Shown: positions 1 to 64,000 of the stretch, piece by piece
How positions within the stretch are numbered: position 1 is the stretch's first letter
How the letters are laid out: every line of letters begins with the position of its first letter
Source of the DNA: Promethearchaeota archaeon
GTDB lineage: Archaea > Asgardarchaeota > Lokiarchaeia > Sigyniarchaeales > SOKP01
Assembly: GCA_016926735.1 (NCBI GenBank)
Contig: JAFGOA010000071.1
Location: forward strand, 1 to 64,000
Direction: 5' to 3'
DNA: 64,000 bases
The notes under the pieces: generated by a model
The model's database searches: none
What the model was told of the DNA's origin: nothing
The model's input: the letters and a program-made list of their open reading frames with translations, nothing else
Translations under genes and position numbers: made by a program

Positions 1-41
1 AAATTTTTAAAAAAAAAAAAAAAAGGATTTAAATGTAGATA

Positions 42-1268
42 TTACATCCATAATAATCCATAATCATCACTAACTAATCCTAAACCAAATTTAACATAGT
101 GTTTATCCATTGCTATATATGCTAAAGTTGCGGGATCTAAGGGATTGTAAGGATTTGGAGGTCGATTTATAGTGGCATCAGTACCATCATTATATTGCAA
201 AATATTAAGTATTTCATTAGTTGATAATCTTCCATTGTCATTGTATTCAACCATTGCTAATTCTTCAGCTTTTAATTGTCGATTGTATGAATATGTTGGA
301 TCAATTAAGAAAAGTGAGAAGTCTGGTCTAACAAAAGTGTTAGTTCTAACTTCGACAGTCTCAATATCTTCAATGTCTACATGTTCTACTAAATATGGAT
401 TTGGAGGTAGTGATTGAATTGCAGCACCATTACTTCTTCTATCAGAAATAATAAAATTATAACTTCCTGTAAAGCTTGATAATAATATGTTTTCAAATTC
501 TGCAGCATTCTTTGCAGTTTCAAATCCTATCATTGATTTTATAGACAAAGGAGTGCTTAATTCTCCAGGAATAATAGTTTGTACAAGATTTACAACTGCC
601 ATAACATCTTTACTATTTTTTCCCATGGGATATGTGCAGGCACCTTGCCAAAGTGAAAAGACAGTAATTGGTTTTCGATCTAATAAAGTGTATTTTACAA
701 AGGCGAGTGTTGTGCCCATAATTGCTCCTAAATCAAAGGTTTGTCCAAGAGTGGTTTTTGATCCCATAGCAGTGCATGCAGCAATTTGAGGCATTAATGC
801 TTGAATTTGCATAGGAATAAGGAAGCCATAATATACATCAATCCAGGTAACTTGAAACATTATGTCATAATATGTAAGTCCAGTTGCATCAGAGATTCCT
901 TGAATAAAAGATTTATATTCTTGAGGGATAGATAAGTCATAGATTGTCATCAGATATGTTATTTGAGCAATATCAATACCATTCATTTGAGCAAATCCTT
1001 TAAGAACAGCATCCATAGTAAAAATTTGAACTGCTAATTGTTGACCCATTTGCAGACCTAATTGATAGTGGTTGGTAGCGATAACTCTTAAATATTGTTG
1101 AGAGCCACTTTGTACCCACCATGATACGCCAAATTCTGGTTTATTATGTGATGATTTTATGTCATTTCCTCGACTATTGTCGGGACATGCATTCACAGGC
1201 AAAACTAGGACGTTTATAAAAATTACCGCGAAAATAAATCCACTTAAATAAATTTTATATTTTTTTAT
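42..1268 (-). CDS. Secreted Ntn-hydrolase, peptidase C45 / acyl-CoA:6-APA acyltransferase-like
   Basis: 'HYQLGLQMGQQ', 'IQGISDATG', nucleophile-like 'ACTAMG..GQTFD' and 'RTNTF' motifs. The reading frame stays open upstream of the TTG at 1202 and encodes a signal peptide (IKKYKIYLSGFIFAVIFINVLVLPVNA) from an ATA at 1268, preceded by AGGTG. Confidence 0.65.
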   Translation of the reverse strand: MKKYKIYLSGFIFAVIFINVLVLPVNACPDNSRGNDIKSSHNKPEFGVSWWVQSGSQQYLRVIATNHYQLGLQMGQQLAVQIFTMDAVLKGFAQMNGIDIAQITYLMTIYDLSIPQEYKSFIQGISDATGLTYYDIMFQVTWIDVYYGFLIPMQIQALMPQIAACTAMGSKTTLGQTFDLGAIMGTTLAFVKYTLLDRKPITVFSLWQGACTYPMGKNSKDVMAVVNLVQTIIPGELSTPLSIKSMIGFETAKNAAEFENILLSSFTGSYNFIISDRRSNGAAIQSLPPNPYLVEHVDIEDIETVEVRTNTFVRPDFSLFLIDPTYSYNRQLKAEELAMVEYNDNGRLSTNEILNILQYNDGTDATINRPPNPYNPLDPATLAYIAMDKHYVKFGLGLVSDDYGLLWM

Positions 1269-1797
1269 ATCCGAACACCTAATTTTTGATTTATACCTAT
1301 ATAAAAAAATGAAGAATTCGCATATAAAAATATATGCTTTCTTCGTATATGTATTATTTTGTCGTAAGACAAAAAGGAAAAAATTGAGAATGATTATTTT
1401 GAAATTATAGCTAAACTCAAAATATAAAATAGGTCTTAGGTGATATAAATTTTAAATTTCTTTTAGACCTACCTAAATGATTAATAACTGTGTGTAATAT
1501 AATAAAAGAATACTTCTATTAGAAACTTATAATAGTATATAAATAGTTTAAGACTGAGAATATGATTTTATCACAAACTATTGTATTTTTGTTGTATATT
1601 AAACTAATAAAATATTTGAAAGGAAAAGAAAATGATTATATAAATCTTATAAAATAAAGATTTACCCAAAAAGAATGTCTTATATAAAAGGATTGAAGAG
1701 GATAATATGTGGATATAATACTATTCTATATTGAAAGTCTTCTATTTTTTTTATAGAATTTATTAAATTTCTAGATTTAAGGTTAAAAGGTGTCAAA

Positions 1798-2157
1798 ATG
1801 GGCAAAATTTTTGGAAAAAAGGAGGATTATATATTATATGGTTCTGCTAAAGATACATTAGGATTTACTAAAGATATTGCAAAGGTTAATCCCTTATTTC
1901 ATGATTTTTTGATAAAAATTTATGATTTTTATTCAACAAAACAATTGGATGATATCAAAAAGCAACTTATGAATCGGAAAATCCTTATAATTGATGCCAA
2001 AAAAATTTTAGAAAATAAAAATCTTAATATTTTAGAATTAAAACGGGCAATTGATGAATTAAAGATTTTTTTAAGGGAAGTTGGAGGTTCATTAGGAAGA
2101 ATAGGAGATCAATATCTTATTCTTACGCCAAATTCATATGTTAGAATATCTAATTAA
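1798..2157 (+). CDS. sepF: Archaeal cell-division protein SepF-like
   Basis: C-terminal 'LKRAIDELK..LREVGGSLGRIGDQYLILTPNSYVRI' matches the archaeal SepF pattern; GGTG SD upstream. Confidence 0.75.
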   Translation: MGKIFGKKEDYILYGSAKDTLGFTKDIAKVNPLFHDFLIKIYDFYSTKQLDDIKKQLMNRKILIIDAKKILENKNLNILELKRAIDELKIFLREVGGSLGRIGDQYLILTPNSYVRISN

Positions 2158-2426
2158 TAATTTTTATTCAATTTTCAATAAATTATCTTAAGATATATGC
2201 AAAACGATTATTTTCTTTAATTTATATTATTTCAATTTTAAATTAAAGGAATTCTTTCTGAAAATATCTTATTTTAAAGAGATTTATTAAACATAGCTTT
2301 ATCTTCTTTATCTACTTTTTTTTGTGACTTTAGATCGTAATATGATCATTTTGAAAAAGAATATATACGAAAATTAAAGCTAATTTATTGAATTTAAAAT
2401 ATTAATCCCATTATCATAAAGAGTTA

Positions 2427-2888
2427 TTGCATATTATGAAAATACACGAAGTTGGAATAATAATTGGAGGAATTCCAATAGTATATCAAAATTATGATGA
2501 TGTTTTTAATGACAATAATAATTCAGATATGATTTGTAAAAGTGCTCTTATGTCAAGCATTTTAAATTTTGCTGAAACACTAATATCTCCAATGGAATCA
2601 TTTGAAAGTAATAAATATAATGTTTCATTCAAAAAAAAAAAAATAAATTCAAATAATTCTAAAGATTTAGATCTCTTTGCTTATCTTGTCTCAGATAAAG
2701 AAAAAAAAAGCGAAAAACTAAAAAAACATATCAATTTAGCATTAGATAAAATTTTAAATGAATTTAAATCTAAATATAATGGAGATGACTATACTGAAAT
2801 TACCCATTATGATACGTTTAAGAATGTAATTGATGAAATACTTGGAAAAAAAGATTCTGTTGAAGAGAAATTTGAATCAATTTTTTAA
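2427..2888 (+). CDS. Longin-like domain protein (Asgard type)
   Basis: 'IHEVGIIIGGIPIVYQNY', helix 'SALMSSILNFAETL' and C-terminal 'LDKILNEFKSKY..FKNVIDEIL' give a longin-like layout. Resembles 40651..41112. Start may be the ATG at 2436. Confidence 0.55.
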   Translation: MHIMKIHEVGIIIGGIPIVYQNYDDVFNDNNNSDMICKSALMSSILNFAETLISPMESFESNKYNVSFKKKKINSNNSKDLDLFAYLVSDKEKKSEKLKKHINLALDKILNEFKSKYNGDDYTEITHYDTFKNVIDEILGKKDSVEEKFESIF

Positions 2889-3090
2889 TCTTAAAAATTA
2901 AGATCTAATCCTCTATATTATCTATTTATTTAATAATCTAAGATATTATGAATAAAGGAATAAGTCATGTGATCGTGAGTATTAATGAGTAGTGTAATTG
3001 TAAGAGAAATTATTAACGTTATTTATAGTTGAGATGTTTTATTCTTAGATATTTAACTCCTATGATGTTATTTTCGATACTTGTTTTTTT

Positions 3091-3166
3091 ATCTCCCTCC
3101 TTATTTTATAAGATATGAATTACTTTTATTTAAAGCGAATTCGATATTTAAAATAAGGAGGGAGAT
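3091..3166. repeat. Perfect 18-bp inverted repeat / long hairpin
   Basis: atctccctccttatttta (3091-3108) is the exact reverse complement of taaaataaggagggagat (3149-3166); 40-nt spacer. Confidence 0.9.
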
Positions 3167-3398
3167 GATTTTTTTGATCTTTATAAAAAATTATAGGTGT
3201 TTATAAAATTTCAGTGAAGAGTTGAAATAATACCTTTAAATGACTCGTTTTTAATTAATACTAAATTTTTTTGGAAAAAAAAAGATTATTACAGATATTA
3301 ATAAGCACAAAATCCTAAAATATTTAAATTTTACAACAATATTCCTATATAAAATGCATATTTTTTTTATGCTTTTTTAGAATTTCTCAAGAATTTTT

Positions 3399-3716
3399 AT
3401 GACAGTTTCAAGGACATTGAGTAAAGCAATCTTAAAAGAAGAAGTAAGAATTAAATTAAAGATTTGGAATACTTTTCTTACTGGAAAATTGGCTAAATTT
3501 GATAATTTTATGAATTTAATCGTAGAAGACGCTAAGGAAATATATTTTGGAAGAGGAGGAAAAAGAAGTAAAGATCTTGGAACTGTAATGATTCGAGGAG
3601 CTTCTATTATTTTCATAGGGCAAGATCGTGAAAAATTGATTTTTGCTGCTGGTGAAACTGATGATGAGGAATTACATGATAAGTTAATGTATAGGGAAGA
3701 ACCCGAAGATATTTAA
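3399..3716 (+). CDS. Sm/Lsm-like archaeal protein (SmAP) with acidic C-terminal tail
   Basis: Sm1 'GKLAKFDNFMNLIVEDAKE' and Sm2 'LGTVMIRGASII'; directly upstream of rpl37e, the conserved archaeal arrangement. Confidence 0.9.
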   Translation: MTVSRTLSKAILKEEVRIKLKIWNTFLTGKLAKFDNFMNLIVEDAKEIYFGRGGKRSKDLGTVMIRGASIIFIGQDREKLIFAAGETDDEELHDKLMYREEPEDI

Positions 3717-3735
3717 CTAAAAGAGGAGAGGAAAA

Positions 3736-3936
3736 ATGGGAAAAGGTACAGCAAGTAAGGGAAAAAAAAATAAAGCATCATCTCATAAAGTTTGCCGAAG
3801 ATGCGGGAACCATTCATACCATAGAAGAAAAAGATTTTGTGCTTATTGTGGTTTTGGTAAAACTGCTAAATTAAGACAACCAGGTTGGAGAAATCGAGTA
3901 AGGGCTTTTAATGGTACAAAAGCTTTTGCTAAATAA
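3736..3936 (+). CDS. rpl37e: 50S ribosomal protein L37e
   Basis: 'MGKGTASKGK..HKVCRRCG..YH..K.FCAYCGFG' zinc finger; GAGGAG SD upstream. Confidence 0.97.
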   Translation: MGKGTASKGKKNKASSHKVCRRCGNHSYHRRKRFCAYCGFGKTAKLRQPGWRNRVRAFNGTKAFAK

Positions 3937-4058
3937 TGCTTCTTTTCATAATAAATACTCTTTGAGTATTAATAATTCTGATTATACATCCTAAAATTAA
4001 TATGATATTTTATTATACTTTATTCATTTCAATTGTATATTAGAGCATTTAATTTAGA

Positions 4059-4436
4059 TTGATAATAATTATGATAAGTAAATTACATGAAAAATTGAGA
4101 TCCATTGAACTTGTAGAAGGTGTTATAGGTACTGCTATTATAGAACGTAATGGTCTTTTAATAACATCTCGGTTACCAAGGGATATAGATGAAAGAAAAT
4201 GTGGAGCAATGGCAGCTACAATGTATAATGCGTTAGAAATGTCATTAGAATCACTAGGAAAAAAGAAAAATATTGATCATATTACCGTAGAACTCGGAGA
4301 TTATCAAATTATTATTATGGGAAGAAATGATAAATTTCTTCTTTTATCTTTATTTGAGTCAAATATTAATCTTGGAATAGCATTAATTGAAATAGAAGCA
4401 ATTATATCAAAATTAAAATTAATAATGGAAGATTGA
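4059..4436 (+). CDS. Roadblock/LC7 (LAMTOR2-like) domain protein
   Basis: 'EGVIGTAIIERNGLLITSRLP..GAMAATM..NINLGIALIE' roadblock pattern. Start probably the ATG at 4071. Confidence 0.9.
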   Translation: MIIIMISKLHEKLRSIELVEGVIGTAIIERNGLLITSRLPRDIDERKCGAMAATMYNALEMSLESLGKKKNIDHITVELGDYQIIIMGRNDKFLLLSLFESNINLGIALIEIEAIISKLKLIMED

Positions 4437-4441
4437 ATTAA

Positions 4442-5176
4442 ATGCTATCAGTTAAAGAAAAAGAAAGATATTCAAGACAAATAATATCAGAATATATTGG
4501 TGAAGAGGGACAGAAAAAGATCTCAAAGACGAAAGTCCTTCAAATAGGTGTTGGAGGTCTTGGATCTCCATGTGCACTATATTTGGTTGCTGCTGGAATA
4601 GGAGAACTCACTATTCTTGATAATGATATTGTTTCACTTTCAAACTTGCAAAGACAAATCCTCTATTGTGAAGATGATATAGGAATTAATAAAACAGAAA
4701 TAACAAAAAAGAGATTATCCAAATTAAATTCTAATGTGAACATTATTACAAATAAAGAATATGTGGATAATGATTCTATAAAAAAATACCTCAATAATAA
4801 GGATTTTATTATAGATTGTAGTGATAATATGAAGACTAAATTCTTAACGAATAAGGTTGCTGTAGAAAATAATATAAAGGCAGTTATAGCAGGCATAAAG
4901 GATTTTTATGGCCAAATAATTACAATAAATCCTCAAAAAAGTGCTTGTTATCAGTGTATTTTCAATGAACCAAAAGAAGATATAAAACTTGATTCTCCAT
5001 TACCTGTAATAGGAGTCACTCCAGGCATTTTAGGAACATTAGAAGCTTTAGAAGTAATTAAGACAGTACTAGGTCAACCAAATCTGGAGAATCATTTACT
5101 TATGGTTAATCTGTTAAATATGACTTTTAATAAGATAAAGGTAGTAAAGGACAAAAATTGTATTTGTACGAAATAG
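4442..5176 (+). CDS. ThiF/MoeB/HesA-family E1-like adenylyltransferase
   Basis: 'RYSRQ', 'GVGGLGSP', 'D.VSLSNLQRQ', 'DCSDN' and 'CYQC' motifs. Confidence 0.92.
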   Translation: MLSVKEKERYSRQIISEYIGEEGQKKISKTKVLQIGVGGLGSPCALYLVAAGIGELTILDNDIVSLSNLQRQILYCEDDIGINKTEITKKRLSKLNSNVNIITNKEYVDNDSIKKYLNNKDFIIDCSDNMKTKFLTNKVAVENNIKAVIAGIKDFYGQIITINPQKSACYQCIFNEPKEDIKLDSPLPVIGVTPGILGTLEALEVIKTVLGQPNLENHLLMVNLLNMTFNKIKVVKDKNCICTK

Positions 5177-5317
5177 GTATTTAAAATAAAATTATATAAG
5201 AATAATTATAATTCTTTTGAATAATTTTTTAAATAAACCCATTTTGCATATTATTCAAATGAACGTCAGATAAAATTATGAATTTAAGTATAAACTATGA
5301 CAAATTATAGAGTTTTA

Positions 5318-5728
5318 TTATTCAAAGAATTTGTTATCTTCTAAAGTAATGATTATTATAAGTATTATAACGATAATTACTCCTCCTAATGAATTTGAAT
5401 ATAGAAATAACATAAATGCAAAAAAAGCTATTATTGCTGAACATATTAAACAAATAGAACTTATTCTTTTTAGTTCTTTATTTAAATCTATCATATGGTC
5501 TTTTTTAAAAACGTAATTTAATATCACTAAAACAATAATAATGGAAGAAAATAGTATATAAAAAATCTGAAAAGGAATTGCTAAATTAAATAAACTAATT
5601 TTATGATCTTCATCTATAGTTACCTCTATTATTGCTGTAATTAATAAGGATAATATTAATAGATATATTAATAACATTAGAATTAAACTTGTTCTAATTT
5701 TCTTTTGTTTTTCTTTAAAATCATTCAT
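5318..5728 (-). CDS. Hypothetical membrane protein (~4 TM)
   Basis: Four hydrophobic segments; ATG start. Confidence 0.55.
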   Translation of the reverse strand: MNDFKEKQKKIRTSLILMLLIYLLILSLLITAIIEVTIDEDHKISLFNLAIPFQIFYILFSSIIIVLVILNYVFKKDHMIDLNKELKRISSICLICSAIIAFFAFMLFLYSNSLGGVIIVIILIIIITLEDNKFFE

Positions 5729-5787
5729 TTTCCATTATTCAAATTTTAGATTATATTTTAGTTTTAAAATGAGATTTAGTTATCAAG

Positions 5788-6333
5788 TTAATATATTGTA
5801 TATTTTTTATTTTTCAGATATTTTTTAAACTCTAAACTATTTTGCACATAAGCTTCAGAAGCTTTTTCTCCAATCAATGGACCCTCTTTAGGAAACTCTT
5901 TTTTTAATTCTGCGGGTATCCCTACAGCTAACATCCTTGAAGGAATTTCTTTATTCACTAAAACAGCTCCAGCACCTAGCATTGCCCCATCACCCATTTT
6001 AGAATTATGTAATACATTTGATGCTATACCAACTAAACACCCTTTTCCAATAATACATGGCCCATGAATCATTGCTTTATGACCTATAATACAATCGGGG
6101 CCAATTATAACTTTTTTTCCAAGTTCAGAATGGATCACTACATTTTCTTGAATACTCGTATTGCTTCCAATTTCAATACTACCCCAATCACCTCTAATAA
6201 CAACTCCAAACCAAATATTGACACCTTTCTCAATTGTAACATCACCAATTATCACTGCATTAGGAGCAATAAAAGTATTAGGATCAATCTTGGGCGATTT
6301 ACCTGTTCTTGGTGAAGGTATGATCAAACTCAT
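5788..6333 (-). CDS. Gamma-carbonic anhydrase / hexapeptide-repeat family protein
   Basis: 'IAPNAVIIGDV..IWFGVVIRGD..IQEN.VIH..IGHKAMIHG' with three His ligands. Start set at the ATG at 6333. Confidence 0.9.
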   Translation of the reverse strand: MSLIIPSPRTGKSPKIDPNTFIAPNAVIIGDVTIEKGVNIWFGVVIRGDWGSIEIGSNTSIQENVVIHSELGKKVIIGPDCIIGHKAMIHGPCIIGKGCLVGIASNVLHNSKMGDGAMLGAGAVLVNKEIPSRMLAVGIPAELKKEFPKEGPLIGEKASEAYVQNSLEFKKYLKNKKYTIY

Positions 6334-6532
6334 TATTCTTATCAGTTGAAAAAATCTATTTTTTAATTTTTTGTATAAAATTTTCAAATATATAAATTCT
6401 TTTCCTTTATTGAATCCTAATTATTTATTTTAATTTTTTTAAATGGAAAATTTTTAATGAAAGGCAATCTTGGATAAAATTTTAATGATTGTCGTAATTA
6501 TAGCAAATAGATCTAGTTTTTTAAGAATAATC

Positions 6533-7750
6533 ATGGATAAATTAGAATATAATAATGAATTGGTAGAAAAATACTCTACTCTGTCAAGAAGAGTTAATGA
6601 AGAATATATAAATATTCATCCAATTCAAAGAGGAGGTCTATTAACACCTGAAGCATATAAAGCGTTAATTTCCTTTGGAGATGGATATAGTTTATGTGAT
6701 AATTGTTTGAAAGGAAGATTGGATAAAATAGAAAATCCTCCGGTAATTGATTTCTTAAACGATTGTGCAAAATATTTTAATATCGATAATATAATGCCTA
6801 CTGCTGCCGCAAGAGAATCTAAAAGGTTAGTTATAGAAGTACTTTCAAAAAGAGAACCTAAAAAACGAATTGTGATTGTTGATAGTTTATCCCATTATAC
6901 AACATATTTGGCAATTGAATCAAATAATTTAGAAGTAAGAGAAGTGCCTAATCAAGGATATCCTGAATTTAAGCTTGAACCTAAAGATTTTGAAAAGACT
7001 ATACAAGATGTCTTTAAAGAGAATGGAGAATATCCATTATTAGTCGTATTAACCCATGTAGATTACAAATATGGAAATTATAATGATCCAAAACCAATTG
7101 GAGAAATTTGTAAAAAATATGATATTCCATTTTTGCTGAATGCTGCTTATTCAGGAGGGGTTTTACCGATAGATTGCAATGATTTAAACATTGATTTTAT
7201 AGCATGTAGTAGTCATAAATCTATGGCCGCATCAGGACCTATTGGATTAGTGGGATTTAAGGAAAAATATAATAATGATATAATGGTACATTCAAAAATT
7301 CAAGGAAATCTTACATCAAAGTCATTTCCAAATAAAATTTGTACTTTAATGGGATGTCCTCCAGTATATGGTGCACCTTTGATCACGTTAATGGCAAGTT
7401 TTCCAACAATTGTAAGAAGAACTCAAAAAGACCAAGTAAAAGAAGAATCTGAAAAAGCAAATTATGTTTTAGATAAAATTAAAGAAATAGAGGGTATAGA
7501 TGTATTAGGAAAGCAACCAAAAGTTCATCCTCTTACAAATATTAAAACAAAATGTTTTGAAGAGATAGCTCAAACACATCCTAGAAAAGGATTTTTTTTA
7601 AGAGAAGAATTTAAAAATCGAGGTGTTATTGGTTTATTACCTGGTATTTCAAAAGAAATGAAATTTAGTACATATGGTCTTTCATGGAATCAAGTAAAGC
7701 ACTTTACAAATGCATTTTTAGAGATAGCAGAAAAATATCACCTTATTTAG
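6533..7750 (+). CDS. pscS: O-phospho-L-seryl-tRNA:Cys-tRNA synthase (SepCysS)
   Basis: 'NIHPIQRGGLLTPEA.KAL..FGDGYSLCDNC.GRLD.I..PP', PLP lysine 'SSHKSMAASGPIG', 'LMGC', 'K.STYGL'. Start set at the ATG at 6533. Confidence 0.93.
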   Translation: MDKLEYNNELVEKYSTLSRRVNEEYINIHPIQRGGLLTPEAYKALISFGDGYSLCDNCLKGRLDKIENPPVIDFLNDCAKYFNIDNIMPTAAARESKRLVIEVLSKREPKKRIVIVDSLSHYTTYLAIESNNLEVREVPNQGYPEFKLEPKDFEKTIQDVFKENGEYPLLVVLTHVDYKYGNYNDPKPIGEICKKYDIPFLLNAAYSGGVLPIDCNDLNIDFIACSSHKSMAASGPIGLVGFKEKYNNDIMVHSKIQGNLTSKSFPNKICTLMGCPPVYGAPLITLMASFPTIVRRTQKDQVKEESEKANYVLDKIKEIEGIDVLGKQPKVHPLTNIKTKCFEEIAQTHPRKGFFLREEFKNRGVIGLLPGISKEMKFSTYGLSWNQVKHFTNAFLEIAEKYHLI

Positions 7751-7766
7751 AAAAAGAAAATAACTA

Positions 7767-9116
7767 TTATAACTTATTTTCTCCAAATTTTGTATTACAA
7801 GAAGGACATTCATCCCAACTCAAAGATATTTTTGCATCACATTTTGGATTAGGACAAATGATTAATTTTTCTCTTTCTTTAGTCTTTTGTTTATATTTTA
7901 TACTTATCTCAACTGCTTCGTCTATATCTGATAAAAGATTTATTTTTTCAAAAGATCTCTTGCATTTTGGACACTCATTACTAAAGTCTTGCTTTAAGAT
8001 TGATTTTCCACATTCTGGACAAAACCCCTTAATTTTATCTATAATATCATCCAATTTTTTATCTTCAATATGATGGAGAGATACAATATTTAAATCTTCA
8101 TATTTCTCTGAACCATTTATAATATTTATTAGTGAATTTATTCCTTCTCTAGATTTGGATAATTTTTCAGATTGGACTACCATATCCATCAAAAATGTTT
8201 TTGAAATCCCCATATCCATAGCTTTTTTTATTATTAGTTTTTCTATCAACATTTCAAAAGGTTCTCTAATGCGATCCCAAATTAAATCCATTTTTATTAA
8301 TTTTTCAGCTATTTTTTCAGCGAAATTATCTAAATCATATATCTCACGATATCCTTTTAAATCTATATGAATAATTTCCTCAATCAATTGATCTTTTATT
8401 AGTCTCAATGTTGTAGTACCTAAAATATCTTCTTCATGAAAAAAAAAGACATCCTCATCACGTTTAAACATAAAGAATCCAAATTTACTTGACATAATTG
8501 AATCGACATAATAATCTATTCTGAGCTTCTTTACATTATAATATTTACAAAAAGCGTCAACTTCAAACTTATATTCAGGAGTAAGTACAGAGTTTAAAAA
8601 CATATAAAATAATGCAAGAAATAGTTCACGATTTTGATTTAATTGGAAGAATTTTTCCCCTATTTTAACGATATTTTTAAGGATTTGAAATAAGATTGAT
8701 TCTTCTACACCTATATCTTTATAGAAATTTATTAGTTCTTGAGTTTTTAGGGCAACTTCATTAATTATATTAATAAAAAATAAATTTTCCTCTTTGCTTT
8801 TATAATCTTCATTTAGTTTTTCAATTCCCTTTTCTGTTAAGAAATAAAATGGTGATTTTTCATGAATCTTTTTTTCAATATTATTTTTTTGTAAATTCAA
8901 TTTTATATATTTTGAAAGGGTAGATTTGCTCATATTGCATTTTTGTTCTAAATCTGAAAATCTTTGATGACCATAATTTTTAATTATGAATAATATTCTT
9001 TTATCATATTCTATATTGTTAAGGATTTTAGATATATCATTTTTGATATTTTTTGAAATACTTTTTTGTATCTCCATAATTATAATATTGTAAACTACAT
9101 ACTTAAACTTAGACAA
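7767..9116 (-). CDS. Winged-helix (MarR/ArsR-like) regulator with C-terminal double zinc ribbon
   Basis: 'RFSDLEQKCNMSKSTLSKYI..YFLTEKG' HTH-wing; CPECG..CPKC and CPNPKC..CPSC at the C-terminus. Confidence 0.7.
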   Translation of the reverse strand: MSKFKYVVYNIIIMEIQKSISKNIKNDISKILNNIEYDKRILFIIKNYGHQRFSDLEQKCNMSKSTLSKYIKLNLQKNNIEKKIHEKSPFYFLTEKGIEKLNEDYKSKEENLFFINIINEVALKTQELINFYKDIGVEESILFQILKNIVKIGEKFFQLNQNRELFLALFYMFLNSVLTPEYKFEVDAFCKYYNVKKLRIDYYVDSIMSSKFGFFMFKRDEDVFFFHEEDILGTTTLRLIKDQLIEEIIHIDLKGYREIYDLDNFAEKIAEKLIKMDLIWDRIREPFEMLIEKLIIKKAMDMGISKTFLMDMVVQSEKLSKSREGINSLINIINGSEKYEDLNIVSLHHIEDKKLDDIIDKIKGFCPECGKSILKQDFSNECPKCKRSFEKINLLSDIDEAVEISIKYKQKTKEREKLIICPNPKCDAKISLSWDECPSCNTKFGENKL

Positions 9117-9576
9117 TTGTTCTGCATTTTTTCGATTACTTCGAACTAAAATTAGGTTGGCGAACCCCTATATTTTAATATTAAATATTTAAATAAATTA
9201 ATGTTGGAATAAATCATTAGCCATATTTTTCTATAAAGATTAAAATATCTTATAATTTTAAAGATCTTTAAATGATTAGGAATTATTTTATATTTTATTT
9301 AAATACAAGGATATATTTTACTCAATATATGCATTCTGATAACATTAGATTCCAATATTAAGACTTAATTATAATTTAAAATAAATCATTTTTTTTTCAA
9401 AGAAAATTTCAATTGAGATTTATTTTTATGATACATTAAAACTATAAAAAAATATGATTATAAAGGGATTTAATTTCAAACTTAGGTATAGTATACTCTA
9501 CAAGAGTACTTTAATAGAATTTATCTTTTTATAATTATAATAAAAAATAAAAATTTTATATTAGGAGACGTATAAA

Positions 9577-9834
9577 ATGACACAATATAGATTTAGATTG
9601 ACAGGAGTACCTCCTGATCAAGCAATTAAGCAAATTGAAGTTGATCCTAATCAATCAATAGCAGAAATTAAGAAAACTGTACAGAGGGAATATAAACTTA
9701 ACCCTATATTGGCAATCCAATTCATCTTTAAAGGTAAGGTACTTCCTGACGATCTAAAGTTTGCAAAAATAGGGATCCACCCAAAGAAAGATGTAATTAC
9801 CGTTATGGCAACTCAAGCAGGGGGCATTTTCTGA
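9577..9834 (+). CDS. Ubiquitin-like protein with C-terminal GG followed by two residues (GG-IF)
   Basis: 85 aa beta-grasp pattern 'IEVDPNQSIAEIKK..FIFKGKVLPDD..IGI..ITVMATQAGG'; AGGAG SD upstream. Confidence 0.85.
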   Translation: MTQYRFRLTGVPPDQAIKQIEVDPNQSIAEIKKTVQREYKLNPILAIQFIFKGKVLPDDLKFAKIGIHPKKDVITVMATQAGGIF

Positions 9835-10000
9835 GCGATATCCCTATCTATCATCAATATTATCATAGATAACTAGATTTCAGATATAGATTTAATTCAA
9901 CATTCTTTCTTTTATTCTTATTATTAAATTTTTTTTATTTTATTATGATTAGAAAACCTTGAAAATAAATAAATTTACATAATATCTTTAGAATTTTAGT

Positions 10001-10537
10001 TTAAAATTTCAACTTAAGATTCTTTTCTTTTATTTGATACTCTGGACAAATTTTATTATGTGGAAATTTACAAATAGATTCTTTCTTAGGTAAAATACAG
10101 CTATTAGAGAAAGGACAAAATAATAGATTGAGTTTCTCCTTTTTTCTATTAATTTCAAGCATAATAAGGTAAGTTAAGATATTATCCAATTCGTTTGAAT
10201 CTATATTGGATTCTTTTATTGTAGATACTAATTTTCCAAAGTCATAAATTAGATTTAAATCAGATATTTGTTCCAGATTCTTTTTTATTGTATTATTTTT
10301 ATCTAATTCTTGTTTTTTATTTCTTATCCTTTTAATAAAATACTCATCAAGAAAAATATTTTTACCTTTTTCAATTTCAAAAAGATAAAGCAATTTATTG
10401 AAATATTCTTCTATTATAAGCTTTATTTGGCTATTGATTTCATCCGTATTGGATTGGTTAAACTCTATCTTTAGATTTATAAATATAAATTCTATATATT
10501 CATCTAATTTTTCCTTATTTTTATTCCCATCGGTCAT
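10001..10537 (-). CDS. Hypothetical protein with C-terminal Cys cluster
   Basis: 178-aa ORF with C-x5-C-x8-C-x7-C near the C-terminus. Confidence 0.5.
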   Translation of the reverse strand: MTDGNKNKEKLDEYIEFIFINLKIEFNQSNTDEINSQIKLIIEEYFNKLLYLFEIEKGKNIFLDEYFIKRIRNKKQELDKNNTIKKNLEQISDLNLIYDFGKLVSTIKESNIDSNELDNILTYLIMLEINRKKEKLNLLFCPFSNSCILPKKESICKFPHNKICPEYQIKEKNLKLKF

Positions 10538-10598
10538 AACTTTAGAATTACTTTATCTTTAAAAATACATTCTTCTCGAATATTTAAATTTTATTTTC

Positions 10599-10814
10599 TT
10601 ATTCATAATCGAGAATATATGTATATTTAGCGAGATTAAATTTTTCAAACTTTATATCTCCATTAATCTTTTCTCTTATAGGAAATGGAATTTTAACAAC
10701 ATAATCATAGTCTTTAATATAATAATTATTATAGATAATTTCTTGTTGTTTATCAATATCAATGAACTTACTTAAGTAAAAAAGAATATCTTTTCTAAAA
10801 GGAATATATACCAT
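10599..10814 (-). CDS. Small hypothetical protein
   Basis: 71-aa ATG ORF with GAGAGTG upstream; no recognisable motif. Confidence 0.4.
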   Translation of the reverse strand: MVYIPFRKDILFYLSKFIDIDKQQEIIYNNYYIKDYDYVVKIPFPIREKINGDIKFEKFNLAKYTYILDYE

Positions 10815-11076
10815 AAATTATCTTTCACTCTCCCCATTTCTAATATTCTATAGGAAAATTATCCGAAATTCTACTTTTTGAAAAATTAATTGGTTTTTTG
10901 TTTTTGATACATCCAAAATGATAGAAATGATATTTATTATTTTTGAAAATCGACAATAATATAAAAAAATAAAAAAAAATAAGAGTGAATTAAGGTAATG
11001 AAAGATAATTATAAATTAGGATTAAAAGTCTCATTAAGTTTTAATATTAATAATACGTTTTATGATGATATAATTC

Positions 11077-12090
11077 ATGAGTGATTGGTTTAAAGTTTTT
11101 AAGTATAATCCTATAGATCCATTATTAGAATCAAATAATGATGCAATTAAATATTTTACACGACGAGATCTATTGGATGAAAAAGTGGATTCTATAGAAA
11201 AAATATGGGAATTACCTGAAGTTCAAAAAATTTTGAAAAAACAACAAAAAAATGGTTCATGGAAATCCAATAATCCAAACCAAAAAAAATATCCATTAGT
11301 AAATTATAATTTAATTGAAACGTGGAAGCAATTTAGATTTTTAGTTCAAATGTATCAAATGAATAAAACCCATCCTTCAATTAAAAAAGCAGCAGAATAT
11401 ATATTTTCCTGCCAAAAAGATGAGGGAGATATTCGAGGAATCTTAGCAAATCAATATGCAACATATTATACAGGTGCTTTGATGTTTTTATTAATTAAAG
11501 CAGGATATTCAGATGATCTTCGTATTGAGAAGGGATTTCAATGGTTAATCTCTGTTCGACAAAATGATGGGGGATGGTTAGCATCTCCATTAATGTCTGT
11601 TGATCGATATCATATATCAGATTATTACATATTCGTAAGTGAACATAAAACGTTGAAAGATCACGATCCTACAAGCCCTTCTTCTCATAATTGGATAGGA
11701 ATGATTATTCGCCCATTTGCGGTTCATCCTAAATATAAAGATTCAATCATAGCAAAAAAATCAGCAAAATTACTTAAATCTATGTTTTTTAAAGCAGATC
11801 CAAATTATACATCATACCAAAAAGCAGATTATTGGATTAGGTTTCAATATCCCTACTGGTGGAATCATTTAGTCGCAGCTTTAGATTCAATTTCTCTTAT
11901 TGGTATTTCAAAGGATGATAAAGATATTGCTAATGCATTGAAATGGTTTATTACAAATCAGAAAGAAGATGGATTATGGTTATTAAATTATGCTAAAAAA
12001 CAACCTAAAAGTTATTCTCTTAAAGCCAAGCAAGAACAATTATGGATAACTTTTAAGATATGCCAAATTTTCAAACGTTATTTTAAATAG
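11077..12090 (+). CDS. Prenyltransferase/squalene-cyclase-repeat (alpha/alpha toroid) protein
   Basis: Repeated QW motifs: QQKNGSW, QKDEG, RQNDGGW, NQKEDGLW. Confidence 0.75.
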   Translation: MSDWFKVFKYNPIDPLLESNNDAIKYFTRRDLLDEKVDSIEKIWELPEVQKILKKQQKNGSWKSNNPNQKKYPLVNYNLIETWKQFRFLVQMYQMNKTHPSIKKAAEYIFSCQKDEGDIRGILANQYATYYTGALMFLLIKAGYSDDLRIEKGFQWLISVRQNDGGWLASPLMSVDRYHISDYYIFVSEHKTLKDHDPTSPSSHNWIGMIIRPFAVHPKYKDSIIAKKSAKLLKSMFFKADPNYTSYQKADYWIRFQYPYWWNHLVAALDSISLIGISKDDKDIANALKWFITNQKEDGLWLLNYAKKQPKSYSLKAKQEQLWITFKICQIFKRYFK

Positions 12091-12474
12091 AGATTTTATC
12101 TTTCTGTTATTTTTATTAGAATATCTGTCTTGAGTTGTCTCATAATCTCTATTCATGAAATCTTCAGGAAGTGATTTAGAAAAAAGATTTTAGAAAGAGA
12201 ACCAAAATTTAATTTTTTTATTTAGAGGCTTATTCAAGTTTTTTGTTATAGATGGAGTATCAAGAATATTAGCTGTATAATAATGAGAAAGATTAAATTA
12301 TGAAACATTTTTAAGAAAAAATAGTGAAATCTTAGATAATTTGGATAAATTTCTTTATAGCTTTTAGGATTTTTTCTAAAAAGATCTACTCCATATATTT
12401 CACATTTTTTTGTAATAGTCATTTTATAAAAAATATCTCTAAAATATTTTTGATAATAGAGATCTCAAAAAAAA

Positions 12475-12506
12475 AGGTTCAAAAAATGAACCTGCAATTT
12501 TATATA
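12475..12506 (+). promoter_or_regulatory. Palindromic operator AGGTTCA-N5-TGAACCT next to a TATA box
   Basis: Perfect 7-bp inverted repeat at 12475-12493, then TTTTATATA at 12498-12506, upstream of the surface-protein gene. Confidence 0.5.
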
Positions 12507-12584
12507 TCGAGATAAAATTTAATGAATTATATTGATAAAATATATTTTTAATGTAAAATAAGGACAAAGTAAGGAAATCCTTAA

Positions 12585-14873
12585 TTGAATAGAAAAATGA
12601 TTAATAAAAAAATATTTGGTATATTTACTTCATTGCTCATCATTATTAGTTCAGTTGCAGCTGCATTCTTTTTTTTTTCATTTTCAAATACAATCGACAC
12701 AATTGACCCAACAGTGAAAATAGAGAGCCCTCATAATAATATTTATGATAACTCCACACAATTAATAAATATAACAGCATCGGATGATTTAGCTATTGAT
12801 TCAATTTGGTATAATTGGAACAATACTAATATGATTTATACATCTCCGCATTACATTACTTTTAATGAAGGTTTGAACACTATCCATGCGTGGGCTAATG
12901 ATTCAGCAGGAAATATTGGACATAGTTCTGTTATATTTATCATTGATACTATATCACCATTAGTGCAAATAACAAATCCTGTAAATACTACTTACAATAA
13001 TGCTACACAATTACTAACTATAACGACTTCAGATAATATTGCTATCGATACCATTTGGTATAACTGGAATGGCACCAAAGTGATTTATAACTCTCCGCAT
13101 TCCATCACCTTTAATAAAGGTCTGAATACTATTCATGCTTGGGTTAATGATTCAGTAGGGAATATAGCAACAACTTCTGTTACATTTACTATTGATATTC
13201 CGCCTGTAATAGTTAAAATAGAGAGTCCTATTAATAAAATCTATTATAATCCTAAACAATTACTAAACATTTCAGCATCTTCAGACGATTATACTATCGA
13301 TACCATTTGGTATGTTTGGAATTGTACCAAGGTGATTTATAACTCTCCGCATTATATTACTTTTAACGAAGGTTTGAACACTATTCATGCGTGGGCTAAT
13401 GATACAGAGGGACATATAGCAACAGCTTTCGTAACATTTACAATTGATGCAATAGATCCCAATCTAACATTTACTTCTGTTTGGAATACAATATTAACAA
13501 GTTCTGGTTCCAGTAATAGCACTCAAGTTAAATTACCATTGGAATTTAGTGGAACTTATAATTTTACAGTAAATTGGGGTGATGGAAAGATAGAGTCTAT
13601 TACAAGTTGGAATCAAACAGGAGTAACTCATACATATGCGCTTAGTGGCATTTATACTATTAAAATAAATGGTATATTGGCCGGTTGGAATTTTAATAAT
13701 GGAAGAGATAAATTAAAATTGCTCAAAATTGCAGAATGGGGCGATTTACGATTAGGAAATTCAGGAAATTATTTTTATGGATGTTCTAATTTAAATCTTA
13801 CTGCTTGTGATACATTAGGGCTCATAGGAACAACAACACTTTATCAAGCATTTAGTGAATGTAGTAAACTTGGGGATACTGGTAATATGAGCAGTTGGGA
13901 TGTTTCAGGTGTTAAAGATATGAGCTACATGTTTTATTTAGATACATCATTCAATCAGGATATTTCTAATTGGAACGTTTCAAGTGTTACAAACATGGAA
14001 TTAATGTTCTATGATGCTACATCCTTTAATCAAGATATCGAAAAGTGGGATGTTTCCAATGTTCAAAATATGTTTGCTATGTTTTATTTTGCTACATCAT
14101 TCAATCAATCTATAGGAGATTGGGATGTTTCCAATGTTGAAAATGTACAGGCTATGTTTTATTTTGCTACATCATTCAATCAAGACATTAGTGATTGGAA
14201 TGTTTCGGGTGTTACAAATATGGCTTGGATGTTCTATGGTGCTAATTCTTTCAATCAAGATATTGGTGATTGGGATGTTTCCACTACAACAAGAATGGAT
14301 ATGATGTTCTATGGTGCTAATTCTTTCAATCAAAATATTGGTGATTGGAATGTGTCAAAAGTGACTACTATGACTGGTATGTTTTATTGTGCTAATTCTT
14401 TCAACCAATCTATAGGAAATTGGGATGTTTCTAATGTAAAATATATGTCTTATATGTTCTATGGTGCTAATTCTTTCAATCAAGATATTAGTGATTGGAA
14501 TGTCTCTCGGGTTACTAGTATGAGTACCATGTTTTATATGGCATCTTCTTTCAATCAAGATATTGGTAATTGGGATGTTTCGAGTGTTAAAAATATGGGT
14601 TGGATGTTCTATCATGCGTCTTCCTTCGATCAAAATCTTGGTAATTGGAACGTTTCTAATGTTGAAGACATGGATAATATGTTCGATGGAATTACTTTAT
14701 CAACCAATAATTATGATAACCTATTAATTGGATGGTCTAAATTGACTTTGAAAAGGGGAGTTTCTTTTGATGGAGGTTATTCACACTATAGTACGGGTGA
14801 AGCATCTGATGCAAGAACGTATATTAAAGATACTTTTGGTTGGTATATATATGATGGTGGACAAGTTCCTTAA
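12585..14873 (+). CDS. Membrane-anchored surface protein: 3 Ig-like repeats, PKD-like domain and DUF285/BspA-type repeats
   Basis: N-terminal TM; three 'GLNTIHAW.ND..G' units; 'VNWGDG..THTY' PKD-like motif; about ten 25-aa 'W(D/N)VS.V..M..MFY.A.SFNQ.I' repeats. Confidence 0.9.
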   Translation: MNRKMINKKIFGIFTSLLIIISSVAAAFFFFSFSNTIDTIDPTVKIESPHNNIYDNSTQLINITASDDLAIDSIWYNWNNTNMIYTSPHYITFNEGLNTIHAWANDSAGNIGHSSVIFIIDTISPLVQITNPVNTTYNNATQLLTITTSDNIAIDTIWYNWNGTKVIYNSPHSITFNKGLNTIHAWVNDSVGNIATTSVTFTIDIPPVIVKIESPINKIYYNPKQLLNISASSDDYTIDTIWYVWNCTKVIYNSPHYITFNEGLNTIHAWANDTEGHIATAFVTFTIDAIDPNLTFTSVWNTILTSSGSSNSTQVKLPLEFSGTYNFTVNWGDGKIESITSWNQTGVTHTYALSGIYTIKINGILAGWNFNNGRDKLKLLKIAEWGDLRLGNSGNYFYGCSNLNLTACDTLGLIGTTTLYQAFSECSKLGDTGNMSSWDVSGVKDMSYMFYLDTSFNQDISNWNVSSVTNMELMFYDATSFNQDIEKWDVSNVQNMFAMFYFATSFNQSIGDWDVSNVENVQAMFYFATSFNQDISDWNVSGVTNMAWMFYGANSFNQDIGDWDVSTTTRMDMMFYGANSFNQNIGDWNVSKVTTMTGMFYCANSFNQSIGNWDVSNVKYMSYMFYGANSFNQDISDWNVSRVTSMSTMFYMASSFNQDIGNWDVSSVKNMGWMFYHASSFDQNLGNWNVSNVEDMDNMFDGITLSTNNYDNLLIGWSKLTLKRGVSFDGGYSHYSTGEASDARTYIKDTFGWYIYDGGQVP
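13890..14690 (+). repeat. Intragenic tandem array of 75-nt units (about 10.5 copies)
   Basis: Recurring tgggatgtt/tggaatgt ... atgttctat ... ttcaatcaagatatt with a 75-nt period. Confidence 0.9.
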
Positions 14874-15139
14874 AATTTTTCTTTCTTTTTTTTATAACTA
14901 ATAATAGTGGGAAAATATTACAGAGACTTAAAATCTTTTATAAAGATAATAATTTATCAATATATTACAATCTTTAAATAATAAGTTCTGAACTTTCCTC
15001 CAATAATTTGTAATATTCAATTAAAGATTTTCTGATTGAAAAATTATTAAAATTTTTACGATATAAATATCTAAATGATAAATTTTGTGCCGAATGTGTA
15101 TATAATTTAAAAAAATACTGAGAAAAATATCTATTTCCC

Positions 15140-16186
15140 TTATAATTCGAATTCCAAGATAATATGTCTTCTTTCCCTTGAAGCTGCACAATAATTTATT
15201 ATAAAATTAATTATTTCTTGATTATCAATATTACAAAATCCGGAAGTGTAGATAGGCATTTTTTCTTTATTTCTTTTCAAAAGAGTTGTCATTAATTGAG
15301 TCCATATAAACGGTAGTAATCCTTTCCTCCGATATTTTTTATCAATAACAATATGTTCAAAACTTATTATTTGAGGATTAAATGGATTTGGTGCCACAAA
15401 TCCACAAGCAATCACTATTTTTGTAGGACTATGAATAGTAATCCATCCCATATTATCTAAAAAATTTCCACTAAAAAGATATTTTATAATAATTTCTGCA
15501 TTTAAAAGAGTTTTTGGAGTTATTTGAGAATTTTCAGGCATATTTTCATTATGTAATCTAATAAAATCATCTTTATATTGTCCAATTTCTTTACTTCCTA
15601 TCATAATAAATTCAAATTCTTGTTGAAGCTCATTAAAATTATCCATTTCTAATTTTTTTATCTCTGAAATATAAGTATCTATAATTTCTTTTTCAATAAA
15701 TCTATTTTTCTTGAAAATTTCTAAATATATAGGAGGATCGATTGGCCGTGCGATTGAAAGTTCTGTTTTGCTTCCCTCTACCATGAAACCAAATCCAAAT
15801 AAAATTGTAGGAATATTGATGGGACCTCGGATAGTTATGAAACTATTCTTTTTCGCATAATCTAAAATTGTTCCTAATAACAACTGAATGTTATGTTTAC
15901 TATGATCATATACTCTAAAAAATCCAAAAAATAGAGTTGATTCTTCACTGTAAAGGAGTGACATGCCAATTATACTCTCAAAATCAAAAAGAGATTCTTT
16001 ATTATGTTTTTTATAAAGAATAATTGCTTTGGAATTATATTTTTCAAGGGTAAATTTAATAACACTTCTGAATTGAGGTAAAATGGGTATGCTTATACCT
16101 AATTGTAAAAACTTGACTATCTGATGTATAGAATCCTCAATAATTATTTTTTTCAAAAAATCACAAAGATAACTTAATTTTTCCAA
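15140..16186 (-). CDS. Tandem GNAT-fold acyltransferase
   Basis: 'FFGFF', 'IRGPINI..GF', and acetyl-CoA motif 'IVIDKKYRRKGL'. Confidence 0.7.
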   Translation of the reverse strand: MEKLSYLCDFLKKIIIEDSIHQIVKFLQLGISIPILPQFRSVIKFTLEKYNSKAIILYKKHNKESLFDFESIIGMSLLYSEESTLFFGFFRVYDHSKHNIQLLLGTILDYAKKNSFITIRGPINIPTILFGFGFMVEGSKTELSIARPIDPPIYLEIFKKNRFIEKEIIDTYISEIKKLEMDNFNELQQEFEFIMIGSKEIGQYKDDFIRLHNENMPENSQITPKTLLNAEIIIKYLFSGNFLDNMGWITIHSPTKIVIACGFVAPNPFNPQIISFEHIVIDKKYRRKGLLPFIWTQLMTTLLKRNKEKMPIYTSGFCNIDNQEIINFIINYCAASRERRHIILEFEL

Positions 16187-16277
16187 AAATATATAATATA
16201 GCCATATTAGCTTAATAAAGTTTATATATTGAATTAGATAATAATAATGTAATTAATAAATAAATAGATAATATAAA

Positions 16278-17000
16278 ATGGATTGGTCTAGATATTTTGT
16301 TGTGTTAATAACTCAGGCTCTTGCTGCCCTTTTCTTTATTATAATTATTTATAAACTTTTAAAAAGAAGAAAAGATCAATCCTCTATATTGTTAAGTTGT
16401 TTTTATTTATCATCTACTTTAGCCTTTATAATGAATATCATAGTGGTCACTTTAATATTTTCTAATAGTAATCTCGCAAACTTAATTAAAACATTTTATT
16501 TTCTCTTATCTTTTCTGATATTGTTTGGATTTGCTTTTTTAGTTATATTTATCTTAGATCTATATTATGTTCAATCATTAATTAAATCAATTAAAGTTCA
16601 AGTCTTTATCTTAATATATGCTATTTTCTCATTTTGTGTTTTTTATATGCCTGGTGCGTTATCATTCATAGGGGATGAGTTCACACTTCAATATAGTTTT
16701 GAATTATCGATTGTATTGTATATCTTTTCTACTTTGACTAGTATATTGCCTTCTATAATATTCATACAAAAAATTTTAAAATCAATAAAGCATCCTTCAT
16801 TAAGGAAAAAATATAGACGATTTACGTGGGGTTTATTCGGAGTATATTTGGATTTATATGGAGCTATTTTATATAATACATGGCATAATCCTATTTATAG
16901 ATCAATATGGGGCATTCTTACAACATTTATATTGTTGTCTTCTGCTTATCTGATATATATTGGAATTGGTAGAGATATATCTCCATCAGATAAATTGTAG
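16278..17000 (+). CDS. Stand-alone 7-TM membrane protein (HisKA_7TM-like sensor family)
   Basis: Seven hydrophobic helices with a basic loop 'LRKKYRRF' before TM6; similar layout to 17844..18605. Confidence 0.6.
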   Translation: MDWSRYFVVLITQALAALFFIIIIYKLLKRRKDQSSILLSCFYLSSTLAFIMNIIVVTLIFSNSNLANLIKTFYFLLSFLILFGFAFLVIFILDLYYVQSLIKSIKVQVFILIYAIFSFCVFYMPGALSFIGDEFTLQYSFELSIVLYIFSTLTSILPSIIFIQKILKSIKHPSLRKKYRRFTWGLFGVYLDLYGAILYNTWHNPIYRSIWGILTTFILLSSAYLIYIGIGRDISPSDKL

Positions 17001-17134
17001 TATAATATAAAAAGATTTAAAGACATATTTTGCTAAAATTTATTTTTTACATTTACTATAGGAATATCCAATCAAAACTATTCCTATTATTATGAATAGT
17101 AAGACAAAAAAATAATATTCCAAATAAATCTTAT

Positions 17135-17722
17135 CTATAAATGTTTTATTAGTTTTTCAATTATTTTAATAACTTTATTTGCCGTTTCTTTTAGGATTTC
17201 TGTAAGTTGGAATTGAAAAAAAGGTAAGTCTTCATTGTTATTAAGTTCGTCTACAGTTAATTCACCATTATTATATAGGATCAACTCAGTAAACCCATCC
17301 ATACTTTTAGGTACAAATCCTATCATAAATACATCTAAAGGATTAATTTTTGTTAAAAGATAATCGATAATCACATGGATAGGTACAGTATGTGAGGATA
17401 TTGGAACAAGAGATTCCATATTATTACGTTCAATAATTACAATAGTACCTGGTTTTCCTTTAAAATTACATGTATCTAGGATTATAAGAACTGAGGGATT
17501 AAAATTAATAATATCATTTATTCGAGACATTGGATCTATACTTGTGTTTATAAATAAAAATCTTTCATTATTTTTATCAAGAAGTTTTGTTATTATATAT
17601 GGTCCTACACCATCATCTTGTAATTTTTCTTCTCCTATTCCTAAAAAAACAATTCTTTGCGCGTTTTTAAGACGAATAATGAGTTTATCGTATAATTCAT
17701 CCATTTTCAAATTACAAAGCAA
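17135..17722 (-). CDS. Hydrogenase maturation protease (HycI-like)
   Basis: 'VFLGIGEEKLQDDGVGP', 'IILD', 'PGTI', 'SSHTVP'. Confidence 0.85.
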   Translation of the reverse strand: MLCNLKMDELYDKLIIRLKNAQRIVFLGIGEEKLQDDGVGPYIITKLLDKNNERFLFINTSIDPMSRINDIINFNPSVLIILDTCNFKGKPGTIVIIERNNMESLVPISSHTVPIHVIIDYLLTKINPLDVFMIGFVPKSMDGFTELILYNNGELTVDELNNNEDLPFFQFQLTEILKETANKVIKIIEKLIKHL

Positions 17723-17843
17723 ATCATTGGCAATTATTTTTACTATTTATAAACATATAAATATATCATTATCCTTTAGAAAATGATAGGTTGATTCTTC
17801 TAAAAAAAAAAAGTTTCTTAAAATAAAAAAAAATAAAATGTTA

Positions 17844-18605
17844 CTATTTTTTACACTCGCTATATGAATATCCAATCAGAACAGTGCCAATTATGATTCC
17901 TATTGCATTAATAATATAAAAAATTGTGCCAAGGTCAGGAAAGGTATAGCTTAAAAAATTCATGGTGATTCCTATCGATAATGAAACTATTCCTATGATA
18001 AAAAAATCCCATTTTTTCATAAGCCTAATATCATTTGTTTTGAAAAAAATCCTTATTCTAAAAATATAATAGAAAGAAGGAATGATAACCATTATTGCAA
18101 AGATTAAATAATAATATAGGGCAAAAATTCCATCCCATTGAGGTTTATTATCGGTGGCTGCACTAATATGTATCCCATGAAATATAAAGTAAGAAGGAAC
18201 TGTTAAAGCAAAAAAAGTAATTATTACTAAAATTTCTACTAATTTTGTTTTTCTTTCTTTCCCATTGAATTTTTCATATAAAAGAAGACAACCAATAGCA
18301 AGAAAGATTCCCGAACCATAAAGTAAAGTTAATGCAATATAATAAAGGATAATCATTAAGAAGTCAAATTCTCCTTGGTTATATAATCCAATTATACCAT
18401 AAACAATATTTATAACCAAAGAAATAATCGCTAAAGTATAGAAAAAACTTAATATAATACTTATATAAGTTTTACTCCGCAGTAATATTTTAAAATAAAG
18501 AATATATATAGCGATTACTATAAATATCGTATTTCCAATAAACAGTGATAATAATCTTGGATCAAAATCCATATTAATCAATACTCTTTTCAGTTTCTTT
18601 ATCAA
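17844..18605 (-). CDS. Stand-alone 7-TM membrane protein
   Basis: Seven TM segments; 'LS.FY..INI', 'IIPS' and 'LMKKW.FF..G' parallel 16278..17000. Confidence 0.6.
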   Translation of the reverse strand: MIKKLKRVLINMDFDPRLLSLFIGNTIFIVIAIYILYFKILLRSKTYISIILSFFYTLAIISLVINIVYGIIGLYNQGEFDFLMIILYYIALTLLYGSGIFLAIGCLLLYEKFNGKERKTKLVEILVIITFFALTVPSYFIFHGIHISAATDNKPQWDGIFALYYYLIFAIMVIIPSFYYIFRIRIFFKTNDIRLMKKWDFFIIGIVSLSIGITMNFLSYTFPDLGTIFYIINAIGIIIGTVLIGYSYSECKK

Positions 18606-18732
18606 TAAGAATAATACTTTAGAATAAAGAATAAATTCTTTTTAAATTATAGTAATTATTAAATTACCTTAATTTAATTCTTTTTGATTTTAGTCAACTT
18701 CATTAAAAATAGATCATATATTAGATTCAACA

Positions 18733-19341
18733 ATGGAAGATAAATCAGCAGAAAATTTAGAGAAGGTCCAAATAGAAGGATATATTAAAAAGGGCAAAGT
18801 TTTAATCACTAATATAGATGCAGTCGAGGAGTTTTATAATACATCTTATATTGGGAATTTAGAGGAATCAGAAAATGGGAATAAAATACTGATATTAGAT
18901 CCAATGGAAGTTCTTCTTCTATGCGAAAGAAAAAGGATATTATTGTGGGAAGATAATGATAAAAACAAGACCCAATTTGACTTTGAAAAATTACTTACTT
19001 ATTTCTCTGCTTATGATGATGATTTATGGCAAAAGTATGTTATATATATGGATCTTAGAAGAAGAGGATATATTGTTCGCTCAGGTTATGGAGAAGGAAT
19101 AGAATTTCGTGTATTTAAAAGAGGTGCTGATTTTAATGAAGATTCTGCTAAATTTCTTATCTATCCTGTGTTTGAAGGTTACCCCATTGAATTACGAGAT
19201 TTAGATAAGATCTCTCGAGTAGCTTTAAGCTCACGTAAAGATTTAATTGTCGCTACTGTTGATAGATTGAGTCGACCAATATATTATAGTGTAAGGAAAT
19301 TTGAGATTCTTAATAAAGATATAAGTGGAGATAAAAGGTAG
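18733..19341 (+). CDS. endA: tRNA splicing endonuclease subunit, probably structural (non-catalytic)
   Basis: 'LDPMEVLLL', 'KYVIYMDLRRRGYIVRSG..G.EFRV', 'RVA.SSRKDLIVA.V'. Catalytic Tyr and His positions appear replaced. Confidence 0.85.
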   Translation: MEDKSAENLEKVQIEGYIKKGKVLITNIDAVEEFYNTSYIGNLEESENGNKILILDPMEVLLLCERKRILLWEDNDKNKTQFDFEKLLTYFSAYDDDLWQKYVIYMDLRRRGYIVRSGYGEGIEFRVFKRGADFNEDSAKFLIYPVFEGYPIELRDLDKISRVALSSRKDLIVATVDRLSRPIYYSVRKFEILNKDISGDKR

Positions 19342-19521
19342 AATTTAATTTTTAATATATAAAAAATACGAAATATTGGATTATATCGTGCTTTTACTAA
19401 TTTTTCATCCCAAATCTTAGAATAAAATAATTTAAGATAATTATTTTCCCATTCTAATATATAAATATTTATTAATCTGACTTTTTATTAGAATTTTAAA
19501 TATTTCTTTAGGTGTCTAGTT

Positions 19522-22500
19522 TTGGAGAAAAATAAAAGGGTTGTTTTGAAGAAAAATAATAAAATTCTTTCTATATGTATTATTGTATCGTTTATCATAT
19601 TAAGCTTTATTATACCGAGTCTTTATAATGCTAACGGTATTATAAATGATGTTCCTAATAAAATTGATGATAATTTTGGAAATAATAACATTAAATCATC
19701 ATATAATCAGATAAATATGTTTGAAGGATATGTAGATCCATTGAATATAACTGATTACGGAATTTTATATAATAATAGTCAATCTATATCATTAACTTCT
19801 GAAGAAGATATTGTTCTTCCTTATTATTTAGATGGGGTACATTATTGGGAAGCTTCAAAAATAGAAAATTCGATTACTAATATACAAGACACTCGTGAAT
19901 GGGTTAATAATAGTGATTTTCTACCAAGAAATACCTATCATGAAGATTTAATAACTCCTGTAGAAACACCTCATAATTATAATAATAATCATGATTTTTT
20001 TCAAACATATTATGAGACCATTGGAAAGGCAGGCGTAGATGCAATTAGAGTTCATTTTGTAAATATTTCATTTGATGAAAATGAAGATTATATAGGTATT
20101 TTTGGATATTATAGTGGAGAAGTATGGTTTCTTGATACAGGTAATAAATCAGATTTTTTTACTCCTTGGATATATGAGGATTCTGTAGATATAACTTATT
20201 ATTCAGATAATGATGCTATAGTTGGTTATGGATGTTATATTGATTATTTTGAATACATTAATGATACATCTTCTTATAATAATTCATGGGATTATCATCA
20301 ATATCATAACAAATTTTCTGAGATAAATAGCTATAGTACTCCTGGTTATGTTGGAAGTAATACCGCCGTACAAGTGGGTATGAATAGTGATCCCTTTTAT
20401 GATGTAAACGAGCGAATTGCTTGTACATATAATCAAAGTGATCTTATTGAAATTTATCAGAACCTAACCATTCCAAGGGGAAAGGTTATTGATGGATATA
20501 TCTCTTTTGACTATTTTCCCGAATCAATTATAAATACTAATAATTTTTATATTTTTCTTGCAATAAATGGTAAAAAAATTTACTCAAAAGGATTTCTTGA
20601 TATAAATGAAGCTGGAGGAAGTCAAATGTGGCATAGTACAGGAAATATTAATATGAAATTATGGGTAAATACAACAAATATATTTAATGATATTATCGAT
20701 AACCAGAAAATAAATATTTCTGTAGGTATAAAGAGTAGTAGTTGGACAACTTATTCTGGATATTTAGATAGATTTCAACAAGTTGTATGGTTTGATAATG
20801 TTTCCTTAGTTTTAACAACTCTAGCTAATTCAACTCAAGAAGATATTAACCTTAAAATTAATAATTTTTCATTATTTGAAGATCCTAACAACTGGGGCCA
20901 TTCTACATTAAATATATCAGACAACTGGGATAAAGAGCATCCAATTACACTTACAATAAATACTACCTCTCCTGATCTTTCATTTAAGCTAAATTCTAAA
21001 ATTTATGGACATCATAATGCAACTTCAAAAAGAAATCAACAAAATGTTGAGGGATTATCATATACCATTTTAAATAATGGTACTATTCTTTGGGAGTTTT
21101 ATCATAATTTTTACATGCCACCTTTTTATACTGAATTTGAATTTGTAGTAGATAAACCATTGAATTGGAAAATTTTATCAATTTTAGATCCTACATTCTT
21201 TTCAGTATCTTTCGAAGGGGGAGATACAGGAGATTCTTATGTAAAAGTTAATTCATCAGAAGCTATATTTCCAGGGTGGTGGAAGATTACAGCAACGTCT
21301 CCTAATTATATAGAGATTGAAAACACGGAAATGTCGAAAAATGGAGAATGGAATTTGAATGGCTTTCTTAAAGATGATATTGCTCAGATAAGAACTCAAA
21401 TAAATTCTTCTGATGATATACCTCTCGATTTAGGATCTACATTGGTGAATTTAACAATTTATGATATAGAAGGTAATGTTTGGTATGAAGAATCACAATC
21501 TCCAAATCCTCCTGATGGAAGAGTATTATTCTCCGAAATCGATTTTTCTACAAGGAGCACAGCATTTGGAGGAATTTATAATTATACTATATTTTGGACA
21601 AATGGTACAGCATTAGGGGGCATTAAATCTTCTTTAACTGTTATTCATGAGAGTTATTTAACACTTCTCGAACCTGATGATTCAACTTTCAATGGTAAAG
21701 TAGGAGAATTTATTCCAGTGAGGATATGGGCAAGAGATTCTGAGAATAATAATTCTTTAACAAATGGAATAATTTCATATAATTGGACAACAGGAACGAT
21801 GGATATGAGTGAAACTGTCTCAGGTATTTACGATACAATCTTAGATACAGAAGATATTGGTGCTCTCGGTCTATATCAAATTGTAATTCAGATTAATCTT
21901 ATTGGATATACTTCGAGCAATCTTACATTATATATTAATTTGGGAGAAGACACAAGTTTGAATAGATTACAATCTGATTCTAAAATAATTATCAACTCAA
22001 ATACGACTATTGAATTTTTCTATGCAGATTTTGATGATGATGGTATTATTGGAGCAACAGTATTGGTTAATATTTCAAATCCTTCATATTATTTTGTAAG
22101 TGATTTAAATAATGGAAATTATGAAATAGAAATAAATATGTCTTATTTTACATCAATTGGAACATATATCTTAAAGTTCACGTTTAGTGCCCCCGGTTAT
22201 GAAGAACAATCTCACCTTTATCAATTTTCAATTATTAATGTACCAATTACTACTCCTCCAGGTCCAAACATATTGCTTTTGGCAATTCTAGGTATTTCTC
22301 TTGCGATAATAGGTGCTTTATCAATAGTTAGTATAAGAAGTTATGTACTTTTACCAAGGAAAAGAAGGAAGGAGTCAGAAATACTCTCTAAAACTCAGAG
22401 ATTCAAAGACCTAAGAAATATACAAGCTATTGTAATTATTGATAAACTTAGTGGAGTACCAATTTTATCGAAAAGTTATTCAATATTAGAAACTCATAAA

Positions 22501-23109
22501 AAAGAGTTATTCTCAGGATTTATTCAAGCAATTACGACAATAGGAGAGCAAATAGCTGATGAAAAAACAGTAAAAGGTACTGATGAAAAGAAAGCGCAAA
22601 CAACTAAACGAGATCGTATTTTAGAATTAGATTTTAAATATTTCTATTGTCTAATATGTGATATCGAGGATATTCGGGTAGTATTAATTCTTAAAGAAAA
22701 AGCTTCAAATAGGCTAAGAAATCAAGCTAGAATCTTAGCAGAAGCATTAACACTTCAAATCTCACAATATCTACAAGACTGGGATGGATCAGTAAATAAA
22801 TTTGAAGTGATAATCCCTCCTATTTTAGAAGGATATATAGAAATGTACTATAAAGAAGTATTTAACTTAAATGATCCAAAATTTATTGGAAAAATAAGGA
22901 GAGAAGGACATCTAAATCAAATGGAAATAAGAGTTCTCAATGTTATTGACTCGATAGTAAAATTTAGAAATGATTTTTATTTAGAATATGTTCTTAATTC
23001 TATTCATGAATCAAACAAGGATAAAGTAATAATAGCATTAGAATCATTAATCCAAAAGCAGATAATCATTCCAAAGAAAATAGAAGGAGAATTTACTAAA
23101 TATTTTTAA
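19522..23109 (+). CDS. Large single-pass receptor-like protein: CUB-like/Ig-like ectodomain, TM, cytoplasmic longin-like domain and winged helix
   Basis: N-terminal hydrophobic segment; 'ETPHNY..IRVHF..D.I..YSD..GYG' CUB-like motif; many N-x-S/T sequons; TM followed by 'PRKRRK'; 'IVIIDKLSGVPI..LFSGFIQAI' longin-like region. Confidence 0.7.
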   Translation: MEKNKRVVLKKNNKILSICIIVSFIILSFIIPSLYNANGIINDVPNKIDDNFGNNNIKSSYNQINMFEGYVDPLNITDYGILYNNSQSISLTSEEDIVLPYYLDGVHYWEASKIENSITNIQDTREWVNNSDFLPRNTYHEDLITPVETPHNYNNNHDFFQTYYETIGKAGVDAIRVHFVNISFDENEDYIGIFGYYSGEVWFLDTGNKSDFFTPWIYEDSVDITYYSDNDAIVGYGCYIDYFEYINDTSSYNNSWDYHQYHNKFSEINSYSTPGYVGSNTAVQVGMNSDPFYDVNERIACTYNQSDLIEIYQNLTIPRGKVIDGYISFDYFPESIINTNNFYIFLAINGKKIYSKGFLDINEAGGSQMWHSTGNINMKLWVNTTNIFNDIIDNQKINISVGIKSSSWTTYSGYLDRFQQVVWFDNVSLVLTTLANSTQEDINLKINNFSLFEDPNNWGHSTLNISDNWDKEHPITLTINTTSPDLSFKLNSKIYGHHNATSKRNQQNVEGLSYTILNNGTILWEFYHNFYMPPFYTEFEFVVDKPLNWKILSILDPTFFSVSFEGGDTGDSYVKVNSSEAIFPGWWKITATSPNYIEIENTEMSKNGEWNLNGFLKDDIAQIRTQINSSDDIPLDLGSTLVNLTIYDIEGNVWYEESQSPNPPDGRVLFSEIDFSTRSTAFGGIYNYTIFWTNGTALGGIKSSLTVIHESYLTLLEPDDSTFNGKVGEFIPVRIWARDSENNNSLTNGIISYNWTTGTMDMSETVSGIYDTILDTEDIGALGLYQIVIQINLIGYTSSNLTLYINLGEDTSLNRLQSDSKIIINSNTTIEFFYADFDDDGIIGATVLVNISNPSYYFVSDLNNGNYEIEINMSYFTSIGTYILKFTFSAPGYEEQSHLYQFSIINVPITTPPGPNILLLAILGISLAIIGALSIVSIRSYVLLPRKRRKESEILSKTQRFKDLRNIQAIVIIDKLSGVPILSKSYSILETHKKELFSGFIQAITTIGEQIADEKTVKGTDEKKAQTTKRDRILELDFKYFYCLICDIEDIRVVLILKEKASNRLRNQARILAEALTLQISQYLQDWDGSVNKFEVIIPPILEGYIEMYYKEVFNLNDPKFIGKIRREGHLNQMEIRVLNVIDSIVKFRNDFYLEYVLNSIHESNKDKVIIALESLIQKQIIIPKKIEGEFTKYF

Positions 23110-23364
23110 TTCTTTTTTTCCCTTTTATATATAATTTATTAAAAGTATATATGTATAATATTTATTATCTCCATTTTTTTTATATTTAATGAGATTTGAT
23201 GAAGAGAAATCAAGGTGTTTTACGAAATCAAAATTAAAAATATAGAAATGAGAAGGATTAATTATTTATCTTTCTTTTTATTTAATAAGTTCAATAAAAA
23301 ACCTTAAAATTAATCTCAATATAATTTTAAGGATGATTAATAAAGACTAATAACACCTAAAATT

Positions 23365-25023
23365 ATGAATAGCAAATTCGTATGTGATACATCTGTAATT
23401 TTTAATGGTCAAATTCTAAGATTAATTGAGGATGGAGATTTAGGAGAAGTTCCGGAAATCTATATTCCAAATGTTGTAGTAGCAGAGATTGAATATAGAT
23501 CTAATATTCAAAAAGAAATTGGATTTTTTGGCATTAATGTTTTAAAAAATCTTAGAGAATATCATAAAAATAAAGAAATAATTCTGCATGTTTCAGGAGA
23601 AAGGCCAACAAGGGATGAAATAAAAATGTCTCCAGGTGGAGAATTAGATGCACTTATAAGAAGAGAAGCCATCAAAAATAATGCAATATTGATAACAACA
23701 GATCGAATTCAAGGAGATATTGGAATATTTGAAGGCTTAGAAATATTTTATGTAAAAGACCGAACAGAACCACGTCCTAAAGAGCCATTATACTTAAAAT
23801 TATTAGAATTTTTTGATGAAAATACAATGAGTGTTCATTTGAAAAGATATCTTCCACCTTATGCAAAAAAGGGGTCACCAGGTAGATGGCGTCTTGAAAA
23901 GATCTCTGAAGAACCAATAAGTAATCAATTAATAGAGGATATTGCTTTAGAAATCGTGGAATATGTTCGAGAAGATGAACACTCCTTTATTGAAATTGAT
24001 AAATTAGGAGCTTTAGTTCTTCAAATGCGAGATTTTAGAATAGTTATTACACGTCCTCCTTTTTCAAATGATGTTGAAATTACAGCTGTAAGACCTTTAG
24101 TTAATTTGACATTGTCAGATTATTCTATTGATTTTAATCTAAGGGAGAATATAGAAAAGGCAGAAGGTATATTAGTATGTGGTGCTCCAGGAGCAGGAAA
24201 GTCCACATTTGCAGCTGCCTTAGCAAATCATTATCTGGAAAGAGAAAAAGTAGTAAAAACCTTAGAGAGCGTTAGAGATCTGCAAGTAAGACCCGAGATT
24301 ACTCAATATACTAAATTAGAAGGCAATCTAGAAAATTCAGCAGATATTTTATTGTTAGTTAGACCAGATTTTACAATTTATGATGAAGTTAGAACAACAA
24401 AAGATTTTGAGATATATACGGATTTTAGATTATCAGGTGTTGGAATGGTTGGTGTTGTTCATAGTTCTTCAGCAATAGATGCAATTCAGAGATTTATAGG
24501 TAGAGTAGAACTTGGAATGTTGCCCTCAATAATCGATACGATAATTTTTATTGAAGGAGGAGATATACACACAGTATTAGGAGTTCAAATGACAGTAAAA
24601 GTTCCATCGGGATTTAAAGATAAAGATTTAGCTAGACCTGTTGTTGAAGTAAGAGATTTTAAAACAAATAAATTGGTATTTGAAGTTTATTCATTTGGAC
24701 AAGATATTGTATTAAATCCTATTAATCCAATTAAATCAAAAAAGAAATTTAATGAATTTAAAGATTTAAAAGAGCAGGAATATGACATTCCTAGAGGAGA
24801 AAGAATTAATTTAGATATTCAAGTTAAAAATGATAAAATTCTCATTTCTGCACCTTTAATATATGCTTCTACAAATGTACAGATCTTTGCTGAAGGACAA
24901 CTTATATTCACAGGATCTCTAAGTAGAAATGCTGAAATAAAAGTATCCCTTACTAATATCGAATCAAAGAAATTCCTAAAAGCAATAAATCAAAATAAGA
25001 ACATATATGGGATACCCAAATAA
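23365..25023 (+). CDS. PIN-domain ATPase (PINA family)
   Basis: PIN 'VCDTSVI..ELDA..LITTD', 'TMSVHLK', Walker A 'GAPGAGKST', 'RPDFTIYDEVR', 'DLARPVVEVRDF'. Confidence 0.9.
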   Translation: MNSKFVCDTSVIFNGQILRLIEDGDLGEVPEIYIPNVVVAEIEYRSNIQKEIGFFGINVLKNLREYHKNKEIILHVSGERPTRDEIKMSPGGELDALIRREAIKNNAILITTDRIQGDIGIFEGLEIFYVKDRTEPRPKEPLYLKLLEFFDENTMSVHLKRYLPPYAKKGSPGRWRLEKISEEPISNQLIEDIALEIVEYVREDEHSFIEIDKLGALVLQMRDFRIVITRPPFSNDVEITAVRPLVNLTLSDYSIDFNLRENIEKAEGILVCGAPGAGKSTFAAALANHYLEREKVVKTLESVRDLQVRPEITQYTKLEGNLENSADILLLVRPDFTIYDEVRTTKDFEIYTDFRLSGVGMVGVVHSSSAIDAIQRFIGRVELGMLPSIIDTIIFIEGGDIHTVLGVQMTVKVPSGFKDKDLARPVVEVRDFKTNKLVFEVYSFGQDIVLNPINPIKSKKKFNEFKDLKEQEYDIPRGERINLDIQVKNDKILISAPLIYASTNVQIFAEGQLIFTGSLSRNAEIKVSLTNIESKKFLKAINQNKNIYGIPK

Positions 25024-25226
25024 TTAACAAATATTTTACTATTACTTATTTTTTAATTATTTTCATAGTTTTAAGTATATACGAATTTTAAGTTATTAAA
25101 TTCATCCTATATGAGCGTATTTAAAAAATAATAATTTTTTCAATTTTTTTATAAATATAAAATTCACTAATTATAAAGGTAAATCTAATTATATTCAAGC
25201 TAGATTAACACAAATTTAAAAAAAAT

Positions 25227-26021
25227 TTAGAAGGGAAATCTTCCAGGACCAAATACTCCACCCCGCATCCTTCTTCCAAGCATAGCTCCTGTCATCATTC
25301 CATGTCCATGATGATTATCGTGGAGAACATTATCAATAGAGAGAACAAATCCAACAAGAATACGTCTATCCGTTTCGTCATCAAGAACTTTTAAAGCATA
25401 AGTATCTTGAAAATCAAATATTCCTCCAAGAAAGATATCTCTCCAGCGATCAGCTTTTTCTATTTCAGCCACTATTTTTCCACTTGAAATTTCTATAACT
25501 TTAAATGACCAGCCAAGAAATTCTCCTTGTGCTTCATACCATCGATTTCCAAGTGGATCCTCTAACCAAAACTTAGGTCTGAAAAATGAGGTTATTTTCT
25601 TCTTAATTCGAGCAATTTTATTACCTTGAGCATCCATTAAATCTTGAGCACCACGAGCCGAAACTATTTTTGAATGAATTGATGCTGAAACAGTACCATC
25701 TTGTTCTATTAATTCAATTTTTTTTCTAATATTGAAAAATATTCTATGCATTGTTCCAATAGTTTTTCCAGTCTCATCATAAATGTCACCACTTCCAAAG
25801 TCCCAATATTTCTCTTTTAAAACATAATATTTTCTCCTTAAATCAAATAATCCTAATTTAGAGGGATCAGATTGTTGAGCAGGTTGAGGTTGTACAGATT
25901 GAGTATATACAGGTTGATTTACTACTTCTTGAGCTGGAACTCTTTCTAATTTTCCACCACACATCTCACAAAATTTTTGATTTTGATCAGTTATTTCATT
26001 TCCACATTCGCTACAATACAT
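25227..26021 (-). CDS. Zinc-ribbon + LURP-one/scramblase (Tubby C-like) protein
   Basis: 'MYCSECG..KFCEMCG', a Q/P-rich linker, a LURP-like beta-barrel ('DTYAL..ILVGFVLSID') and a Gly/His-rich tail. Confidence 0.8.
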   Translation of the reverse strand: MYCSECGNEITDQNQKFCEMCGGKLERVPAQEVVNQPVYTQSVQPQPAQQSDPSKLGLFDLRRKYYVLKEKYWDFGSGDIYDETGKTIGTMHRIFFNIRKKIELIEQDGTVSASIHSKIVSARGAQDLMDAQGNKIARIKKKITSFFRPKFWLEDPLGNRWYEAQGEFLGWSFKVIEISSGKIVAEIEKADRWRDIFLGGIFDFQDTYALKVLDDETDRRILVGFVLSIDNVLHDNHHGHGMMTGAMLGRRMRGGVFGPGRFPF

Positions 26022-26156
26022 AATTCTATCAATATAATTGGATAATTCATTATTTTTATTCTTATAATATTAAAAATGAAAGAACTATTTTTAATTTTTA
26101 TAGTCCAATTTTTGATATACTTATATAGATATTTAAATGTGGGTTATTTTTAGCTT

Positions 26157-26891
26157 CTATTGAAATTTATCCAATTTTTCTAATAGAATTTTAAAATTAT
26201 CAACTAAATCATAATATTCAATCATAGAAATTGGTTCATCTATTTCATCCAATTGATTTAAATAATGCGCATCGCTACTAACGGCTATGGGTATCTTAAA
26301 GAGGATTAATTTATCAAAAAATAATTCCTTATACTTTGTAGAATAGAATTGCGGATAATTTGAGTTAAACTCATAGTAGATGTGATATTTGCTCATTATA
26401 TTTAATAAAATACTCATATCAAAATATATAAAATTAGCGGGATCAAAATGAGCTAATCCGAAGAGAGGATTTTTTTTTCCTAATTTTTTTTTTTTTCGCC
26501 ATTCTGAAATAATTTTTTGAACAAATGCTAGTGATTCAGGATTATCTAAGTATTCAAATAATATTATATCAAATTCTTTTGGATGTATTAATTTCATAAT
26601 ATAGTTAAAAGAACTTTCTAAATCGATTTCGATTCCTTTTAATATTTTAAGGTTACTTTTAGCCTTTTTTAAATCCCTATTAAGAATTTCAATTTCATTG
26701 AGATAATCATTTATTATATCATAAGAATTTAGAGTCTTTATTATATTTGCTTTCCATGAATCTGAAAAATGATCTGTTATTGCGATAAAATTAAATTTCA
26801 ATTCATTTGCTCTATCAACTATTTGTTCCACAGTATTCTTTCCATCTGAGAAATTACTATGAATATGCAGATTAATCTTTGGTAAAATCAT
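26157..26891 (-). CDS. PHP-domain phosphoesterase
   Basis: 'NLHIHSNFSDG', 'IAITDH', 'GIEID', 'LAH', 'SSDAH'. Confidence 0.9.
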   Translation of the reverse strand: MILPKINLHIHSNFSDGKNTVEQIVDRANELKFNFIAITDHFSDSWKANIIKTLNSYDIINDYLNEIEILNRDLKKAKSNLKILKGIEIDLESSFNYIMKLIHPKEFDIILFEYLDNPESLAFVQKIISEWRKKKKLGKKNPLFGLAHFDPANFIYFDMSILLNIMSKYHIYYEFNSNYPQFYSTKYKELFFDKLILFKIPIAVSSDAHYLNQLDEIDEPISMIEYYDLVDNFKILLEKLDKFQ

Positions 26892-27006
26892 TTTTTTTTA
26901 GATTTATGGACATTATACCTTATTATTTAACTATCTTATAATTATTTTCTATTTAGGTTTTTATAATTTTAGGAAATCTATTTTTCATAAGGAATCTACA
27001 AAATAA

Positions 27007-28905
27007 TTATAGATTCTTTAATTCTCTATTAAAATATATTTGAACAGCACTACTGAAGATTAAAATTATTCCGAATATTGATAATACTGTTGTAAAAATA
27101 AATTCACTTCCAGATTTGCTTATATGAGTACCACCTATTCCAATATTCTCAATGTTAATAATATCAGTATTTACTAATATAGCAAGGATAAATATAAAGA
27201 TAGCTGATACTAATAAAATAACACCCATAATTAAATTAATATAGTAGATTAACCTTGTATGCTTTTTTTCTAATTCAATAATACGTCCCTCTCCTATTGT
27301 TATTGCTACTTTTTGTTTATCAATTCTTTTTACAAATGAATATACTATTTCCCTTAGAGGTATTATATCGAAAATAACAGTTATTAAGACAAATATTACT
27401 ATGATAATTAGAATTCTAAGGAGAATAAGATCAAAAATTTCTATCCCAATAGATAAAGTGGATGACATTACACTTAAGTTTTTTAATATCCAAATAAAGA
27501 TTCCTATAATTATAACACTAAAAAATTTTAATCCTGCTATTGTTAAAAGAATAGAAGGACGATCAGCTATAGTTAAAAGATAATATAAAAGTCCCACAAG
27601 AAAAATAATAATACCGATTAAGATTGCTTCAGCACCACCATTGAAAATAAGACTAAATGCTAATATTAAACAGGTTGATCCTACAATACATGGGAGATAT
27701 GGAAAGAATGGTGCTTTAAATGGACGAGCTAATTCTTTTCTTTTATATCTTAAACTAACTGCAGCAAAATTAACAAAAGCAAGACCAAAAAAATAAATAA
27801 AACTGGTCATTAGCGCTGCTAGTTCAATATCTACTAAAAGAACAATAATAATACTAATTATTGTTGTGACTATTAAAGAATATATTGGAACATTTCTCTT
27901 TTTATCTACTTTTCTCAATTTTGCTGTTATATAATTATCTCTTGCTAAAGCATAAAGTACACTAATAGCAGATCCTAATGCAGCATTCATAGCTATAAGT
28001 GTAGAAATAATCGCAGCAATACCCATAATATAGAAACCAAAATCACCAAGAGTTCCTTTAAGTACTCCTGCTAGTAAAATAGGCTCATTAGAAAAGGAAT
28101 CAGGTTGACCTCCAATATTGATTAATACAACTGAAGTTATAATTAAATAAATTAAAGTTGAAGAAGTAATCGCAAGGGTATTTATTCGAGGGATATTTTT
28201 TAAACGATTTTTAATCTGAGGGTTTAAATATGCTAAATTTGAAGTTATAGAATTAAAACATATAAATAGCAGAGAAAATGTTTGCATTATTGCAAAAAAA
28301 TTAAAATCCGAAAAAATATAGGAGGGATTATAATTAGCAGGATTTGTTTTTGGAGATATAAAAATCCCAGAAAATGTAAAAAAAGTAAAAATACTAATTA
28401 AAACAATTGTAAGTAATAATAAACTTTTCAAAGCAATTTTTTGAGTTCTAAATACAACTATACTAATAAATAAAATTGATAAGAGAGCAATGATCGTTTT
28501 TATTGATTCCATAGCAGGAAATATTTGAAAAATAACAAGAGCAAATGATAATGAAGAAAAAACGATAGTTCCAATATTAGCAATCCATAAAAATAAACCA
28601 ATAATAAATGCTAAAAACCCACCTAATCCTTGTTTACTAAAATTATATGCGCCACCAGAAAGAGGTAAACTTATTGATAATTCAGAATAATTAAGAGCAG
28701 TGAGAAAGATCAAAATACCTCCTAATGCAAGACTGATTAATACACCAGGACCGGCTATTTCAATAGCATTCCCAAGTAAAAGAAAAATTGAACCTCCAAT
28801 TCCACAACCTATACCATAAAGAACACTACTCCCTATTCCTAAAGGCTTTTCCATAACATTTTTATTGTTTTCAGTAGTTTCTTTTGCTAACTTTATTTTC
28901 TTCAA
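27007..28905 (-). CDS. APC-superfamily amino acid permease with extra C-terminal TMs
   Basis: 'GCGIGGSIF..AGPG', 'YSEL..P.SGGAY', 'YALARD', 'RPFKAPFFP'. Confidence 0.88.
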   Translation of the reverse strand: MKKIKLAKETTENNKNVMEKPLGIGSSVLYGIGCGIGGSIFLLLGNAIEIAGPGVLISLALGGILIFLTALNYSELSISLPLSGGAYNFSKQGLGGFLAFIIGLFLWIANIGTIVFSSLSFALVIFQIFPAMESIKTIIALLSILFISIVVFRTQKIALKSLLLLTIVLISIFTFFTFSGIFISPKTNPANYNPSYIFSDFNFFAIMQTFSLLFICFNSITSNLAYLNPQIKNRLKNIPRINTLAITSSTLIYLIITSVVLINIGGQPDSFSNEPILLAGVLKGTLGDFGFYIMGIAAIISTLIAMNAALGSAISVLYALARDNYITAKLRKVDKKRNVPIYSLIVTTIISIIIVLLVDIELAALMTSFIYFFGLAFVNFAAVSLRYKRKELARPFKAPFFPYLPCIVGSTCLILAFSLIFNGGAEAILIGIIIFLVGLLYYLLTIADRPSILLTIAGLKFFSVIIIGIFIWILKNLSVMSSTLSIGIEIFDLILLRILIIIVIFVLITVIFDIIPLREIVYSFVKRIDKQKVAITIGEGRIIELEKKHTRLIYYINLIMGVILLVSAIFIFILAILVNTDIINIENIGIGGTHISKSGSEFIFTTVLSIFGIILIFSSAVQIYFNRELKNL

Positions 28906-28994
28906 TTTTAGATTTAATTGATTTTTATAGTATAATAATTTAAAATGAAAATTTAAATATATTTTATATTTAATGAATTTGGTTATAAAAATAG

Positions 28995-30431
28995 TTATGA
29001 TTTTTCCAGATGAAATACCCCAGAAATTATTGTTAGAATAGCTCCCAATAAAACAATACCAAGTATTATCTCTGAACTAATATCATTAAAATTAATAAAC
29101 CCAAGTAATGATCCAATTGTCCAGACTAAGAAAAATATCCCAAAACAAATTAATATTCCACCAAAAAATTTTGATAGTCTATATATAAGAGATAATACTT
29201 CAAGTCTATGAATCCGACTTTCTTTATCTCTTATTTCTTCTTCTTGATTATTCAATTCCACTTTAAGTTTTTGGAATACTTTTCGAGATTCAGTAATACT
29301 ATTTTCAATCCTCTCATTTGCAGCTAATAATTTATTATTTTCTTCTTCTATAGCTTTATATTTTTCATTAAGAGCATCTAATCTTTCCTCTCTTTCTTGA
29401 TGTTCCGTAGTAGATCTTTCTATTGATTCTTTAAGTTCAATTAATCGTTTTTCATTTGCTATCTTTAGCGATTCATTATTTTCTATTTCATCTTTTATCT
29501 TTATTAATTTAATATTTGCTTCTTGAATTTTCGATTCCAAACCAACAACAATTTGTTGCTTTTCTGTCATCTGATATTTGTATTTTTCCAATAATTCTTC
29601 ATAGGTCTTCCTCTGTTCTTTCATTTCTGGAAAACCTTGATTATATTGTTTGATTTGACTATCAAAATCTTCTAATTTTCGTTCTTTTTTCTCAATCTGA
29701 TCATTTAGTAATTTTAATTCGTCTTCTTTAGCAGTGATTAGGTTATTCGAATGTTCTAATTCTACTTTATTTTTATCAATTGATACCTTGATTGACTCAG
29801 TTTCCGCTTTAAGACTTTTAAGTTTCTTCTCGAGAGTGTCAGCTTCTTCTCTCTGTTTCTCGAGTTCTTTTTCTTTTTCATTAATTTCATCATCTAATTT
29901 TGAAGCTTGATTTCTAAGTTGATCTTTTTTTGCGACTTTTTCTTTAACATTATCAGAAAGAACAATAAGATCCACTTGTCTTTGTTCATAATTCTTGACT
30001 AATTGCTCATTATTCCGTAGAAGTTCTTGATATTCTTCTTCAAGATTTTCTTTACTTTCTTTTATAATAGTTAATCGTTCTTCTAAATTTCCTAATTCTT
30101 CATTCTTTCTACTATATCTTTCCTCTAAGGCTTTGATTGTCTCTTGGAGAGCATCGTGGTATTGCCCTCTATTATCTATTTTTTTTTCTATAGATTTAAG
30201 TTTTTCTTCCGCATCTTCAATTTCTTTTGAAATTTCATCTATTGCTTTATCATCAATATCTTTTTTTTCAATTTCTTTTTCTATTTGTTCAATACTATCT
30301 TCAAAAGTTCTTAAATTTTTATCAATAATGTCTCTAGAGTCTTTAGCTTTAGATAAAAATTCTTTATCTATCTTATCAATTTCTTTTTCGATTTTACTAT
30401 TTTTTTCTTCTTCGTTAAATTCGTCAGTCAT
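28995..30431 (-). CDS. Long coiled-coil protein with two C-terminal TM helices
   Basis: About 410 aa of E/K-rich heptads followed by a hydrophobic hairpin; no Walker motifs. Confidence 0.8.
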   Translation of the reverse strand: MTDEFNEEEKNSKIEKEIDKIDKEFLSKAKDSRDIIDKNLRTFEDSIEQIEKEIEKKDIDDKAIDEISKEIEDAEEKLKSIEKKIDNRGQYHDALQETIKALEERYSRKNEELGNLEERLTIIKESKENLEEEYQELLRNNEQLVKNYEQRQVDLIVLSDNVKEKVAKKDQLRNQASKLDDEINEKEKELEKQREEADTLEKKLKSLKAETESIKVSIDKNKVELEHSNNLITAKEDELKLLNDQIEKKERKLEDFDSQIKQYNQGFPEMKEQRKTYEELLEKYKYQMTEKQQIVVGLESKIQEANIKLIKIKDEIENNESLKIANEKRLIELKESIERSTTEHQEREERLDALNEKYKAIEEENNKLLAANERIENSITESRKVFQKLKVELNNQEEEIRDKESRIHRLEVLSLIYRLSKFFGGILICFGIFFLVWTIGSLLGFINFNDISSEIILGIVLLGAILTIISGVFHLEKS

Positions 30432-30828
30432 TTTATTTTAATTTTGGATTATTTAAATTCAATATATTTTTATCCCTAAAAATAAATAGGGACATAAGTT
30501 TTTAATATTTATTCTTTATTTATAAAGGGAAAAATTATTTTCATTTCTCTAGAAGGCTTTTTATACAAAAAGTTATTGGAATCTATCAAATTTTATCATA
30601 TTAAAAAATACAATATAAATAATTCTTTAAGAAATATACTTAATTTTAATATTTATTTATTTATTTTTTTTTTCTAATATGAAGTTTTTATAATAATTAG
30701 GAATACATTGAAAAAATAAAAAATTATATCTAATTTTTTTTATATTCTATACTTTAAAAAAATAGTTTATAAAGGATGGAGACCAAAAAATATATTATCT
30801 CTTAGTCAATTAACTAAAAAGATGATAT

Positions 30829-31317
30829 ATGAATGAAACAAGAATGGAAATAAATCCCTATGATTATATAGAATATTTTGTGGGCCCAACTGCAAATATT
30901 GTAAGTATGGATAAAAATGGAAGATTAAATGTGATGGCACTATTATGGAAGCAGATTGGAGAATTATGGCACGAACCAATAATAACTATAGCAGTATCTC
31001 CTTCAAGATATACTTTTACTCTTCTAACCGAAGGTGTAAGAGAATATACAATTAATATTCCTTCTAAAAAAATAATGAATTCTATAGAGATAACAGGTTC
31101 TCTATCAGGACGAGATATAGATAAATTTGAAAAGGCAAATTTAGAGACAATTCCTGGGGAGAAAACGCAAGTGCCAACACTTAAGGATTCTTTACTAAGT
31201 TATGAATGTGAAATTGTTCATGAGACCGAATCTGGAAATATGGCTCCTCACCACCTCTTTTTTGGAAGAATTCTAAAAGCTTATGCATCAAAAGAAATTC
31301 TGGAAAAAAAGAATTAA
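30829..31317 (+). CDS. Flavin reductase-like protein
   Basis: 'NVM..W', 'IAVSPSRYT', 'GSLSGRDIDKF', 'YECEI', 'HHLFFG.I'. Confidence 0.9.
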   Translation: MNETRMEINPYDYIEYFVGPTANIVSMDKNGRLNVMALLWKQIGELWHEPIITIAVSPSRYTFTLLTEGVREYTINIPSKKIMNSIEITGSLSGRDIDKFEKANLETIPGEKTQVPTLKDSLLSYECEIVHETESGNMAPHHLFFGRILKAYASKEILEKKN

Positions 31318-31761
31318 TTAGCTTTTTTCAGAACAAGAACATTTTTTTGTATCTAAAATTAATTCTCCACAAGGAGATCTTTCTGGATGCCGATATTTTT
31401 CACATATTTTATTAATTACATCACATGAAAAGAGAAGATTAAATTTTTCACTCTCAAGATGCGCTTCTTCTGCAGTTAGACCAAGCTCGTTAAACAATAA
31501 AATTTCTAATAATTGAGCATGACGGATTAACTCTTTGGCAAAATTGATACCTTTATCTGTCAGAGAAATTTCTTTATATTTTTCCCATTTCACATAATTC
31601 TGTTTTTCTAATCTTACAATGCAACTATCAATTGTTGAATATCGAATATTGCAATAATTCTTTGATACCAAAGCATTTTTAATCTCTTTTATTTTTGCAA
31701 CTTTTTTATTTCGATAAATAATTTTTAATATTTTACAATCTAAATCCGCCATTTTTATCAA
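31318..31761 (-). CDS. DtxR/MntR-family metal-dependent transcriptional regulator
   Basis: HTH, 'ISLTDKG..A..LIRH..LLE..L..LG..AH.E' and 'HPERSPCG..I'. Confidence 0.88.
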   Translation of the reverse strand: MIKMADLDCKILKIIYRNKKVAKIKEIKNALVSKNYCNIRYSTIDSCIVRLEKQNYVKWEKYKEISLTDKGINFAKELIRHAQLLEILLFNELGLTAEEAHLESEKFNLLFSCDVINKICEKYRHPERSPCGELILDTKKCSCSEKS

Positions 31762-31790
31762 TTATTATTCTTTTTTCATAATAGTTATTA

Positions 31791-32558
31791 TTAATGAGTA
31801 TGTGGTAAGATAAAAGTAATACTATACATCATAATAAATCCAAGGATTATTAATGATAATTGAGAGATAGTATGTTTTAACCCCCATTTTTTATGAAGTT
31901 CAGGTGTTAAATCTGAGAGGGCTATATATAAAAAACTTGCTGCCGAGAACGCAAGCATATAGGGAGTAATAAAGGTAAATGAATCGAAAATATAAAATCC
32001 AACTATAGCAGCTGGTATTGTTGTTGATCCTGATAATATATTATAGAGGAATGCTCTCTTCCTTGAATACCCACTATGTAATAAAATGCCAAAATCACCT
32101 GTTTCCTGAGGAATTTCATGTAATATCACAGCAAGCCCTGTTAAAAACCCAGTATTTAGATTTATTAAAAAAGCAGCAGCAATCATCAACCCGTCTGTAA
32201 AATTATGAAAAGCATCGCCAATCAGAACGATTGGACCTGCTGCTTCATGACCATGGATTTCGCATTCACTATCTTGGCATTTTCTCCAAATAATTATCTT
32301 TTCCAAAAAAAACAAAAAAATAATTCCAAAGAGTACAGTTATCATAACACTATTTTCATTATCATGCTCTACTCCGTGTAGTGCTTCAGGTATTAAACCA
32401 ATTAAGGCAGATGTAAGCAAAGTTCCGATTGCAAAAGAAATTAAAGAACTAATTAATTTTTTTTGACGATTATCATTAAACTTAGTGAAAATAGCAGCAG
32501 CACTTACAGCACCAATACTTCCTAAAATACTAAATAATATTATATACCAAAAAATCAT
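31791..32558 (-). CDS. ZIP-family divalent metal transporter
   Basis: 'GDAFHNFTDG' and 'LHEIPQETGDFG' ZIP signatures. Confidence 0.95.
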   Translation of the reverse strand: MIFWYIILFSILGSIGAVSAAAIFTKFNDNRQKKLISSLISFAIGTLLTSALIGLIPEALHGVEHDNENSVMITVLFGIIFLFFLEKIIIWRKCQDSECEIHGHEAAGPIVLIGDAFHNFTDGLMIAAAFLINLNTGFLTGLAVILHEIPQETGDFGILLHSGYSRKRAFLYNILSGSTTIPAAIVGFYIFDSFTFITPYMLAFSAASFLYIALSDLTPELHKKWGLKHTISQLSLIILGFIMMYSITFILPHTH

Positions 32559-32584
32559 TTTTGCTCATTCATTCTTTTCAAAAA

Positions 32585-32646
32585 AAAATTACGACTTAAC
32601 GTAATTTTATGAAATAGACTATTTAAATATTACGAATGATCGTAAT
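32585..32646 (-). promoter_or_regulatory. Two TTACG-N6-CGTAA operators flanking the TATA box of the ZIP-DtxR operon
   Basis: AAAATTACG-acttaa-CGTAATTTT (32585-32608) and ATTACG-aatgat-CGTAAT (32629-32646), with tatttaaata between them. Confidence 0.75.
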
Positions 32647-32741
32647 TTAATATCGATTAAAATAAATATAATTAGTTAAAATTGATCAATAAGATTATTT
32701 TTTTAGGGGAATTTACAAAAATTATAAGCAATATAAAAAAA

Positions 32742-33356
32742 CTAAGAGTTTTTTTTTATCATTTCCACAAAAAATTCATGAATTCTTATATCATTACTTA
32801 GTTCTGGATGAAAAGATAATGCTATAATATTATTTTGTCTCACAGCAATAATTTTATCATCAAACTTTGATAAGATATTGACTCCAGAATTAATTTTTTT
32901 AACAGTTGGAGCTCTTATGAAAATTCCTTTAAAAGGTTTATCTCCCAAAATAGAAATATTTAAATCAGCTTCAAAGCTCTCCTTTTGAGCACCAAAAGTA
33001 TTTCTTTCAGTAATCACATTTAATACTTTTAAGATAGGTTGATTAACAGGACCAACGATTCTATCAGATACTTCATTTGACAGAAATACTAATCCAGCAC
33101 AAGATCCTAAAGTAGGTATTCCATTAGAGATCATCTCTTTCAATTCATTAAATAATCCAACTTTCTCAGCTAAAATCCCAATTACTGTAGATTCTCCTCC
33201 AGGGATTATAATTCCATCAATATTATTTAGATCTTTTAATTGTTTTACTATTATTATTTTTCCATCAGAAATATTTCGTTTATTAAATACCTCTTTTAAG
33301 ATCTCTTCATGAAATCGTATATCTCCTTGTAATCCTAAAATTCCAATAACTAACAT
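32742..33356 (-). CDS. pdxT: Pyridoxal 5'-phosphate synthase glutaminase subunit
   Basis: 'LGLQGD', 'PGGEST', 'GSCAG', 'FIRAP', 'FHPEL'. The ATG at 33356 overlaps the pdxS stop (TAATG). Confidence 0.96.
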   Translation of the reverse strand: MLVIGILGLQGDIRFHEEILKEVFNKRNISDGKIIIVKQLKDLNNIDGIIIPGGESTVIGILAEKVGLFNELKEMISNGIPTLGSCAGLVFLSNEVSDRIVGPVNQPILKVLNVITERNTFGAQKESFEADLNISILGDKPFKGIFIRAPTVKKINSGVNILSKFDDKIIAVRQNNIIALSFHPELSNDIRIHEFFVEMIKKNS

Positions 33357-34294
33357 TATATATCTGAACCTCTTGTCTCCCAACGCTCACTCGATGGTTT
33401 TGTTTCCATATCAATTCCACCCATTGCTTTATCTTCAGATACCATTTTTTGAGCTTTCAATACAATTTCAGGATCATCCCAAAAACTTGTAGCTAAAACT
33501 ACACTTTCGGCTCTTGATTGAGGATCAGTAGCTTTAAATATACCAGAACCAACAAAAATTCCATCACACCCTAAACTCATCATAAATGCAGCATCTGCAG
33601 GAGATGAAATACCTCCAGCAGCAAAGATAGTGATTGGTAATCTTCCCATGTTTGCAGTCAATTGAATGATATCAAAACTTACTTTAAACTCTCGTGAATA
33701 TTTAATTAACTCAGAGGGTTCATCTTTTGAGGCCGTAATCAATCTTAATTGTTCTTTTATTTTATTAAAATGAACAATAGCATGTTTAACATCACCAGTA
33801 CCCGGTTCTCCTTTAGAACGCAACATACTTGCTCCTTCTTCTATTCTTCTTAACGCACTTCCAAGATCCGTACATCCACATACAAAAGGTACTTTAAAAT
33901 CATGCTTCCAAATATGATGTTCCGTATCTGCAGGTGTAAGTACTTCGCTTTCATCTATTGTATCTACTCCAGCAGCCTCTAAAATACGAGCTTCACCAAT
34001 ATGACCAATTCTACATTTCATCATAATAGGGATTGAAATATGTTCACGAATCTCATCAAATAATGTAACTGAAGCAGTTCTGGCAATACCTCCACTTTGT
34101 CTTATATCATAAGGTAATTTATCTAATAACATTACAGCTACAGCTCCAGCTTGTTCTGCTATTTGAGCTTGTTCTACATTAGTAACATCCATTATTACCC
34201 CCTTTTCTTGCATGTGGGGAAAGCCCTTCTTAACTAACCAAGTACTTTGGATTCTATCAATTAATTTAACTTGACCTGCATTATAATCTAACAT
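33356..34294 (-). CDS. pdxS: Pyridoxal 5'-phosphate synthase lyase subunit
   Basis: 'GVIMDV..EQA.IAE.AGAVAVM', 'DESEVLTPAD', 'KGEPGTG', 'FVGSGIFK'. Confidence 0.97.
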   Translation of the reverse strand: MLDYNAGQVKLIDRIQSTWLVKKGFPHMQEKGVIMDVTNVEQAQIAEQAGAVAVMLLDKLPYDIRQSGGIARTASVTLFDEIREHISIPIMMKCRIGHIGEARILEAAGVDTIDESEVLTPADTEHHIWKHDFKVPFVCGCTDLGSALRRIEEGASMLRSKGEPGTGDVKHAIVHFNKIKEQLRLITASKDEPSELIKYSREFKVSFDIIQLTANMGRLPITIFAAGGISSPADAAFMMSLGCDGIFVGSGIFKATDPQSRAESVVLATSFWDDPEIVLKAQKMVSEDKAMGGIDMETKPSSERWETRGSDI

Positions 34295-34455
34295 CTTGAT
34301 CTTTTTTTATATCTATTGTATTATTTAAAGATAAAATATGATTATTGTTATATTTTACTGTGATATTAAATTATGAAAAAAAAGTAATTATATATAATAA
34401 ATAATGTCTAAGGAAACAATAACAAAATTTTAGATTATTTTTATCATAATGTTAG

Positions 34456-34899
34456 TTATTCTAATTCTAAGATAAAACCAAATTTTTTATTTTTATCAAA
34501 TCCAAGTTTTTCATAGAGCATATGAGCTTGTATTCTATCTTTTGAGGATAACAAGATAATTTTATAACAATTCTTATTTTTAGAATAGCCAATAACATAA
34601 TTTAAAAGTGAGCTAGCATACCCCCTTTTTCTATAATCAGGATGTGTAATTACATTTTCAATCAAACTAAAATTTCTAGCACCTCTAGTTAAATTGGGGA
34701 CGATTACAAGTACACAAGAAGTGATAATTTTATTATCATATTCGCCTACAAAGATATCAACCAAAGGATTTAGGAGACATTCATTCCAAATCTCTAAGAT
34801 TTCATTATTTATGGTTTTAACTATCTCATTTGGATGTAAATATTTATACAAATCCAATATTTCTTGTAATTCATTTTCTTTAATCTTTCTAATTATCAA
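34456..34899 (-). CDS. GNAT N-acetyltransferase
   Basis: 'IENVITHPDYRKRGYA', 'CYKIIL', 'YEKLGF'. Confidence 0.92.
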   Translation of the reverse strand: MIIRKIKENELQEILDLYKYLHPNEIVKTINNEILEIWNECLLNPLVDIFVGEYDNKIITSCVLVIVPNLTRGARNFSLIENVITHPDYRKRGYASSLLNYVIGYSKNKNCYKIILLSSKDRIQAHMLYEKLGFDKNKKFGFILELE

Positions 34900-35013
34900 A
34901 TTAACTCATTTTTCAATTTTACAAATATAAAAATTATAATCATTTATTTTATGAAAAAATTTTCCAATTTTAAGAAATAAGGAGATTGATATAAAAAAAA
35001 TAATAAAAATTAT

Positions 35014-35967
35014 TTAAAAATTTGAATAAACAATAAATTTCTTATCCGAACCAATTGAATATATTTCAAAAGATTTACCTTTTTTAGTTTCACAAAACAT
35101 CTGAATCATTGGAAATAAAAAGATTTTTGTTTCAATTTTCGTATCTTTATCTTTTTCATAAGTTTTATAATCTGTTCCAGCCATATTAATGGTTTTTTTA
35201 ATGTTTTTATTCCAATAACCTAATGATGCTTCTGCTTTATTTGATAATTCTTTAAAATCATTAAATTTTATCCCTTCTACTTGGTCAATAAGCTGATGGA
35301 GATCTTTTTCAATTTCTTTTTCATATTTTGTCTTTGCACTACTATGCAATACTGGTTGACCAGAAACAACTCTTTTGAAAGGGACAGCTTTAATATTATA
35401 TGTATAGAGGTTTTTACTACCATTACATTCTTTACAAGTTTCTTTAAAATTACCTATAGCAAAACAATTATTACAAGGATATTCAAAATCTTTTTTTATT
35501 TTATTTTTTTCTTCATCTTCAAATACGGTTATTTTTGTAGAGATTTTTCCTTTTCCATCACAGGTTTTACATTTTGTTTCATGATAACCTCGACCATTAC
35601 ATTTTGGACAGGATTTGGTCTTTAATGTATTATAAAATGGAACTAATTCTTCTCCATCCCAATTATCTTTTATAACATCTTTTTTAAAATTATAAAAAAT
35701 AATTCTACTTACGCGATCTGCTTTTACGGTTTCTTCTTTTTCTCCTTCTTTAACAGGTTCAATAGTTTTTTTGATAGCAAAATATATTGCTGCTTCTTTC
35801 ATTGTATCTTTTACTGTTTCAGCAGCAGAAATAACATCTAACGAAAAAACAGCACCCTTTGTTCCAAATTGCTTTTCTAATCCTTTTTTATTCTTTCGAT
35901 TTGTATCTTGCTTCCATTTTTCGAAAATATCATCTAAATTTGGAGTCTTTATAATAATATCTGGCAT
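35014..35967 (-). CDS. DnaJ-type zinc-finger protein without a J domain
   Basis: Four CxxCxGxG-like repeats (CPKCNGRG, CKTCDGKG, CNNCFAIG, CKECNGSK); no HPD motif. Confidence 0.7.
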   Translation of the reverse strand: MPDIIIKTPNLDDIFEKWKQDTNRKNKKGLEKQFGTKGAVFSLDVISAAETVKDTMKEAAIYFAIKKTIEPVKEGEKEETVKADRVSRIIFYNFKKDVIKDNWDGEELVPFYNTLKTKSCPKCNGRGYHETKCKTCDGKGKISTKITVFEDEEKNKIKKDFEYPCNNCFAIGNFKETCKECNGSKNLYTYNIKAVPFKRVVSGQPVLHSSAKTKYEKEIEKDLHQLIDQVEGIKFNDFKELSNKAEASLGYWNKNIKKTINMAGTDYKTYEKDKDTKIETKIFLFPMIQMFCETKKGKSFEIYSIGSDKKFIVYSNF

Positions 35968-36129
35968 ATTTCATCAATTTTATTATTGTATTATACTACT
36001 TATATTAGTATTTTTAGAATTTATCAATATATTTAAATTAAATATATTTATTTTAAGATAAATAATTTTAAGTAGTTTGACTATATTTTTTATAATAAGA
36101 AAATAAAAATATAGAAGATTTTTAAAAAT

Positions 36130-36291
36130 ATGTCAGAAGAAGAAAAGCAATCAGTAGAATTCTTGCTACAATGGATTCAAAATGGAGGATTATCACAGTG
36201 GATTGAGCATTATTTAAATGAAGGAGATGAGGCAAAATTGAAAGAGATTAAGGGACTCTATGATCAAATAAAACAGATTTTTGGATTCTAA
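36130..36291 (+). CDS. Small 53-aa protein not in the ORF track
   Basis: Translates as MSEEEKQSVEFLLQWIQNGGLSQWIEHYLNEGDEAKLKEIKGLYDQIKQIFGF*. Coding-like composition in AT-rich surroundings, MSEE start like other genes here, T-rich tract downstream. Confidence 0.7.
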   Translation: MSEEEKQSVEFLLQWIQNGGLSQWIEHYLNEGDEAKLKEIKGLYDQIKQIFGF

Positions 36292-36758
36292 TCTTTTCTT
36301 ATTATAATATTTTATGTTCTATTTGTTTTTAATTATATTTTTTATTATTAATTCAATTTAATATAAAAAATCTATTTTAAGACAATAAAGAATTAATTAT
36401 CATTCTCTGAAAGGGATGATTTTAATTCTTCGATTAATACTTTAAAAACTTGATACCATTCGATTTTTTTAAAGAATTTATAAACCTCTATTCCATTAAA
36501 TACATGAACTAATAGGTTATATTAATTCTAACATTCAAGGTTGTATTATATCCTTAATGTTTATAATTTTAGACATATTCAATGTCAAAATAAAAATTAG
36601 AGAAAATTAAAAAGGGAAAGAACAATGAATAACAGTAATAATCTATAAAATTCATCCTATCTTTAAAGGGAATGGATTTTTTCGTATTAGTAATGGGAAA
36701 ATCTTTAATCAATATCGCATTATATATCTAAAGCAACAAGATATAGTTTTTTTATAGG

Positions 36759-39428
36759 ATGAAAGTAATTCAAAAGGATTTTTTTATTGTTATTAATAGA
36801 GATTTAAAGAATAAAGTTGAGAATAAGTATAACGTTAATTTCTTTTATATTAAATCTCTAAATAAATTAAAAAAAAAGTCCTTTTCTTATGTATCAAAAC
36901 CTTTTTTTAATGGAATTATTATTTTGGGTTTAGATTTTAAGAATAAACTTTGTACCTTAAAATTTGATAAGATCTCCCCTGATGGAGTTATAAATCCAAT
37001 AGATCCAAAATTATTTAAAAAATTTTTGTTATCAGATTACAATAGATACGTAGCATTTTCTAGTTTGGATTCATTAGAATTACAGCCGTTTTTTGAAATG
37101 CTCAATAATTTACAATTTGAAAAAGAAAAGATTATAAAATTAACATTTTGTGAATATTGTTTAGAAAAAAGAGATTTCAAAATACTAAATAAAGGAAATC
37201 AGATTAGATCTTTAAATAATCAAATAATATGTTCAAGATGTGCAATGGACATTATATTACATCGTGCTGAAATAAGAAATCTTTTTTCAGCAAGTAAACT
37301 AAATCCAAAATTGAAAAATTTTTTTACACATCTTATTCTTAAATTTAAAGATGTAAAAAAGGTTATAGAAACGTTTAAACCTGACTTTAATCCAATTAAA
37401 AATGAAAATATTACATTATATGATATAGAAAAAGAAATACCAGTGAGTAAAAAATACTTAAACATTAATATTGAAGATCTTGAGCTTTCAGATCCTTTTA
37501 AGAAAAATCTCAGAAAAAATAATATAAAAACACTTTTACCTATTCAAGCAATTTCAATAGATAATGGTCTTATATCTGAGAAATCAAATCAATTAATTAT
37601 GGCTCCTACTTCTGGAGGAAAGACACTTATAGGAGAATTAGCAGGAATAAATAAATTAATTGAAAATCCAACTTCTAAGATGTTATATTTAGTTCCGATT
37701 GTTGCTTTAGCAAATATAAGAGATTTAGAATTTAAAAAAAAATATTCTGATTTAAAGTTAAGAATAATGAAAAAAGTAGGAGAATCTCTTTTAGAAAAAA
37801 AGGATAATGAAAAAATCGAAGATTTGAATCAAGCAAATGTTATTGTAGCGACTTATGAAGCAATTGATTATATTTTAAGAAGCGGTAATAAAGAAGTACT
37901 TGGAAATATTTCTACAATAATTATTGATGAGATTCAAACACTTATAGATCCAGAAAGAGGTTTTCTCCTTGATGGCTTCATAGCTAGATTAAAAATAATA
38001 TTTGATAATGCACAGTATTTATATTTAAGTGCAACAATTGGAGAACCCGAAATTTTGGCAAATAAACTAGCAAGTAAATTAATTCGTTATAGAAATCGAC
38101 CTGTACCCATAGAAAGGCATCTCTTATTATGTCAAAATGATAATATAAAATTAAATTATATTTTTACACTAACAAAAGAAGCATTTTCAAAAAAATCAAA
38201 GTATGGATATAAAGGACAAACAATAATATTTACTCATGCCAGAAAAAAATGTGAATCTATCGCAAAAAATCTTAGAAATAAAGGATTAAACATAAGATCA
38301 TATCACTCAGGATTAACAAATGAGGAAAGAAAGATAATAGAATTTGAATTTCAATCTCAAAAGATTGCTGGAGTAGTATCTACAGCAGCATTAGCAGCAG
38401 GTGTTGATTTACCTGCGAGTCAAGTAATTTTTGAATCTCTTGCTATGGGGATTAAATGGCTTACTGTAGCAGATTTTGAGCAAATGCTTGGTAGAGCTGG
38501 AAGACTCAAAAAACATGAATTAGGAAAGATATATCTACTCGTCCAACCAGAAAAGATATATAATCCACGAATGGATACATCGGAAGAAAATATAGCTATT
38601 CGCCTTCTTAATGGTAAAATAAAAGATTTTGAATTAGAGCCAAATGAAGATAGATCACTTACAGAATTACTCGCATTTATATCAGTATATCCTAATGGAG
38701 TTTCTAAAGACCAATTAAATACCTTTTATAAATATTTAATTAATAGTGATTACGAACTAAATATTTTAATAAATATGTTATTTGATAAAAAATTGATACA
38801 AAAATGGGAGGAAGACAAATTAAAGTGCTTTAAACTGGGAAATGCGATTGCTAAATCGTTTATAACAATTGAAAAAAGTATTGAAATAATTAATATGATC
38901 AAAAAGAGAACTTATTCTATTAAAGAGATTGTATTAAATCTTAAATCTCTAAGAAATATATATATGTCTAAAAGTACTGTAGCAGATCTTTCAAAGAATG
39001 TAAATATGAAATATTTTTCTAATAATTTTTTTAGCGCAAGTATTTTGTCACTAATGGATGCAGAATATGTAAAGAAACGAAAAAAATTTTCTCAAGAATT
39101 TATAAATCTTGTAATAAAATGGACTAATGATATTTTTATTTGCTCCTGTAAAGATAAACCTTATTGTGAATGTGGAAGATTAAATCTTGAAAAAATTATC
39201 CTTGAATTAAGAACTATAGATAATTTTTCAATTCAAGAAATTCATAATTATCTGGAAGAGAATTATAGTATTTTAATATTTAAAGGTGATTTAATAGATT
39301 ATTTCGATAATTTAATCTATTCATTTGAGAGCATTAAAAATATGGTAGAAGGAATAACAAATTTAGAAGAATCATATAAAAAAGAACTATTAGAGATTCC
39401 GTTAATTATAGAAAATATAAAAGGATAG
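36759..39428 (+). CDS. Archaea-specific Ski2-like SF2 helicase (ASH/DUF5814-type)
   Basis: 'LLPIQ', 'APTSGGKTLIGELAG', 'IIDEIQ', 'LSAT', 'YHSGL', 'QMLGRAGR'; N-terminal CxxC..CxxC and C-terminal 'CSCKDKPYCECG'. Confidence 0.9.
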   Translation: MKVIQKDFFIVINRDLKNKVENKYNVNFFYIKSLNKLKKKSFSYVSKPFFNGIIILGLDFKNKLCTLKFDKISPDGVINPIDPKLFKKFLLSDYNRYVAFSSLDSLELQPFFEMLNNLQFEKEKIIKLTFCEYCLEKRDFKILNKGNQIRSLNNQIICSRCAMDIILHRAEIRNLFSASKLNPKLKNFFTHLILKFKDVKKVIETFKPDFNPIKNENITLYDIEKEIPVSKKYLNINIEDLELSDPFKKNLRKNNIKTLLPIQAISIDNGLISEKSNQLIMAPTSGGKTLIGELAGINKLIENPTSKMLYLVPIVALANIRDLEFKKKYSDLKLRIMKKVGESLLEKKDNEKIEDLNQANVIVATYEAIDYILRSGNKEVLGNISTIIIDEIQTLIDPERGFLLDGFIARLKIIFDNAQYLYLSATIGEPEILANKLASKLIRYRNRPVPIERHLLLCQNDNIKLNYIFTLTKEAFSKKSKYGYKGQTIIFTHARKKCESIAKNLRNKGLNIRSYHSGLTNEERKIIEFEFQSQKIAGVVSTAALAAGVDLPASQVIFESLAMGIKWLTVADFEQMLGRAGRLKKHELGKIYLLVQPEKIYNPRMDTSEENIAIRLLNGKIKDFELEPNEDRSLTELLAFISVYPNGVSKDQLNTFYKYLINSDYELNILINMLFDKKLIQKWEEDKLKCFKLGNAIAKSFITIEKSIEIINMIKKRTYSIKEIVLNLKSLRNIYMSKSTVADLSKNVNMKYFSNNFFSASILSLMDAEYVKKRKKFSQEFINLVIKWTNDIFICSCKDKPYCECGRLNLEKIILELRTIDNFSIQEIHNYLEENYSILIFKGDLIDYFDNLIYSFESIKNMVEGITNLEESYKKELLEIPLIIENIKG

Positions 39429-39454
39429 TATTTTGAAACGTAATAGGCATATTT

Positions 39455-40639
39455 CTAAATTGTATGTATTTCAACAATATCCTTATCCTCTAAATCATAA
39501 TCTAATCCAACCTTCTTTCTCTTTTGTCTGGCATTTTTTCTTATAACAACTGCAAAATCAAATAATTCTAAAAAGGTTCTATGAATTTTGTAAGCAACAT
39601 CTCTAATTTTAGCTTCTTTATTCAAGATTAAAGGTTTTTCAGCAACTTTACCAGAATTCATAGTATAAATTCTTATTTTTTCTAAAAGATTTAAAACCAG
39701 TTCTCCAAAATCTGAAGGAAAATTCTTTCTTACAACACTTGAAGCTATTATTTTAAATTTTTTAGAATATTTTTTTTTCAATATTTCGAAATTATCTTCT
39801 GTATGCGGAAGATCTCCTTTTGTACCAATAATTATTGCTTTTCTATATACTATAGAATGATTTAAACAATCTACTATTTGCTCTAAGTTTATTCTACCAT
39901 ATATTTTTACAATGCAATTATGAATACCATTTACTCTAATAATTTGTTTAATTTTATCTGATAATTCCATACTTTCTTTAGATTCTTTTGTTAAAAATAA
40001 GATTTGAATATTATTTGATCCCGTTTTTTCGATATCTATTGAAGGAGGACATTCATTAATTTTAATATCACCATTACTTAATTCATCAAATAATAAATCA
40101 AGTTGTTCATTAATATCCCTCGATAAATCTACGCAAATAGCAATAAGATCACATGAACGAATTTGTGCAATTATCTCTTTTCCATTTCCTACACCTTTAT
40201 ATGCATTCCTCATAATAGAAGGCATGTCAACTATTTGAAATCTAATCTTTTCATAATTTAATATCCCTATTTCTGGTAATGCATTAAAACTACCGATTTT
40301 TGTTTTTGCGGCATTTGTTAAATAATTAAGAAGTGAGGTTTTTCCTACACCAGGAATATGATAATCACTTATTAGAATAATTTGAATACCCTCTTTCTTA
40401 ATTGAAAAAGGACTAACAACTTTACTTATAGATTTTTGTTTTTTTTCCTCTAATTGCCTTTTAAGCTTCGCTAGTTTAGATTTATTCTGAGCAACAATGT
40501 TTTCGGTGGCTTTATGTTTTGGGACAATAGATAGAAATTCTTCGAGTCTTTTTATTTGCTCCTCTATTGTTCCAGCATCTAAATATTTTTGATATGCTGC
40601 TTGAGCTTCAGGTCCTATATTAGAAGACAAAATAATCAC
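39455..40639 (-). CDS. DRG/Rbg-like OBG-family GTPase with TGS domain (degenerate G motifs)
   Basis: 'PKHKATE..KSKLAKLK', 'GVGKTSLL', 'TKGD' and C-terminal TGS 'IH..KVGLDY.LEDKDIVEI'. Confidence 0.85.
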   Translation of the reverse strand: MIILSSNIGPEAQAAYQKYLDAGTIEEQIKRLEEFLSIVPKHKATENIVAQNKSKLAKLKRQLEEKKQKSISKVVSPFSIKKEGIQIILISDYHIPGVGKTSLLNYLTNAAKTKIGSFNALPEIGILNYEKIRFQIVDMPSIMRNAYKGVGNGKEIIAQIRSCDLIAICVDLSRDINEQLDLLFDELSNGDIKINECPPSIDIEKTGSNNIQILFLTKESKESMELSDKIKQIIRVNGIHNCIVKIYGRINLEQIVDCLNHSIVYRKAIIIGTKGDLPHTEDNFEILKKKYSKKFKIIASSVVRKNFPSDFGELVLNLLEKIRIYTMNSGKVAEKPLILNKEAKIRDVAYKIHRTFLELFDFAVVIRKNARQKRKKVGLDYDLEDKDIVEIHTI

Positions 40640-40650
40640 TCTTTAGATCT

Positions 40651-41112
40651 CTAAAAGATTGATCTAAATCGATCCTCTGTTTTAAGTTTTAAATCTCCTA
40701 AAATATTATCAATTCTTTCTATAAATTTTTTTTCAAAAAATTTCTTTTTTTTAGAAAAAATATCATTGATAGAAAACCGATTTAGAAAATGTTTATTAAT
40801 TTCTATTAGATGTTTTTTAACTACGTCTGTATCTGTTTCTTTTTCAATAATTGCATAATATAGTAATGGTTGTTTATTATTATCAGTATTAGCAAGAGGT
40901 AAAGAGACGATTTCAGAATAACATACTAATTTAAATGACGCTAATGAAACAACATTTATATCATCACCAAAAACTTCAGATGTAAAACTTTCTAAAGCAG
41001 AAAGAAATCCAGCTCTTAGATCTGGATCTAATGGATTATCTGAAGCAGAATAATATTGAATTTCAAAAATATTTCTATTTCCAAGGTTAATTCCTATTTC
41101 AAGAACAGCCAT
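40651..41112 (-). CDS. Longin-like domain protein
   Basis: 'LEIGI..', 'LRAGFLSALESFTSEVF', 'F..RF..F..RIDNILGDL'; 11 bp from the GTPase gene. Confidence 0.6.
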   Translation of the reverse strand: MAVLEIGINLGNRNIFEIQYYSASDNPLDPDLRAGFLSALESFTSEVFGDDINVVSLASFKLVCYSEIVSLPLANTDNNKQPLLYYAIIEKETDTDVVKKHLIEINKHFLNRFSINDIFSKKKKFFEKKFIERIDNILGDLKLKTEDRFRSIF

Positions 41113-41216
41113 AGTTAATTTTTTTATTTTATTAAAAAATAATATCTAATGTGTTTTAATAATTAAAAATTATATATATGTTATAGATAAAGTTATGTTT
41201 AAAATTTTTTTTTTTT

Positions 41217-42083
41217 TTATTCCAACCTATGTGACTCTTGATTTGTATATGCGATTAAAGTATTTTGCATTAAAGAATGTACAGTCATAGGACCAATACC
41301 ACCAGGTGAAGGCGTTATTTTACCACATTTATCCAAAACATCATCGAAATCTACGTCACCACATAATTTTCCATCAACCCTATTGGTACCAACATCAATA
41401 ATTATCGCACCTTCTTTGATTTTATCTTTCGTTATATATTTAGGGCGTCCAACAGCAACAATAAGTATATCCGCTTTTTGCATATGAGATTCTATATCGA
41501 TTGTGGATGTATGACAGATAGTTACTGTTGCATTTCTTTTTAGGAGCATAAATATTAATGGCTTTCCAATAAGAATAGAACGATTAATTATTACTACATT
41601 CTTTCCTTTTAAGTCAATTTTATAAGATTCTAATAGTGTAATTATACCTTTCGGAGTGCAAGCAGCTAATTCTTCATTATAGTCAAATAATTTTCCTCTA
41701 TTTATTGGATGAAACCCATCAACATCTTTGTTGGGATCAATATATTCAATAAACTCGGATGTATATTTAGATAATCCATCAGGGAGAGGAAGTTGTAGCA
41801 AAATACCATGGATAGTATTATCTCTATTTAGAGTGTCAATTTTTTCAAGTAATTCTTGTTTTGATATATTAGCTGATAAATTTATCATAATAGAGGAAAT
41901 TCCTATATTAGCACATGTTTTGTGTTTAATATTTACATATACTTTTGAAGCAGGATTTTCCCCTACTAGAATTGTAGCTAATTTTGGCCTTTTTTTATTA
42001 TTGGCCAATAAAAGGTCAATTTTAGTCTTAAGTTCTAAATTTAGTTCATTAGCAAGCTTATTGCCATCAAGTATTTTATCCAT
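41217..42083 (-). CDS. folD: Methylenetetrahydrofolate dehydrogenase/cyclohydrolase
   Basis: 'GILLQLPLP', 'KDVDGFHP', 'CTPKG', 'NATVTICH', 'PGGIGPMTV'. Confidence 0.97.
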   Translation of the reverse strand: MDKILDGNKLANELNLELKTKIDLLLANNKKRPKLATILVGENPASKVYVNIKHKTCANIGISSIMINLSANISKQELLEKIDTLNRDNTIHGILLQLPLPDGLSKYTSEFIEYIDPNKDVDGFHPINRGKLFDYNEELAACTPKGIITLLESYKIDLKGKNVVIINRSILIGKPLIFMLLKRNATVTICHTSTIDIESHMQKADILIVAVGRPKYITKDKIKEGAIIIDVGTNRVDGKLCGDVDFDDVLDKCGKITPSPGGIGPMTVHSLMQNTLIAYTNQESHRLE

Positions 42084-42089
42084 TCCAAA

Positions 42090-43217
42090 TCAGATTTGTC
42101 TCCGTTTCCATAAAAAGAATATTAAACCAGCAGTAAATCCAATTGCTACTAAAATGCCTAAAAGAACATACCAATTAAATTCTACAAGGCCAATTTCACT
42201 ATTCAATGAATCAAGAGCATTTAAAATTTTTAGAGTTTGATAGGCATTATAGGACGTACTCATAGAAGAATTTTGACTTCCAATCCCAGTAGAAGGATCC
42301 GAAAATCCACCATCAAGTGTGTTTTGGCGATCTAAAATCCAATTAATTGTTGTAAGTCTATCATTATATTCACTTCCAGATACCATTGAGATAATTTTGA
42401 TATTATAATAGGTGCTCCAAATTACTGTTTGAGTTAAAGAAGTATCTGGTTTATACCCACCATTAGAAAGATAAAAACTCTTAGCATATTGAATTATTTT
42501 CTCTTTAGTCGTAGAAGTTAAATTATTAAAACTATCTAAGCTATTAAGAGCAAGAACGGCATAATTTGTTGATGATATTGACGATACTGCAGTAGAATTT
42601 CCTCCAAATCCTCCATCAGTATTATTACAAGTCAATAACCAATTTATATGACTAAGTGCATTGTTCATTTCTTGATTAATTATCTCATAACATTTAATGC
42701 CTAGGAACGTAGATATTACAATCGGATATGAACTTGTATTTGTCATTGAAAACCCACCTGTGATGAGATTTGTCTGGTTAAGATAATTGATAATTTTTCC
42801 ATTTAAACTACTGTTAGAAATGATTATATTATTAATTTGTCCTAAAGTATTGATTGAACTTAATAGATAATATAAATCATATAAATCCATGGCATCATCA
42901 TCAATCTTATAATCTATTATACTTCCAAATAATTCAGATAGTTCTATAGAATCTACATAATAATTAATTTCATTAAAGTCTTTCAATATCTCTAATGCAT
43001 AAAAAGTTGCATCATAGGAGAGAGGACCATCAACTGAATTTGAAAATCCTTCAGAATCTGAGATTCTATTGCTTGAGATAAAATCTATCAAATAATTGCT
43101 CCTTGATTTTGCTAATGATAAAGGGGTAATTATTAAAAATGATAATAATACGAAGCATATTATCAATTTTTTAGTATGTTTCGTTTTCAATCTTGTACAA
43201 CTTAATTTATCTTTCAA
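42090..43217 (-). CDS. Secreted, C-terminally anchored prenyltransferase-beta-like alpha/alpha toroid protein
   Basis: Signal peptide; repeated 'DGGF' units (ITGGFS, TDGGFG, SNGGY, LDGGFS); C-terminal TM followed by 'WKRRQI'. Confidence 0.7.
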   Translation of the reverse strand: MKDKLSCTRLKTKHTKKLIICFVLLSFLIITPLSLAKSRSNYLIDFISSNRISDSEGFSNSVDGPLSYDATFYALEILKDFNEINYYVDSIELSELFGSIIDYKIDDDAMDLYDLYYLLSSINTLGQINNIIISNSSLNGKIINYLNQTNLITGGFSMTNTSSYPIVISTFLGIKCYEIINQEMNNALSHINWLLTCNNTDGGFGGNSTAVSSISSTNYAVLALNSLDSFNNLTSTTKEKIIQYAKSFYLSNGGYKPDTSLTQTVIWSTYYNIKIISMVSGSEYNDRLTTINWILDRQNTLDGGFSDPSTGIGSQNSSMSTSYNAYQTLKILNALDSLNSEIGLVEFNWYVLLGILVAIGFTAGLIFFLWKRRQI

Positions 43218-43553
43218 AAATTAATCTTTTTAAATTTAGCTTTTAATTAAAAATTAACTAATAAATCAAAAAAATGACCATTAATTGGGTTTTCAATAAT
43301 ATTAAAATTCAAATAAATTTGAATTAATATTATATAATTCCTCTTATGGCTCTAAATTATTATTTCACTTGGTATTGGTTAGAAGTTCTTCATTGATTAA
43401 GAATAAATTAAAATTTTATCAATTTCTATTATTATAAAAATACAATTTTTATTATTTGTTTATTTAAAAATCAAGGAAGTACAGGTATAAAAGAAAATAG
43501 GAAGATATAAAGAATTATTCAATAGAATTAATATAACATATAAAAGATCAGAA

Positions 43554-45092
43554 TTAATAATTACCAAAAATCTGCGAGATATCAGTATGTAGGATTTCTT
43601 TATTTAATTCAAATTGTTCCTTTGTAACAAATAAATTCCTAAATGAGGGCAAACTTCCCAATATTGTCGCACCATTATAGATAGCTAATTGAAGATTATT
43701 GGGTATAAAGAATTTTATTCCACTTTTAGAAGAATCCGTATATTCACTAAAACCTATACTTTTTACTGTTTCTTCTTTTGCTTTTTGAATTTCATTCATC
43801 GGGATTTTTAATGCTTCAGTTTTTAAATTATTACCACAAAAAGGACAAAATACTGATTCTTTATCCTTTATTTCTTTTTTACATTTTGAACAAGTAATAA
43901 TATTACTTATTTTATCTTGTGATATGTCTATTTGAATTGTTGGCATCTCCATATTTGCACCACATTGAGGACAATTTTTAATTCCACCTGATAAGCTGAC
44001 TAATGTACCACATTGTGGACAAGTATCATTTTCTTTTTTATTTCCCTCAATTGGCTTTAATTCTTCAATTTTCTCATTTTTTTTACTGTTCTTCCCTTTA
44101 TTTTTAATAGATATACCATATTGAGGTAATAATATATTTAATTCTGCTCTTAATCTTTCTTCAAAACCACTATGCGAAAGGTTACCTCCAGAAAGTACAA
44201 TGTGAGATAAAAGAACATCCCAATATTCTTGATCAACATTCTGTAGACAGCTAATAACAGCATGTTGAATTCCAGGAGAGTTTGAACCTATCATAGAAGG
44301 AGTAAATAGTACTTCTGTTGAATTATAGAGGATATGATCAGGTATTTGTACTTTAGAACCATCAGGCATATTATATTCGATACTTTCCCCTGTTTTTGCA
44401 GGATTATTTGGATCAATTGTAAAATAACAATTCTTTTCTTTTATTTCTTTTATTATTTCTTCTACAGCAGAAGATGAAATATTTATACCTTCTCTCATTA
44501 ATAGTGTTTTAAGATTATTGCTTACATCCATACCTGCTAAATTTAATCGCTGTACAGCTTGTAAAAGGATTTGCCCGTTAATTATGGGTACAATCCATGT
44601 TAATCCATCACCACTTTCAATAACTAAACCAGTAGTAAGACCTACAGAGAAACATGAAAGAATTGGAGAAGGCACCATTAATAAATTATGAATTTGATGG
44701 GTTTCAAAAAGCACTCTTGCAATAAATTCTTTTATATCTTTTGATTGGAAAGGATCTTCAATATAAATAATTGGATAATCTAAAGGATTTTGAATTCTAA
44801 GTAGAGTATATAAAATATGATTTAAAATTTGATAATAGCTATCCCAATCCACAATTGACCCACGCTGTATTGGATGAGAAATTTTTAGAACACCTCTCAT
44901 TTTCATTGCATCTTGTCCTATATACACATTTCTTGCATCAACATCAACCATTACTGAGTGATATTTTTCAGTTCCAGTTATACAAGGAAAAATGTATCGA
45001 GGATTTACTTCTCCAGCAAATCCCACTTTAACATAAGCAGATCCAATATCAATGATGATTGGAGTCCCTGGTGTTGGTAATGACATTTTCAT
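43554..45092 (-). CDS. Actin-related protein (Asgard actin family) with double zinc-ribbon insertion
   Basis: 'IIIDIGSAYVKVGFAGE..PR..FP', 'TTGLVIESGDGLT..VPI', 'RLNLAG', 'EIKEKNCY', 'IVLSGG', 'GATILGSLPSF..FVTKEQF'. Confidence 0.93.
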   Translation of the reverse strand: MKMSLPTPGTPIIIDIGSAYVKVGFAGEVNPRYIFPCITGTEKYHSVMVDVDARNVYIGQDAMKMRGVLKISHPIQRGSIVDWDSYYQILNHILYTLLRIQNPLDYPIIYIEDPFQSKDIKEFIARVLFETHQIHNLLMVPSPILSCFSVGLTTGLVIESGDGLTWIVPIINGQILLQAVQRLNLAGMDVSNNLKTLLMREGINISSSAVEEIIKEIKEKNCYFTIDPNNPAKTGESIEYNMPDGSKVQIPDHILYNSTEVLFTPSMIGSNSPGIQHAVISCLQNVDQEYWDVLLSHIVLSGGNLSHSGFEERLRAELNILLPQYGISIKNKGKNSKKNEKIEELKPIEGNKKENDTCPQCGTLVSLSGGIKNCPQCGANMEMPTIQIDISQDKISNIITCSKCKKEIKDKESVFCPFCGNNLKTEALKIPMNEIQKAKEETVKSIGFSEYTDSSKSGIKFFIPNNLQLAIYNGATILGSLPSFRNLFVTKEQFELNKEILHTDISQIFGNY

Positions 45093-45223
45093 CGATTTTT
45101 TAATTAATCAGAATAAAAAATTGTAAATATAATATCTATAAGATTTTACTTTATTATATTTATTTTGGATCATTGATATAGTATTTTAATTTTTTCTTTT
45201 TATTTAGATTCTATTGTCAAATA

Positions 45224-45655
45224 TTATGTCAAATATTTCATCAGTTTTATTAAGATAGTCTTTTCTAAGACTAATCCTATTAATTCATTTTTATCATTTA
45301 CAACAGGAATTCTCTCAACATTATTATCAAACATTTTTTTCAAAGCATCTATTAACATATCATTTTGTTTTATAATATACAATTCAGAAGTCATTAGATC
45401 TTTTACAAGAGTATTTGGTTTATCTAAAGACATAGCAAAGCGAGCTAGTCTAATATCTCGTTGAGTAATAATACCAATTAATTTCTTATTATCGTGTGAT
45501 TCTACAACAGGAAGACCCCCTATATTTTTTCTAACCATTAAAAGTTCAGTTGTGCTAATTTTTTCATTAGGAGTAATATATAAAGGATCTTCTACCATAA
45601 TTTCAGAAATTTTTAATTTTCCAAATTTTTGAAGAGTTTTATCTTCTTCTGACAT
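45224..45655 (-). CDS. CBS-pair protein
   Basis: Two CBS repeats ('GGLPVV..LIGIITQRD', 'RIPVVN..LIGLV'). Confidence 0.92.
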   Translation of the reverse strand: MSEEDKTLQKFGKLKISEIMVEDPLYITPNEKISTTELLMVRKNIGGLPVVESHDNKKLIGIITQRDIRLARFAMSLDKPNTLVKDLMTSELYIIKQNDMLIDALKKMFDNNVERIPVVNDKNELIGLVLEKTILIKLMKYLT

Positions 45656-45720
45656 GTTCTTTTATTCCATACTTTTAATATATAAAAATAAAATAAATCG
45701 CATATTCAACTATAATAAAT

Positions 45721-46170
45721 TCAATAAAGTTTTTTTAACTTTTGTTCTAATTTTTTTTCAAGAATAAAAACTTCTTCAATCATATTTTTATAGAGAGCTA
45801 ATAGAGATTTTCCCCATTCATTTAATTCTACAGTACCTCCACCCCCAACACCACCTTTGTGTGTAATAACGGGAGATAAACCGGTACGATTTTCAATTCT
45901 TTTTAATATATTCCAAGAATATTTATAAGAATAATTACATTTTTCAGCAGCTTTAGATAAAGATTTGATTTCATCTTTTTCTATTGCTTCTAATAAATTT
46001 GCCCATCCTTTACCCAATATACTAATATCTTCAAACTTTAACCAAAATTTTAAACCAAAATTTATTTTCTTTTTTAGTTCTAATATATTTTGGGGATTAT
46101 TCATGTTAATCATAAAAACAGATAATTGATATAAATTATTAATTTTACTATAAACATCACTTAAAATCAA
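45721..46170 (-). CDS. ModE-like winged-helix regulator
   Basis: 'LG.G..LLEAI..SLSKAA...YSYKYSW..L..IE..KGG.GGGG..L..G'. Confidence 0.88.
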   Translation of the reverse strand: MILSDVYSKINNLYQLSVFMINMNNPQNILELKKKINFGLKFWLKFEDISILGKGWANLLEAIEKDEIKSLSKAAEKCNYSYKYSWNILKRIENRTGLSPVITHKGGVGGGGTVELNEWGKSLLALYKNMIEEVFILEKKLEQKLKKLY

Positions 46171-46362
46171 TGATTTTTAATTAAATTTATCCATATTAAT
46201 TCTAATTTTAATCCATATTATTTAAATTTGTAAATCCATTGAAATGAATTCATTTTTCAAACAATTAGTTCAAATGAAATTTCGAGTAATTTTGTCCTAA
46301 AAAGAAAAGAAAATAAAGAAAAAAATGTTTACAAATATAAAGAATTAAAATAGGTTAGATAA

Positions 46363-47106
46363 TTGTTTTTCACTGGTTCGATAAAAAAAGGGAAAAAGGT
46401 CATAGATGATTTATTTTTTTTCCCTGAAACTCAAATGTTAGATTGTAATCAATATTTAATTGACAATAGAGAAAATGATGAATTAATTTTATTTGATGCA
46501 GGAAATGGAAAATCCTTAGAAGCTTTATTTGAAGGTATGAAAAATATTGGTTATGACTATAACAAAATAAAAAAAGTATACCTGACACATGAACATGTAG
46601 ATCATGTACTTGGAGTATATGAATTGTTAAAAAAAATGAATGATAAACCGCCTGAAATATATGCATATGAAAAAACGGCAAAGATTTTAAGAGAAGGTAA
46701 TGAATCTGAGATTATACCAGCAGGATTAGGGATAACATCGCATATGTTAGGCGTAGACATTAAACCTATTAATGTTATAGATATAAAAAATAATGATCAA
46801 ATTATTTTAAATTCTGAATTCTCATTTAAAATATATTTTAGTCCTGGACATTCCCAAGGATCCATTGTTTTTTATGAACCGGAAAAGAAAATATTAATAC
46901 CAGGAGATGTTGTCTTTACTGGTGGTAGCTTCGGCAGATATGATTTTCCAGGAGGATCTCTTAATCAACTTCAGAAATCAATAGATTTTATTAGTAACTT
47001 GGATGTGATATATCTATTACCAGGACATATGAATATAAGTGATAATGGAAACGAACAAATTGAATATTCTAATAAAATGGTTCATTCAATGAGCGGATAT
47101 TTCTAA
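46363..47106 (+). CDS. Metallo-beta-lactamase-fold hydrolase
   Basis: 'THEHVDH', 'PGHSQG', 'GDVVF', 'PGH'. Confidence 0.93.
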   Translation: MFFTGSIKKGKKVIDDLFFFPETQMLDCNQYLIDNRENDELILFDAGNGKSLEALFEGMKNIGYDYNKIKKVYLTHEHVDHVLGVYELLKKMNDKPPEIYAYEKTAKILREGNESEIIPAGLGITSHMLGVDIKPINVIDIKNNDQIILNSEFSFKIYFSPGHSQGSIVFYEPEKKILIPGDVVFTGGSFGRYDFPGGSLNQLQKSIDFISNLDVIYLLPGHMNISDNGNEQIEYSNKMVHSMSGYF

Positions 47107-47265
47107 AATTATAATCAATATTTTTGAGATCTAAATGATATTTTAGAATAATTTATTTTTTCATAGAAGGCTATAACAAATATTATATATATTTATATGT
47201 TTATATTATTTTAATAAATTCTAAATAAATATTAATTAGAATAATATATCTATGGGTAAAATAAT

Positions 47266-47922
47266 ATGTCTAATGAAAAAAAAGTAGACGAAGTATATTT
47301 AAGAAATTATCCTAAAGTAATCTTCTTTTGGCCAGTATTCTTCACTTCTTTTATATTGTGGATTATACAATGGGTAATAGGAGATATACCAAATAATATT
47401 TTGGGATATTTTTGGGCAGCAATGTTCTTCATCAATATTTTTGTTGTTGCTTTTGATTTTTCATCAACAAAGTTCTTTATTCTTGTGTTAGTTATTGTAA
47501 TAGCTTTGGTAATTATAATTATATGGCTTTTACCTAACATAGAAATACACCCAGGTGTTGAATTCAATTTAGGTTTAACTTGGCAATTCTATCTTACAAT
47601 GACTTTAATGTTAGGTCTACCTTTAGGAATGGTTGTTTTAAATGCCTATTTTAGTTATTATAAAGTTGAGAGAAATGAAATATACCATAAAAGTGGAATC
47701 TTTAGTTCTGCTGAAAGATTTCCGGTATCTAATTTAAGAATAAAGAAATCGATCCCAGATGTTTTTGAATTCTTATTTTTACGTGCTGGATCAATGGTGT
47801 TAATCCCGGGTAGATCAGAGGATGTAATAAACTTACCTACAGTACTAAATATAAATAAAAAAGCAAAAAGGATTGATGATCTCTTAAGTCATGTTTCTGT
47901 AGAACCGGATGAAGTTGATTAA
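47266..47922 (+). CDS. Membrane protein (4 TM) with C-terminal bPH-like domain
   Basis: Four TMs, then 'IYHKSGIFSS..FP...I..FLFL.AGS'. Confidence 0.6.
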   Translation: MSNEKKVDEVYLRNYPKVIFFWPVFFTSFILWIIQWVIGDIPNNILGYFWAAMFFINIFVVAFDFSSTKFFILVLVIVIALVIIIIWLLPNIEIHPGVEFNLGLTWQFYLTMTLMLGLPLGMVVLNAYFSYYKVERNEIYHKSGIFSSAERFPVSNLRIKKSIPDVFEFLFLRAGSMVLIPGRSEDVINLPTVLNINKKAKRIDDLLSHVSVEPDEVD

Positions 47923-48004
47923 ATTTTTATCTGATTTTTTTTATTTTTTTTTTATATAAATGTTAGATTTTATATCCTACTTTTTTATATAAATATAGCT
48001 CATT

Positions 48005-50809
48005 TTGCACGCAAAATTCTTATTGAATTTACAATTAAATTATAAAAAGGTTAATATGATAAATATGTTTAATATTGAAGATTTTCAAAACTACTCAATA
48101 ATCATCCCAATTATAAAAAAAATTAATAAATATTTAGAAAAAGGAAAACATTCAAATATTTCCCCTCAAATTGAAGAATTAAAAAGGTATTTAGATCATG
48201 ATACTTTAAGCGTACCTATTACATATATATTTAGTGTATTAGCTGAGAATTATCCAGAGTTATTTAATCTTGAGCTTATTGATAAAATTGAACCTTTAGT
48301 CTATTCTGACAATATAAAATTAAAATTAAATTCGATATCAATTTTGGGTTTCTTTATTTTAAATAATCCTGAGCTTATAGATATAAAATATTTCTCTTTA
48401 TTCACTAAATTACTCAATACCGAAAAGAAAGATATAAGAGAGAATTGCTATTATTTTCTACAGAGGATGTTCAATATTGATCAAAGAAAATTATTAAAAT
48501 TTATGGATAATTTACTTGAAGCTTTAGAATTAGAAATATTGGACTCAAAGTTAGAAGATATAATTATTATTCTTAATTTTATTCAGAATTGTGATAATTT
48601 TAATTTCAAACAACTATATACATTAAGAAAATTATCGAAATCAATTATTACAGAGATTTATGACGATTCAGATTCAGATCTTAAATCAATTCTGAATAAT
48701 CTTTTAAAAAATAAATATCAAGAGTTAATAGGAGTAAATTTTGAAGATATCAATAATAATGATCTATTATCATTGATAAACAAAACATTTATCCAATTAA
48801 AATATGAATTTAACAATGATTTGAAGAAAGAAAAACAGATTGAATTCAAAGATTATTTGAAAAAATTTAAAAAAAATGTTCTTAAAGAAAAAGAGATATA
48901 CTTTTATTTTAAAGATCAAGAAAAGCAGAATATTTATCTTTTTGAACTAGAGAAAGAAAAAACAATTGATTTCTTCAATCAAAATTGTAAATTATCATAT
49001 CAAGAGATTATTAATCAATTCCAAAAGGTTTTAGATGATTCAAATCTCCAATTATTTGTAAAAATGCTATTAAAATTAAAGCATATTAGTGGTTTTCTTT
49101 CAGAATTTAATTTCTATCCTTCAAACTATATTATTACTGAATTAACTAATTCTCTAAAAGAAGTTGGATATATTGAATTGGATAATTATAATTATTTACC
49201 AATAGATTTTATTATAGAGAATATTAAGAAAATCTCAAATGAGGCAAACTATAAAATACTTGTTGGAAAAGAAAAAAAAACATTTCATGTACTTTCGAAA
49301 ATTACAGAAAAAATTAGGGAAATAGCAGCTAAAGAAACATGTATTAATTTAAAGACATATCGAGACCAATTTACTGAAAAGTCATTTGTAAAAATTATAA
49401 AATCTCTACCAAAAGATTATTTAACAAGCTATCATAAAGGTTCAAGCTGGCTTACAAATATTGGAAAGTATAAATTTCTTAAAGAGCTAGAAAATTCTAA
49501 GATAATAGGATTTTTCGATATTGAGAAAATAAAAGAAAAGCTAGATATAACTGAAGATTTAATTCGAGAAATTTTTAATAATGAAATAGATATACGTAGT
49601 GGAGTATGGAATAAATCGCAAGATATCTTTTATTATTCAAAATATATAAAACAAAAGGTTGAAGATATAAATCAAATTAAAGATCCTCAAGAAAGAGTAG
49701 ATAGAATAAATAAATTATCAAGAGATCTTAACATAGAAAAGGAAAAAATTATTGGTAAAATTGATGAGAATATAGAATTAATCGGAGAAGAAATAAAGAA
49801 TCAAGATCAAATCCGTATTCCAGAATATATAGAAAAACTAGGTATGGATTATAATGATTTTATGCATTATATTGATAGTTTGGGCTTAAATTATCTAAAA
49901 AGAGCTGATTTTCTCATATTCAATCCTTTAAAAATTGAAAATGCTAAAAAAGAGATAACACAATTAATTAAAAGAGACATTCAAACATTAGATTTTATTT
50001 CTTTGGATAATTACGATATGAATTCTACAATTATAAAAGAAATCTTAAAAGAATTACAGAATATAGAAGAATTTAAAGGAATAGTATACGAAATGGAAAA
50101 TGAAAAAAAGTTCTATACCCAAATAGGATTGAAAAATATGATGCTCTCAAACATATTTCTATTTTCTTTCCACGATTTCTTTTATGGTAAAACATTAGAT
50201 GATAATGAAATATCAATCCTTTTAAACCTTTTTTATGACCTTAATAAACAAGGAAGATTAAAGGGAACATTTAATAAAGCAACATTAACCTTTTCTAGCG
50301 ATGAAATCGTATTTGCAAAAGATTATAACAGTAATTTAGATCAATTCAGATTCATGGTTGATAATTATATTAAAAAGTTTAATTCTGAATTTAAGAAAAT
50401 TAAACCCATTTTAAATAAAGAAACAGCTATAATTCCACAAGAAATAAAATTAATACAGGATGCTATTCTAAGAATAAATGAGAATTATATATTTTGGAAA
50501 AGTAAATTAGATGCATATATAACAAGAGTACATAAAAAATTATTAGAAGATCAGGGTATTTCTTTGAAAAAGTTTAATTCTGTGTCATATACTGGAATGG
50601 ATAAGAAAGATATAAAATCATTTGCAGATGATATTGAAGTTAAAGAATTAATGGATAAATTCAACTATTGGATAAGTCTTTTCAATAAATTAGAATTGAA
50701 ATATCAAAATGTAATATTCTATCAAAAAAGATATTTAAATAATCCAGATGATCAAGAATCTAATCAAAATTTACTAGAATTAAGAAAAGAATTAAATTTA
50801 ACACAGTAG
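48005..50809 (+). CDS. HEAT/ARM-repeat plus tandem PCI/winged-helix-like scaffold protein
   Basis: N-terminal HEAT-like units ('LLNTEKKDIRENC..L') and repeated 'G.....Y...I..EL...GYI.L' type units. Confidence 0.55.
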   Translation: MHAKFLLNLQLNYKKVNMINMFNIEDFQNYSIIIPIIKKINKYLEKGKHSNISPQIEELKRYLDHDTLSVPITYIFSVLAENYPELFNLELIDKIEPLVYSDNIKLKLNSISILGFFILNNPELIDIKYFSLFTKLLNTEKKDIRENCYYFLQRMFNIDQRKLLKFMDNLLEALELEILDSKLEDIIIILNFIQNCDNFNFKQLYTLRKLSKSIITEIYDDSDSDLKSILNNLLKNKYQELIGVNFEDINNNDLLSLINKTFIQLKYEFNNDLKKEKQIEFKDYLKKFKKNVLKEKEIYFYFKDQEKQNIYLFELEKEKTIDFFNQNCKLSYQEIINQFQKVLDDSNLQLFVKMLLKLKHISGFLSEFNFYPSNYIITELTNSLKEVGYIELDNYNYLPIDFIIENIKKISNEANYKILVGKEKKTFHVLSKITEKIREIAAKETCINLKTYRDQFTEKSFVKIIKSLPKDYLTSYHKGSSWLTNIGKYKFLKELENSKIIGFFDIEKIKEKLDITEDLIREIFNNEIDIRSGVWNKSQDIFYYSKYIKQKVEDINQIKDPQERVDRINKLSRDLNIEKEKIIGKIDENIELIGEEIKNQDQIRIPEYIEKLGMDYNDFMHYIDSLGLNYLKRADFLIFNPLKIENAKKEITQLIKRDIQTLDFISLDNYDMNSTIIKEILKELQNIEEFKGIVYEMENEKKFYTQIGLKNMMLSNIFLFSFHDFFYGKTLDDNEISILLNLFYDLNKQGRLKGTFNKATLTFSSDEIVFAKDYNSNLDQFRFMVDNYIKKFNSEFKKIKPILNKETAIIPQEIKLIQDAILRINENYIFWKSKLDAYITRVHKKLLEDQGISLKKFNSVSYTGMDKKDIKSFADDIEVKELMDKFNYWISLFNKLELKYQNVIFYQKRYLNNPDDQESNQNLLELRKELNLTQ

Positions 50810-50815
50810 AATTGA

Positions 50816-51100
50816 CTACTTTCTCTCTTTTTCTAATTTTGTGATAAAATCATCAATATCAATTGTAGAACTAGGTTTAATTTTATAACATCTTGGGTTT
50901 ACAGAACCATTGATTTCTAATACGCCATTTTCTTCGAGTAATGCTAAAGATCTCCAAATAAAGTTTATTTTTGATCGATTTGATGATTTTATTTTATTAT
51001 GTCTTCTAATTCGTTTTGTATTAACCATATTTACATTATTCTCTATAAGTTTATTAATTGCTTCTAATGTTTCTCTTACGTTTTTTAAAAAAAAATCCAT
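50816..51100 (-). CDS. Small basic winged-helix-like protein
   Basis: 'INFIWRSL..LEENGVLEING..PRCYKI' helix-wing pattern. Confidence 0.55.
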   Translation of the reverse strand: MDFFLKNVRETLEAINKLIENNVNMVNTKRIRRHNKIKSSNRSKINFIWRSLALLEENGVLEINGSVNPRCYKIKPSSTIDIDDFITKLEKERK

Positions 51101-51378
51101 TTTTTCAAAAGCCCCTTTTCATAAAGTAGCAATAATTGAACTAATAAAAAATAATTTCAATTAATACAATTTGTAAGTATTATAAATTATTTTTACTCAA
51201 ATATAAATATTTTTGATTAAGAAATCAAATTTATCTAATTCTAGAAAAGATTGATTTTATAATTATATTATTGATAAATAGAAAAAATTAAATAATATTT
51301 TAGCTTTCTGGAAAAGCAAAATGAATATTTTTAGTTCTGAAAAAAAAAATTATAGGAAAATTCTATAGATAATTTAAT

Positions 51379-52983
51379 CTAATGCCTAAATACTCTTTTT
51401 CCACAAAAGATTAAAGCACAATTAAGTTCATTTGCTCTTTTAATAACCATTTCATCCCTTATGGACCCACCAGGATTAATAATTGCTTTTGCTCCGGCTT
51501 CTACTGCCGCTTCTAATCCGTCAGGAAATGGAAAAAATGAATCAGTCCCCATAAAAGAGCCTTTCATAGATTCTTCATGTCCAAATTCTCGTGCCTTTTG
51601 GGCCGCTAATTTTACTACATGAACCCTACTTTGCTGACCCGCTCCTATTCCGATAGAATATATTCCTGTGTCATATATTTGGGCAAAACACGCAGAATTG
51701 GATTTTGCCCATTTTGATACTTTGTAAGCAAAAATTAAAGCTTCTTTCTCAATTTCATTGACTTGTTTTTCAGTTACAACATTCCATTCTTTAATAACAG
51801 GTTTATGATCATACTCTTCTACTAACATACCTCCTAATGTTGATCTAAATTCAAGGTTATTATAAATTTCTTCTCTTTTTGTCATAAAATTGTCAAATTG
51901 TAAAATTCTTAATTGTTCTTTAGTTTTTAAAATTTCAAGTGCCTCAAATTCAAAAGAAGGAGCCATTAATACTTCAATATAGATATTTTTTTTATTAACA
52001 ATATAATCAGCAACCTCAGTTGTTAAGGGTTGATTAACACCCCAAATTCCACCAAAAGCAGAAAGTGGATCACAACTAAATGCCTTTTCAATAGATTTTA
52101 ATTGACTAATTTTATCTAATGCCATTCCATTAGGAGAAGTATGTTTTAATATAGCAGTTACATGATTATCTATATCAAAATCTAATAACATTTGAATGCA
52201 AGCATCAATATCTAAATAATTATTGAATGAGATAGTTTTTCCTCCTAGTTGCTTAAAAGAATGCAATCCATACTTTGCAGAAGTATCTTTATAATAAGCT
52301 GCTGCTTGATCCCAATTTTCTCCGTATCTACAATCTTGTACTTTCTCGTAGATTTTAATAATAGTATTATTCAGTTTAATATTAGGATTAAAGTATTTCT
52401 GAAGATAATTAGCAATCTCCGCATTATAATCCGCCATAATTGTGAAAACATCTTGTGCTAATGAAGCTCTCATATTATCTGATATTTTTCCATTATTTTC
52501 TCTTAGTTCTTTTATAATAGAATCATAATAATTTGGATTTGGAACAACAACGACGTCAGGAAAATTTTTTGCAGCTGATCGAATCATAAGAGGACCTCCA
52601 ATATCTATCATCTCTAAAGCTTCATTTAAAGTAGTATTTGGTTTTGAAATCGCTTCTTTAAACTTATAGAGATTGCATACTATCATATCAATAGGAAGAA
52701 TATTATTTGTTTTAGCATCTTGTGTATCTTTATCATTATGTCTTCTATAAAGAATACCTCCCTCAATCTTAGGATGAATCGTCTTAACCCTTCCATCAAA
52801 CATTTCAGGCGATCCTGTAAATTCAGATATTTTTATAAAATTGATATTATTTTCAGCTAATATTTTTCCTGTTCCACCAGTAGAAAGAATTTCTACATTG
52901 AATTCATTTGATAAAACCTTTGCAAATTCAACAACATCTTTTTTATCATAAACACTTATTAATGCTCTTTTAATCTCTTTCAT
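51379..52983 (-). CDS. purH: Bifunctional AICAR transformylase / IMP cyclohydrolase
   Basis: 'RALISVYDK', 'STGGT', 'GRVKTIHP', 'IDIGGP', 'RYGEN', 'FFPFPDG', 'PGGSIRD', 'RVFRH'. Confidence 0.97.
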   Translation of the reverse strand: MKEIKRALISVYDKKDVVEFAKVLSNEFNVEILSTGGTGKILAENNINFIKISEFTGSPEMFDGRVKTIHPKIEGGILYRRHNDKDTQDAKTNNILPIDMIVCNLYKFKEAISKPNTTLNEALEMIDIGGPLMIRSAAKNFPDVVVVPNPNYYDSIIKELRENNGKISDNMRASLAQDVFTIMADYNAEIANYLQKYFNPNIKLNNTIIKIYEKVQDCRYGENWDQAAAYYKDTSAKYGLHSFKQLGGKTISFNNYLDIDACIQMLLDFDIDNHVTAILKHTSPNGMALDKISQLKSIEKAFSCDPLSAFGGIWGVNQPLTTEVADYIVNKKNIYIEVLMAPSFEFEALEILKTKEQLRILQFDNFMTKREEIYNNLEFRSTLGGMLVEEYDHKPVIKEWNVVTEKQVNEIEKEALIFAYKVSKWAKSNSACFAQIYDTGIYSIGIGAGQQSRVHVVKLAAQKAREFGHEESMKGSFMGTDSFFPFPDGLEAAVEAGAKAIINPGGSIRDEMVIKRANELNCALIFCGKRVFRH

Positions 52984-53324
52984 ATTTATTTCAAAAATTA
53001 TAATATTATAATCATATCTTGAAGCAAATAATATATGAATTGAATTATTTTGCTCTGGTTATAATTAATATTGCTTAAAATAAAAAATAACCTTCTAATT
53101 ATTTATAAAAAAAATATGTATTATTATAGAAATTTAGCAATTAATTCGAATAATATAAATCTAATAGTTTTAAATACATTGTTTTATTGGAAATAGTTTT
53201 TATGATTGAATAAATGTCTGTTAAAGACTTTAATTTATTTAAAAAACGATTTCCACTTCTATAAAAGCTATCTATAATAATAAAGACTTATAATAATAGT
53301 TTAAATAAATGATATTTAATAAAT

Positions 53325-54176
53325 ATGGTAAAATTTGGACTGAATATTCCTAATTTTGGAAGTTATTCGAATATTAATAATTTAATAAATTTAGCTATTA
53401 CTGCTGAAAAAGCTGGATGGGAGGGATTTTTTTTATGGGACCATATATATCTTTCTACAAGATTAGAAAAAAATAAACAAATTGGTATTCCATTTGTAGA
53501 TCCTTGGGTTGCTCTTACTGCAATTGCTATGGTTACAAAAAATATGAAAATTGGTACATATGTAACTCCACTCCCTCGTCGCAGACCTTGGAAATTAGCA
53601 AGAGAGGTCGTTTCTCTTGACTGTTTAAGTAGAGGTAGATTAATACTAGGGATAGGATTAGGTGCACCAGATTTTGAATATGAAGGATTTGGAGAGGAAA
53701 AAAATATAATTACTCGAGCAAAAAAATGTGATGAAGGATTAGAGATCATAAAAGGATTACTTTCAGGAAAGGAATTCTCTTATAAAGGAAAATTTTATAC
53801 AATAAAAACGGTTATTTTTAAACCAGAACCCTATAACGGAATAATTCCAATATGGATAGGTGGGAGATGGCCTAATAAAAAACCATTAGAGAGAGCCTCA
53901 AAATATAATGGATTTTGCCCCATTAGTGCTAGTTCAGAAAAGCTTAGTCCAAATGACATAGAAGAGATTGTAAATCTCATAAAAAGTTGTAGAAGTGATA
54001 TCAATAATTTTGATGTTGTAATAGCTGGAGAATTACCTTTAAATAAAACCGAAGCAAAGAAAATTATCTATCCATTTATAGAAAGCGGAATAACATGGTG
54101 GTTGGATTCTATTAATGATTGGAGAGGAACATTAGAAGAGATGGAAGAGTATATATCGAATGGACCAGCTAAATAA
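53325..54176 (+). CDS. Luciferase-like (LLM) flavin/F420-dependent oxidoreductase
   Basis: 'AEKAGWEGFFLWDH', 'DPWVAL', 'RRRPWKLARE..SLD.LS.GRLILG.GLG'. Confidence 0.92.
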   Translation: MVKFGLNIPNFGSYSNINNLINLAITAEKAGWEGFFLWDHIYLSTRLEKNKQIGIPFVDPWVALTAIAMVTKNMKIGTYVTPLPRRRPWKLAREVVSLDCLSRGRLILGIGLGAPDFEYEGFGEEKNIITRAKKCDEGLEIIKGLLSGKEFSYKGKFYTIKTVIFKPEPYNGIIPIWIGGRWPNKKPLERASKYNGFCPISASSEKLSPNDIEEIVNLIKSCRSDINNFDVVIAGELPLNKTEAKKIIYPFIESGITWWLDSINDWRGTLEEMEEYISNGPAK

Positions 54177-54197
54177 GATCTTTTAAAAAAATGTGAA

Positions 54198-55676
54198 TTA
54201 ATAATATGATATATTATCTAATAAATCATGAGGTCTAGCTTCTCTTTGACCGGCGTAAGATACAATCCCAATTTTAACATTTTTCATGTTTTCTATAGAG
54301 GTTGCACCAGCATAGATCATTCCATTTTTTAATCCTTGCTTTAAAGTCTGTATTACAGATGATAATCCTCCAACAAAAGGAAGATAACTTGAAACACCCT
54401 CAGGAAGTAATTTAGATCCTTCTACATACCGATCAGAAACAAATCCAATATCTCTTGCATTTTGACTACCCATTCCTCTATAAACTTTAACTTTACGTCC
54501 TTGAATTGTATCAATATAACCGGGACTTTCAGTACACCCCGCAAAAAAATGACCAGACATAATTAAACTGGCACCAACAGAAAATGCTTTAGGAATGTCT
54601 CCTGGATTTTTAAACCCTCCATCAGCTATTAAACTCATCTTAGGGTTGTAATCTTGAATTGCATCAGCAACTTCCGCAGTTGCGTATAATGTAGGTGCTC
54701 CTACTCCTGTTTGAATAGATGTAGAACAGATTGATCCTGAACCCATACCAACTTTAATTCCTATGAATTTATCAGAATCAAAATCGCATTTTGTTAATAG
54801 ATGCTCTGCGCCCTCATAAGTTCCAATATTTCCTAATACAAAATCAGAATCAAGAAAATTCATTAATTCCTTGACACCAAGTATATCTTTTTCCTTGTAA
54901 AATTCTGCAACATCTGTAAAAAAAATATCAACATATTCATCTATGTTTTTCAGTTTATTTTTTGCTTCACTTGATTCGGGTAATTTAGGACTTATTGCCA
55001 GAGCACAAAGAAGTCTACCTTCTTTATCTATAGAAGCATATGGAAATTCTGGTTTTAAATCTTTTTTTGTAATAAGGCCTTTAAGATACCCATTTTCAAT
55101 AATCGGTAATTTTTCTATTCGATTTTTATAAAGTATTTCTAAAGCTTCTTCTCGAGAAGATTCACGTTCTATAGAAATAAGATCTTTTGTCATATAATCT
55201 ATTAATTTTCCTGATTTTACTCTATCTTCTGTGAATGGAATATCTCTTTTGGTAAGAATACCTTTTACCTTATTCTCACTATCTATCACAACTAAACCAC
55301 TTATTCCTTCTTGTTCCATTAGTGTTTTTGCTTCAAGGATGGATGCATTTATATCAATTGTAGCTACATCTCTTATTACAAAAGATCTGGCTCTTTTTAC
55401 ATTCTTGCACATTTTTAATTGTTTATCATAAGAACAATTGCGATGTAATACCCCCAAACCACCTAATAAAGCCATTCTTATTGCCATTTCATCTTCTGTG
55501 ACTGTATCCATAGCAGCAGATATAATTGGAATGTTGAATTTATATTTACCTAATTTTGTGGAAATATCAACATCATAGGTTTTTGTGAACCCTGGTAGAA
55601 TCAATACATCATCAAAAGTAGCAACTATCTCTTTATGATGAACTTTATTACGAAAATAATCTGACATTTTATTCAC
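54198..55676 (-). CDS. guaB: IMP dehydrogenase with CBS pair
   Basis: 'TFDDVLILPG', 'SAAMDTVTE', catalytic 'GSGSICST', 'IADGG', 'YRGMGS', 'PEGV'. Confidence 0.93.
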   Translation of the reverse strand: MNKMSDYFRNKVHHKEIVATFDDVLILPGFTKTYDVDISTKLGKYKFNIPIISAAMDTVTEDEMAIRMALLGGLGVLHRNCSYDKQLKMCKNVKRARSFVIRDVATIDINASILEAKTLMEQEGISGLVVIDSENKVKGILTKRDIPFTEDRVKSGKLIDYMTKDLISIERESSREEALEILYKNRIEKLPIIENGYLKGLITKKDLKPEFPYASIDKEGRLLCALAISPKLPESSEAKNKLKNIDEYVDIFFTDVAEFYKEKDILGVKELMNFLDSDFVLGNIGTYEGAEHLLTKCDFDSDKFIGIKVGMGSGSICSTSIQTGVGAPTLYATAEVADAIQDYNPKMSLIADGGFKNPGDIPKAFSVGASLIMSGHFFAGCTESPGYIDTIQGRKVKVYRGMGSQNARDIGFVSDRYVEGSKLLPEGVSSYLPFVGGLSSVIQTLKQGLKNGMIYAGATSIENMKNVKIGIVSYAGQREARPHDLLDNISYY

Positions 55677-55993
55677 GATATAAGTTATTAATTAAGAAAA
55701 TTTTTAGATTAAAATATTATTATAAAAATATTTCTTCTTACTCTATTAAAGTTTATTATAATTTATCTAAAAAAATCTCTTTAGCTAAGATAGAAGGAGA
55801 TTTCAAAAAAATTTAACTGTTTTTCGAATCAGATAATTATCAAGTTTTATATATTGTTATTTTTGATTACACCTAAATTACTGATTCTGAGCTTGAATTC
55901 ATAGAATAAAATATTTAAAAAAATAAATAAATAAAGTAATATCTGGTATGTTAGTATATTGAGATATTGACTTTTTCAATTTAAAAGTTTGGG

Positions 55994-57058
55994 TTATTTT
56001 GTAAATGTAAAGCACGTTACAGGAGTTGCAGTTTTTATATTTTTTCCACCTGCTTCAGTAATAAATCTTAAGAACTCTTCTTTGGTAAAGAATCCATGTG
56101 CACCTTTAATTGTTTTAATATGGAGATCCATATATTTGTTTGCAAAAGGTATAAGCACTTGACCTCCGAAGATTAAGCTCCCTGGTTTAGCAACCCTAAT
56201 GATTTCCTTCAATGCTACCTTTGGATCTGTCCAGTGAAGAACTTGTGAGATATATATTATATCAAAAGTATTATCCTCGAAAGGTATGTCCGTAACGGAG
56301 CCCAATTCAAACTTTTTCGGAAAATAAGGACGATATGACTCGATTTGCTCTTTAGTATAATTCAAATGTGTTTTTAAGCGCAATTCAAATTCATTTTTAG
56401 CAATATCTAAGAGCCCTTCATCGGAATCAATACCGAAAATTTCCATATTTGTTCCTGGATAAAAGCATTTCTTTTTTTCATAGTAGCTCCAAATTACAGT
56501 AGTACCGAAACCATTTCCACAACCAACATCAAGGAATTTGCCAGTATAATTCAAAGCTTTGGAAAATTTAAAAGTAGATCCTCTTGCTATTTCATACATC
56601 TTGAGGCCTAATGCAACATCCCAATTAAATAATTGAAACCCCTTAGAAAAGCTAGGAGCACCACCTTTTAATCGCTGTGGAATCACTTTAGCAAAACTAC
56701 TTAGTACATCAACAGCTGAATCATTAAATACTTTAGGGATTGTAAATTTATCCTCAACTTCACCTATAACTTGGTATTTCGACGTCTCTTCATTAAATAT
56801 AATTGTTTCATCCTCGGTCAAAGTGTCTAGAACATATTGAAGAAATTCTCTATCTGTATACTTATAATTTTCAGCGATCTCATTAATTGTTCTTGGAATA
56901 GCAAGAAAATTAAACCAATCCTCACCTTTTTCACCGAAGACTCGAATTACATTACCTCTATAAAAGTTATATATATCACGGGTTACTTTCTTTAAAGATG
57001 CTCCTACTTTTGCAACTGATCCTATCATAAATAGATATGTATTTAATTTCTTAGACAT
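55994..57058 (-). CDS. Class I SAM-dependent methyltransferase with N-terminal winged helix
   Basis: 'FLDVGCGNG', 'IPFEDNTFD', 'LHW..P..LKE..RV.KPG'. Confidence 0.88.
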   Translation of the reverse strand: MSKKLNTYLFMIGSVAKVGASLKKVTRDIYNFYRGNVIRVFGEKGEDWFNFLAIPRTINEIAENYKYTDREFLQYVLDTLTEDETIIFNEETSKYQVIGEVEDKFTIPKVFNDSAVDVLSSFAKVIPQRLKGGAPSFSKGFQLFNWDVALGLKMYEIARGSTFKFSKALNYTGKFLDVGCGNGFGTTVIWSYYEKKKCFYPGTNMEIFGIDSDEGLLDIAKNEFELRLKTHLNYTKEQIESYRPYFPKKFELGSVTDIPFEDNTFDIIYISQVLHWTDPKVALKEIIRVAKPGSLIFGGQVLIPFANKYMDLHIKTIKGAHGFFTKEEFLRFITEAGGKNIKTATPVTCFTFTK

Positions 57059-57249
57059 ATTATCACTTCTTTTTTCTGACTTTTGGTAATAATAATCTAA
57101 TAATTTTTATATAAAAATATTGCTAGTAATAGCAGGAAAAAACAATTTAAAACACAATTTACAAAAAATTAATAGTCGGAAAACTATTATATTAAAACCA
57201 AAACCCTATTAAAAATTAACAATAAAATTCCAAAATTTATTCCAATTAT

Positions 57250-57385
57250 TAACCTTTCAGTTTGAGGAAAGGCCAGCCCTAAGGTTATCGGACTGTTCGC
57301 TTGTCACAGAGTTCAAGACATATTTTATATGTAATATCTTTCTAATTACTTCTACAGTCTTGAAGGACGTTATCCCACAATATTT
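57250..57385 (-). ncRNA. Putative structured non-coding RNA (unassigned)
   Basis: Locally GC-rich intergenic island with several perfect helices and a TTATAT box (57411-57416, minus strand) upstream. Strand is inferred from that box only. Confidence 0.45.
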
Positions 57386-57686
57386 GAAATAATATACAAA
57401 ATACTTTTAGATATAAGGATTAGATTTGAATTTTAGTTTTTATTCTGTACAATTTAAAAAATTTTTAAAAGTACGATTAAATAATCTATATCAGTTTATT
57501 TACAATTAAAAATTACTTTTTATTCATTTCTATGTTAAATACTAAAAGCACTAATTTAAAAAACAATTTTATATCTTATATTATAAATCATAAAAAAATT
57601 TTGAGAAATTATATAAAAAGTAAATTTCCTAATAGATAATTCTATAATAAAAATTTAAAAGCTATGAAAAAGAGAGTATTAAAAAT

Positions 57687-58766
57687 ATGAAACTTATAGG
57701 TTTAAATCTTGGAGGATTTTTTTCACAAGTTGATGAATATACAGAAGAACATCTGAACAATTTTATCAGAGAAGATGATATTAAACAAATAAACAATTGG
57801 AATTTTAATTGTATCAGATTACCAATTGATTTTAATTTCTTTGAAATTCAAAAAGAAGAATATAAGTATAGAGAAGATAGAATAAAAAGGATAGAAAATG
57901 TACTAACATGGACTCAGAAATACAATATGACTTTGATTTTTGATCTTCACAAAGCCCCAGGTCATACATTTGAAGCAAGAGAGGATAGAGAAAATACAAT
58001 ATGGAATATAGAATCTGAAAATAGAAAAAGATTTTTAAGAATATGGGATTATCTGGCAGAAAGATTTAAAGATCAAGAAAATATAATTTATGAAATACTA
58101 AATGAACCAGTTGCAAAAAAAGAAGATTTATGGTATAAGCTTGCTAAAGATGCTATTAAAGTTATAAGAAATAGAGATGAAAAACATGAAATTATAATTG
58201 AATCAAATTTATGGGGAAAAACAGACTGTTTTAATAGTATGCCCCTTTTTAAAGATGATAAGATCATATACAGCTTTCATTATTATCAACCTCATTGGGT
58301 TACTCATCAGACAGCGGAATGGATTGCTTTTTATATAAAAGATATACATAGAAAAAAGGAATATTATCCAGGAAAAATTGAAATACCCCCGGATAAGTAT
58401 AACATGCTTGGAGATAATTTTTATTTACAACGATTTAAAGAAGAGCATGGCTATTATTGGGATAAAGAAAAAATGTTATCAACAATACAACCAGTACTAG
58501 ATTTTAGAGAAAAATATGATGTACCAATTTTTTGCGGTGAATTTGGAATTATAGCCAAAGCAGATCCAGAAGTAAGGAAAAATTGGATTGAAGATCTGAT
58601 GGCAATTATGAGAGAAAATAAAATATCCTACACATATTGGACTTATAAAAATATGGATTTTGGGTTATTCGACTTTACTGAAAAATATAAAAATAATCAG
58701 AATTACCAAAATGAAAGAAGATTAGACGAAATAACACTAAAAGCAATTCAAAACGGAACTTTTTAA
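57687..58766 (+). CDS. Glycoside hydrolase family 5
   Basis: 'GLNLGGF', 'IRLP', 'DLH.APG', acid/base 'ILNEP', 'FHYY', nucleophile 'GEFG'; no signal peptide. Confidence 0.92.
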   Translation: MKLIGLNLGGFFSQVDEYTEEHLNNFIREDDIKQINNWNFNCIRLPIDFNFFEIQKEEYKYREDRIKRIENVLTWTQKYNMTLIFDLHKAPGHTFEAREDRENTIWNIESENRKRFLRIWDYLAERFKDQENIIYEILNEPVAKKEDLWYKLAKDAIKVIRNRDEKHEIIIESNLWGKTDCFNSMPLFKDDKIIYSFHYYQPHWVTHQTAEWIAFYIKDIHRKKEYYPGKIEIPPDKYNMLGDNFYLQRFKEEHGYYWDKEKMLSTIQPVLDFREKYDVPIFCGEFGIIAKADPEVRKNWIEDLMAIMRENKISYTYWTYKNMDFGLFDFTEKYKNNQNYQNERRLDEITLKAIQNGTF

Positions 58767-58929
58767 TATTTACTAATTTTATTTTTGCTTAATTTTATTT
58801 TTTTTGAAGGATTTTTAAGGATATTGAGAAAAATTATATTTCAAATATTTTTTTTTTAATGAAATATTTTAAATTTTAGCAACAAAAGAATATCTTATTT
58901 TATCAAAACTACATAATGTTAAAAAAATA

Positions 58930-59523
58930 ATGAGACCAAATAAAGAAGTTATTTATTGTTTTAAAATTGTTATTTTGGGAGGAGGTGGAGCTGGAAAAAC
59001 TTGTCTTTTTAATAGATATTGTTTTAATTCTTTTAATATGAATACAGAAATGACAATTGGTCTCAATTTTCATTCTACATATTTAAATATTGCACTTGAC
59101 GAAGATAAAAGTTCAAATTCTAATGATAAATGCATAGTTAACTCCATATTTGATTTTGGAGGTCAAGAAAGATTTAAATCGTTAATTCCAAGATTATTAA
59201 ATGGTACAGATGGAGCAATGTTAGTATTTGATTTAACTAGTTACTCATCATTTCAACAATTAGAGAATTGGTATAACCTTTTAGAATCAAAAATAGGAGG
59301 AAAAATACCTATTTTATTAATAGGTAGTAAAAGCGACTTATTAAAAACTACTTCAGAAATGGAAATAGTGCAAAAAGATGTTATCCAAGAGATGATAAAA
59401 AAAAATGATTTAGAAGGTTTTTTTAAGACATCATCTTTAGAAAATTATAATGTATTAGATGCATTTAAGGAATTAAATAGGTTAATGTTGAAAAATAACA
59501 ATATCAAAGCAAAGATCGAATAG
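58930..59523 (+). CDS. Ras-superfamily (Rab-like) small GTPase
   Basis: G1 'GGGGAGKT', G2 'TIG', G3 'DFGGQERF', G4 'SKSD', G5 'TSS'; no C-terminal Cys. Confidence 0.92.
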   Translation: MRPNKEVIYCFKIVILGGGGAGKTCLFNRYCFNSFNMNTEMTIGLNFHSTYLNIALDEDKSSNSNDKCIVNSIFDFGGQERFKSLIPRLLNGTDGAMLVFDLTSYSSFQQLENWYNLLESKIGGKIPILLIGSKSDLLKTTSEMEIVQKDVIQEMIKKNDLEGFFKTSSLENYNVLDAFKELNRLMLKNNNIKAKIE

Positions 59524-59540
59524 TTTTTTTAAAAATATAC

Positions 59541-59560
59541 CACAATTTTCACACATTGTG
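59541..59560. terminator. Small hairpin between convergent genes
   Basis: cacaat..attgtg inverted repeat after a T-tract, between the GTPase and prenyl-synthase stop codons. Confidence 0.3.
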
Positions 59561-59617
59561 TATATATATTATATAATTTCCACTTTTATAAGAATATTGA
59601 TATATAAAAATAGTATA

Positions 59618-60685
59618 TTATGTTTCAAAAAGATAATCTGTAAAATTATTGAAAAATTCTTTTTGTTCCCTATTCAGATCAGGATATATTTCCTTTAGAG
59701 ATAATTTCGCTTCAAAAACTAAATTTTTTGCTAATTGTTCTGCAATTTTTATTACTTTTGTCTCCTTAAATATATTATAAACAATTTCAACATCATTTTC
59801 ATTAAGTACATCTTTTCTATAGATTTCATTTAGAATCTTTGATTGATCTTCATTTGTATTTTTAACTGCTAAGATATATATAATTTTTTTCTTTTTTCCA
59901 ATAATATCTTCTTTAATATCAATTATATCATCTTTTATTGCATGTGCTTGTCCAATTTTTAGCATAGCATTAGATAAAGGTTTTATTTGATAATGGAGAT
60001 TTCCATTTGCTAATATCGCTCCTATTCTTACAGCTTTATCAAAAGTTCTAGCACGTTCCATTTCTGCTATAGTCAAATACTGCTCTAATGACATAGTGAT
60101 GTGATGATATTGCATATATTCTTCTATAATTTGACCTTTTAAAATGCTATCCATTGCTTCAGTATATTCATCTATCGCCATTATTTTTAATTTCTGTGGA
60201 AAATTAGAACTTCTTATAATATCTAAACCCAACAGGTAAGCATATGTTCCACCTAAAATTCCAATATCTTTTCCATATTGTTCCCAATCTTTTGAACTTG
60301 TTGAAACGTCTTCATTCTTATAAAGATTCTTTATTTCTTTTTTAATTTGTTTGTGAAAAGTAGATGAACCTCTTCTAAAGGCATCATCGTCTATTAAATC
60401 ATCTTGTATAAGATGAGCATTATGTAAAAGCTCAATAGACATAGAAACTTTCCTAATTTCTTTAATTTGCTCTTCCAAATACATTGGATTTATAATTCCA
60501 TTAAAAGCTTCGATTAATAAAATAGAATGAAGACGTTTTGCGTTTTTATTGAGGATAAATTCCTCAAATTCCGTTAAAAAATCACCAAATAAGATATCAT
60601 CTTTTCTTTTATTGAGAATTCTAAAATATTTAATTAATTCTCTATCTATTATCTTTTTTTTTGAATCTAATAACTTTCTAATCAC
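59618..60685 (-). CDS. Polyprenyl synthetase family protein (divergent)
   Basis: 'ELLHNAHLIQDDLIDDDAFRRG', 'GQ', 'IKDDIID'. Confidence 0.85.
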   Translation of the reverse strand: MIRKLLDSKKKIIDRELIKYFRILNKRKDDILFGDFLTEFEEFILNKNAKRLHSILLIEAFNGIINPMYLEEQIKEIRKVSMSIELLHNAHLIQDDLIDDDAFRRGSSTFHKQIKKEIKNLYKNEDVSTSSKDWEQYGKDIGILGGTYAYLLGLDIIRSSNFPQKLKIMAIDEYTEAMDSILKGQIIEEYMQYHHITMSLEQYLTIAEMERARTFDKAVRIGAILANGNLHYQIKPLSNAMLKIGQAHAIKDDIIDIKEDIIGKKKKIIYILAVKNTNEDQSKILNEIYRKDVLNENDVEIVYNIFKETKVIKIAEQLAKNLVFEAKLSLKEIYPDLNREQKEFFNNFTDYLFET

Positions 60686-60963
60686 ATTATCACGATATTA
60701 ATAAAGATTCTTATCTATCAATATGATTTAAATTACTTAAATATCTTTTTTATGATTTCTTCTTTTTTTTTATAATTCCTATAACAATTGAATTATATCA
60801 TTATAAATCATACATATTATTTCAATTTTAGTAATTGGAAGAGACTATCAAGAAAAAAAAGCTTCAAAAAAAGAGAAATTCAACAAAAAAAAAAGACCAT
60901 AAATTTATTTACAATAATTTTTTTTTTAATTGTACTTCTATTAAAAAATTAAAGGTTTTTGTT

Positions 60964-61470
60964 TTGAAGATAGGTGTTATATCAGATACTCACGATCATT
61001 TACCCAATATTAAAAAAGCAGTAGATATCTTTAATGAAAAAAATATTGATGCTCTTATTCATTGTGGGGATTTTGTTTCCCCTTTTACCTTTAGGGTATT
61101 TGATGATTTGATTCCATCAATAAAAAATAATTTTTATGGTGTCTTTGGAAATAATGATGGAGACAGAGTAGTATTAAAAGAAATTCTTGGTCAAATTTGC
61201 CATCTTGTGGGAGTTGAGTTAATTTCAGAATTTAATGGAATTAGAGTTTATGCAACTCACATGCCTAATAAAGAGACTGTGGATTCAATCGCAAAATCAG
61301 GAAATTTTGAAATAGTATTATATGGACATACTCATTCATCACTTGTTAAAAAGTATGATAATGGTGTTTTAGTTGTTAACCCAGGAGAATGCTGTGGTTA
61401 TTTAAGTGGAAAGGCAACAATAGCTATTGTTGATACTCATATAGTTAATGCTGAAATTATTGAACTTTAA
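60964..61470 (+). CDS. YfcE/MJ0936/Vps29-like metallophosphoesterase
   Basis: 'ISDTHD', 'HCGD', 'GNND', 'YGHTH', 'NPGE'. Start set at the TTG at 60964, because the upstream extension of the ORF is low-complexity. Confidence 0.92.
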   Translation: MKIGVISDTHDHLPNIKKAVDIFNEKNIDALIHCGDFVSPFTFRVFDDLIPSIKNNFYGVFGNNDGDRVVLKEILGQICHLVGVELISEFNGIRVYATHMPNKETVDSIAKSGNFEIVLYGHTHSSLVKKYDNGVLVVNPGECCGYLSGKATIAIVDTHIVNAEIIEL

Positions 61471-61515
61471 TTTTTTTTTCGTTAAAAATATAGAGTTTCT
61501 TTTATAATTAATCAT

Positions 61516-62709
61516 ATGACATTACCATTAGATAATATTCGTATTATAGATCTTAGTAGGATGCTTCCAGGACCTTATTGTAGTATGATTTTAGGGGATT
61601 TAGGAGCTGAAATAATACATATTAGAACCCCTAATCATCCTAATCCAGATATTCCTGTTTTCTATGAAAAAAATGGGAAGAAAATTAATGCTTTTGAATC
61701 TATTATAATGAGAAATAAAAAATCAATAACACTTGATTTAAAAAGTGAGGAAGGGAAAGAAATATTTTGTAAATTAATTGAAAAATCAGATGTAATTTTA
61801 GAGTCTTTTAAACCAGATATAACAAAAATTTTATGTATAGATTATGAAACTCTTTCAAAAATAAATAGAGGCCTTATATATTGTTCTTTAACAGGATTTG
61901 GACAAAATGGCCCTTATAGAAATTTGGCAGGACATAATCTTAATTATGTTGGATTGTCAGGAATCTTGGATTTAAATAGAGAACAAGCACGCTCTAAAAA
62001 TGAAGAACATGAGAATTATCCTATTCCTCCAGGATCTCATTCAGCAGCTATAAGTGGTGCTTATTCTGCAGCAATAGGAATTCTAAGTGCTATTATTGAA
62101 CGAGAGAGAAATCCAAAAAAAGAAGGACAATATATTGATATAGCAATGTTAGATAGTGCATTTTCAATAATGCCAATAATAGCAGCATTTAATTTTTCCA
62201 AAATTCCAAATCCTTTGCATGGTTCAGCTCCTTATTATCAAATATACAAAACTAAAGATAATAAATTTCTAACAATAGCTTCTTTTGAACAAAAATATTG
62301 GAAAAGATTATGTGAAATATTGGGACGCTCAGATCTATTGAATAAACAATTTGCTCAAAATGAAGAAAAAGAAGATCTCTATAATGAACTTCAAAAGGAA
62401 ATATTGAAAAAAAATCAGAAAGAATGGGAAAAAATACTTACATATAAGGATACATGCGTTTTTCCGATTAAAAATTTTAATCAAGCTTGTGAAGATCCTC
62501 AAATTAAATCGCGAAATATGATAATTGAGAGGAATTATCAAGATTTTGGAAAAATAAAGATGATTAACTCTCCAATAAAATTTTCTCGTACACCGATTGA
62601 AATAAAATCTTTAGCTCCTAAATTAGGAGAGCATACCGAAAAAATATTGAATGAATTAAAATATACAGATGAAGAAATATCAATCTTAAGAAAGAAAAAT
62701 ATCATTTAG
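61516..62709 (+). CDS. CaiB/BaiF family III CoA-transferase-like protein
   Basis: 'DLSRMLPGPY..LGDLGAE', 'RNKKSITLDLK', 'YCSLTGFGQ.GPY', 'APKLGEHT'. Confidence 0.9.
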   Translation: MTLPLDNIRIIDLSRMLPGPYCSMILGDLGAEIIHIRTPNHPNPDIPVFYEKNGKKINAFESIIMRNKKSITLDLKSEEGKEIFCKLIEKSDVILESFKPDITKILCIDYETLSKINRGLIYCSLTGFGQNGPYRNLAGHNLNYVGLSGILDLNREQARSKNEEHENYPIPPGSHSAAISGAYSAAIGILSAIIERERNPKKEGQYIDIAMLDSAFSIMPIIAAFNFSKIPNPLHGSAPYYQIYKTKDNKFLTIASFEQKYWKRLCEILGRSDLLNKQFAQNEEKEDLYNELQKEILKKNQKEWEKILTYKDTCVFPIKNFNQACEDPQIKSRNMIIERNYQDFGKIKMINSPIKFSRTPIEIKSLAPKLGEHTEKILNELKYTDEEISILRKKNII

Positions 62710-62868
62710 AGATTTTTGCTTCTAATACTCTCGTTTTACGATGATTCAATCATTATAAATTTAAAAATCTAAAATATGTACTATTTGACCATAAATTTAT
62801 TTAATATTTCTATTATTATATCATAGAGTAACTCTTATTAATTACCTTAAATCATCACTTTTAGTATT

Positions 62869-64000
62869 ATGTCAGAAGAATTAAACAACACAAAAAAAGA
62901 AATTGGGTCAGAAAAAGAAAATAAAGAGAAGCGTGAGGATGAAGTTCTTGAGGATACAGAATCCGAAAAGGCAGTAGTAATACAAGCAGAAGTATATAAG
63001 ACTATTATTTTGTATGCCAGTCGATATGCGAATAGTGCGATTCCACCTTCCGAATGGAAAGAAATATATGGGGTCTTAATTGGCTATATTGATGATGATT
63101 TTGTTCATGTCGAAAGAGCAGAGGCTTTAACTTTCGGACATGATACGGACGTACATTTAGATAATAGACATTACACATTTATAGCTCAAATCGATGAAGA
63201 ACTTTATAATGAAGGTAAGAAAAATCATATCGTAGGTTGGTTCCATTCTCATCCAAATTTAGGTTTATTTTTTTCTGATGTAGATTTAAGAAATCATTTA
63301 TTTTTTCAAACCCATAAAGATGGAATAGGATTAGTATTTGATCATACATTATTAGGAAAAAAAAAAATAGAGAAAGTTGAGGGGACTCCACATACAATAA
63401 GTAAATATGATACGGGATTCGAAATATACAGAATAACGGATATAACTATGAATCCAGATGATCCCAAGTTTAGTGAGAATTATCATAGTGTTGATTATAT
63501 AGTGAAAGGTCTAAATAAATTCTTTTTTGCAAATGTTTTGAATGAATTATCAGCTTTAGTCAGTGCAGGAAAACCATTACAATCGGCTTATGGCGAGGAT
63601 TTTACATTAGAGTCAAACTATAGAGGTAATTCAAGTTCAAATTATAAAGACCCCGCTAAATTGTATGATAATAATACCTCTTTTAGTGAAAAAGTATTAG
63701 ATAAAATACCCATAAAAGATAATATTTCTTTCAGTGGTGATGACTTATTTTATAATAACCCTTCTAAGAAAGAAAATAAAGATATAGAAATTAGAGAACA
63801 CGCTGAACAGTTAATATTTGAGGGAACACAATATTTTGAGAAGAAAGATATTGTTGATGGTGTTGAAAGATTTGAAAAGGCAATAAAAAAATATGAAAAA
63901 ATTGGAGAAAAAGAAAAAGTATTTGAATTACTAAAAAAATTATCCGAAAATTGTATCTCAAGTGATCATTTATATTTAGCAGAAGAGTTTGCTACTCGGT
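62869..64000 (+). CDS. MPN+/JAMM metalloprotease with downstream TPR-like helices (partial, runs off the window)
   Basis: Manual translation from the ATG at 62869: 'WKEIYGVLIG..IVGWFHSHPNLGLFFSDVD..GLVFD', a complete E..HxH..S..D motif. Later 'AEQLIFEG..FEKAIKKYEK' looks TPR-like. Confidence 0.9.
   Translation, partial: MSEELNNTKKEIGSEKENKEKREDEVLEDTESEKAVVIQAEVYKTIILYASRYANSAIPPSEWKEIYGVLIGYIDDDFVHVERAEALTFGHDTDVHLDNRHYTFIAQIDEELYNEGKKNHIVGWFHSHPNLGLFFSDVDLRNHLFFQTHKDGIGLVFDHTLLGKKKIEKVEGTPHTISKYDTGFEIYRITDITMNPDDPKFSENYHSVDYIVKGLNKFFFANVLNELSALVSAGKPLQSAYGEDFTLESNYRGNSSSNYKDPAKLYDNNTSFSEKVLDKIPIKDNISFSGDDLFYNNPSKKENKDIEIREHAEQLIFEGTQYFEKKDIVDGVERFEKAIKKYEKIGEKEKVFELLKKLSENCISSDHLYLAEEFATR

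Follow-up and report, generated by a model that had tools for sequence, protein, structure and literature searches.

Lokiactin and the profilins and gelsolins of Asgard archaea have already been characterised, and to our knowledge the additional actin-related proteins (ARPs) of these organisms have so far merely been counted and placed in trees. Among the better-described proteins, Arp11 in dynactin and CapZ each sit on one filament end and stop subunit exchange, Arp11 doing so at the pointed end of Arp1 filaments. Arp2 and Arp3 retain Gln137 and His161 of actin, and Arp3 may carry an insert in the loop that matches the insertion site described below. According to the available text of PMC3510490, Arp4 has Thr at the position of Gln137 and ATPase activity not above background, and Arp8 has Arg at the position of His73 and Ser at that of His161. 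A dual zinc-ribbon anchor, CdpC, is described for Haloferax volcanii in the part of a preprint that was available (bioRxiv 10.64898/2026.07.16.738847); its CPxCG-type ribbons bind FtsZ1 and tie the polymer to the membrane, and its Cys residues are essential. In 'Ca. Lokiarchaeum ossiferum' four actin homologues are all transcribed, with Lokiactin severalfold higher, and three 'ARP' homologues were included in a phylogeny and in RT-qPCR by Rodrigues-Oliveira et al. 2022 (PMC9834061). One of these three, UYP44711.1, was mapped to the published protein by exact look-up; the published tree, as presented in the available text, places it among 'Asgard archaeal and eukaryotic ARPs' with no group named, the word 'zinc' is absent from the main text, and the insert of UYP44711.1 is undescribed there. 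The protein analysed here, ARPZn (zinc-ribbon actin-related protein), is from the same family, one member of which is already in print as this unnamed ARP.

The window, a stretch of 64,000 nucleotides from a Promethearchaeota archaeon (contig JAFGOA010000071.1), encodes ARPZn in an ORF of 512 aa from the first ATG. Because 121 of 126 aligned relatives begin at query Met3 and one database copy is 510 aa long, the true start is probably Met3 at window position 45086, with a product of 510 aa. The features of the gene are:

43554..45092, minus strand: ARPZn ORF.
44115..45092, minus strand: N-terminal part of the actin core, residues 1-326 (Pfam; PDB alignments cover 2-324; pLDDT mostly >90).
44928..44972, minus strand: D-loop, residues 41-55, TEKYHSVMVDVDARN (gap-free against actin and of the length found in eukaryotic actin).
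44667..44669, minus strand: Ser142, equivalent to actin Gln137 (HMMER and MAFFT alignments).
44595..44597, minus strand: Trp166, equivalent to actin His161 (HMMER and MAFFT alignments; 120 of 126 close relatives have Trp).
43722..44114, minus strand: insert of ~131 aa, residues ~327-457 (break and resumption of the actin alignment; pLDDT).
43959..44021, minus strand: zinc ribbon 1, C358-PQCG...C374-PQCG378 (Cys conservation; Pfam DZR stretch 351-382).
43833..43892, minus strand: zinc ribbon 2, C401-SKC...C416-PFCG420 (Cys conservation; Zn_ribbon_3 and DUF7575 stretch 399-423).
43557..43721, minus strand: C-terminal part of the actin core, residues 458-512 (HMMER alignment of 457-502 with actin 326-372; pLDDT 91-96).

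The actin fold of ARPZn was well supported by both sequence and model. Pfam Actin (PF00022) matched with an E-value of 2.2e-70 (237.8 bits, cut-off 27 bits) in two stretches separated by the insert, the N-terminal one covering residues 10-333. The top solved relative in a PDB sequence search was 9wc4, 'HC1 actin' (2.8e-69); eukaryotic actins and Arp1 scored ~1e-63, with Arp1 (217 bits) no better a match than actin (219-221 bits). An NCBIfam search returned matches to MamK and crenactin only, far below threshold. The AF2 model had a mean pLDDT of 82.3, with the core mostly >90, and Foldseek recovered the four-subdomain fold against actin structures (E ~1e-35, TM 0.88-0.92 when normalised to target length). 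The N-terminal part of the core comprises subdomains 1, 2 and 4 and most of 3, with the P1 loop (D15-K22), D-loop, P2 loop (E159-G163) and adenosine loop (S301-G303), and the C-terminal part re-enters subdomains 3 and 1. ARPZn is ~35 % identical in sequence to Lokiactin and eukaryotic actin, and shares with them the phosphate loops, the lengths of the D-loop and of the hydrophobic plug, and the layout of the C-terminal helices. It differs from them in the replacement of Gln137, His161, Asp154, His73 and Arg183, in the two-ribbon insert, in its separate clade and in its faster evolution. Across the family K43 and Y44 of the D-loop do not vary, and conservation reaches at least 90 % at V47, M48, V49 and D50.

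The initial annotation of this DNA had reported intact phosphate loops and a D-loop of full length, along with loss of the residues matching Gln137 and His161, and both parts of this claim held. The quoted motifs D15-IGSAYVK22, K43-YHSVMVDVDAR54, E159-SGDG163 and L300-SGG303 are in the translation, the D-loop aligns to actin without gaps, and MVPSPI (139-144) and LTWIVP (164-169) were also found. In alignments made with HMMER and MAFFT neither Gln nor His occupies a catalytic position, the equivalents being Ser142 and Trp166, so that the pair expected in a conventional actin for the catalytic water is missing; Asp154 and His73 correspond to Glu159 and Arg77. Among 126 aligned relatives the Gln137 column contains Thr (68), Ser (53) or Ala (5) and never Gln. 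The replacement of Gln137 by Ser, Thr or Ala and that of His73 by Arg extended to 23 of 23 sampled members of the clade, and that of Asp154 by Glu to 22 of 23. Trp at position 161 was specific to the subclade of the window (12 of 12), while two of the 11 distant members, one of them the orthologue from Ca. L. ossiferum, retained His161. The nucleotide-binding set (Asp11, Lys18, Gly-Asp-Gly of the P2 loop, Lys213, Glu214 and Gly-Gly of the adenosine loop) is near-invariant in the family, with Asp11, Lys18 and Glu214 kept in 23 of 23 sampled members and Lys213 in 22 of 23. As judged from these alignments, the residues responsible for placing the attacking water have been replaced (Gln137 by Ser/Thr, His161 by Trp, Asp154 by Glu), together with the sensor His73 (by Arg). 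By analogy with Arp4, it is plausible that ARPZn is impaired in hydrolysis. The loss of hydrolysis may not span the whole clade, since two distant members retain His161. Slow hydrolysis might still be supported by Ser or Thr at position 137.

Quick phylogenetic trees with SH-aLRT support were reconstructed from 23 insert-bearing proteins, nine Lokiactins and 30 short representatives. All 23 insert-bearing proteins formed a single clade (SH-aLRT 100), and the nine Lokiactins likewise grouped apart from them, so that ARPZn lies outside the Lokiactin/actin clade. The same genome encodes a separate Lokiactin of 381 aa with Gln137 and His161 intact; together with the clade, this bears out the earlier description of the gene as an actin paralogue. 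The family was present in 127 of 134 genomes of the taxonomic family of the window and in each further genome checked of its order, and the same architecture was seen in all 120 relatives listed. ARPZn sequences are 55-63 % identical between genomes whose Lokiactins share 80-95 %, which indicates that ARPZn evolves faster than Lokiactin. On this comparative evidence, ARPZn belongs to a large, conserved family of Asgard ARPs that is lineage-specific and distinct from the filament-forming Lokiactin. The orthologue UYP44711.1 shares the clade, the insertion site and the downstream neighbour. It is 39 % identical to ARPZn, is 499 aa long, has one zinc ribbon rather than two and keeps His161.

The alignment to actin stops after query residues 324-326 (actin 322-325) and restarts at 457-459 (actin 326-328). 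An insert at about 43722-44115 in the loop matching actin ~322-327, with two zinc ribbons, had been proposed at the outset, and the computed boundaries agree to within a nucleotide; both ribbons are there, as the pairs C358-PQC361 with C374-PQC377 and C401-SKC404 with C416-PFC419. The loop is uninterrupted in conventional actins. In F-actin, residues 322-325 of subdomain 3 touch residues 243-245 in subdomain 4 of the adjacent subunit, according to the available text of PMC7247010. The insert consists of the two ribbons (pLDDT ~70-77 in the AF2 model) and three low-confidence linkers (pLDDT <50 at 333-351, 384-397 and 424-454), and across the family has a median length of 130 residues (range 97-167). 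The Cys residues of ribbon 1 (358, 361, 374 and 377) occur in every one of the 126 aligned relatives, and those of ribbon 2 (401, 404, 416 and 419) are retained in 124 of 126. Pfam scores for the ribbons fell slightly below the cut-offs (Zn_ribbon_3, PF13248, 26.1 against 27 bits; DZR, PF12773, 26.2 against 27.3 bits), and precomputed Pfam assignments gave at least one zinc-ribbon family in all 120 relatives listed. Because all eight insert Cys, forming four CxxC pairs with two per ribbon, are retained in 124 of 125 aligned members, the pattern is not attributable to chance and the ribbons are under purifying selection. From sequence and model, then, two predicted Cys4 zinc ribbons are attached to the loop of subdomain 3 through linkers that are long and poorly ordered. 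A basic insert that binds membrane or nucleic acid was considered as a simple reading and was rejected on the median net charge of the insert, which is 0 across the family.

ARPZn therefore carries a loop insertion in the style of eukaryotic ARPs, as had been suggested. The nuclear ARPs Arp4 and Arp8 likewise combine an actin fold with changes at catalytic positions and insertions in loops, and the small insertion V of Arp8 lies on subdomain 3, at its outer barbed end (available text of PMC3510490). Unlike Arp8, in which large insertions mask the pointed face and the plug, ARPZn has an intact pointed face, and its insert is a zinc-ribbon pair, which is absent from the description of Arp8 in the available text of that paper. 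CdpC has no actin fold and acts on FtsZ, and is likened to ARPZn by function; by this analogy it may serve as an archaeal precedent for ribbons as cytoskeletal adaptors.

Conservation of filament-contact surfaces was scored within the ARPZn family, using approximate interface residue sets based on F-actin structures. On the pointed face it was above the overall mean of 0.80 (D-loop 0.83, residues 61-65 1.00 and residues 241-247 0.84). Parts of the barbed face were also strongly conserved (cleft residues 143-148, 0.98; residues 345-355, 0.89), and for this reason the barbed face of ARPZn is probably a binding surface as well. The least conserved parts of the interfaces were the subdomain-3 region 283-294 (0.60) and the W-loop (0.68). 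With the same approximate sets, identity to the Lokiactin consensus was 17 of 36 positions for the pointed face, 15 of 50 for the barbed face and 11 of 35 for lateral contacts, against 139 of 375 (37 %) overall, an asymmetry between faces that is a trend and is non-significant by a rough binomial estimate. The lateral-contact stretch 110-115 had one of six residues identical to Lokiactin, and the hydrophobic plug was of normal length.

The gene downstream of ARPZn encodes a second conserved protein, here called PT:

42090..43217, minus strand: PT, 375 aa (Pfam Prenyltrans, 2.8e-21; AF2 pLDDT 91.5).

In PT an alpha/alpha toroid lies between an N-terminal hydrophobic helix and a C-terminal transmembrane helix, and the protein ends in a basic tail of five to six residues with the conserved pattern W-[RK]-[RK]-R-R-I. 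The toroid resembles a prenyltransferase beta subunit (top Foldseek match 6o60_B, 2.1e-8). PT adjoins the ARPZn gene in the same direction in 77 of 81 loci. The usual intergenic gap is ~150 bp (336 bp in the window), so that a tight operon looks unlikely. Gene order is the basis on which a functional link between ARPZn and PT may be proposed. The cytoplasmic tail of PT, at 5-6 residues only, was counted against such a link, as was the usual gap between the genes. Upstream of ARPZn, a winged-helix, ModE-like protein is encoded in 68 of 81 loci.

ARPZn is probably a regulator or anchor of the actin skeleton. Most likely, it would bind ATP, hydrolyse it poorly and act at the ends of Lokiactin filaments, with the ribbons as tethered adaptors. 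The best explanation overall, put forward tentatively, is that ARPZn is a slow- or non-hydrolysing ARP that terminates, caps or anchors Lokiactin filaments. ATP would be held as a structural cofactor with slow or no turnover, and ARPZn would not build bulk filaments. Its conserved pointed face (the D-loop and the subdomain-4 loop 241-247) would dock either on a Lokiactin monomer or on the barbed end of a filament, and the insert, which lies on the barbed face of ARPZn, would impede or alter addition of the next subunit; termination, capping or anchoring of the filament would follow from this hindrance. The tethered ribbons would hold a partner, and the cell envelope, marked by the conserved membrane-protein neighbour, would be the likeliest site of action. 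The proposed polarity, at the barbed end, differs from that of Arp11, which is a pointed-end cap. The severalfold higher transcription of Lokiactin in Ca. L. ossiferum is in keeping with a regulatory function, and not a bulk one, for the other actin homologues. As a counterpoint to capping, ribbons on long disordered linkers could swing off and polymerisation could still be possible.

That flexibility would also suit a protein that polymerises by itself, forming a second, slow- or non-hydrolysing actin-like filament, alone or mixed with Lokiactin, with ribbons that quit the contact site and decorate the surface. Such a polymer would account for the full-length and highly conserved D-loop, the normal-length plug and the conservation of the cleft and of residues 345-355. 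It is nevertheless unlikely, given that the insert lies in the loop of the longitudinal contact of F-actin (available text of PMC7247010), that interface conservation is lowest in region 283-294 and the W-loop, that the lateral stretch 110-115 is so little like Lokiactin and that the L. ossiferum orthologue is transcribed far under Lokiactin (available text of PMC9834061). The active site, which resembles that of Arp4 (Thr137) and Arp8 (Arg73 and a non-His residue at 161; available text of PMC3510490), would agree with a non-cytoskeletal role in which ARPZn is a monomeric, ATP-locked scaffold within some other machine and the ribbons bind nucleic acid or a non-actin partner. Nucleic acids are frequent ligands of zinc ribbons, and the winged-helix protein upstream would be in keeping with this role. 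However, the insert is not basic on balance, the D-loop face, which is masked or missing in nuclear ARPs, is intact and conserved in ARPZn, and no helicase or remodeller partner was found, the nearby DEAD-box helicase gene being on the opposite strand and several genes away; this role is considered distinctly unlikely.

It is very unlikely that ARPZn nucleates filaments, its barbed face templating Lokiactin from the pointed end, as a monomer or as a ribbon-held dimer, in the manner of Arp2 and Arp3. The face that would act as template is the one that bears the insert and the surface of greatest variability (283-294 and the W-loop), and ARPZn has lost Gln137 and His161, which Arp2 and Arp3 keep. 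In favour of nucleation are the conserved hydrophobic cleft, the conservation of the family alongside profilin and gelsolin genes, and the docking of daughter-filament subunits on Arp barbed ends in the Arp2/3 complex (available text of PMC9295785).

Termination, capping or anchoring of Lokiactin, the preferred reading, can be extended to an order-specific transmembrane coupler made of ARPZn and PT, to which we give only a slight chance. ARPZn would cap Lokiactin ends, its ribbons would grip the tail of PT, and the capped filament would be tied to the membrane through the basic tail of a surface-exposed toroid. If true, such a coupler would be the archaeal equivalent of adhesion-to-actin coupling and would bear on the making of the actin-filled protrusions and on the crawling reported for these cells.

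In the Asgard and Lokiactin literature searched (main texts of open-licence PMC papers and of bioRxiv), no description of an ARP with a zinc-ribbon insert was found. Supplementary ESP or AsCOG tables may list such a fusion. Two further traits of the family are new: by alignment, the clade-wide loss of Gln137 with replacement of His73 by Arg, Trp161 being confined to one subclade, and the near-constant presence of the membrane-anchored PT downstream. These data suggest that one Asgard order has made a specialised ARP in the eukaryotic style, in which the fold is kept, the ATPase site is altered and a module is placed in a surface loop; in ARPZn the module is a predicted zinc-ribbon pair in a filament-contact loop. 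Strong conservation, a cultivated representative (UYP44711.1) and a fixed membrane neighbour would make experiments on filament ends and membrane attachment feasible in a prokaryote. Scanned with Rfam at gathering thresholds, the whole window gave 0 matches, and none in the 336-bp gap 3' of the ARPZn gene. In favour of a role in the actin cytoskeleton, the genome of the window also encodes further parts of an actin system, namely a single Lokiactin, two matches to profilin and five to gelsolin domains.

The zinc-ribbon ARP belongs to an Asgard family of actin-related proteins (ARPs) in which a filament-contact loop bears a zinc-ribbon module. Alignments, Pfam matches and the existence of a conserved family confirmed the initial annotation of an actin paralog without Q137 and H161 and with a double zinc-ribbon insert. 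The gene and its insert are located as follows:

43554-45092, minus strand: zinc-ribbon ARP, open frame of 512 aa
43722-44114, minus strand: insert, residues ~327-457, with four CxxC pairs

The true start is probably Met3, at window position 45086, because nearly all relatives begin at this residue of the query. Pfam Actin matched the protein (E 2.2e-70) in two stretches split by ~130 residues. Against all PDB sequences the top match was 9wc4, 'HC1 actin' (2.8e-69, 237 bits), ahead of eukaryotic actins at 219-221 bits and of Arp1 at 217 bits, with alignments spanning query residues 2-324 and picking up again at ~457. Every phosphate-loop, D-loop and other motif previously quoted was present in the translation, and the D-loop is full-length and conserved. 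The claimed replacements were recovered in alignments to actins, with Ser142 standing in for actin Gln137 and Trp166 for His161; further replaced sites were Glu159 at Asp154 and Arg77 at His73. Nucleotide-binding residues are intact and water-positioning residues are replaced.

The insert, annotated as ~130 aa with two zinc ribbons, does hold four CxxC pairs, of which 358/361 and 374/377 form the first ribbon and 401/404 and 416/419 the second; matches to zinc-ribbon Pfam families fall slightly below the cut-offs. It emerges directly after the loop equivalent to actin 322-325. An AlphaFold2 model built from 125 family sequences had a mean pLDDT of 82.3, with most of the actin core above 90, and Foldseek matched actin structures at E ~1e-35 (TM 0.88-0.92 normalised by target length). 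In this model each ribbon resembles a small folded unit that is flexibly tethered, since the pLDDT of the ribbons is ~70-77 while the linkers 333-351, 384-397 and 424-454 all fall below 50.

A word-indexed search scored 7,994 proteins, of which 296 matched at E <= 0.001. All 120 matches listed of these 296 were 499-523 aa long (query cover 96-100%, identity 55-100%) and combined PF00022 with at least one zinc-ribbon family. Among 50%-identity representatives, exhaustive HMMER recovered a single close match at 619 bits and, at 299-432 bits, a few that were more distant and 486-576 aa long, below which scores dropped to the generic actin level of ~180-220 bits. Among 126 aligned members, Cys358, 361, 374 and 377 are invariant, and 124 retain Cys401, 404, 416 and 419; Arg77 is present in all 126 and Trp166 in 120. 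No member has Gln in the Q137 column, which is Thr in 68, Ser in 53 and Ala in 5. The inserts are 97-167 residues long (median 130), with eight Cys in 124 of 125 members. The ESM Atlas holds two clusters auto-named 'actin-related protein' with Actin and DZR domains (79 and 65 members). By these sequence comparisons the protein is a family member and no isolated oddity.

Within the phylum, an insert-only query matched 150 genomes out of 400 at E <= 1e-5. The window's own family contributed 127 of its 134 genomes and a sister family 10 of 14. Outside those two families matches were sparse, with E near 1e-6, and may be unrelated ribbons. The insert query undercounts, because five same-order genomes that it missed each hold a full-length orthologue (489-560 aa frames, E 1e-81 to 6e-205, with a distant family member as query). 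The protein family seems to span the order and to be all but restricted to it. Across matching MAGs, public labels name several 'phyla', including a bacterial and a Bathyarchaeota name; these were not relied on because genome-taxonomy tallies place most of the MAGs in one family. Two loci, L059 and L080, carry an Asgard-type gene block under the labels Nanopelagicaceae bacterium and Bathyarchaeota archaeon, and further records with near-identical synteny are named as Hod-, Thor-, Hermod- or Odinarchaeota. This suggests unreliable labels or mis-binned contigs.

The zinc-ribbon ARP is one of four members of the actin family encoded in the window's genome, the others being Lokiactin (381 aa, 443 bits to PF00022, Gln137 and His161 intact), a paralogue of 371 aa and a divergent paralogue of 389 aa. 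The two other non-Lokiactin paralogues, on contigs L002 (1489-2604, plus strand) and L004 (1456-2625, minus strand), have Asp/Arg and Asp/Tyr at the Q137/H161 positions; all three ARP-like paralogues of this genome thus share the loss of Gln137 and His161. Maximum-likelihood trees of 65 and 64 rows were reconstructed in quick mode, with a fill filter that removed the insert columns. A branch with SH-aLRT 100 set all 23 sampled insert-bearing proteins apart from the rest, and another such branch did so for the nine Lokiactins. Every one of the 23 clade members carries its insert, of 104-217 aa and one or two ribbons, at the same site and has S, T or A at Q137, Arg at H73, and D11, K18 and E214 kept; K213 is kept, and D154 replaced by Glu, in 22. 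H161 is Trp in all 12 members of the window's subclade and T, F, Y, S, N or His (His in two) in the other 11.

The orthologue of Ca. Lokiarchaeum ossiferum (499 aa, 39% identity) is exactly UYP44711.1; unlike the window protein, it has one ribbon and keeps His161. Rodrigues-Oliveira et al. (PMC9834061) list it among three non-Lokiactin homologues grouped with 'Asgard archaeal and eukaryotic ARPs', and their RT-qPCR of all four actin homologues found Lokiactin severalfold higher. The word 'zinc' is absent from the main text of that paper, and full-text searches of the main texts of openly licensed PMC and bioRxiv papers found no description of the architecture. The family is thus in databases and one published tree, yet uncharacterised.

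An ARP-like, probably hydrolysis-poor adaptor is a reasonable but unproven reading of these sequences. Arp4 has Thr at the Q137 position and shows no ATPase above background; Arp8, with Arg at H73 and Ser at H161, shows only low basal activity (PMC3510490). ATP would be kept bound for structural purposes. The pointed face would dock on a Lokiactin barbed end or monomer, and the insert, on the ARP's own barbed face, would hinder further subunit addition; in F-actin, loop 322-325 touches residues 243-245 of the adjacent subunit (PMC7247010). The ribbons would hold a partner, possibly at the membrane. Dual zinc ribbons on a cytoskeletal polymer have a precedent in haloarchaeal CdpC, which binds the FtsZ1 polymer and anchors it to the membrane (bioRxiv 10.64898/2026.07.16.738847). 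Taken as a whole, this mechanism is tentative, with a chance somewhat short of even.

Identities to the Lokiactin consensus were 17/36 at pointed, 15/50 at barbed and 11/35 at lateral positions (139/375 overall), differences that are not significant by a rough estimate; this sequence count lends only mild support to pointed-face docking. The residue sets follow the F-actin literature on each interface. Among interface parts, conservation within the family is lowest at 283-294 (0.60) and in the W-loop (0.68), and it is high in the hydrophobic cleft (0.98 and 0.89). Self-polymerisation of the zinc-ribbon ARP appears unlikely. A non-cytoskeletal scaffold is a more doubtful proposal still, and a role as nucleator is improbable.

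A conserved membrane-protein neighbour offers a testable lead on the zinc-ribbon ARP. Synteny was compared across 80 related loci and the window (81 in total), and the surrounding genes are:

42090-43217, minus strand: neighbour, 375 aa, next gene downstream of the ARP gene
45721-46170, minus strand: ModE-like winged-helix protein, 149 aa, sub-threshold ModE-repressor-like domain
47266-47922, plus strand: probable membrane protein, 218 aa, no Pfam/NCBIfam match, conserved in 59/81 loci
48005-50809, plus strand: 934-aa protein, no Pfam/NCBIfam match, conserved in 53/81 loci
40651-41112, minus strand: 153-aa protein, no Pfam/NCBIfam match, conserved in 61/81 loci
39455-40639, minus strand: GTPase with MMR_HSR1 and TGS domains, 56/81 loci

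In 77 of the 81 loci the ARP gene is followed directly by the co-directional neighbour gene; of the remaining four, two contigs stop right after the ARP gene, and L061 and L082 carry other genes there. Of the seven most distant loci, at 35-39% identity and with the wider gene order mostly gone, six keep the pairing, as do, by coordinates, four of five extra same-order genomes. A separate promoter is likely, since the gap is usually ~150 bp (range 74-2244; 336 bp in the window). The window's gap (43218-43553) is very AT-rich and contains no Rfam match or obvious ORF. Pfam Prenyltrans matched the neighbour at 2.8e-21, and its confident model (pLDDT 91.5) places an alpha/alpha toroid between a hydrophobic helix at the N-terminus and a transmembrane helix at the C-terminus. 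The best structural matches were eukaryotic protein prenyltransferase beta subunits (6o60_B, 2.1e-8, TM 0.72 by target). With its two terminal helices and a conserved C-terminal basic tail of 5-6 residues (W-[RK]-[RK]-R-R-I), the membrane-anchored protein probably faces outward. Strong profile matches (E < 1e-40) occurred only within the window's order, in 126/134, 1/1, 13/14 and 4/4 genomes of its families, and outside the order only weak ones appeared; this range mirrors that of the zinc-ribbon ARP.

In 68 of 81 loci, among them three of the seven most distant, the ModE-like gene lies on the upstream side of the ARP gene, and FolD and other housekeeping genes fill out a block conserved within the family. 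In part, the synteny thus merely reflects common descent. The gene for the 153-aa protein sits immediately upstream of the MMR_HSR1/TGS GTPase gene, and the two may form a functional pair.

Follow-up and report, generated by a model that had tools for sequence, protein, structure and literature searches.

Analysis of a 64,000-nt stretch of DNA from a Promethearchaeota archaeon (hereafter, the window) revealed that the minus strand of the segment at 57215–57454 shares homology with the 3' ends of tnpB-like genes. We think it probable that this segment is the orphan right-end, or omega-RNA, module of an IS200/IS605-type element with a TnpB-related gene. The searches described below show this homology, the pattern of conservation and the fact that the protein family concerned is TnpB-like. 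An earlier note on this DNA had proposed a new sRNA, a leader resembling a switch or the relic of a ribozyme. The homology supports its view that something real, unannotated as a gene and best read on the minus strand lies here, and at the same time replaces the classes that it suggested, as the relatives of the element are the 3' ends of genes of the TnpB family.

The Intergenic Gap and Its GC-Rich Island

The element lies in a gap of 628 bp (57059–57686, delimited with a crude ORF mask) with a mean GC of 0.20. Downstream of it, on the same strand, is a class I SAM-dependent methyltransferase gene (55994–57058, minus strand; Pfam Methyltransf_11, E 2.5e-16), and the gap is flanked on its other side by a divergent gene for a glycoside hydrolase family 5 enzyme, a cellulase (57687–58766, plus strand; Pfam Cellulase, E 3.5e-39). 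The GC-enriched island that had been described in an AT-rich gap of about 630 bp was confirmed. In a 60-nt scan of the window, GC peaked in the gap at 0.50 over the 60 nt starting at 57252, which tops all 41 non-coding stretches listed and equals the coding maximum (coding mean 0.28, 99th percentile 0.43). The runner-up, 0.47 at 9772, sits inside an 85-aa ubiquitin-like ORF that the mask had missed. The island has a GC content of 47–50%, versus 26% for the genome.

No ORF of at least 40 aa starting with ATG, GTG or TTG was found in the gap, and a 59-codon plus-strand frame there has no start codon and gave no candidate in a search for homologous proteins. A scan for bacterial-type signals returned promoters at chance level and no terminators. 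Further copies of 57240–57400 were sought in the window with blastn-short, which gave just chance 10–17-mers; a repeat search of the window gave AT-rich, low-identity pairs only, and a search of a phage DNA collection gave 26–27-nt chance matches only (E 0.5). The idea of a relic of a neighboring gene was rejected, as the gap matched only itself when compared by blastx with 3,157 ORFs of the fetched loci and the window.

A TATA-like TTATAT on the minus strand had been put forward as a promoter. It is exactly at the position given, 57411–57416 (atataa on the plus strand), with the conserved core described below starting about 20–25 nt downstream of it. The window contains 271 copies of TTATAT where 254 are expected, near chance frequency, and the motif therefore carries no weight as promoter evidence. 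Another TATA-like box, at 57104–57117, is located ~45–60 nt from the methyltransferase start, so that this gene is probably transcribed from a promoter of its own, which would lie downstream of the element.

Homology to the C-Terminal End of TnpB-Related Proteins

A 49-aa minus-strand translation was searched with phmmer against 1.84 billion representative proteins and matched 10 at E ≤ 1e-3. One of these, P0036, is a low-complexity repeat protein and was discarded. The other nine are 52–77% identical to the translation, all in their C-terminal quarter, and in 8/9 the match is within about 25 residues of the end. When these nine proteins were compared with the window by tblastn, the only match was at 57215–57400 (E 3e-11 to 6e-23), the alignment continuing across an in-frame stop. 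A family profile was built from 105 sequences and used in an hmmsearch of all six translated frames of 57059–57900; only a minus-strand frame matched, from 57454 to 57215, with 89.4 bits (E 8.4e-29) over profile positions 423–502 of 506.

The homologous fragment (57215–57454, minus strand) has two parts of different character. The well-kept core, at 57215–57391, corresponds to family residues 444–502 and is the proposed omega-RNA (reRNA) scaffold region, while the upstream part, at 57392–57454, corresponds to residues ~423–443, has a GC of 0.17, aligns weakly to the profile and contains two stops. Of the family positions conserved at 0.9 or above, 27/28 are retained in the core versus 4/10 in the upstream part (Fisher p 4.8e-4, for a boundary at 444 that was picked after inspection of the data). 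The core agrees with the family consensus at 39/59 residues, and is therefore more diverged than the average member, which matches at 47/59; the best single member agrees with the core at 45/59. The extra differences of the core from the consensus are concentrated in the loops and in the interior of one hairpin, P1.

Three in-frame stops interrupt the fragment on the minus strand. Two TAA codons in the decayed part, at 57440–57442 and 57407–57409, align to family P427 and to position 437, respectively, the latter beside the invariant W438 (K in the window). The third, TGA at 57257–57259, replaces G488 (0.95 conserved) and is one base from the Gly codon GGA (the family codon as deduced from the protein), and homology resumes beyond it. 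Two further stops, TAA and TAG at 57206–57211, are located roughly where the ORF of the family ends with its own stop codon. The element's right end probably lies near them, judging from two read-through relatives, P0033 and P0155, which are alike up to about residue 505 and then diverge.

With the nine proteins as tblastn queries, no other part of tnpB was found in the 64-kb window, which is why we term the fragment an orphan, and no intact tnpB of the family was found in the window or in 34 fetched loci. The plus strand at 57414–57533 gave a non-significant profile match to the RuvC-I region (E 0.39), as did the minus strand at 57505–57597 to the TnpB N-terminus (E 1); because the latter is not significant, a complete miniature element cannot be claimed. 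Shortened relatives exist elsewhere. P0032 is an internally deleted family member in which residue ~44 is fused directly to residue ~444, and tail-only short ORFs are present on other contigs, among them contigs of 11 kb and 93 kb.

A TnpB-Like Family in Asgard Archaea

The family is common in Asgard archaea. For P0029, 309 relatives of about 506 aa were found, and the sources named for 42 of the 120 matches listed are Promethearchaeota/Lokiarchaeia, Thorarchaeota and Hermodarchaeota. Many of these 42 bear the names “IS200/IS605 family accessory protein TnpB-related protein” or “IS605 OrfB family transposase”. NCBIfam TIGR01766 was matched at 33.2 bits, versus a cut-off of 32, and the guided_TnpB profile at E 4.4e-10 over positions 1–354 of 389, with a score of 39 bits that is far under its cut-off of 100. 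Annotated TnpB proteins of Thermus phages were found by tblastn at 28% identity (E 2e-13). A search of PDB sequences with P0029 gave chance matches only. In a Foldseek search with the AlphaFold model, all 47 matches with E ≤ 0.001 were Cas12-type proteins (Cas12f, k, m, e and others), ISDra2 or ISFba1 TnpB, or Fanzor2, at low TM-scores of 0.2–0.4. Residues D266, E327 and H392 are invariant in the family, with a single Cys between E327 and H392; that is, a His occupies the place of the RuvC-III Asp and there is no zinc finger. Together these comparisons show that the family is TnpB-like and belongs to the Cas12-type RuvC nuclease group.

Conservation and Pairing in the Family's Tail

The tail of the family proteins is as conserved as the remainder (mean consensus frequency 0.80 versus 0.77), and its AlphaFold pLDDT is 30–57. 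The model draws helices at 436–448, 455–472 and 491–505, all at low confidence, and the matches to distant TnpB proteins in tblastn end at about residue 432. Codons that form stems are near-invariant, and variability falls in loops and the hairpin interior. The conservation of the tail, its low pLDDT and the pair-keeping substitutions described below fit a constraint on RNA, and we infer that the tail of the family encodes its omega RNA.

Four minus-strand hairpins, P0–P3, can be drawn in the core. Their pairing across the family was counted using the nucleotides implied by the amino acids of relatives, with third codon positions left free. P0 (57364–57376; 5 bp, loop AAC, codons 449–453) was taken from the centroid fold and is pairable in 519/520 family cells, against 0.60–0.80 in shifted registers. 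P1 (57312–57364) has an 8-bp stem, ttcaagac/gtcttgaa, between 57357–57364 and 57312–57319, and an inner stem of 5 bp, P1b (gtaat/attac), between 57345–57349 and 57331–57335; these are pairable in 814/832 and 472/520 cells, respectively. The arms of P1 are codons F453-K454-T455 and V468-L469-N470, which are conserved at 0.90–0.99, whereas residues 456–467 of the AT-rich interior (GC 0.16) are variable. P2 (57274–57295; 6 bp, 10-nt loop), from the minus-strand fold, is pairable in 621/624 cells and includes a G-U pair, in place of which the plus strand would have a C-A mismatch. P3 (57252–57273; cctttc/gaaagg) forms 7 pairs in this copy, against 8 in the family, and is pairable in 829/832 cells. 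Its 6-nt loop is exactly codons 486–487, the two most variable (entropy 2.2 and 3.2 bits), between flanking positions conserved at 0.92–0.99, and the TGA stop in the core leaves 7/8 of its pairs intact.

Overall, pairing in P0–P3 is possible in 0.91–1.00 of cells versus 0.13–0.94 in shifted registers, a comparison that favors the real helices by construction as they were taken from this copy. Double changes were observed at four pairs. In P3, L484 changes to S always with K489 to R (3/3), which turns U-A into C-G (R489 is present in 8/104), and in P2, A482 changes to T or I only alongside S477 (2/2), U-G becoming U-A. M459/L463 are changed to L/V in 19 sequences, and T455/V468 to A/A once and to I/I once; at T455/V468, 6/10 variant sequences are incompatible with pairing.

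Single sequences were also observed to break pairs. Several covarying residue pairs, such as 459/463, are at i/i+4 in a weakly predicted helix, where protein packing or shared descent may be responsible instead.

All five pairings that the earlier note had listed are present in the window at the positions given for them (57253–57258/57267–57272, 57312–57319/57357–57364, 57318–57323/57327–57332, 57331–57335/57345–57349 and 57291–57296/57354–57359), and those that make up P3, P1 and P1b are at conserved positions in the family. This is not so for acatat/atatgt, which is pairable in 451/624 cells, nor for gactgt/acagtc, the helix thought to be mutually exclusive with the P1 stem. The latter is pairable in 457/624 cells, is specific to this copy and is not kept in relatives. 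Both counts are within or near those of the shifted-register controls.

Folding Energy and Searches for Known RNAs

The earlier note had named folding against shuffled controls and an Rfam search as checks. The folding energy of the element is not better than that of shuffled controls on either strand. For 57245–57390 the minimum free energy had a z of +0.27 on the plus strand, with 112/200 shuffles folding as well, and of -1.07 on the minus strand (34/200); for 57180–57454 on the minus strand z was -1.52 (11/200). The best of 41 windows per strand, 57250–57299 on the minus strand, reached -2.28, uncorrected.

Rfam returned no match in the whole window at gathering thresholds, the families covered including riboswitches, group I and II introns, sotRNA, snoRNA, SRP, RNase P and 5S, so that the echo of a group I intron that had been noted is not borne out. 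At E ≤ 10, over 57050–57700, snoR17 alone was matched (E 3.2 at 57050–57111), outside the element, and was judged a chance match; Rfam sotRNA did not match the element. ARAGORN predicted no tRNA genes in the window, likewise with intron options and lowered thresholds, and none in 16,316 single-deletion variants of 57200–57440, in which every 10–120-nt segment had been removed. SECIS elements, C/D-box and H/ACA RNAs and a BHB intron were dropped by eye, there being no correctly spaced boxes and no 3'-UTR context. A replication origin was also dropped, since a Pfam scan of 55 ORFs gave no Orc1/Cdc6 gene.

Origin and Fate of the Element

The module corresponds to the last ~60–80 codons of a tnpB gene, read on the minus strand. 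In characterized elements the tnpB 3' end serves twice, as it encodes a disordered protein tail that can be dispensed with and templates the scaffold of the guide RNA to which TnpB binds, and on that ground we read the GC-rich island and helices P0–P3 as what are probably the conserved scaffold hairpins of a putative guide RNA. The body of tnpB is missing from the window and its old frame is broken by the three internal stops, so that no protein would be made. We lean towards the solo copy being a decaying relic rather than one that is still used in trans.

It is possible, though doubtful, that the locus is instead an active stand-alone omega-RNA gene. Transcription would start near 57388 from its own promoter (57411–57416) and end at a U-tract downstream of 57200, the guide would come from DNA next to 57200, and a TnpB from elsewhere in the genome would load the RNA in trans. 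The retention of 27/28 conserved positions in the core, against only 4/10 upstream, is in keeping with this, as are a single core stop that is one base from GGA and spares 7/8 P3 pairs, and the clustering of extra differences in the P1 interior and loops. Derivatives elsewhere point the same way, since tail-only ORFs are found on other contigs and P0032 begins at the same boundary, and stand-alone omega RNAs have been reported to exist, to be mobilized and to work in trans (PMC10691335). However, the boundary at 444 was selected post hoc, and the short ORFs elsewhere could be pseudogenes with frameshifts or lie at the edges of short contigs (P0028, 594 nt; P0032, 630 nt). The frequency of the TATA-like motif is that of chance, neither the window nor the 34 loci yielded an intact partner tnpB, and the tail is further from the consensus than that of an average member. 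A plain pseudogene scrap, in which the tail is a true protein segment (e.g., a binding peptide), the helices arise from codon conservation and the fragment is a dead remnant of a deletion or rearrangement that means nothing as RNA, seems less likely still. The three in-frame stops, the lack of a start codon, folding no better than shuffles, the rearranged gene order beside the methyltransferase and the low-confidence AlphaFold helices of the tail would all suit it. A GC of 47–50% is well above the coding 99th percentile, though, and codon variability is greatest precisely in the hairpin loop and interior. Substitutions are compatible with wobble or compensatory pairing, and the pLDDT of the tail is low despite its strong conservation. 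Moreover, the equivalent tail of ISDra2 TnpB, a C-terminal domain whose coding sequence coincides in part with the omega RNA, is described as disordered and dispensable (PMC10097598).

It is very improbable that the element is a new sRNA, a methyltransferase leader that acts like a switch (e.g., by sensing SAM), or what is left of a ribozyme or group I intron. It is upstream of the methyltransferase gene on the same strand, and this copy has alternative pairings. Against this, homology to tnpB 3' ends accounts for the element, the competing helix is not conserved, the methyltransferase probably has its own promoter, and Rfam has no riboswitch, intron or ribozyme match. The closest methyltransferase orthologue examined, which is 75% identical, is at locus L001, where the 597-bp upstream gap has no similarity to the element, which argues against a conserved leader. 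A different gene neighbors the methyltransferase at L001, from which we conclude that rearrangement has occurred here. Across the 34 loci with methyltransferase relatives, blastn and nhmmer gave a best E of 0.07, all matches being short and AT-rich. We give hardly any credence to a tRNA, be it split or interrupted by an intron, to an attachment site derived from a tRNA or to any other known housekeeping RNA. GC-rich islands of AT-rich archaeal genomes are often tRNAs, and GTTCAAGAC on the plus strand resembles a T-loop; the empty ARAGORN searches, deletion variants included, and the lack of any Rfam family at gathering thresholds, with snoR17 a chance match outside the element, all speak against such an RNA.

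The reading that we prefer, an orphan omega-RNA module, places the element in a known category, and no new class of RNA is called for. What looked like an orphan structured RNA of an Asgard archaeon is explained as transposon debris of a well-understood type, and as such has no place in a list of new RNA families or riboswitches. The practical lesson is that a search of protein databases with the translation of a non-coding island can bring out conserved RNA or transposon ends that are missed by DNA and RNA-family searches. Our data also give a probable location for the omega-RNA scaffold in a large, uncharacterized Asgard TnpB family of about 506 aa with at least 309 members, show that the family has derivatives with an internal deletion and others reduced to the tail, and offer a usable starting point for reconstituting these nucleases.

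In characterized TnpB systems the guide comes from the DNA just past the element's end. Were the window to hold a living stand-alone guide-RNA gene, loaded in trans by a zinc-finger-less, RuvC-III-His TnpB and with a guide from upstream of the methyltransferase promoter, which we regard as unlikely, it would give a first view of RNA-guided TnpB systems at work in the archaea most closely related to eukaryotes, and perhaps of an RNA-guided influence on the neighboring gene.

Comparison with Known Systems

The closest parallel is the reRNA of ISDra2 TnpB from Deinococcus radiodurans. Its template overlaps the last tnpB codons and the right end of the element, with the last ~16 nt coming from the flank, and it is reported to have several hairpins and a length of about 120–230 nt (PMC8612924, PMC10097598). 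The Asgard module likewise corresponds to family codons 444–506, about 190 nt, with four hairpins and a low-pLDDT tail. Unlike ISDra2, it stands alone in the window with no tnpB, it has no sequence or Rfam similarity to that system, and the associated family has a His for the RuvC-III Asp and no zinc finger.

In these last two features the Asgard family resembles the TnpB clade RIIIr-4, which is described as having the RuvC-III Asp replaced by His and no C4 zinc finger (PMC10691335), a likeness in two motif features that makes membership possible. As in stand-alone omega RNAs and IS200/IS605 deletion derivatives, there is no effector or transposase gene adjacent to the module, and P0032, an internally deleted relative of the same Asgard family, is comparable to such deletion derivatives. 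Finally, an archaeal ncRNA lying in sense orientation over the 3' part of tnpB is now regarded as an omega RNA (PMC12558985); our element differs from it in having no Rfam match at E ≤ 10 and in its clade and host phylum.

Homology of the GC-Rich Island to the 3′ End of tnpB

A phmmer search of 1.84 billion protein representatives with the 49-aa translation of the open minus-strand frame at 57260–57406 matched 10 proteins at E 1e-3. One of these, P0036, was removed as a low-complexity repeat protein. The other nine were 52–77% identical to the query. Each match fell inside the protein's C-terminal quarter, and for eight of them it lay at most about 25 residues from the protein end. The similarity extends beyond the window's TGA at 57257–57259: in tblastn with the nine proteins, minus-strand 57215–57400 was aligned across that stop with E-values down to 6e-23, and no other match was found in the window or in 34 loci encoding relatives of the neighboring methyltransferase. 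A family profile built from 105 full-length members aligned at positions 423–502 of 506 to minus-strand 57454→57215 (89.4 bits, E 8.4e-29), crossing in-frame stops at 57440–57442, 57407–57409 and 57257–57259 (the TGA, at G488). Two more minus-strand stops, at 57209–57211 and 57206–57208, are located where the family ORF ends. These alignments argue, with very high confidence, that the island is homologous to the 3′ end of a TnpB-family gene. The earlier note had proposed a new sRNA, a switch-like leader or a ribozyme relic here; the element is instead homologous to the TnpB C-terminal tail. The finding is real yet no new kind of RNA: on the minus strand, a TnpB-type insertion sequence has left its right-end module as an orphan.

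Composition, Folding and Surroundings of the Island

The island lies in a 628 bp gap between the methyltransferase gene (55994–57058, minus strand) and a GH5 cellulase gene (57687–58766, plus strand). The GC content of the whole window is 26.3%, with 28% in coding and 19% in non-coding DNA by a crude ORF mask. The 60 nt from 57252 reach 50%, more than any other of the 41 listed non-coding stretches and as much as the maximum anywhere in the window's coding DNA; the second-highest non-coding value (0.47 at 9772) is explained by an 85-aa ubiquitin-like ORF missed by the mask. Because of this the island is a genuine outlier, and the GC-enriched island in an AT-rich gap described in the earlier note is borne out.

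That ORF (9577–9834, plus strand; Pfam ubiquitin E 2.4e-10) encodes a ubiquitin-family protein with Gly-Gly three residues before the C-terminus. The same 64 kb encode a ThiF/E1-like protein (E 1.7e-65) and a JAB/MPN protease (E 2.7e-16), at 4442–5173 and 62869–63997 (both plus), and the three are parts of an Asgard ubiquitin-like modifier system. Eukaryote-like genes typical of Asgard archaea were also observed at 43554–45089 (minus), 58930–59523, 4071–4433, 3399–3713 and 18733–19338 (all plus): a 511-aa actin-family protein whose C-terminal region has sub-threshold zinc-ribbon matches, a Ras/Rab-like small GTPase, a Roadblock/LC7 protein and an LSM protein, as well as a tRNA-splicing endonuclease. 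They are in favor of an Asgard (Promethearchaeota-like) origin, to which the relatives of the methyltransferase also point.

Direct reading of the sequence located every pairing listed in the earlier note, as well as the minus-strand TTATAT at 57411–57416. The proposal of a structured RNA is less well supported: the MFE z-scores of 57245–57390 were +0.27 (plus strand) and −1.07 (minus strand). In a sliding fold scan the best z, uncorrected for multiple tests, was −2.28 (57250–57299, minus strand), and on the plus strand z was never below −0.9. The window has 271 copies of TTATAT versus 254 expected; lying 20–25 nt upstream of the core, this TATA-like box is suggestive of a promoter on position alone. 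We also noted a 14-nt direct repeat (12/14 identical; 57127–57140 and 57170–57183, plus strand, spacing 43 nt) between the element's inferred end and the TATA-like box that precedes the methyltransferase gene; the repeat could be a regulator site or belong to the old insertion site.

Conventional RNA and Leader Readings

The Rfam search suggested by the earlier note (cmscan-type) returned no relevant family: at gathering thresholds the whole window gave no matches, and at E ≤ 10 across the gap snoR17 alone was reported, a chance match outside the element. ARAGORN found no tRNA with intron options, lowered thresholds and 16,316 single-deletion variants included. With these negatives and the homology to the tnpB 3′ end, the switch, intron and tRNA readings were rejected. 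No credible small ORF was found in the gap, a search for relatives of a 59-codon plus-strand frame returned none, and no element-like sequence was found elsewhere in the window.

A conserved leader or riboswitch of the methyltransferase gene was examined with the 34 loci, which had been returned by a search of genome contigs for methyltransferase relatives. None of the 34 has an element-like sequence. In the closest locus, L001, the methyltransferase is 75% identical, but its upstream gap is unrelated and the neighboring gene is different; a conserved leader is therefore unsupported, and the leader reading was rejected as well. Comparison of L001 3212–4903 with 57059–58766 showed that the gene order beside the methyltransferase is not the same, with an unrelated 364-aa ORF (BLASTP E 1.6) in place of the GH5 cellulase, so a rearrangement or insertion occurred here, as would fit a site of transposon activity.

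Neither flanking gene, both of which were checked, needs a SECIS. Elsewhere in the window, a 421-aa PLP enzyme (6485–7747, plus strand) matches both Aminotran_5 (E 1.3e-17) and SepSecS (E 4e-16). Should the latter be its identity, use of selenocysteine by the organism would be possible.

The Conserved Tail as a Putative Omega-RNA Template

Residues 444–500 of the family are conserved no less than the enzyme core (0.80 vs 0.77 in mean consensus frequency), their AlphaFold pLDDT is 30–57, and alignments of distant TnpB homologues fall short of them. The 8-bp arms of the minus-strand hairpin P1 (57312–57364; ttcaagac/gtcttgaa) correspond to codons F453-K454-T455 and V468-L469-N470, with conservation of 0.90–0.99, and the interior (residues 456–467) is variable. 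Likewise, the loop of P3 (57252–57273, also minus strand; cctttc/gaaagg) corresponds exactly to codons 486–487, the most variable two of the tail (2.2 and 3.2 bits of entropy), flanked by residues 483–485 and 488–489 at 0.92–0.99.

Pairing was tested only on nucleotides that the amino-acid sequence dictates, with third positions free. A cell was one pair in one distinct sequence and counted as pairable if the two positions could form a canonical pair; registers shifted by 1–3 nt were the control, and the helices were derived from the window's own copy. Pairable cells numbered 519/520 for P0 (57364–57376; shifted 0.60–0.80), 814/832 for P1 (0.13–0.62), 472/520 for its inner helix P1b (0.40–0.74), 621/624 for P2 (57274–57295; 0.28–0.67) and 829/832 for P3 (0.57–0.94). 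The mutually exclusive helix of the earlier note, gactgt/acagtc, is pairable in just 457/624 cells of relatives (shifted 0.44–0.58) and was not sustained; acatat/atatgt gave 451/624 (0.39–0.82).

Double changes that preserve a pair included L484→S, accompanied by K489→R in 3/3 (R489 occurs in 8/104 sequences); A482→T/I, restricted to sequences with S477 (2/2); T455/V468→A/A and I/I, once each; and M459/L463→L/V in 19 sequences, positions that are i/i+4 within a weakly predicted protein helix. The frequent single changes P477→S, A482→V and K489→R are wobble-compatible. Against the RNA reading, 6/10 variant sequences at T455/V468 have a broken pair, and the counts are inflated by shared descent. 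Overall, the conservation, the structural model and the analogy to characterised elements suggest that the tail probably acts as RNA as well as protein, and we think it fairly likely that the segment is where the family has its omega-RNA scaffold.

State of the Window Copy

In the window the tail alone is present. From residue 445 onward it has kept all but one (27/28) of the family positions with conservation ≥0.9, the exception being G488, lost to the TGA, compared with 4/10 in 423–443 (Fisher p 4.8e-4, for a boundary picked after the data were seen). Tail-only ORFs of 70–104 aa are found on other contigs, including one of 11 kb and one of 93 kb, and in the relative P0032 residue ~44 is directly fused to residue ~444; P0032 and P0028 are on contigs of only ~600 nt. 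Together these observations fit a discrete module that starts near codon 444 and can persist without tnpB. A profile match at minus-strand 57505–57597, upstream of the tail, to N-terminal residues 22–56 is non-significant (E 1) and at chance level; if true, the entire gap would represent a miniature element with an internal deletion, as in P0032. A plus-strand match at 57414–57533 to the RuvC-I region (263–309) is also non-significant (E 0.39).

Selection may have retained the window copy as an omega RNA that acts in trans and is still functional, or the copy may be a moderately old relic. It agrees with the consensus at 39/59 positions, where members average 47, and many of its additional differences are in loops or in the interior of P1. 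The same facts fit a relic as well as a selected omega RNA, and we regard continued function as rather improbable.

Comparison of the Asgard Family with Known TnpB Systems

P0029, a 506-aa family member, has 309 relatives at E ≤ 1e-3, mostly of 506–511 aa. Among the 120 matches listed, the 42 with a named source are from Promethearchaeota/Lokiarchaeia, Thorarchaeota and Hermodarchaeota, and frequent record names are "IS200/IS605 family accessory protein TnpB-related protein" and "IS605 OrfB family transposase". One contig can hold two members (P0055 and P0072 on 70,501 nt), as expected of an insertion sequence. The family scores above the cut-off of 32 for NCBIfam TIGR01766 (33.2 bits); guided_TnpB aligned over nearly the full length, but at 39 bits, far under its cut-off of 100, and Pfam gave only sub-threshold HTH_OrfB_IS605 and Cas12f1-like TNB matches. 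In tblastn, TnpB genes annotated in Thermus phages were 28% identical, in alignments that stop near residue 420–432. An AlphaFold model from a 70-sequence alignment (mean pLDDT 74.6) had 47 PDB matches at E ≤ 0.001, comprising Cas12-type effectors (Cas12f, Cas12k, Cas12m and others), ISDra2 TnpB (8exa, 8h1j), ISFba1 TnpB and Fanzor2, with probabilities near 1 and low TM-scores of 0.2–0.4. By these sequence and model comparisons, the family is TnpB-like.

D266, E327 and H392 are invariant; H392 replaces the Asp that is usually the third catalytic residue (P0029, P0038–P0156), and no Cys-rich zinc finger was found between E327 and H392. These two motif features agree with the description of clade RIIIr-4 by Altae-Tran et al. 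(PMC10691335). A limited search of the TnpB–Asgard literature, which is no proof of non-publication, found no description of a guide RNA of this family. The reRNA (omega RNA) of characterised TnpB elements is described as the tnpB 3′ end plus the right end, with the last ~16 nt from the flank (PMC8612924), and archaeal transcripts overlapping tnpB in sense are nowadays viewed as omega RNAs (PMC12558985). In ISDra2, the C-terminal domain overlapping the functional scaffold is reported to be disordered and dispensable (PMC10097598). As far as these accounts go, the tail of the Asgard family, conserved yet of low pLDDT, shows the same behavior as the characterised TnpB elements.
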